NCBI GenBank assembly: GCA_964586355.1
Contig: CAZPGO010000027.1
Coordinates: 1 to 9,085 of the forward strand
DNA from: an uncultured archaeon
Lineage (GTDB): Archaea > Iainarchaeota > Iainarchaeia > Iainarchaeales > CSSED10-239
DNA length: 9,085 nucleotides
Reading direction: 5' to 3'
Made by a program: the position numbers and the translations under genes. The notes beneath the pieces were generated by a model. It was not told the origin of the DNA. It saw only the letters and a program-made list of their open reading frames with translations, and ran no database searches. Position 1 is the stretch's first letter. Each line of letters starts with the position of its first letter. Positions 1 through 9,085 of this stretch are shown here, in pieces.

Positions 1-74
<74 letters not shown>

Positions 75-96
75 ATATACATCTTATTAAACTAAC

Positions 97-106
97 ATAT
101 TAAAAA
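97..106 (-). promoter_or_regulatory. Candidate archaeal TATA box for tRNA-Thr
   Basis: The minus strand reads TTTTTAATAT at -32..-23 from the mature 5' end. This is the same offset as the TTATAAAATA box upstream of tRNA-His. Information content is low in AT-rich DNA; the positional match between the two tRNAs is the only real support. Confidence 0.3.
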
Positions 107-120
107 GATTTGTAAATATT

Positions 121-137
121 AAAAAAAAAATAAAAAA
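121..137 (-). terminator. Oligo-T tract downstream of the GNAT gene
   Basis: On the minus strand, the TAG stop (143..141) is followed by ATCTTTTTTATTTTTTTTTT. T-runs of 6 and 10 fit archaeal oligo-T termination. Confidence 0.35.
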
Positions 138-140
138 GAT

Positions 141-734
141 CTACCCTTTCAATAACTTTTCTTTTAGATCTTTATATTTGAATTCTTCTTTTAACATCTC
201 ATAATAACATTCATCAATAAATTTATTATTTAAAAAAAGATGCTTTCTATAAAGACCTTGCCTAACAAAACCAAGCTTCTCTAAATGTTTAAAACTTCTT
301 GGGTTAAATGAAAATACTTTTGAATAAATTTTTCTTAGTTTTAGTTTGTCAAAAGCAAATTTGTACATCTCAATTTTTGCTTCATGAATTAATCCAGATC
401 CCCAAAAAGGTTTTCCAATCCAAGATCCACTTTCACAGTTTTTGTTTTTTAGATCTATTTTCGTTAATGATACATTACCAATTACTTCTTTTAATTCTTT
501 GTGATAAATACCAAAATCTAAAGTAAATAATAATCTTTTTTTATTAGCTTTTGAGATCTTTATAAATTTATAACCGTCTTCTAAGGAATATGGATAAGGT
601 ATATTCATAGTATTATCAGAAATTGCTTTTTCTTGAAGATATTTAGTAATTGAAACTGCGTCTGATTTTTTTAATGGTCTTAAGATTAAATGTTTTGTTT
701 CTATTTTTATATTATTATAATTTATGTTACCCAT
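141..734 (-). CDS. GNAT family N-acetyltransferase, RimJ/RimL-like (Acetyltransf_3 type)
   Basis: 197-aa ORF with an ATG start. The N-terminal 'TKHLILRPLKKSDAVSITKYL' is the typical RimJ/RimL opening. The core 'GNVSL...SGSWIGKPFWGSGLIHEAKIEMYKFAFDKLKLRKIYSKVFSFNPRSFKHLEKLGFVRQG' matches GNAT motif A and the acetyl-CoA binding region. Confidence 0.85.
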   Translation of the reverse strand: MGNINYNNIKIETKHLILRPLKKSDAVSITKYLQEKAISDNTMNIPYPYSLEDGYKFIKISKANKKRLLFTLDFGIYHKELKEVIGNVSLTKIDLKNKNCESGSWIGKPFWGSGLIHEAKIEMYKFAFDKLKLRKIYSKVFSFNPRSFKHLEKLGFVRQGLYRKHLFLNNKFIDECYYEMLKEEFKYKDLKEKLLKG

Positions 735-769
735 ATTAAAAATAAGAAAAAAATATATTAAAAACAGAT

Positions 770-1018
770 CTATTTTCTTTTAAAAAAGGATTTGGTCATT
801 ACACACACCCATTTTAAATGTAATAAAAAATGAATTAGTCCAAAAACAATAAAACCAAAACCAGAAAGAACATGTGATTTTAACCAAAAGATCTTGTTTG
901 TTCCAAGAATCATAAACTGACCAGAACTAAATACCAAAATAATCCCTGAAATTGAAACAATAATAAAACAGATCAATAACAAAAGGTCTATTATATAATT
1001 TATTTTTATTTTATTCAT
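770..1018 (-). CDS. Small membrane protein, DUF4405-like (two TM helices, His-rich second helix)
   Basis: 82-aa ORF with an ATG start. It has two hydrophobic helices (IIDLLLLICFIIVSISGIILVF and VLSGFGFIVFGLIHFLLHLKWV). The 'W..H...G......IH..LH..W' pattern recalls DUF4405. Its stop is followed on the minus strand by ATCTGTTTTT. Its first 62 nt lie inside a 64-bp direct repeat. Confidence 0.65.
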   Translation of the reverse strand: MNKIKINYIIDLLLLICFIIVSISGIILVFSSGQFMILGTNKIFWLKSHVLSGFGFIVFGLIHFLLHLKWVCVMTKSFFKRK

Positions 1019-1020
1019 TT
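957..1020. repeat. Direct repeat copy A (64 bp), pairs with 2403..2466
   Basis: acaataataaaacagatcaataacaaaaggtctattatataatttatttttattttattcattt matches 2403..2466 at 62 of 64 positions. The offset is exactly 1446 bp. The mismatches are at 976 and 986. It covers the start codon and first 20 codons of the membrane-protein gene, plus 2 nt upstream. Confidence 0.95.
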
Positions 1021-1043
1021 TTATCGCTTATTTAAAATTAAAA

Positions 1044-2108
1044 TTAATATTTATTTAAAATTTTCTCTAAATATTCTAAAAATACTTTAGTATCTAAAAA
1101 ATAATTAGGATATGCTTTTTTAAGATCGTGCAGATTGTCTGCACTAACTAATACAACATCATATTGGTTTCTATTATATATTCTTTTTTCGGCATTAGAA
1201 TAAGCTTGAATTGCTTCTTTTTCTTGTTTTTTTGTAAATGCAGAAATATTTAGTCTTTCAAGAACAGTATCTAGTTCCAAAAGATAAAAGTGTATGTTTT
1301 TTTTCTTTTTAAAATCATCAAAGTATTTAATTGACTGCATCCACTGTTTCATTTTTTGCCTTACTTGTAATTCTTTTTCCTTTTCTTTAATTTGTAAATA
1401 AAGTTCTTTTTCATTTTGAGGTGTTTGAGAAACAATAGGAAAGTGTTCCATTCTTGCAAATGCTGAGCTTACTAATTTAAAGAATATTTTCCATTTTTCT
1501 TCTCCTTGATTAGATTTTATTGCTTGTTTTGTAAAAAAATCAACGGTTTCTACTGCTGTTGCCCAAGTGTGCTGTAATTTAGATCTTATCTGCACTTCTA
1601 TTAATAATCCATTATATTTTTTTCCTTTATCACTTTTATATTTATACACTAAATGTATACTCCTATACCCATCTAACTTAGGACTTGCAATATAGTCTTT
1701 TACATTTACTTTTTTGTGTTTAAGGTCTCCATTACGGTAATATTTATCATATAACTCTCTTACTTGCTTTATATTTGATACTATTACTCTACAACCCGCA
1801 ATATCTTGCATCTGCGTTAATTTCATTGTTGGATTGTTATCATTATATTTCCTTTTTAATTTTTTAAGAATTGATGAGACTCTCTTTAATCTCTGTGCAG
1901 ATAGTGCATTTGTATCTACTTTTTCAGAAACATTTTTTAATCTTTTTTTAAAAACTTGCAAAGGAAAACTGTGTTTTGCTTTCCAACTACTCACAATCTC
2001 TAAGGCATTATTTATTTCTGCAGCAGAGTGTGATTTATCATCAGATAGAATTATAGCAGCATTGTTTATCTTTGATTTAGACAGTTCTGTAATCTCTAGC
2101 TGTGCCAT
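1044..2108 (-). CDS. CapRel-like fused toxSAS (RelA/SpoT-domain pyrophosphokinase with C-terminal regulatory/antitoxin-like domain)
   Basis: RelA/SpoT synthetase core: 'LTQMQDIAGCRVIV', 'DYIASPKLDGYRSIHLVYKY', 'LLIEVQIRSKLQHTWATAVETVDFF'. The N-terminal 'ALEIVSSWKAKHSFPLQVF...ALSAQRLKRVSSILKKLKR' and the C-terminal 'VVLVSADNLHDLKKAYPNYFLDTKVFLEYL' match my recollection of the single-chain CapRel/toxSAS family. The tracked ORF extends to 2153 but begins there with GTG. I place the start at the ATG at 2108..2106 (MAQLEITEL...), which lies 26-27 nt downstream of a TTTAAAAT box. Confidence 0.8.
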   Translation of the reverse strand: MAQLEITELSKSKINNAAIILSDDKSHSAAEINNALEIVSSWKAKHSFPLQVFKKRLKNVSEKVDTNALSAQRLKRVSSILKKLKRKYNDNNPTMKLTQMQDIAGCRVIVSNIKQVRELYDKYYRNGDLKHKKVNVKDYIASPKLDGYRSIHLVYKYKSDKGKKYNGLLIEVQIRSKLQHTWATAVETVDFFTKQAIKSNQGEEKWKIFFKLVSSAFARMEHFPIVSQTPQNEKELYLQIKEKEKELQVRQKMKQWMQSIKYFDDFKKKKNIHFYLLELDTVLERLNISAFTKKQEKEAIQAYSNAEKRIYNRNQYDVVLVSADNLHDLKKAYPNYFLDTKVFLEYLEKILNKY

Positions 2109-2130
2109 AATATTATATTGGAGCAAAACT

Positions 2131-2138
2131 ATTTTAAA
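2131..2138 (-). promoter_or_regulatory. Candidate TATA box giving a leaderless CapRel-like mRNA
   Basis: The minus strand reads CTTTAAAATAG, with the box centre about 26-27 nt upstream of the ATG at 2108. A second box, AGAAATTATAAAAAA, lies at 2156..2170. Low specificity in AT-rich DNA. Confidence 0.3.
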
Positions 2139-2178
2139 GACAGCATATTGCACGGTTTTTTATAATTTCTAGTATCAC

Positions 2179-2352
2179 TTTGCGCGGAAAAAATCTAAAC
2201 ATAAATTCATCTGTAAAACCTTTATTTAATTAGGTTTAAAGCAAATATTTATGTTTTAATTAATATTGCTTTAAAAAAATAGGTCGTTTTGCGCGGTAAC
2301 CACAAAAATAAAAGGTTAATTTGCGCGGAAGGATTTAACAACCTAAAAATAA
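2179..2352 (+). repeat. Three same-orientation copies of a GC-cored intergenic element (core TTTGCGCGG at 2179, 2288, 2320)
   Basis: Exact 9-mer TTTGCGCGG at 2179..2187, 2288..2296 and 2320..2328. Each copy is followed within 10-25 nt by an A-rich tail: CTAAACATAAAT, ACAAAAATAAAAG and CTAAAAATAAAG. A fourth, diverged copy is at 3186..3220. Confidence 0.7.
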
Positions 2353-2371
2353 AGATCATTCTAATTTTATT

Positions 2372-2464
2372 TTACCAAAAAAACTTGTTTTTATTGGATT
2401 TTACAATAATAAAACAGATCAGTAACAAAAGATCTATTATATAATTTATTTTTATTTTATTCAT
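2372..2464 (-). pseudogene. Duplicated 5' fragment of the DUF4405-like gene (30 codons)
   Basis: The minus-strand translation is MNKIKINYIIDLLLLICFIIV-KSNKNKFFW*. The first 21 residues are identical to the start of the 770..1018 protein; the sequence then diverges to a stop. Its ATG overlaps the RelE-like stop as ATGA and is preceded by AAGGACAATAA. Confidence 0.6.
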
Positions 2465-2466
2465 TT
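2403..2466. repeat. Direct repeat copy B (64 bp), pairs with 957..1020
   Basis: acaataataaaacagatcagtaacaaaagatctattatataatttatttttattttattcattt. It is 62/64 identical to copy A. Similarity ends abruptly on both sides. Confidence 0.95.
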
Positions 2467-2856
2467 ATTGTCCTTTTTTTTAAAATCACTACTATTTTTT
2501 TCAATAGTTTTTATTTTTTCATAAAATATTTTTTGTTTACTAGATTTAACCAAACTATTAAATCTATTTATATTTTCAAAATCATAATTAGATATTAAAT
2601 TATAAACATTTTTTCTATGACAAATTTTTATAATTATAATCTTTTTTTCTTTCTCTTTAATTAAATAAATAATTCTATAATCTCCAATATGTAAAGATCT
2701 TATATTTTTTAAAATATTACTCAATGGTTTACCTAATTCAATATTACTATCTAGTTCTTTTAATTTTTTTAATATTTGTAAAATTATTGAGTGATCTAAT
2801 TTATATAATTCTTTCTTTGCAGAATAAACATAGAATCTTTCATAAATCATTTTCAT
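2461..2856 (-). CDS. relE: RelE/ParE-family type II toxin with a roughly 50-aa Lys/Asn-rich C-terminal extension
   Basis: 'KKELYKLDHSIILQILKKLKEL......GKPLSNILKNIRSLHIGDYRIIYLIKEKEKKIIIIKICHRKNVY' follows the RelE/ParE pattern (G.pL.g.l.g..s.riGdYRiiY.i......i.i..i.hRk.vY). The tracked ORF begins with TTG at 2865. ATG codons at 2856 and 2850 are more plausible starts, and either overlaps the antitoxin stop (2840) by 11-17 nt. Confidence 0.8.
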   Translation of the reverse strand: MKMIYERFYVYSAKKELYKLDHSIILQILKKLKELDSNIELGKPLSNILKNIRSLHIGDYRIIYLIKEKEKKIIIIKICHRKNVYNLISNYDFENINRFNSLVKSSKQKIFYEKIKTIEKNSSDFKKKDNK

Positions 2857-3073
2857 CAATACCAAGCTCTTTAAGTATTTCTGATTCTTTTATTAGGTCT
2901 CCTTTTTTATAGGCAATCTCAGCATCTTCTGATAATTTAATAATTTCTAACATTTCTAAACAATCTATTTCTTTTTGAATAGATTTTCTAGCAACTTCAC
3001 TCCATCTAATTTCTGGATATTTTTTCATATTCTGATACATTTTTTGAGGAATTGATAAAGTTATATTTGGCAT
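2840..3073 (-). CDS. Putative antitoxin of the RelE-like toxin
   Basis: 77-aa ORF with an ATG start, immediately upstream of and overlapping the toxin gene. This is the classic antitoxin-first type II arrangement. The N-terminal 'ITLSIPQKMYQNMKKYPEIRWSEVARKSIQKEI' resembles small archaeal DNA-binding antitoxins. The C-terminus is acidic (EILKELGIDENDL). Confidence 0.7.
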   Translation of the reverse strand: MPNITLSIPQKMYQNMKKYPEIRWSEVARKSIQKEIDCLEMLEIIKLSEDAEIAYKKGDLIKESEILKELGIDENDL

Positions 3074-3143
3074 AATATATCACATAAATATTAAAATACA
3101 AAATATTTTTAAAATATGTGTTTACACAGGTTTTTCGGTATTA

Positions 3144-3168
3144 ACTGCTCTTTATTCAGCGGTTTTTT
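3144..3168 (+). other. Orphan hairpin plus U-tract (terminator-like or small RNA 3' end)
   Basis: ACTGCT (3144..3149) pairs with AGCGGT (3158..3163), forming 6 bp including one G:U. The loop is 8 nt (CTTTATTC) and the stem is followed by TTTTT. There is no plus-strand ORF upstream. It sits in a relatively GC-rich patch of the 3074..3328 spacer. Confidence 0.25.
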
Positions 3169-3185
3169 ATAAATTGAAGCATAAA

Positions 3186-3220
3186 TTTGCGCAAGGGATT
3201 TTAGATCTAAAAACAAAGGG
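3186..3220 (+). repeat. Fourth, diverged copy of the GC-cored element (TTTGCGCAAGG...)
   Basis: AATTTGCGCAAGGGATTTTAGATCTAAAAACAAAG aligns with AATTTGCGCGGAAGGATTTAACAACCTAAAAATAAAG at 2318..2354. It contains the perfect 8-bp palindrome TTGCGCAA. It lies in the divergent promoter spacer between the antitoxin gene and the 3329 ORF. Confidence 0.5.
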
Positions 3221-3328
3221 ATAAAATTTATTTTCTTTTTAACATATTAAAAACACCTAAAAAAACACAGATCTACTAAAATTAAAAACATTTAAAAAAA
3301 CTATAGATTAAAGATATAATAGAAAAAT

Positions 3329-3724
3329 ATGAATATATTAATAATCTCTCAAAAAGATTTTTTTAAAGAATTACCAATAATAAGATTTAATATAAAAAAC
3401 CACACAACTTTTTTACAAACAATGGAACTTGGTAAAACTTATAACTATATTAATAAAAACAAACTTTTCTTAGATAAAGATATAGATCTAATAAAACAAG
3501 TTGATGCTTTATTAGTATGTAATTTCAAAAAAGGAAAAGAAGAGAATCATGTTAGTACATATTGCTTAATACTTATGGCAATTGCTCATTCTTATGAAAA
3601 AAAGATCTATTTACTTTATAATCTTCCAAAGAAAAACTTTAAAGAAGAATTAGAATCACTTGAACCAATTTGTCTTCTTGGAGATATTAAGAATTTAAAA
3701 CAAACAATTAGTGCTAAATTGTAA
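3329..3724 (+). CDS. Nucleoside 2-deoxyribosyltransferase-like protein (function uncertain)
   Basis: 131-aa ORF with an ATG start, followed by TAA plus T6. 'IKQVDALLVCNFKKGKEENHVSTYCLILMAIAHSYEKKIYLLYNLPKKNFKEELESLEPICLLGDIKNL' resembles the family pattern I recall for small NDT-like proteins (I..sDallvlN......yiG.st..Em..A....K.Iyll..iP......Ei....P..L.GDl). The usual Gly-containing N-terminal loop is not evident (IIISQKDF). Confidence 0.5.
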   Translation: MNILIISQKDFFKELPIIRFNIKNHTTFLQTMELGKTYNYINKNKLFLDKDIDLIKQVDALLVCNFKKGKEENHVSTYCLILMAIAHSYEKKIYLLYNLPKKNFKEELESLEPICLLGDIKNLKQTISAKL

Positions 3725-3770
3725 TTTTTTAAAAATTATTACACCACAAAAAATAGTTTTGTCTAAAAAA
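3725..3770. terminator. Convergent oligo-T tracts (after the 3329 ORF on plus, after tRNA-His on minus)
   Basis: T6 at 3725..3730 directly follows the TAA of the plus-strand ORF. A6 at 3765..3770 is T6 on the minus strand, directly after the tRNA-His discriminator. Confidence 0.35.
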
Positions 3771-3843
3771 GGTCCGAACCGGGATTCGAACCCGGGTCCT
3801 AAGATCCACAGTCTTAGATGCTAACCACTACACAATTCGGACC
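3771..3843 (-). tRNA. tRNA-His, anticodon GUG, with genomically encoded G-1
   Basis: The reverse complement folds as G(-1) GTCCGAA TT GTGT AGTGGTTA GCAT C TAAGA CTGTGGA TCTTA GGAC CCGGG TTCGAAT CCCGG TTCGGAC C. The anticodon is GTG. The extra 5' G opposite discriminator C73 is the His identity element. No CCA is encoded (next bases are TTTTTT). Confidence 0.92.
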
Positions 3844-3865
3844 ATTAATTTAAATTATTTGTATA

Positions 3866-3875
3866 TATTTTATAA
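3866..3875 (-). promoter_or_regulatory. Candidate archaeal TATA box for tRNA-His
   Basis: The minus strand reads TTATAAAATA at -32..-23 from G-1, the same spacing as the box upstream of tRNA-Thr. Confidence 0.3.
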
Positions 3876-3944
3876 TCCAAAACATTTAAAATCTTAAATA
3901 TAATATATATTATTAGCAAAACATATAAAAAGAGTTTTTATGCC

Positions 3945-5516
3945 ATGATCAAAAACAAAGGAGATAATGAAATAATTAGCCAAGCACTAATTATATTAAT
4001 CGTAACAATTACAGTAGGGTTGATTATAACTGTACTACTACCATTTATTGGAGAAATGCAATCAAAAATAAGATATGAAAACTCTGTTAAACAACTAGAT
4101 ATCCTTGATCAAAAAATCTCTGAAATTATAAATGCGCCTATTGGAACCACTAAAGAAATATATCTAAATTTAACTCAACTTCATCTAAGCATAGATAATA
4201 ACAAAATAGAAATATATTCAATAACAAATAACAATTCTTCATTTTTTAAAGACGGATTAAGAATTGATGAAGGAAATAAATATAGCTATAGAGAAGGTCA
4301 AAAAATAGTGGTTGGAATTAGTTATCCTAGTATTAGTTTTGGTGGTTCTATTAGTTTAGAAAATATAAATAATGTTAACTTAATAATTAAAAAAACAAAT
4401 AAAAACTATTTATCCATATCTCAAGAAAACATTACAAGTTCTCAATGGTATAGTTCTTCAAGAAACATCTATTCTCAAGATCAAGGAAACTATGAATTTA
4501 GAAAATTATTATTAATTAATTATTCTAAGGTTGAAGGAGATTTAAAAAATTTTCCAGTATTAATACACCTAGAAGATGAAGATCTAAAAAATTATGCAAA
4601 AAACGATGGATCAGACATAATGTTTACATTAGGAGATGGAGTAACTAAACTTAATAGAGAAATAGAAAGCTTTTTTCAAACAAAATATTTTTATAAAAAA
4701 ATAATAATAGATTCTTCAAAAGTAGAAGAAGATCTTATAGATTTTAAAATGCTATTTTCAACAAGTGATGAAGATCTAATAGAATATTCAAGAAATGATG
4801 GTAAAGATATTTATTTTACTCTTTTAGATAAAGAAACAAAAATTGATCATGAGATAGAATATTTTAATAAAGAAAATGGAAAATTAATTACATGGATAAA
4901 AATACCATTCATTTCCAAAACTAACAACACAGAAATATATATGTTTTTTGGAGATCAAATATACATTAATACAGAAAATATTTGGAATGAAAATTATTTG
5001 TTAGTACAACATCTTAACGACACTCCAAGTAATGGATTAGTTAATGGATTTATTGATTCTTCTATATATTCTAATCATGGAACAGCTACTGGTTTTTATA
5101 ATAATGAATATTCAAATACTGATTATAATGGAGTTATTGATGGAGCAATAATTTTAGATGTTAATAACAATTATATTAATTTAAATAACACCATTAATCT
5201 AAAAAAATCAGACAAATTTGTAATAAGCGGTTGGATTCAAAGAAAAGAAAGTGATCTTGAAACCTATGATGAACTATCCGAAAACATAATTACTCAAAAA
5301 GGATGGGGATCTTGGGCAATTGTTACAGATGATTCAAATATTTCTTTTGTTTTTGATGATGATGTTAAAAGATGTGAAACAGAAATAAATACAAACGAAT
5401 TTGTTAATTTTGTTTTTGTTAATGATGTTGATGATGATGTTGGGTATGGTAGTAATCGATTATTATTGTATATTAATGGAGAACTGGTTAATAATTGTCC
5501 AACAATTGATGAATAA
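3945..5516 (+). CDS. Membrane-anchored or pilin-like surface protein: N-terminal TM/class-III-like signal, 1.5 DUF2341 repeats, C-terminally truncated LamG (Laminin_G_3) domain
   Basis: 523 aa. N-terminus: 'MIKNKG DNEIISQALIILIVTITVGLIITVLLPFI'. DUF2341 signatures: 'YEFRKLLLINYSKVEGDLKNFPVLIHL...NDGSDIMF...LNREIESF' and 'YFYKKIIIDSSKVEEDLIDFKMLF...NDGKDIYF...IDHEIEYF...LITWIKIPFISKTNNTEIYMFFGD'. LamG start: 'WNENYLLVQHLND...DSSIYSNHGTA', then 'FVISGWIQ' and 'NRLLLYINGELVNN'. A stop follows immediately. Confidence 0.85.
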   Translation: MIKNKGDNEIISQALIILIVTITVGLIITVLLPFIGEMQSKIRYENSVKQLDILDQKISEIINAPIGTTKEIYLNLTQLHLSIDNNKIEIYSITNNNSSFFKDGLRIDEGNKYSYREGQKIVVGISYPSISFGGSISLENINNVNLIIKKTNKNYLSISQENITSSQWYSSSRNIYSQDQGNYEFRKLLLINYSKVEGDLKNFPVLIHLEDEDLKNYAKNDGSDIMFTLGDGVTKLNREIESFFQTKYFYKKIIIDSSKVEEDLIDFKMLFSTSDEDLIEYSRNDGKDIYFTLLDKETKIDHEIEYFNKENGKLITWIKIPFISKTNNTEIYMFFGDQIYINTENIWNENYLLVQHLNDTPSNGLVNGFIDSSIYSNHGTATGFYNNEYSNTDYNGVIDGAIILDVNNNYINLNNTINLKKSDKFVISGWIQRKESDLETYDELSENIITQKGWGSWAIVTDDSNISFVFDDDVKRCETEINTNEFVNFVFVNDVDDDVGYGSNRLLLYINGELVNNCPTIDE

Positions 5517-5535
5517 AAAATAAGGGTTTATATTT

Positions 5536-7071
5536 ATGTTAAAAAAAATTATTTTATTTTGTTTAATTTTGTTAATATTACCAAATACATTTGCAGAAAT
5601 AACAATAGAAGTTTTACCAGCACCTGTTATTAGTGCAGAGCTTGTTGAAGGAGGAGATCTATCTCCAAATACCACTTATTATTTTGCTGCATTTGCAGGA
5701 ATTATATCAAGTGGAGCATATGGGGGTAATTCAATTAGCCCTGCAAGTAATATGGTTACTATAACCACTACTGAAACACATAAATCAATTAAAATAATTT
5801 GGGGAGTTTTAGAAAGTCCAACAACACACACATTTATTAGATGGGATACAGATTCATTACAAGACGAAAATGGAGAATACATTCCACAAGAATCCAGAAA
5901 ATTTACTGCTCTTGGATGGTCTGGAAATTCAGGAACAGAAGTTACCTTAACTTCTCTTTCTGAACAAAGTGTGAGTTATGCTTTATTAACACATCCAGAA
6001 CTATCTATTTTACCAGAATATTTAGATTCTAGAATAAATAGAAAAAAAGGTATTTGTAAACTTACAATTACAGGAACAGAAACCTATGAAAATCTCATTA
6101 ACACAATAAGAAATAGTGATCATAATGATATGTTTATAATAAATAATAATTCATTTACTACTCTTTGTTCAATCTATGGAACAGGGTCACTAACCTTTGA
6201 AAATAAAAATATTAAATTTCTTTATACTAAAAATTTAAATCCAAACATAAACTTTAATAATTCTTTAATATTTTCAGAAAACAAAAGTCAAAGTGGTGGA
6301 AACTATGGAAATTTTTATAATTGTAGTATTAGAATAAATAATAATTATCAATACAGTTTTAAAAATGATTATTCCAACATAAAAATTAGTGGAGATCGAG
6401 AACTTCTATTGCACAATGGCATTAATAGTGATTTAGATCTTTCTTACGATCTAATAAAATATTATAGCACCGAAAAAATAAGAGAATTAACAAATATGAC
6501 CTACAGAAACAAGTCTGTATATCTATATCGATTTAGTTCCATAAAAGACACAAATACAGACATTTATAACAACTATTTTGAGAACTGTGGCACTCGTGAT
6601 CTATTACTTTATGCATCAAGTTCAGGTTATCTTTCTGAAGGTGTTACAGATGACTCAAATTATAATATTTATAATAGTTATAGTAATAGAGAAAGTAAAC
6701 TGCCATTAGTAAGCTATGTAGATCAATCTAGTTGGACAGGAGTGAGCAGAGTAAAAGCAAAATTATTTTACACTCAATATTTTAATATTACAGATAAATT
6801 TGGAAATCCAATAGATCAAGCAAAAATAATTATTAAAGATTCTAATAATACTACAATTTCTGAAATTTATACAGATATTAATGGATCTGTAGACTATAAC
6901 CTTATGACACATTTAATAGAATATGATGAAACAAATGCTAATGGATTAAGATCTAAATATCATTACCAAGGACCATTTACAATAACAGTTTCCAAATATG
7001 GATATTACTCATATAGATCTAAACAAGAAATAATTTCTGAAAAAAATCAAAAAATTAGTTTACAAAGTTAA
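5536..7071 (+). CDS. Secreted surface protein module: Sec signal peptide, Ig/FN3-like N-domain, Asn-rich beta-helix-like middle, C-terminal prealbumin/CarboxypepD_reg-like domain
   Basis: 511 aa. Signal peptide 'MLKKIILFCLILLILPNTFA|EITIE'. The upstream sequence has AAGGG about 10 nt before the ATG. The C-terminal 'FNITDKFGNPIDQAKIIIKDSNNTTISEIYTDINGSVDY...GPFTITVSKYGYYSY' fits the carboxypeptidase-regulatory-like fold pattern. It is a clear paralogue of the N-terminal roughly 520 aa of the next gene. Confidence 0.85.
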   Translation: MLKKIILFCLILLILPNTFAEITIEVLPAPVISAELVEGGDLSPNTTYYFAAFAGIISSGAYGGNSISPASNMVTITTTETHKSIKIIWGVLESPTTHTFIRWDTDSLQDENGEYIPQESRKFTALGWSGNSGTEVTLTSLSEQSVSYALLTHPELSILPEYLDSRINRKKGICKLTITGTETYENLINTIRNSDHNDMFIINNNSFTTLCSIYGTGSLTFENKNIKFLYTKNLNPNINFNNSLIFSENKSQSGGNYGNFYNCSIRINNNYQYSFKNDYSNIKISGDRELLLHNGINSDLDLSYDLIKYYSTEKIRELTNMTYRNKSVYLYRFSSIKDTNTDIYNNYFENCGTRDLLLYASSSGYLSEGVTDDSNYNIYNSYSNRESKLPLVSYVDQSSWTGVSRVKAKLFYTQYFNITDKFGNPIDQAKIIIKDSNNTTISEIYTDINGSVDYNLMTHLIEYDETNANGLRSKYHYQGPFTITVSKYGYYSYRSKQEIISEKNQKISLQS

Positions 7072-7082
7072 AAGGATAATAA

Positions 7083-9085
7083 ATGATTAAAAAATATAAT
7101 TTCATAGTTTTAATATTAATATTATTAATAATACCAAACATACATTCAGCAATAAATATAACCATTTTACAAAAACCAACACTTTCTTTAGAACTAGTAG
7201 AAGGCGGATCTTTAACAGAAAATACTAGATATTACTTTAGTGGATATAATCACCTTGGCTCAACACAACACAGTGATTCTGTTAGTCCTGCAGCAGATCA
7301 AGTTTATATAGATACAAACACAACACACAAAAGCATAAAAATAACCTGGGGCGAAATACCTTCTCCAGCAACAGAAATGGCAATTAAATGGGACACAATT
7401 CCTTTAGTTGATGAAAATGGAGAATTTATTCCAGATAGAAAAACATCAAATCTAAAATATTTAACAGCACCATCTGTTGGATTTACAGGAACCGAAACAA
7501 TAATGACTGATGAAATCTTAGTTGGGTCTATTGGTGCCTGGTCACACCTGGAATTATCTGTTCCAATAGAGGAAACAGATCCAAAAATCAATAGAAAAAA
7601 AGGAATTTGTTATATAGAAGTTACAGAGACACACACATATGAGGAATTTGTTACAGCAATTCAAAATTCAGATGCTAATGATTTAGTTTTAATAAATAGA
7701 GATAATATGATTTTACCTTGCTCAATATATGGATCTGGAAAAATAGAATTTAATAAAAAAAATATTACTTTTCTTTATTCTATATCCAAAAATTCAGAAA
7801 TAGAATTTAACAATTCACAAATACATTTTATATCTCCAAAACAAACAATAAACATTAATTTTAAACTAAATGAATCTACAATACTACCAAGCGACACAAG
7901 CATAGCATCAATTGCTTTATCTGGTTATTTTGGAAAAAATAATATTATATATTTTTCTGATTTTGCATTTAATTTACAAACATATACTTCTTTATCTGAT
8001 CTTATTTTGACAAACAACAGAATAAATTTTAGATATCCACAAGATAATTGGTATTTTAATAATTCGATAATAAATAATGGACATATATACCAATCACCAA
8101 CTATAAGCCAGAATAACGCAGATATTTATTATATTAATACAATCTGGAATAATAAAAACACAGCACAAACATATGATCTAATTATAGGAGATACTAGCTA
8201 CTACAAAAACAAATCAGAAGACTTTTATCAAAATGTATATCTAATAAACTCAAATAGCGATAGACCAGATAGACTCCCAATAATAAGATTTGCTGATTTT
8301 GATAATTCTAGTAATCTTATTGATATTAAAGTTTTTGTTTTACAAACATTAAGTTTTCAAATATTAGATCAAAATGGAGATCCTTTAGAAAATGCTACAA
8401 TATCTATTACAGATAATAACAATACTAATTATTTATTAACTACTAACTCACTTGGAGTTATAGATCAAAATACACAAACACATTTAATAAAATATAAATC
8501 CATATTAGAAGGTGGTGGAGATAATAGAACAGAAATAATAGATCTTAATCCTTTTACTATTGTTATAAATAAAGAAGGATATGAAACATATACAACAACA
8601 CAAACAATAAAAGAAAAAGAAGAATTTGTTATTAATTTACCAGAATCTAGTCTAAAAATTGGAGCTGTTCAAAAAGAAGGATTAGATATTAAGGGTTTTT
8701 CAGGAGTTGTTGATGAAATAAGAATAGCAGATAACATAAGATCTTCAAAAACTATAAAAGCAGAATATAATAATCAAGTGAATCCTAGTGAATTTTATAG
8801 TGTTGGATCAAAAGAAACAGCACCAACATCATCTTTATTTGCTTGGGTAAAAATACCTGAACTCTCTTCAACAAAAGACACACCGATCTACATGTATTTT
8901 GGAAACCCACTTGCAAATGAAACTAATGACAAAGAAACATGGGATGATGATTTTGTTATGGTACAACATCTTAATGAATCTCCAAATAATAATGAAATAG
9001 ACGGACATAAAGATTCTACAAAAAATAACAAACACGGAATAGCAAAAGGGTTTGATAATATTTATTCAACAACAAATATTCAAGG
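7083..9085 (+). CDS. Partial (3'-open) mosaic surface protein: paralogous module (signal peptide, Ig/FN3-like, beta-helix-like, prealbumin-like) fused to a LamG C-terminal fragment, a DUF2341 C-terminal half and a new LamG start
   Basis: Not in the supplied ORF track because it has no stop in the window. I translated it codon by codon from the ATG at 7083 (preceded by AAGGATAATAA) to 9085 and found no in-frame stop. It starts 'MIKKYNFIVLILILLIIPNIHS|AINITILQKPTLSLELVEGGSL...'. Later features: 'FQILDQNGDPLENATISITD...FTIVINKEGYETY', then 'SLKIGAVQKEGLDIKGFSGVVDEIRIADNIRSSKTIKAEYNNQ', then 'LFAWVKIPELSSTKDTPIYMYFGNP', then 'WDDDFVMVQHLNESPNN'. Confidence 0.85.
   Translation, partial: MIKKYNFIVLILILLIIPNIHSAINITILQKPTLSLELVEGGSLTENTRYYFSGYNHLGSTQHSDSVSPAADQVYIDTNTTHKSIKITWGEIPSPATEMAIKWDTIPLVDENGEFIPDRKTSNLKYLTAPSVGFTGTETIMTDEILVGSIGAWSHLELSVPIEETDPKINRKKGICYIEVTETHTYEEFVTAIQNSDANDLVLINRDNMILPCSIYGSGKIEFNKKNITFLYSISKNSEIEFNNSQIHFISPKQTININFKLNESTILPSDTSIASIALSGYFGKNNIIYFSDFAFNLQTYTSLSDLILTNNRINFRYPQDNWYFNNSIINNGHIYQSPTISQNNADIYYINTIWNNKNTAQTYDLIIGDTSYYKNKSEDFYQNVYLINSNSDRPDRLPIIRFADFDNSSNLIDIKVFVLQTLSFQILDQNGDPLENATISITDNNNTNYLLTTNSLGVIDQNTQTHLIKYKSILEGGGDNRTEIIDLNPFTIVINKEGYETYTTTQTIKEKEEFVINLPESSLKIGAVQKEGLDIKGFSGVVDEIRIADNIRSSKTIKAEYNNQVNPSEFYSVGSKETAPTSSLFAWVKIPELSSTKDTPIYMYFGNPLANETNDKETWDDDFVMVQHLNESPNNNEIDGHKDSTKNNKHGIAKGFDNIYSTTNIQ

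Follow-up and report, generated by a model that had tools for sequence, protein, structure and literature searches.

Why does a CapRel-like gene in the window (the whole stretch of DNA that was analysed, 9,085 nt) lie between two copies of the start of a neighbouring membrane-protein gene, and how could such a unit have been inserted? A sequence-only reading had proposed that an antitoxin-RelE-membrane operon was split by a self-contained cassette, captured at an att-like site or by homology. The host genome is very AT-rich and probably archaeal, and the features of the locus are as follows.

770-1018, minus strand: the intact target gene, which encodes an 82-aa DUF4405 membrane protein (Pfam PF14358, E 1e-9; orthologues in L085-L088).
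957-1020, minus strand: direct repeat copy A, the start of the intact DUF4405 gene (repeat search, MAFFT, outgroup comparison).
1021-1043, minus strand: 23-nt spacer from the CapRel stop to copy A (L089 homology ends at 1041).
1044-2108, minus strand: predicted CapRel-family fused toxin-antitoxin gene, 354 aa (Pfam, PADLOC and PDB matches).
2109-2355, minus strand: putative cassette promoter/operator region (boxes, TATA-like element; 74% to the L089 upstream region).
2356-2376, minus strand: LivG-like ABC ATPase relic, last six codons and stop (aligns with the 3' end of the L089/L090 ABC gene).
2377-2402, minus strand: 26-nt filler from copy B to the relic (no homologue among the fetched loci).
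2403-2466, minus strand: direct repeat copy B, opening a 30-codon stub ORF at 2372-2464, minus strand (ORF list, repeat search, MAFFT).
2461-2856, minus strand: ParE/RelE-type toxin gene, in the ORF 2461-2865 (Pfam ParE_toxin, 2.7e-11; orthologue in L087).
2840-3073, minus strand: antitoxin gene of the resident type II pair (L087 orthologue marked RHH_12).
3186-3194, minus strand: fourth box of the same kind as those at 2109-2355, TTTGCGCAA on the plus strand (repeat family; it precedes the antitoxin-ParE operon and a TATA-like element).

The repeat search and MAFFT alignment showed that 957-1020 and 2403-2466 are 62/64 identical at an offset of 1446 (BLAST E about 1e-28), and the 30 nt upstream of copies A and B resembled each other no more than shuffled sequences did (p = 0.20), indicating that similarity ends at both repeat edges, as the sequence-only reading had described. 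There was no significant sign that the duplication continues into the spacer ahead of the ATG (p 0.2-0.3). The repeat was correctly recognized as the DUF4405 gene start, and consists of two bases ahead of the ATG, codons 1-20 and two bases of codon 21. The stub that copy B opens was also recovered, with its ATG overlapping the TGA of the ParE/RelE gene (ATGA). Both mismatches between the copies (976/2422 and 986/2432) are indeed synonymous (TTG/CTG, Leu, and GAC/GAT, Asp); however, outgroup comparison showed that the GAC of copy A is derived and arose after insertion, so that identity at formation was at least 63/64, and the two mismatches say little. The concern that the 64-mer might be a generic dispersed repeat was not borne out, as it was confined, among 166 fetched loci, to contigs of the window's own population.

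The 1,382 nt that separate the repeats (1021-2402) encode a RelA_SpoT ORF alone, consistent with the claim of a cassette lacking a recombinase. This region had been described as holding only the CapRel-like gene and a 249-bp upstream region with three repeated elements; the sole gene and the three elements stand, but the start codon is the ATG used by homologues (1044-2108), and the figure of 249 nt stems from a GTG at 2153. No exact protein on record matched the 134-aa RelE or the 369-aa CapRel. GC content was rejected as a cassette marker, since it did not make the cassette distinct (26.6% vs 25.2%).

The assignment of the gene rests on several matches. Pfam RelA_SpoT (PF04607) matched residues 72-184 with an E of 4.3e-20, identifying a toxSYNTH domain, and phmmer aligned residues 9-349 to residues 15-368 of 7ZTB (E 6.6e-45; CapRel-SJ46, PDB 7ZTB/9ERV), a sequence alignment that places a C-terminal autoinhibitory/sensor domain in the same polypeptide. 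The G-loop Tyr (DGYRSIH, aligned to SGYSGIH of CapRel-SJ46, Y155) and the YXXY motif (KKAYPNYF, identical in both proteins; Y352/Y355) are kept; the roles of this Tyr and of the YXXY neutralisation motif in CapRel-SJ46 have been described (PMC9712102). The PADLOC profile PDC-S33, of which we found no mention in the literature, was matched over positions 5-343 of 349 (E 4.6e-116). These data identify the gene at 1044-2108 as a CapRel-type fused toxSAS, the full-length alignment and the PDC-S33 match upholding its earlier designation as CapRel-like. By homology with CapRel-SJ46, the C-terminal domain would hold the protein inactive, a viral protein would lift this inhibition, and the freed N-terminal domain would pyrophosphorylate tRNA 3' ends and thereby stop translation, suggesting both an antiviral function and tRNA modification for the window CapRel.

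Upstream of the gene, three (CC)GCGCAAA boxes (TTTGCGCGG on the plus strand) are located at 2179-2187, 2288-2296 and 2320-2328; near 2158-2165 there is a TATA-like TTATAAAA. No known RNA family was found in this region, and a sigma-70 scan of it yielded fewer sites than shuffled sequences. A GCGCAA box array upstream of CapRel is kept across this archaeal and bacterial clade and covaries with lineage; such a clade-specific regulatory array offers a testable control element.

We compared the locus with those of related lineages. In L087 and L088 (~80% nt identity), a gene for a 131-aa protein (minus strand), the antitoxin gene, the ParE gene, a 25-nt spacer, the DUF4405 gene and a GNAT gene are arranged without the cassette, and the 64-mer region is single-copy. 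The uninterrupted antitoxin-RelE/ParE-DUF4405 arrangement that had been postulated thus exists in a relative. The cassette lies between the parE/relE and DUF4405 genes, and its insertion left a 64-bp target duplication, while the type II pair (a ParE/RelE toxin gene and its upstream antitoxin gene in one operon) is a resident neighbour outside it. It could be, however, that L087 represents precise loss through the repeats and not an ancestral empty site. The exact empty-site pattern (copy A left flank, 48 N and copy B right flank) had no match in metagenome and genome contig collections; as these lack the window's population (best CapRel 82%), this absence carries no information. In L085 (92% nt identity) and L086 (87.5%), the CapRel stop is directly upstream of the DUF4405 gene, and the C-terminus in these two loci was matched by none of the top CapRel clusters.

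The same cassette, which the sequence-only reading had proposed might occur at other loci, was found at 86% nucleotide identity over window positions 1041-2377 in L089 and L090, in an unrelated context and without a bracketing repeat. In L089 it sits behind a LivG-like ABC ATPase gene, and the window cassette contains a 21-nt relic of the 3' end of such a gene (GGTAAAATAAAATTAGAATGA, GKIKLE*), supporting the view that the relic was probably carried over from an earlier cassette location; L005 similarly contains a 55-nt relic of the LivM 3' end. The 26-nt filler had no homologue among the fetched loci, and the 23-nt spacer showed no significant similarity to the host spacer. There are approximately 5,000 CapRel homologues, and among the 120 matches listed, which are 61-100% identical to the query, the hosts are DPANN archaea and CPR bacteria. 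Neighbouring genes place hosts in both domains (L020 has RuvC and YebC, L064 an archaeal histone), so that the same gene family is found near archaeal genes in some genomes and bacterial genes in others. No IMG/VR contig carried a CapRel more than 44% identical that would point to a viral vehicle. The description of the cassette as self-contained was sustained; it also occurs at other loci, and many homologue loci have bracketing repeats of their own. Taking the whole explanation together, we consider it somewhat probable that the cassette at 1021-2402 is self-contained, serves in defence and moves horizontally.

Bracketing direct repeats (at least 32 bits) were present at 13 of the 56 homologue loci that had enough flank, compared with 0 of 78 displaced controls of the same geometry. 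The repeats seen were 18-174 nt long, were unrelated in sequence between loci, and marked targets that included the 5' or 3' ends of genes, terminators and the 3' flanks of tRNAs, at least 12 of the targets being unrelated; conserved cassette termini were not found among the homologue loci. The 43 loci without such a repeat indicate that duplication is not obligatory. Other single genes were bracketed likewise in the same loci (an NYN-like gene in L063, and also in L036, L056 and L020, the last with a 2.3-kb insert), suggesting that the process is generic and not CapRel-specific, and further bracketed inserts were observed in L045 and, as a four-gene island, in L023. The tandem unit-unit-cassette-unit arrangement of L063 fits a duplication-prone repair process. 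In L038, where cassettes are stacked at one site, six changes separate a duplicated gene start from the intact copy, all of them synonymous, which fits better with a copy from a diverged homologue than with duplication in situ. We found no circular cassette contigs and no literature on repeat-flanked gene insertion in DPANN.

This pattern led us to infer that imprecise DNA fragments are captured without a recombinase, the target being duplicated in the process. The unrelated repeats, their unfixed lengths, the unconserved ends and the relics argue against a transposase or an att-specific integrase, and support a cassette that lacks a recombinase and defined ends and moves on imprecisely cut DNA together with relics of its previous neighbours. 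Insertion would be an illegitimate event performed by the host replication/repair machinery, through template switching or fill-in at a staggered break, either of which would produce a duplicated target stretch of no fixed length; as overhangs of 64-174 nt would not separate unaided, a replicative version must be assumed. We regard this insertion step as having a little less than an even chance of being correct. More speculatively, the 64-bp repeats, once made, would permit RadA/RecA to loop out a 1,446-bp circle, and this circle could re-enter empty orthologous sites.

The strongest rival explanation is homology-driven insertion-duplication of the Campbell type, in which a relative's fragment containing the cassette before a DUF4405 homologue, having been circularised or excised as a loop from an earlier repeat-flanked copy, would be inserted by a single RadA/RecA crossover in the shared 64 bp. 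The synonymous nature of both repeat mismatches, the six synonymous and zero non-synonymous differences of the L038 duplicate and the sharp repeat ends, which fit a bounded homology block, are in keeping with this model, and L085 and L086, which share the CapRel-DUF4405 junction, could be donors. However, one of the two mismatches post-dates insertion, some repeats are just 18-32 nt, no circular contigs were found, and L005 holds flanking sequence that lay beyond the earlier repeat and would be missing from a looped-out circle. Homology-driven capture, as the sequence-only reading put it, could account for a looped-out circle re-entering an empty orthologous site, but it cannot explain the first repeat at a new target, and there are at least 12 unrelated targets. 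We consider this model rather unlikely as the origin of the window repeat.

A broader proposal, which we think doubtful, is that DPANN and CPR share an undescribed cross-domain mover of promoter-plus-gene units that leaves long target duplications of unfixed length, acting through a trans-acting system or through a contribution of the cassette itself (a GCGCAA array bound by CapRel, for autoregulation or recombination). A dedicated insertion system acting in trans, resembling a transposase or Cas1 and lacking a fixed ruler, would move promoter-plus-gene cassettes in DPANN/CPR and would account for the strong enrichment of bracketing repeats at one gene family and at other single genes in the same islands, and for the occurrence of the phenomenon in two domains of life. 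With end signals not found, an approximately tenfold spread in repeat length and no candidate enzyme seen near the cassettes, such a dedicated system appears improbable.

It was also suggested that the 64-mer is an att-like site, and 64 bp is within the usual size range of archaeal att sites. The cassette would then be a non-autonomous mini-element for which a tyrosine integrase may act in trans: a Phage_integrase gene lies just past the neighbouring tRNA-Thr in the population variant L002, and several cassettes at tRNA 3' ends have repeats that take in the final 7-9 nt of the tRNA (L009, L033 and probably L072). The L072 flank resembles a tRNA 3' end, and ARAGORN calls no tRNA there. The att-like site did not hold up, as the repeats (18-174 nt) share no sequence between loci, the cassette termini are unconserved and relics of earlier neighbours are retained; moreover, the exact 34-nt core of the 64-mer had no match in IMG/VR, and a separate integrase would be required for each target, making this explanation very improbable. 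Finally, although the contigs are metagenomic and typical k-mers exceed the repeat in length, an assembly artefact or chance repeat, the former also a concern of the sequence-only reading, is exceedingly improbable, given the BLAST E of 1e-28 and the two positions at which the copies differ, and given that L003, a variant independently assembled from another sample (99.27% identical, 17 mismatches), has the identical structure with both copies and the same two differences.

These observations suggest that a one-gene immune system can move without carrying a recombinase, and they widen the range of CapRel-type immunity to DPANN and CPR lineages. With empty and filled sites, a second location and neighbour relics all available, junctions in ultra-small genomes could be surveyed systematically.

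We compared the cassette with known mobile systems. It is unlike an insertion sequence or transposon in encoding only the CapRel ORF between unconserved termini and repeats that range from 18 to 174 nt. Integrative elements that target tRNA genes, with a tyrosine integrase and att duplication, likewise have direct repeats of tens of bp, several homologue cassettes lie at tRNA 3' ends, and an integrase gene is near the window locus in one strain variant; however, no integrase is encoded between the repeats, the loci have no common att core, and the window repeat is the 5' end of a protein-coding gene. Integron gene cassettes are also small single-gene units, often of toxin-antitoxin or defence genes, and can be stacked at one site, as in L038, but no IntI is encoded in the window, an attC site is not apparent, the cassette has its own putative promoter, and the bounding repeat is a local copy of target coding sequence (here DUF4405) that differs at each locus. 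The pdif modules of Acinetobacter plasmids are recombinase-less, 1-2 kb long, carry single accessory or toxin-antitoxin genes and are moved by the host XerC/D; the window cassette resembles them in lacking a recombinase, but pdif modules are bounded by conserved 28-bp Xer sites, and no conserved boundary sequence was seen here. Campbell-type insertion-duplication and the flanking-repeat gene transposition described in Arabidopsis (PMC2869330) share with the window a single non-transposon gene, target-homologous direct repeats and no transposase, whereas the present case is a natural prokaryotic event with repeats of 18-174 nt and a first duplication that a Campbell-type crossover does not explain. 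The predicted protein is like CapRel-SJ46 in its full-length alignment, RelA_SpoT toxSYNTH domain, G-loop Tyr and YXXY motif, and in being a single gene with no separate antitoxin, but it belongs to a distinct clade of DPANN archaea and CPR bacteria whose identity to prophage CapRels is below 45%, is chromosomal and outside any prophage, and has a conserved upstream GCGCAA box array that is absent at 50 prophage CapRel loci.

The window, with a G+C content of 25%, carries a gene island that is bordered by two tRNA genes and contains these features:

1-74, tRNA-Thr, one border of the island
141-734, minus strand, GNAT gene
770-1018, minus strand, DUF4405 gene (82 aa)
1044-2108, minus strand, RelA_SpoT (CapRel) gene (354 aa)
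2372-2464, minus strand, stub of 30 codons
2461-2856, minus strand, ParE/RelE toxin gene
2840-3073, minus strand, antitoxin gene of the ParE/RelE toxin
3770-3843, tRNA-His, the other border

The contigs of this population are identical as far as the tRNA-Thr 3' end (window position 1, the contig end) and diverge beyond it, where L002 encodes a 394-aa tyrosine integrase (1380-3408) and L001 has AAA_14/DUF4143 and NYN genes (1380-4303); the tRNA-Thr 3' end is a variable integration hotspot adjoining the cassette island. Elsewhere in the window, the neighbouring paralogues 5536-7071 and 7083-9085 encode secreted proteins that match CarboxypepD_reg and DUF2341 weakly. They are preceded by a 523-aa DUF2341 protein with a hydrophobic N-terminus, and all three look like typical DPANN-like surface proteins.

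The sequence-only reading described a direct repeat covering the start of the DUF4405 gene, and our repeat comparison reproduced it. Copy A (957-1020, at the intact gene) and copy B (2403-2466, opening the stub) are 62/64 identical at an offset of 1446 bp (BLAST E about 1e-28), spanning from 2 bases 5' of the DUF4405 ATG to the second base of codon 21, with both mismatches synonymous. Upstream of the two copies, similarity was not above that of shuffled sequence. An identical DUF4405 protein is encoded in four sister-sample contigs, one of which, the 99.27% variant L003, holds both copies unchanged, showing that the repeat is not an artefact of one assembly. Comparison with the outgroup DUF4405 loci L085-L088 indicated that GAC in copy A arose in the window's own lineage, and the copies were therefore at least 63/64 identical at formation. 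Separately, L003 differs from the window at 17 positions, 12 of which are packed into 19 nt (222-240) close to where the GNAT gene ends, on its 3' side, in what looks like a small recombination tract or replaced segment.

A homologue search returned few DUF4405 homologues, and these included the anticipated empty site. L087 and L088, which resemble the window at 75% aa and about 80% nt, have the order 131-aa gene (minus strand), antitoxin, ParE, 25-nt spacer, full-length DUF4405 and GNAT, with no CapRel gene and the 64-mer region in single copy. L085 (92% nt) and L086 (87.5% nt) share the window's arrangement, a CapRel stop codon directly preceding DUF4405, so that the boundary between presence and absence of the cassette falls exactly at the repeat. 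The simpler account is that the window's clade gained the cassette, although the L087 lineage may have lost it precisely through the repeats. The window's ParE/RelE gene, whose G+C content is only 15.7%, encodes a C-terminus 11 residues longer than that of the L087 orthologue (window 2461-2500 vs L087 1012-1056), by read-through of the old spacer as far as the stub, which it overlaps at ATGA.

The cassette was also found elsewhere. The closest other CapRel protein among the matches listed (P0002, 90% aa) is encoded in L089/L090, between a LivG-like ABC ATPase gene and unrelated small ORFs. Homology to the window cassette (86% nt) extends over 1041-2377 and ends there, and its left end in L089/L090 takes in the final codons of this ABC gene, GGCAAAGTCAAATTAGAATAA, whose encoded GKV aligns with a conserved strand of LivG. 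The window retains GGTAAAATAAAATTAGAATGA at 2356-2376, where no ABC gene lies in the vicinity; its cassette therefore derives from an L089-like context, with this scrap carried along. Similarly, the CapRel locus L005 contains about 55 nt of the 3' end of a LivM-type permease gene that is intact in L025.

The window's CapRel family has about 5,000 matches; the 120 listed share 61-100% identity with the query and are labelled by their sources as DPANN archaea and CPR bacteria, with neighbouring genes confirming bacterial (RuvC and YebC in L020) and archaeal (histone in L064) hosts. Eighty metagenome loci were fetched, 56 of them with sufficient flank; in 13 of these the promoter-plus-gene unit stands between direct repeats scoring at least 32 bits, compared to 0/78 in a displaced control of the same geometry at the same loci.

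Bracketing repeats at CapRel homologue loci
L025, 32 nt, 100% identity
L076, 41 nt, 100% identity
L024, 54 nt
L036, 87 nt
L033, 157 nt
L063, 174 nt

The repeats are copies of whatever local sequence stands at the site: a gene start (L038), gene ends (L025, L036), terminators, and tRNA 3' flanks in L009, L033 and, probably, L072, though ARAGORN calls no tRNA there. Repeats of different loci had no sequence in common, and neither the first nor the last bases of the cassette were conserved across loci. The same kind of bracketing is seen around other single genes of these loci. In the CPR bacterium L020, a 2.3-kb insert with one 711-aa gene (5067-7411) separates the CapRel cassette from tRNA-Gly. 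Its borders carry a duplicated terminator hairpin together with the initial bases of the tRNA 3' end; L029 (5046-5110) has the uninterrupted arrangement. In L063, a non-coding unit of about 176 nt occurs three times, as a tandem pair ahead of the cassette (3531-3820) and as a single copy behind it (5088-5260). Two insertions are stacked at the sulfotransferase gene start of L038 (2786-5164), where an FkbM methyltransferase is fused in frame to a duplicated start (MPRAGSTLLQN) and is followed by another copy of that start (34 nt), then by the CapRel cassette and finally by the intact sulfotransferase gene.

Two further arrangements were observed. L013 contains, 1.8 kb upstream of its intact cassette (3572-4892), the remnant of a second one (1781-2083), which is internally deleted, as 224 nt of promoter region are joined straight to 73 nt of the gene 3' end. 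In L009, but not L010 or L012, a TehB-like methyltransferase gene (1575-2197) lies directly upstream of the cassette, with only about 10 nt (TTAAAGTWA) repeated at its borders.

The promoter region of the unit contains an array of boxes, and one more box lies outside it:

2179-2187, (CC)GCGCAA(A) box upstream of the CapRel gene
2288-2296, the same
2320-2328, the same
3186-3194, further box, upstream of the resident antitoxin-ParE operon

The array is conserved in nearly all DPANN/CPR homologues: of 70 non-redundant loci, 58 have at least two GCGCAA boxes on the gene strand within the 250 nt preceding the gene, at a density of 10.4 per kb vs 0.15 per kb elsewhere (70-fold enrichment). The distance from box to box is often about 32 or 54 nt, with a TATA-like TTTAAATA about 7 nt downstream of the proximal box, and the variants GCGCAAAAYGAYA, GCGCAATTTGACA and CCGCCCAAAA co-vary with cassette lineage. 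Prophage CapRel loci (n=50) had no such array, and no Rfam family matched the CapRel upstream region.

As the sequence-only reading stated, no recombinase is encoded between copies A and B. We favor an insertion carried out by host replication or repair, through template switching or the filling-in of staggered breaks, which would duplicate a target stretch of variable length, given this absence, the lack of a fixed duplication length, defined ends or a common core, and the relics of former neighbours, which show that the moving piece is imprecisely cut. Its main competitor is insertion-duplication, in which a circularised fragment enters by one homologous crossover. The duplicated sulfotransferase start of L038, with 6 synonymous and 0 non-synonymous changes relative to the intact gene, speaks for this route, but such a crossover cannot generate a repeat where the target is new. 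A transposase, which would leave a fixed-length duplication and defined ends, and an integrase, which would leave a common core, are both disfavoured since none of these was seen, as is the earlier proposal of att-like capture. With the 64-bp repeats in place, the unit could loop out and re-enter, and to that extent the homology-driven capture proposed in the sequence-only reading may hold.

The earlier label "CapRel-like" was correct as a sequence family, based on several matches. The RelA_SpoT ORF matches PADLOC candidate family PDC-S33 (E 4.6e-116), and its residues 9-349 align with the fused toxSAS antiphage protein CapRel-SJ46 (7ZTB, 9ERV; E 6.6e-45), including the G-loop tyrosine; a CapRel function is thereby predicted for the 354-aa protein. 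The segment KKAYPNYF is identical in both proteins and contains the YXXY motif, which in CapRel-SJ46 occludes the active site as long as no phage protein is bound (PMC9712102).

Follow-up and report, generated by a model that had tools for sequence, protein, structure and literature searches.

The window analysed here, a stretch of 9,085 nucleotides from an uncultured archaeon, contains a LamG domain that is divided between two genes of a surface-protein locus by two further genes. Its origin by insertion of a two-gene cassette into one ancestral adhesin gene is well supported, and the resulting three-gene arrangement is old, conserved and under purifying selection. On balance, we regard it as somewhat more likely than not that the insertion split the adhesin gene and that the two halves of the domain would reassemble outside the cell to mount phage-like modules; export, reassembly and adhesion are the steps that we infer.

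Gene 1 (3945..5516, plus strand, as are all the features of genes 1 to 3) encodes a pilin-like surface protein of 523 amino acids, as indicated by the ORF list and Pfam DUF2341. A tRNA-His gene (3770..3843, minus strand; ARAGORN and Rfam) lies about 100 nt upstream and bounds a variable upstream region. Gene 2 (5536..7071), separated from gene 1 by 19 nt, encodes a predicted secreted module of 511 amino acids (module 1; translation, AlphaFold2 model, weak Pfam CarboxypepD_reg match and BFVD). Gene 3 begins 11 nt further on, is open to the contig end and is incomplete in the window. It is composed of a predicted signal peptide (aa 1-22) and module 2 (aa 23-521), both within 7083..8645 (BLASTP and translation), the orphan C-terminal part of the first LamG domain (L1C; aa 522-578; 8646..8816), and unit b3 (aa 581-616) with the start of a second LamG domain, LamG2, which is cut by the contig end (8823..9085; unit HMM). 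The three genes each lie in a different frame. No Rfam element or intron-like RNA was found across the gene 1-3 region, and no exact match to gene 2 was found in the assembly index. The host genome is probably small, AT-rich and of the DPANN-type archaeal kind, and a symbiont-like archaeon is plausible from the pilin-like N-termini, the NCBI archaeon and Pacearchaeota names on relatives, and a 0.98-Mb contig. JASEYN000000000 is not a MAG but the assembly of an entire anaerobic-digester metagenome, and so carries no taxonomy.

The gene 1 product consists, in this order, of a hydrophobic N-terminal segment, a stalk, two "a" units, one "b" unit and an incomplete LamG domain. Read from the sequence, its N-terminus, NKG|DNEIISQALIILIVTITVGLIITV, presents a [KR]G-type motif followed by the hydrophobic segment, and neighbouring ORFs carry KKG|LAVIFS... 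N-termini. The match to Pfam DUF7289 is weak (E = 0.27), no NCBIfam match was found, and no prepilin peptidase gene was found within the window. Units a1 (aa 185-246), a2 (aa 249-309) and b2 (aa 312-342) occupy 4497..4970 (unit HMMs, Pfam); a2 and b2 together constitute what Pfam recognizes as DUF2341 (PF10102; aa 285-341, 31.7 bits, above the gathering score of 23.4), while in gene 3 the "b" part alone matches this model (positions 30-62, 22.3 bits, below the cutoff). The product of 8823..9085 is 41% identical to gene 1 aa 314-393. According to the unit HMMs, the grammar of the family is N-(a)n-(b-LamG)m, and for this reason the lone "b" directly behind a LamG domain is native. The segment behind the orphan strands is not a DUF2341 deprived of its N-terminal half. 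A "Russian-doll" arrangement, in which a DUF2341 is split round an inserted DUF2341-LamG, was likewise rejected, the unit HMMs placing (a)n before (b-LamG)m.

The N-terminal part of the first LamG domain (L1N; 4977..5513; hmmsearch and alignments to relatives) forms the end of gene 1, whose product terminates as ...NRLLLYINGELVNNCPTIDE*, in the loop after the LYINGELV strand, with roughly two thirds of a LamG/ConA-like domain present. The orphan piece, SSLKIGAV...GFSGVVDEIRIADNIRSSKTIKAEYNNQVNPSEFYSVGSKE, was located by hmmsearch and by colinearity with P0006, an uninterrupted homologue, and gene 3 runs without a stop through FVINLPES|SLKIGAV...FYSVG (8646-8807). Pfam Laminin_G_3 (PF13385) gave no match, even at E = 10, on the window proteins or on the domain joined in silico; therefore, a family LamG profile of 193 positions was built from 15 complete LamG domains of relatives, with the split lineage left out. 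In hmmsearch, gene 1 aa 396-517 match positions 3-125 of this profile (23.6 bits) and the orphan piece (aa ~522-578) matches positions ~130-193 (48.8 bits). The joined halves match positions 3-193 with 76.6 bits, approximately the sum of the separate scores, and align end to end with complete domains, with no overlap and no duplicated or missing strand. No single polypeptide of the window thus has a full-length LamG match, the pieces being 3-125 and ~130-193 of 193. The initial annotation had proposed this split from the sequence, expecting only the N-terminal part in gene 1 and only the C-terminal part in the orphan piece, and the family-profile coordinates bear it out; what it read of the gene 1 end, the orphan-strand position, the gene 2 stop and the gene 3 read-through also holds.

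Relatives give the same picture with Pfam. P0003, an orthologue with 70% identity, matches Laminin_G_3 only over model positions 3-100 of 151 (27.2 bits, just below the cutoff of 27.6), whereas P0006 matches all 151 positions (1-151, E = 2.8e-35). The orphan piece is 41.5% identical to the first and 52% to the second LamG domain of P0006; its probable derivation from the same ancestral domain as L1N rests on colinearity and register, not on similarity. AlphaFold2 models the joined halves as a ConA-like jelly roll at low confidence (mean pLDDT 52, pTM 0.58), the orphan strands being among the better-predicted parts (pLDDT 75-78), and the top Foldseek matches of this low-confidence model are N-domains of clostridial neurotoxin Hc (E = 4e-7).

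The genes between the halves are paralogous, BLASTP giving 36% identity over 511 aa with E = 5e-75. The translations agree with the early description of two tandem units, each starting from an ATG and a hydrophobic signal sequence of its own: the gene 2 product begins with MLKKIILFCLILLILPNTFA|E, an n-h-c pattern with a predicted signal peptide at aa 1-20, and ends in KISLQS*, while that of gene 3 begins with MIKKYNFIVLILILLIIPNIHS|A, also an n-h-c pattern and a predicted signal peptide as read from the sequence. The module of gene 3 does not close with a stop codon but continues in frame into the orphan LamG strands. The gene 2 product, modelled by AlphaFold2 with a pLDDT of 86.7, shows a beta-sandwich (~22-140), a beta-helix (~200-400) and a transthyretin/CarboxypepD_reg-like domain (407-509), the last with a weak Pfam CarboxypepD_reg match. 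Matches in a PDB fold search are confined to this C-terminal domain.

By homology and fold, the modules are phage-tail-fibre/spike-like proteins with a putative receptor-binding role. A module profile search retrieved 1144 relatives, mostly of 500-650 aa and without a signal peptide, and the phage homologues begin exactly at the predicted mature N-terminus of the modules. Relatives lie among the tail or structural genes of tailed phages, and the three contexts examined, L009 (portal, head protease, tail-fibre connector, amidase), L020 (tape measure, endolysin) and L021 (gp32, RecA-like, DnaB), are all tailed-phage contigs. The homology to proteins of phage structural clusters spans the whole module; for instance, P0023 matches with E = 1e-20 by single sequence and 1.5e-168 by profile. 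The fold matches in BFVD are phage structural proteins (best E = 8e-11), among them a structural protein of Synechococcus phage Syn5. No module match was obtained in PHROGs, or in Pfam beyond the weak C-terminal transthyretin-like domain, and no relatives were found by tblastn against the INPHARED phage collection or with the module profile in IMG/VR and in a first JGI metagenome scan; a scan of GTDB genomes gave two marginal partial matches only.

Uninterrupted versions of the adhesin gene exist in related genomes. P0006, an 850-aa version in L003/L004, occupies the same syntenic position and is colinear with gene 1 plus the gene 3 tail; L014 also has an uninterrupted version there. In this shared synteny AAA_14/DUF4143 and a giant a4(bL)4 protein come after the adhesin gene, either immediately or with one short pilin-like ORF in between. 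These colinear relatives support the initial proposal that a two-copy cassette of secreted modules lies within an ancestral DUF2341-LamG-(DUF2341)-LamG gene, so that three genes, the last with a chimeric product, took the place of one. The split layout is present in the window, L001/L002, L006, L007, L010 and further ENA/Logan contigs. With the L008 lineage included, it recurs in at least seven assemblies that are independent of each other and stem from separate samples and sequencing projects. The gene 1 orthologues (518-520 aa) share the same end point, and those of gene 3 run on to 846-853 aa and include a complete second LamG domain (family-profile match 2-193 in L001). The spacers are nearly constant across assemblies, 19 nt and then 11-14 nt.

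The same layout is seen in the divergent L008 lineage, whose modules are only ~40% identical and whose spacers measure 16 and 19 nt. Its orphan strands retain the LamG motif (40.1 bits), and its gene 3 ends right behind them, with no b-LamG2 following. In the module tree, the gene 2 and gene 3 modules of L008 group with their respective orthologues, indicating that both the duplication and the split are older than the divergence of L008. Gene 1 homologues with the same end, in the window, L001/L002, L006, L007, L010 and L008, are always followed by both modules and the orphan strands, so that none was seen to end natively at this point with no orphan fragment downstream. At every locus seen, the halves are either together, split or fused, or both missing (states 0 and A: L005, L013, L016-L018). 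A 4.19-kb block with the cassette shows presence/absence among strains that are 90-97% identical in the flanks; in L005 its deletion removed whole units and did not fuse the halves. This polymorphism indicates that large in-frame deletions at unit boundaries occur at the locus, and the early suggestion that the arrangement may diversify attachment proteins fits such variation among close strains.

The ancestral gene would have encoded a pilin-like adhesin with an N-terminal anchor followed by a-a, b-LamG1 and b-LamG2. The surface loop of LamG1 that separates the lYvdGel strand from the l.iG / iDEvRI strands would have been broken by ~3.1 kb of DNA holding two tandem paralogous phage-tail-fibre/spike-like genes that had acquired Sec signal peptides. 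The first would have retained its stop, while the reading frame of the second, which has none, would have run on into the final ~57 codons of LamG1 and the rest of the gene, giving a compact, predicted three-gene operon. The cassette ends show no significant direct, inverted or tandem repeats, no target-site duplication and no mobile-element gene, and no integrase or transposase was found inside the cassette. In the most likely mode of action, all three proteins would be exported, and outside the cell the orphan strands of protein 3 may enter the incomplete beta-sandwich of protein 1. LamG1, thus rebuilt, would non-covalently anchor both the binding module of phage type and the distal LamG2 to the pilin-like stalk, with protein 2 as a free or co-oligomerising paralogue. 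Since the arrangement is conserved and under selection, the halves may join outside the cell, and such non-covalent reassembly is plausible from their co-occurrence, from selection and from the terminal tag in L008: in that lineage the orphan strands form the extreme end of the gene 3 product, which makes reassembly more attractive, and they cannot be a mere linker because nothing follows them.

An alternative that we hold to be possible but somewhat unlikely is a gene fission without reassembly, in which the three proteins now act separately. Protein 1 would then have a remodelled partial LamG stapled by a disulfide, and protein 3 would be a phage-like binder, either soluble or attached in some other way, with the orphan strands as a linker or packed against the domains of protein 3 itself. 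A Cys pair in L1N, near the end of gene 1 (KRC...NNC; LEC...TCPF in L008), is conserved in and confined to split-lineage genes, complete LamG domains having no such pair. It could be the staple of a truncated domain that needs no partner for its stability. The orphan strands have also lost the conserved Trp of the family (TIKAEY/YIKTEY versus sWIxTEY), indicating that the packing has changed, the joined model is of low confidence, and dN/dS of the halves (L1N 0.28, L1C 0.37) is not below that of neighbouring segments. For the modules, dN/dS is 0.31 in gene 2 and 0.28 in the module part of gene 3. However, the halves have stayed in register and under purifying selection since before L008 and the window diverged, they are always gained or lost jointly, the terminal strands of L008 have nothing to link, and, judging from the LamG fold, a beta-sandwich that lacks the long iDEvRI strand from its centre would probably be unstable by itself.

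The opposite polarity, with the three-gene state ancestral and the 850-aa genes produced by cassette deletion and fusion, or a mosaic of different LamG units formed by in-register recombination and cassette capture, appears improbable. The orphan piece is indeed slightly nearer to the second LamG domain of P0006, and the 4.19-kb block does come and go between close strains, but all other LamG units of the family are continuous (15 in the profile; at least four per giant protein), the module homologues in phage contexts carry no LamG parts, a perfect LamG domain obtained by deletion requires two exact breakpoints, and the L005 deletion took out whole units. Least probable is an artefact or a dead gene (misassembly, false stops or a recent pseudogene), or a single polypeptide made by readthrough or frameshift recoding. 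Although the window is a short metagenomic contig and Pfam sees no LamG in its gene 1, the same gene boundaries recur in the independent assemblies, which excludes assembly error, and from this recurrence, together with a dN/dS of 0.14-0.41 in all parts, the locus is neither misassembled nor a pseudogene in decay. The lack of any Rfam or intron-like element in the region also speaks against this explanation, and we rejected recoding or readthrough on the grounds that no two of the genes share a frame and that each module has an ATG and a signal sequence to itself.

If the halves do reassemble, as in the insertion reading that we prefer, they would form a naturally evolved extracellular split-protein tag, ConA-like and akin to engineered split-protein complementation tags, and the locus would be a clear case of an episymbiont-type archaeon taking phage receptor-binding hardware for adhesion. 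A tentative extension, which we rate as possible but less likely than not, is split-domain docking: a LamG "socket" on a pilin-like stalk and a 57-residue "plug" would let an ultra-small archaeon mount domesticated phage receptor-binding proteins, the 4.2-kb block being gained or lost to switch host or surface specificity. With fragments of 179 and 57 residues, this is a small testable system, with bearing on partner recognition by DPANN-type cells, on new multi-subunit surface structures arising by gene insertion and on module exchange between phage and cellular adhesins. Even without reassembly, it is a well-documented within-domain gene fission, under selection across a deep divergence.

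Gene fission and strand complementation are known kinds of event, of which the present arrangement is a variant. DUF2341-LamG proteins of archaeal type IV pilus loci are predicted tip adhesins (Makarova et al. 2016, PMC4858521). The proteins described here resemble them in the pilin-like N-terminus, the DUF2341 and Laminin_G_3-type units and the neighbouring pilin-like genes, and P0005 and P0006, which are uninterrupted, belong to that group as ordinary members. However, one LamG domain is here divided over two polypeptides by two inserted genes, and nothing comparable to a LamG split by inserted genes is described in that study. Split genes of Nanoarchaeota and other archaea also distribute an ancestral protein over separate ORFs, with products presumed to come together again, and the setting is likewise a small-genome archaeon, but the classic cases are cytoplasmic enzymes with parts usually unlinked in the genome (PMC3655853; PMC11237513). 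The cut in the present locus falls within a single beta-sandwich domain of a predicted exported protein, an inserted gene pair is its cause, and one member of that pair carries the C-terminal fragment as a fusion.

Modules 1 and 2 are like phage tail fibre and tailspike beta-helix proteins in their homology to tailed-phage cluster proteins and in their BFVD fold matches; no characterised member of the module family was found. Unlike those phage proteins, the cellular copies carry predicted Sec signal peptides and lie inside an adhesin gene. Archaeal threads and cannulae are established cases of strand donation outside the cell (PMC9715654; 10.1101/2024.12.30.630787), and the proposed reassembly would resemble the donor-strand complementation of these structures and of chaperone-usher pili, in that strands of a second exported polypeptide complete a beta-sandwich. 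However, while in donor-strand systems one strand is given to an Ig-like fold and identical subunits polymerise (PMC9715654; 10.1101/2024.12.30.630787), here roughly one third of a ConA-like domain, modelled as two strands and a helix, would be contributed a single time and would link two unlike proteins.

From position 3945 to the end of the contig, the forward strand carries three closely spaced genes, each in a different frame. Gene 1 (3945-5516, +) encodes a protein of 523 aa with a pilin-like start, 'NKG' followed by DNEIISQALIILIVTITVGLIITV, that ends in '...LLLYINGELVNNCPTIDE*'; residues 285-341 match Pfam DUF2341 (31.7 bits). After a spacer of 19 nt, gene 2 (5536-7071, +; 511 aa) starts with MLKKIILFCLILLILPNTFA followed by E and ends in 'KISLQS*'. 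A further 11 nt separate it from gene 3 (+), which starts at 7083 with MIKKYNFIVLILILLIIPNIHS followed by A and is open past the contig end. Genes 2 and 3 are paralogues along the entire gene 2 (36% identity, E = 5e-75). Between 8646 and 8807, gene 3 reads continuously from 'FVINLPES' into 'SLKIGAV...DEIRIADNIRSSKTIKAEYNNQVNPSEFYSVG', and beyond residue 585 it is similar to residues 314-393 of gene 1 (41% identity). All that the initial annotation states about the sequence was correct on rechecking. Three antisense ORFs of 67-95 aa that overlap genes 1-3 (5463-5675, 5679-5882 and 7304-7591, all -) are most likely chance ORFs, and a search of the region for an RNA family, an intron-like element or a notable repeat found none.

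The same annotation had proposed that one LamG domain is split between the end of gene 1 and an orphan piece in the tail of gene 3. The Pfam Laminin_G_3 model, which is too distant for the AT-rich lineage of the window, has no match in gene 1, in the orphan piece or in the in silico fusion of the two. In P0003, an orthologue 70% identical to the gene 1 product, the match is limited to model positions 3-100 of 151, and in P0006, an uninterrupted homologue, it covers positions 1-151 (E = 2.8e-35). A family LamG profile of 193 positions, built from 15 complete LamG domains of relatives with the split lineage left out, aligns with residues 396-517 of gene 1 at positions 3-125 (23.6 bits), with residues ~522-578 of gene 3 at positions ~130-193 (48.8 bits), and with both pieces joined in silico at positions 3-193 (76.6 bits). 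Thus, gene 1 holds only the N-terminal part and 8646-8816 only the C-terminal part, and the proposed split is borne out. The junction, 'NNCPTIDE' to 'SSLKIG', lies within the variable loop that separates the 'lYvdGel' strand from the 'l.vG' strand; strands are neither duplicated nor missing, here or in the split loci L001, L006, L007, L010 and L008. These results show that two genes interrupt a single ancestral LamG-coding region in register. AlphaFold2 models the joined halves with low confidence (pLDDT 52, pTM 0.58), and Foldseek relates the model to ConA-like jelly rolls, the N-domains of clostridial neurotoxin Hc (E = 4e-7).

The family's conserved Trp in 'sWIxTEYNNQ' is replaced by Thr or Tyr ('TIKAEY', 'YIKTEY') in the orphan strands (window 8646-8816; C-terminus of L008 1827-3530), a shared derived change of the split lineages. 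Near the truncated LamG end lies a Cys pair ('KRC' at 5355-5363 and 'NNC' at 5493-5501; 'LEC...TCPF' in L008 1-234), which is kept in all gene 1 proteins of the split lineages, is missing from complete LamG units and may form a disulfide staple.

One syntenic locus holds homologues of gene 1 in four states, and in the majority of cases a GNAT acetyltransferase gene lies upstream of them. Where the contig extends, the locus is followed, directly or after a short pilin-like ORF, by an AAA_14/DUF4143 gene and then by a large pilin-like LamG protein. The simplest state is a stalk alone of 165-168 aa (L016, L017 and L018, for instance L018 7992-8489). The next is a protein of 517 aa with the order N-a-b-LamG, 'a' and 'b' being repeat units of the family (P0005 in L005; L013). 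The third is an uninterrupted protein of 850 aa, N-a-a-b-LamG1-b-LamG2 (P0006 in L003/L004; L014), and the fourth is the split three-gene form (the window, L001/L002, L006, L007, L010 and L008). P0006 is colinear with gene 1 plus the gene 3 tail; in L001, the 520 aa of gene 1 and ~331 tail residues add up to 851, against 850 in P0006. The C-terminal end of the pilin-like protein is a hot spot of adhesin-unit gain and loss. Unit HMMs show that family members are built as (a)n and then (b-LamG)m, so the lone 'b' behind the orphan strands is native, and its reading as a second truncation was rejected. The giant downstream protein (L001 17080-21561; L005 10749-14210) keeps strictly to this order, with four tandem 63-aa 'a' units ahead of four b-LamG pairs, and the Pfam DUF2341 model spans the last 'a' together with the first 'b'.

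On both flanks, the nucleotide sequence of L005 shares 90-97% identity with L001 and L006, but a block of 4.19 kb is missing. It corresponds to L001 10730-14919 and consists of a2, b2 and the two modules, with the N and C parts of LamG1 on either side of the modules. Close strains thus differ by gain or loss of the entire block. L005 has 56 bp instead (8537-8592), which complete one ordinary DUF2341; the indel is in frame, at repeat-unit boundaries, with one intact DUF2341 left. The two LamG halves are always gained or lost as a pair.

JGI, NCBI, ENA and Logan assemblies, independent of one another, show the split layout again, with near-constant spacers (19 nt, then 11-14 nt). In L008, whose modules are only ~40% identical to those of the window, the layout is alike: an upstream ORF ending in '...VRIFINGDLKITCPF*', module 1, and module 2 fused to the LamG C-terminal strands. 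Since in the module tree the first L008 module groups with gene 2 orthologues and the second with gene 3 modules, the duplication and the split are older than the L008 divergence. Over five loci, dN/dS (Nei-Gojobori) lies between 0.14 and 0.41, with values of 0.28 in the LamG N part, 0.37 in the orphan C part and 0.28-0.31 in the modules; dS is alike across segments. An artefact or a decaying gene is rejected by this recurrence, spacing and constraint, which show the arrangement to be old and selected.

The AlphaFold2 model of the gene 2 product is confident (pLDDT 86.7). It comprises a signal helix, an N-terminal beta-sandwich (~22-140), a long series of short strands such as beta-helices typically have (~200-400) and, at the C-terminus, a transthyretin-like sandwich (407-509) that Pfam CarboxypepD_reg also matches weakly. 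Matches to PDB folds are confined to the transthyretin-like domain, and those in BFVD are phage structural proteins, including one of Synechococcus phage Syn5, aligned across most of the protein (E = 8e-11 to 1e-6). An exhaustive search with a module profile retrieved 1144 relatives (E <= 1e-3). Of the top scorers examined, the majority are 500-650 aa long, have no signal peptide and begin 'MA[IV]T[IV]...KP.L.L.L..GG.L..NTTYYF', exactly the predicted mature N-terminus of the window modules. All three genomic contexts read are tailed-phage contigs: L009 (homologue at 10001-11833; portal, head protease, tail-fibre connector, amidase), L020 (10001-11536; tape measure, endolysin) and L021 (1428-3260; gp32, RecA-like protein, DnaB). 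The modules are therefore cellular relatives, with predicted signal peptides, of a phage tail-fibre/spike-like family.

In L009 and L020, the signal-peptide-less homologue adjoins tail and lysis genes, and the L009 gene has a GC content of 38% against 42-46% in the rest of its contig. The phage protein family has no match among PHROG or Pfam families. Fusion to LamG strands is confined, among the module relatives examined, to the split lineage. Other family members, from other organisms (P0036, P0039, P0044, P0050, P0051, P0053, P0062 and others), have Sec-type signal peptides and no LamG fragment, so cellular capture of a phage-like module protein may have happened more than once.

The split LamG very probably arose by insertion of the module genes. 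Since by similarity the orphan piece is no closer to LamG1 than to LamG2 of P0006, it is also possible that the halves are an in-register mosaic of two LamG units.

That the halves reassemble is a more tentative proposal. Protein 1 would be exported via its pilin-like signal, and proteins 2 and 3 via predicted Sec signals. Once outside, protein 3 would contribute its 57 orphan residues to the unfinished sandwich in which protein 1 ends, and the completed sandwich would tie the phage-like module, along with the distal LamG2, to the stalk. Judging from the fold, a LamG sandwich without the long central 'iDEvRI' strand, which lies in the orphan piece, should be unstable. The strongest indirect argument comes from L008, where gene 3 ends immediately behind the orphan strands, so that they cannot link to anything, yet the LamG motif is retained. 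Co-occurrence of the halves and purifying selection add weight, and archaeal threads and cannulae set a precedent for exported proteins that donate strands to one another (PMC9715654; 10.1101/2024.12.30.630787). Against reassembly, the truncated LamG of gene 1 might be stabilised alone by its conserved Cys pair; the loss of the family's conserved Trp from the orphan strands and the weak model of the joined halves point the same way.

The organism is likely a DPANN-type archaeon. The window has a GC content of 18-33%, and N-termini of the pilin type occur; NCBI lists relatives of gene 1 as 'archaeon' or 'Candidatus Pacearchaeota archaeon', one relative sits on a 0.98-Mb contig, and one sample is an anaerobic digester. 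Upstream of the adhesin operon, a variable region (141-3724) lies between tRNA-Thr(GGT) (1-74, -) and tRNA-His(GTG) (3770-3843, -; ~100 nt upstream of gene 1). Genes for a GNAT acetyltransferase (141-734) and a DUF4405 membrane protein (770-1018) are followed there by one for a RelA/SpoT-domain protein (1044-2153) and, at 2461-3073, by a ParE-type toxin gene overlapped by a small ORF upstream of it. Related loci differ in what the region contains; L001, for instance, has genes for a phage-type integrase and for a type I restriction-modification methylase (HsdM) nearby.

DUF2341 proteins encoded in archaeal type IV pilus loci have been predicted to act as tip adhesins (PMC4858521), and the two uninterrupted LamG-bearing states, of 517 and 850 aa, are ordinary members of this group. 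We found no account in the literature of a single extracellular beta-sandwich domain interrupted by inserted genes for secreted proteins, one of which has the C-terminal fragment of the domain fused to it, nor of phage receptor-binding-type proteins inside an archaeal adhesin gene. Nanoarchaeota and other archaea are known for split genes (PMC3655853; PMC11237513), but those encode cytoplasmic enzymes, and the genes for the separate parts usually lie at unlinked sites of the genome.
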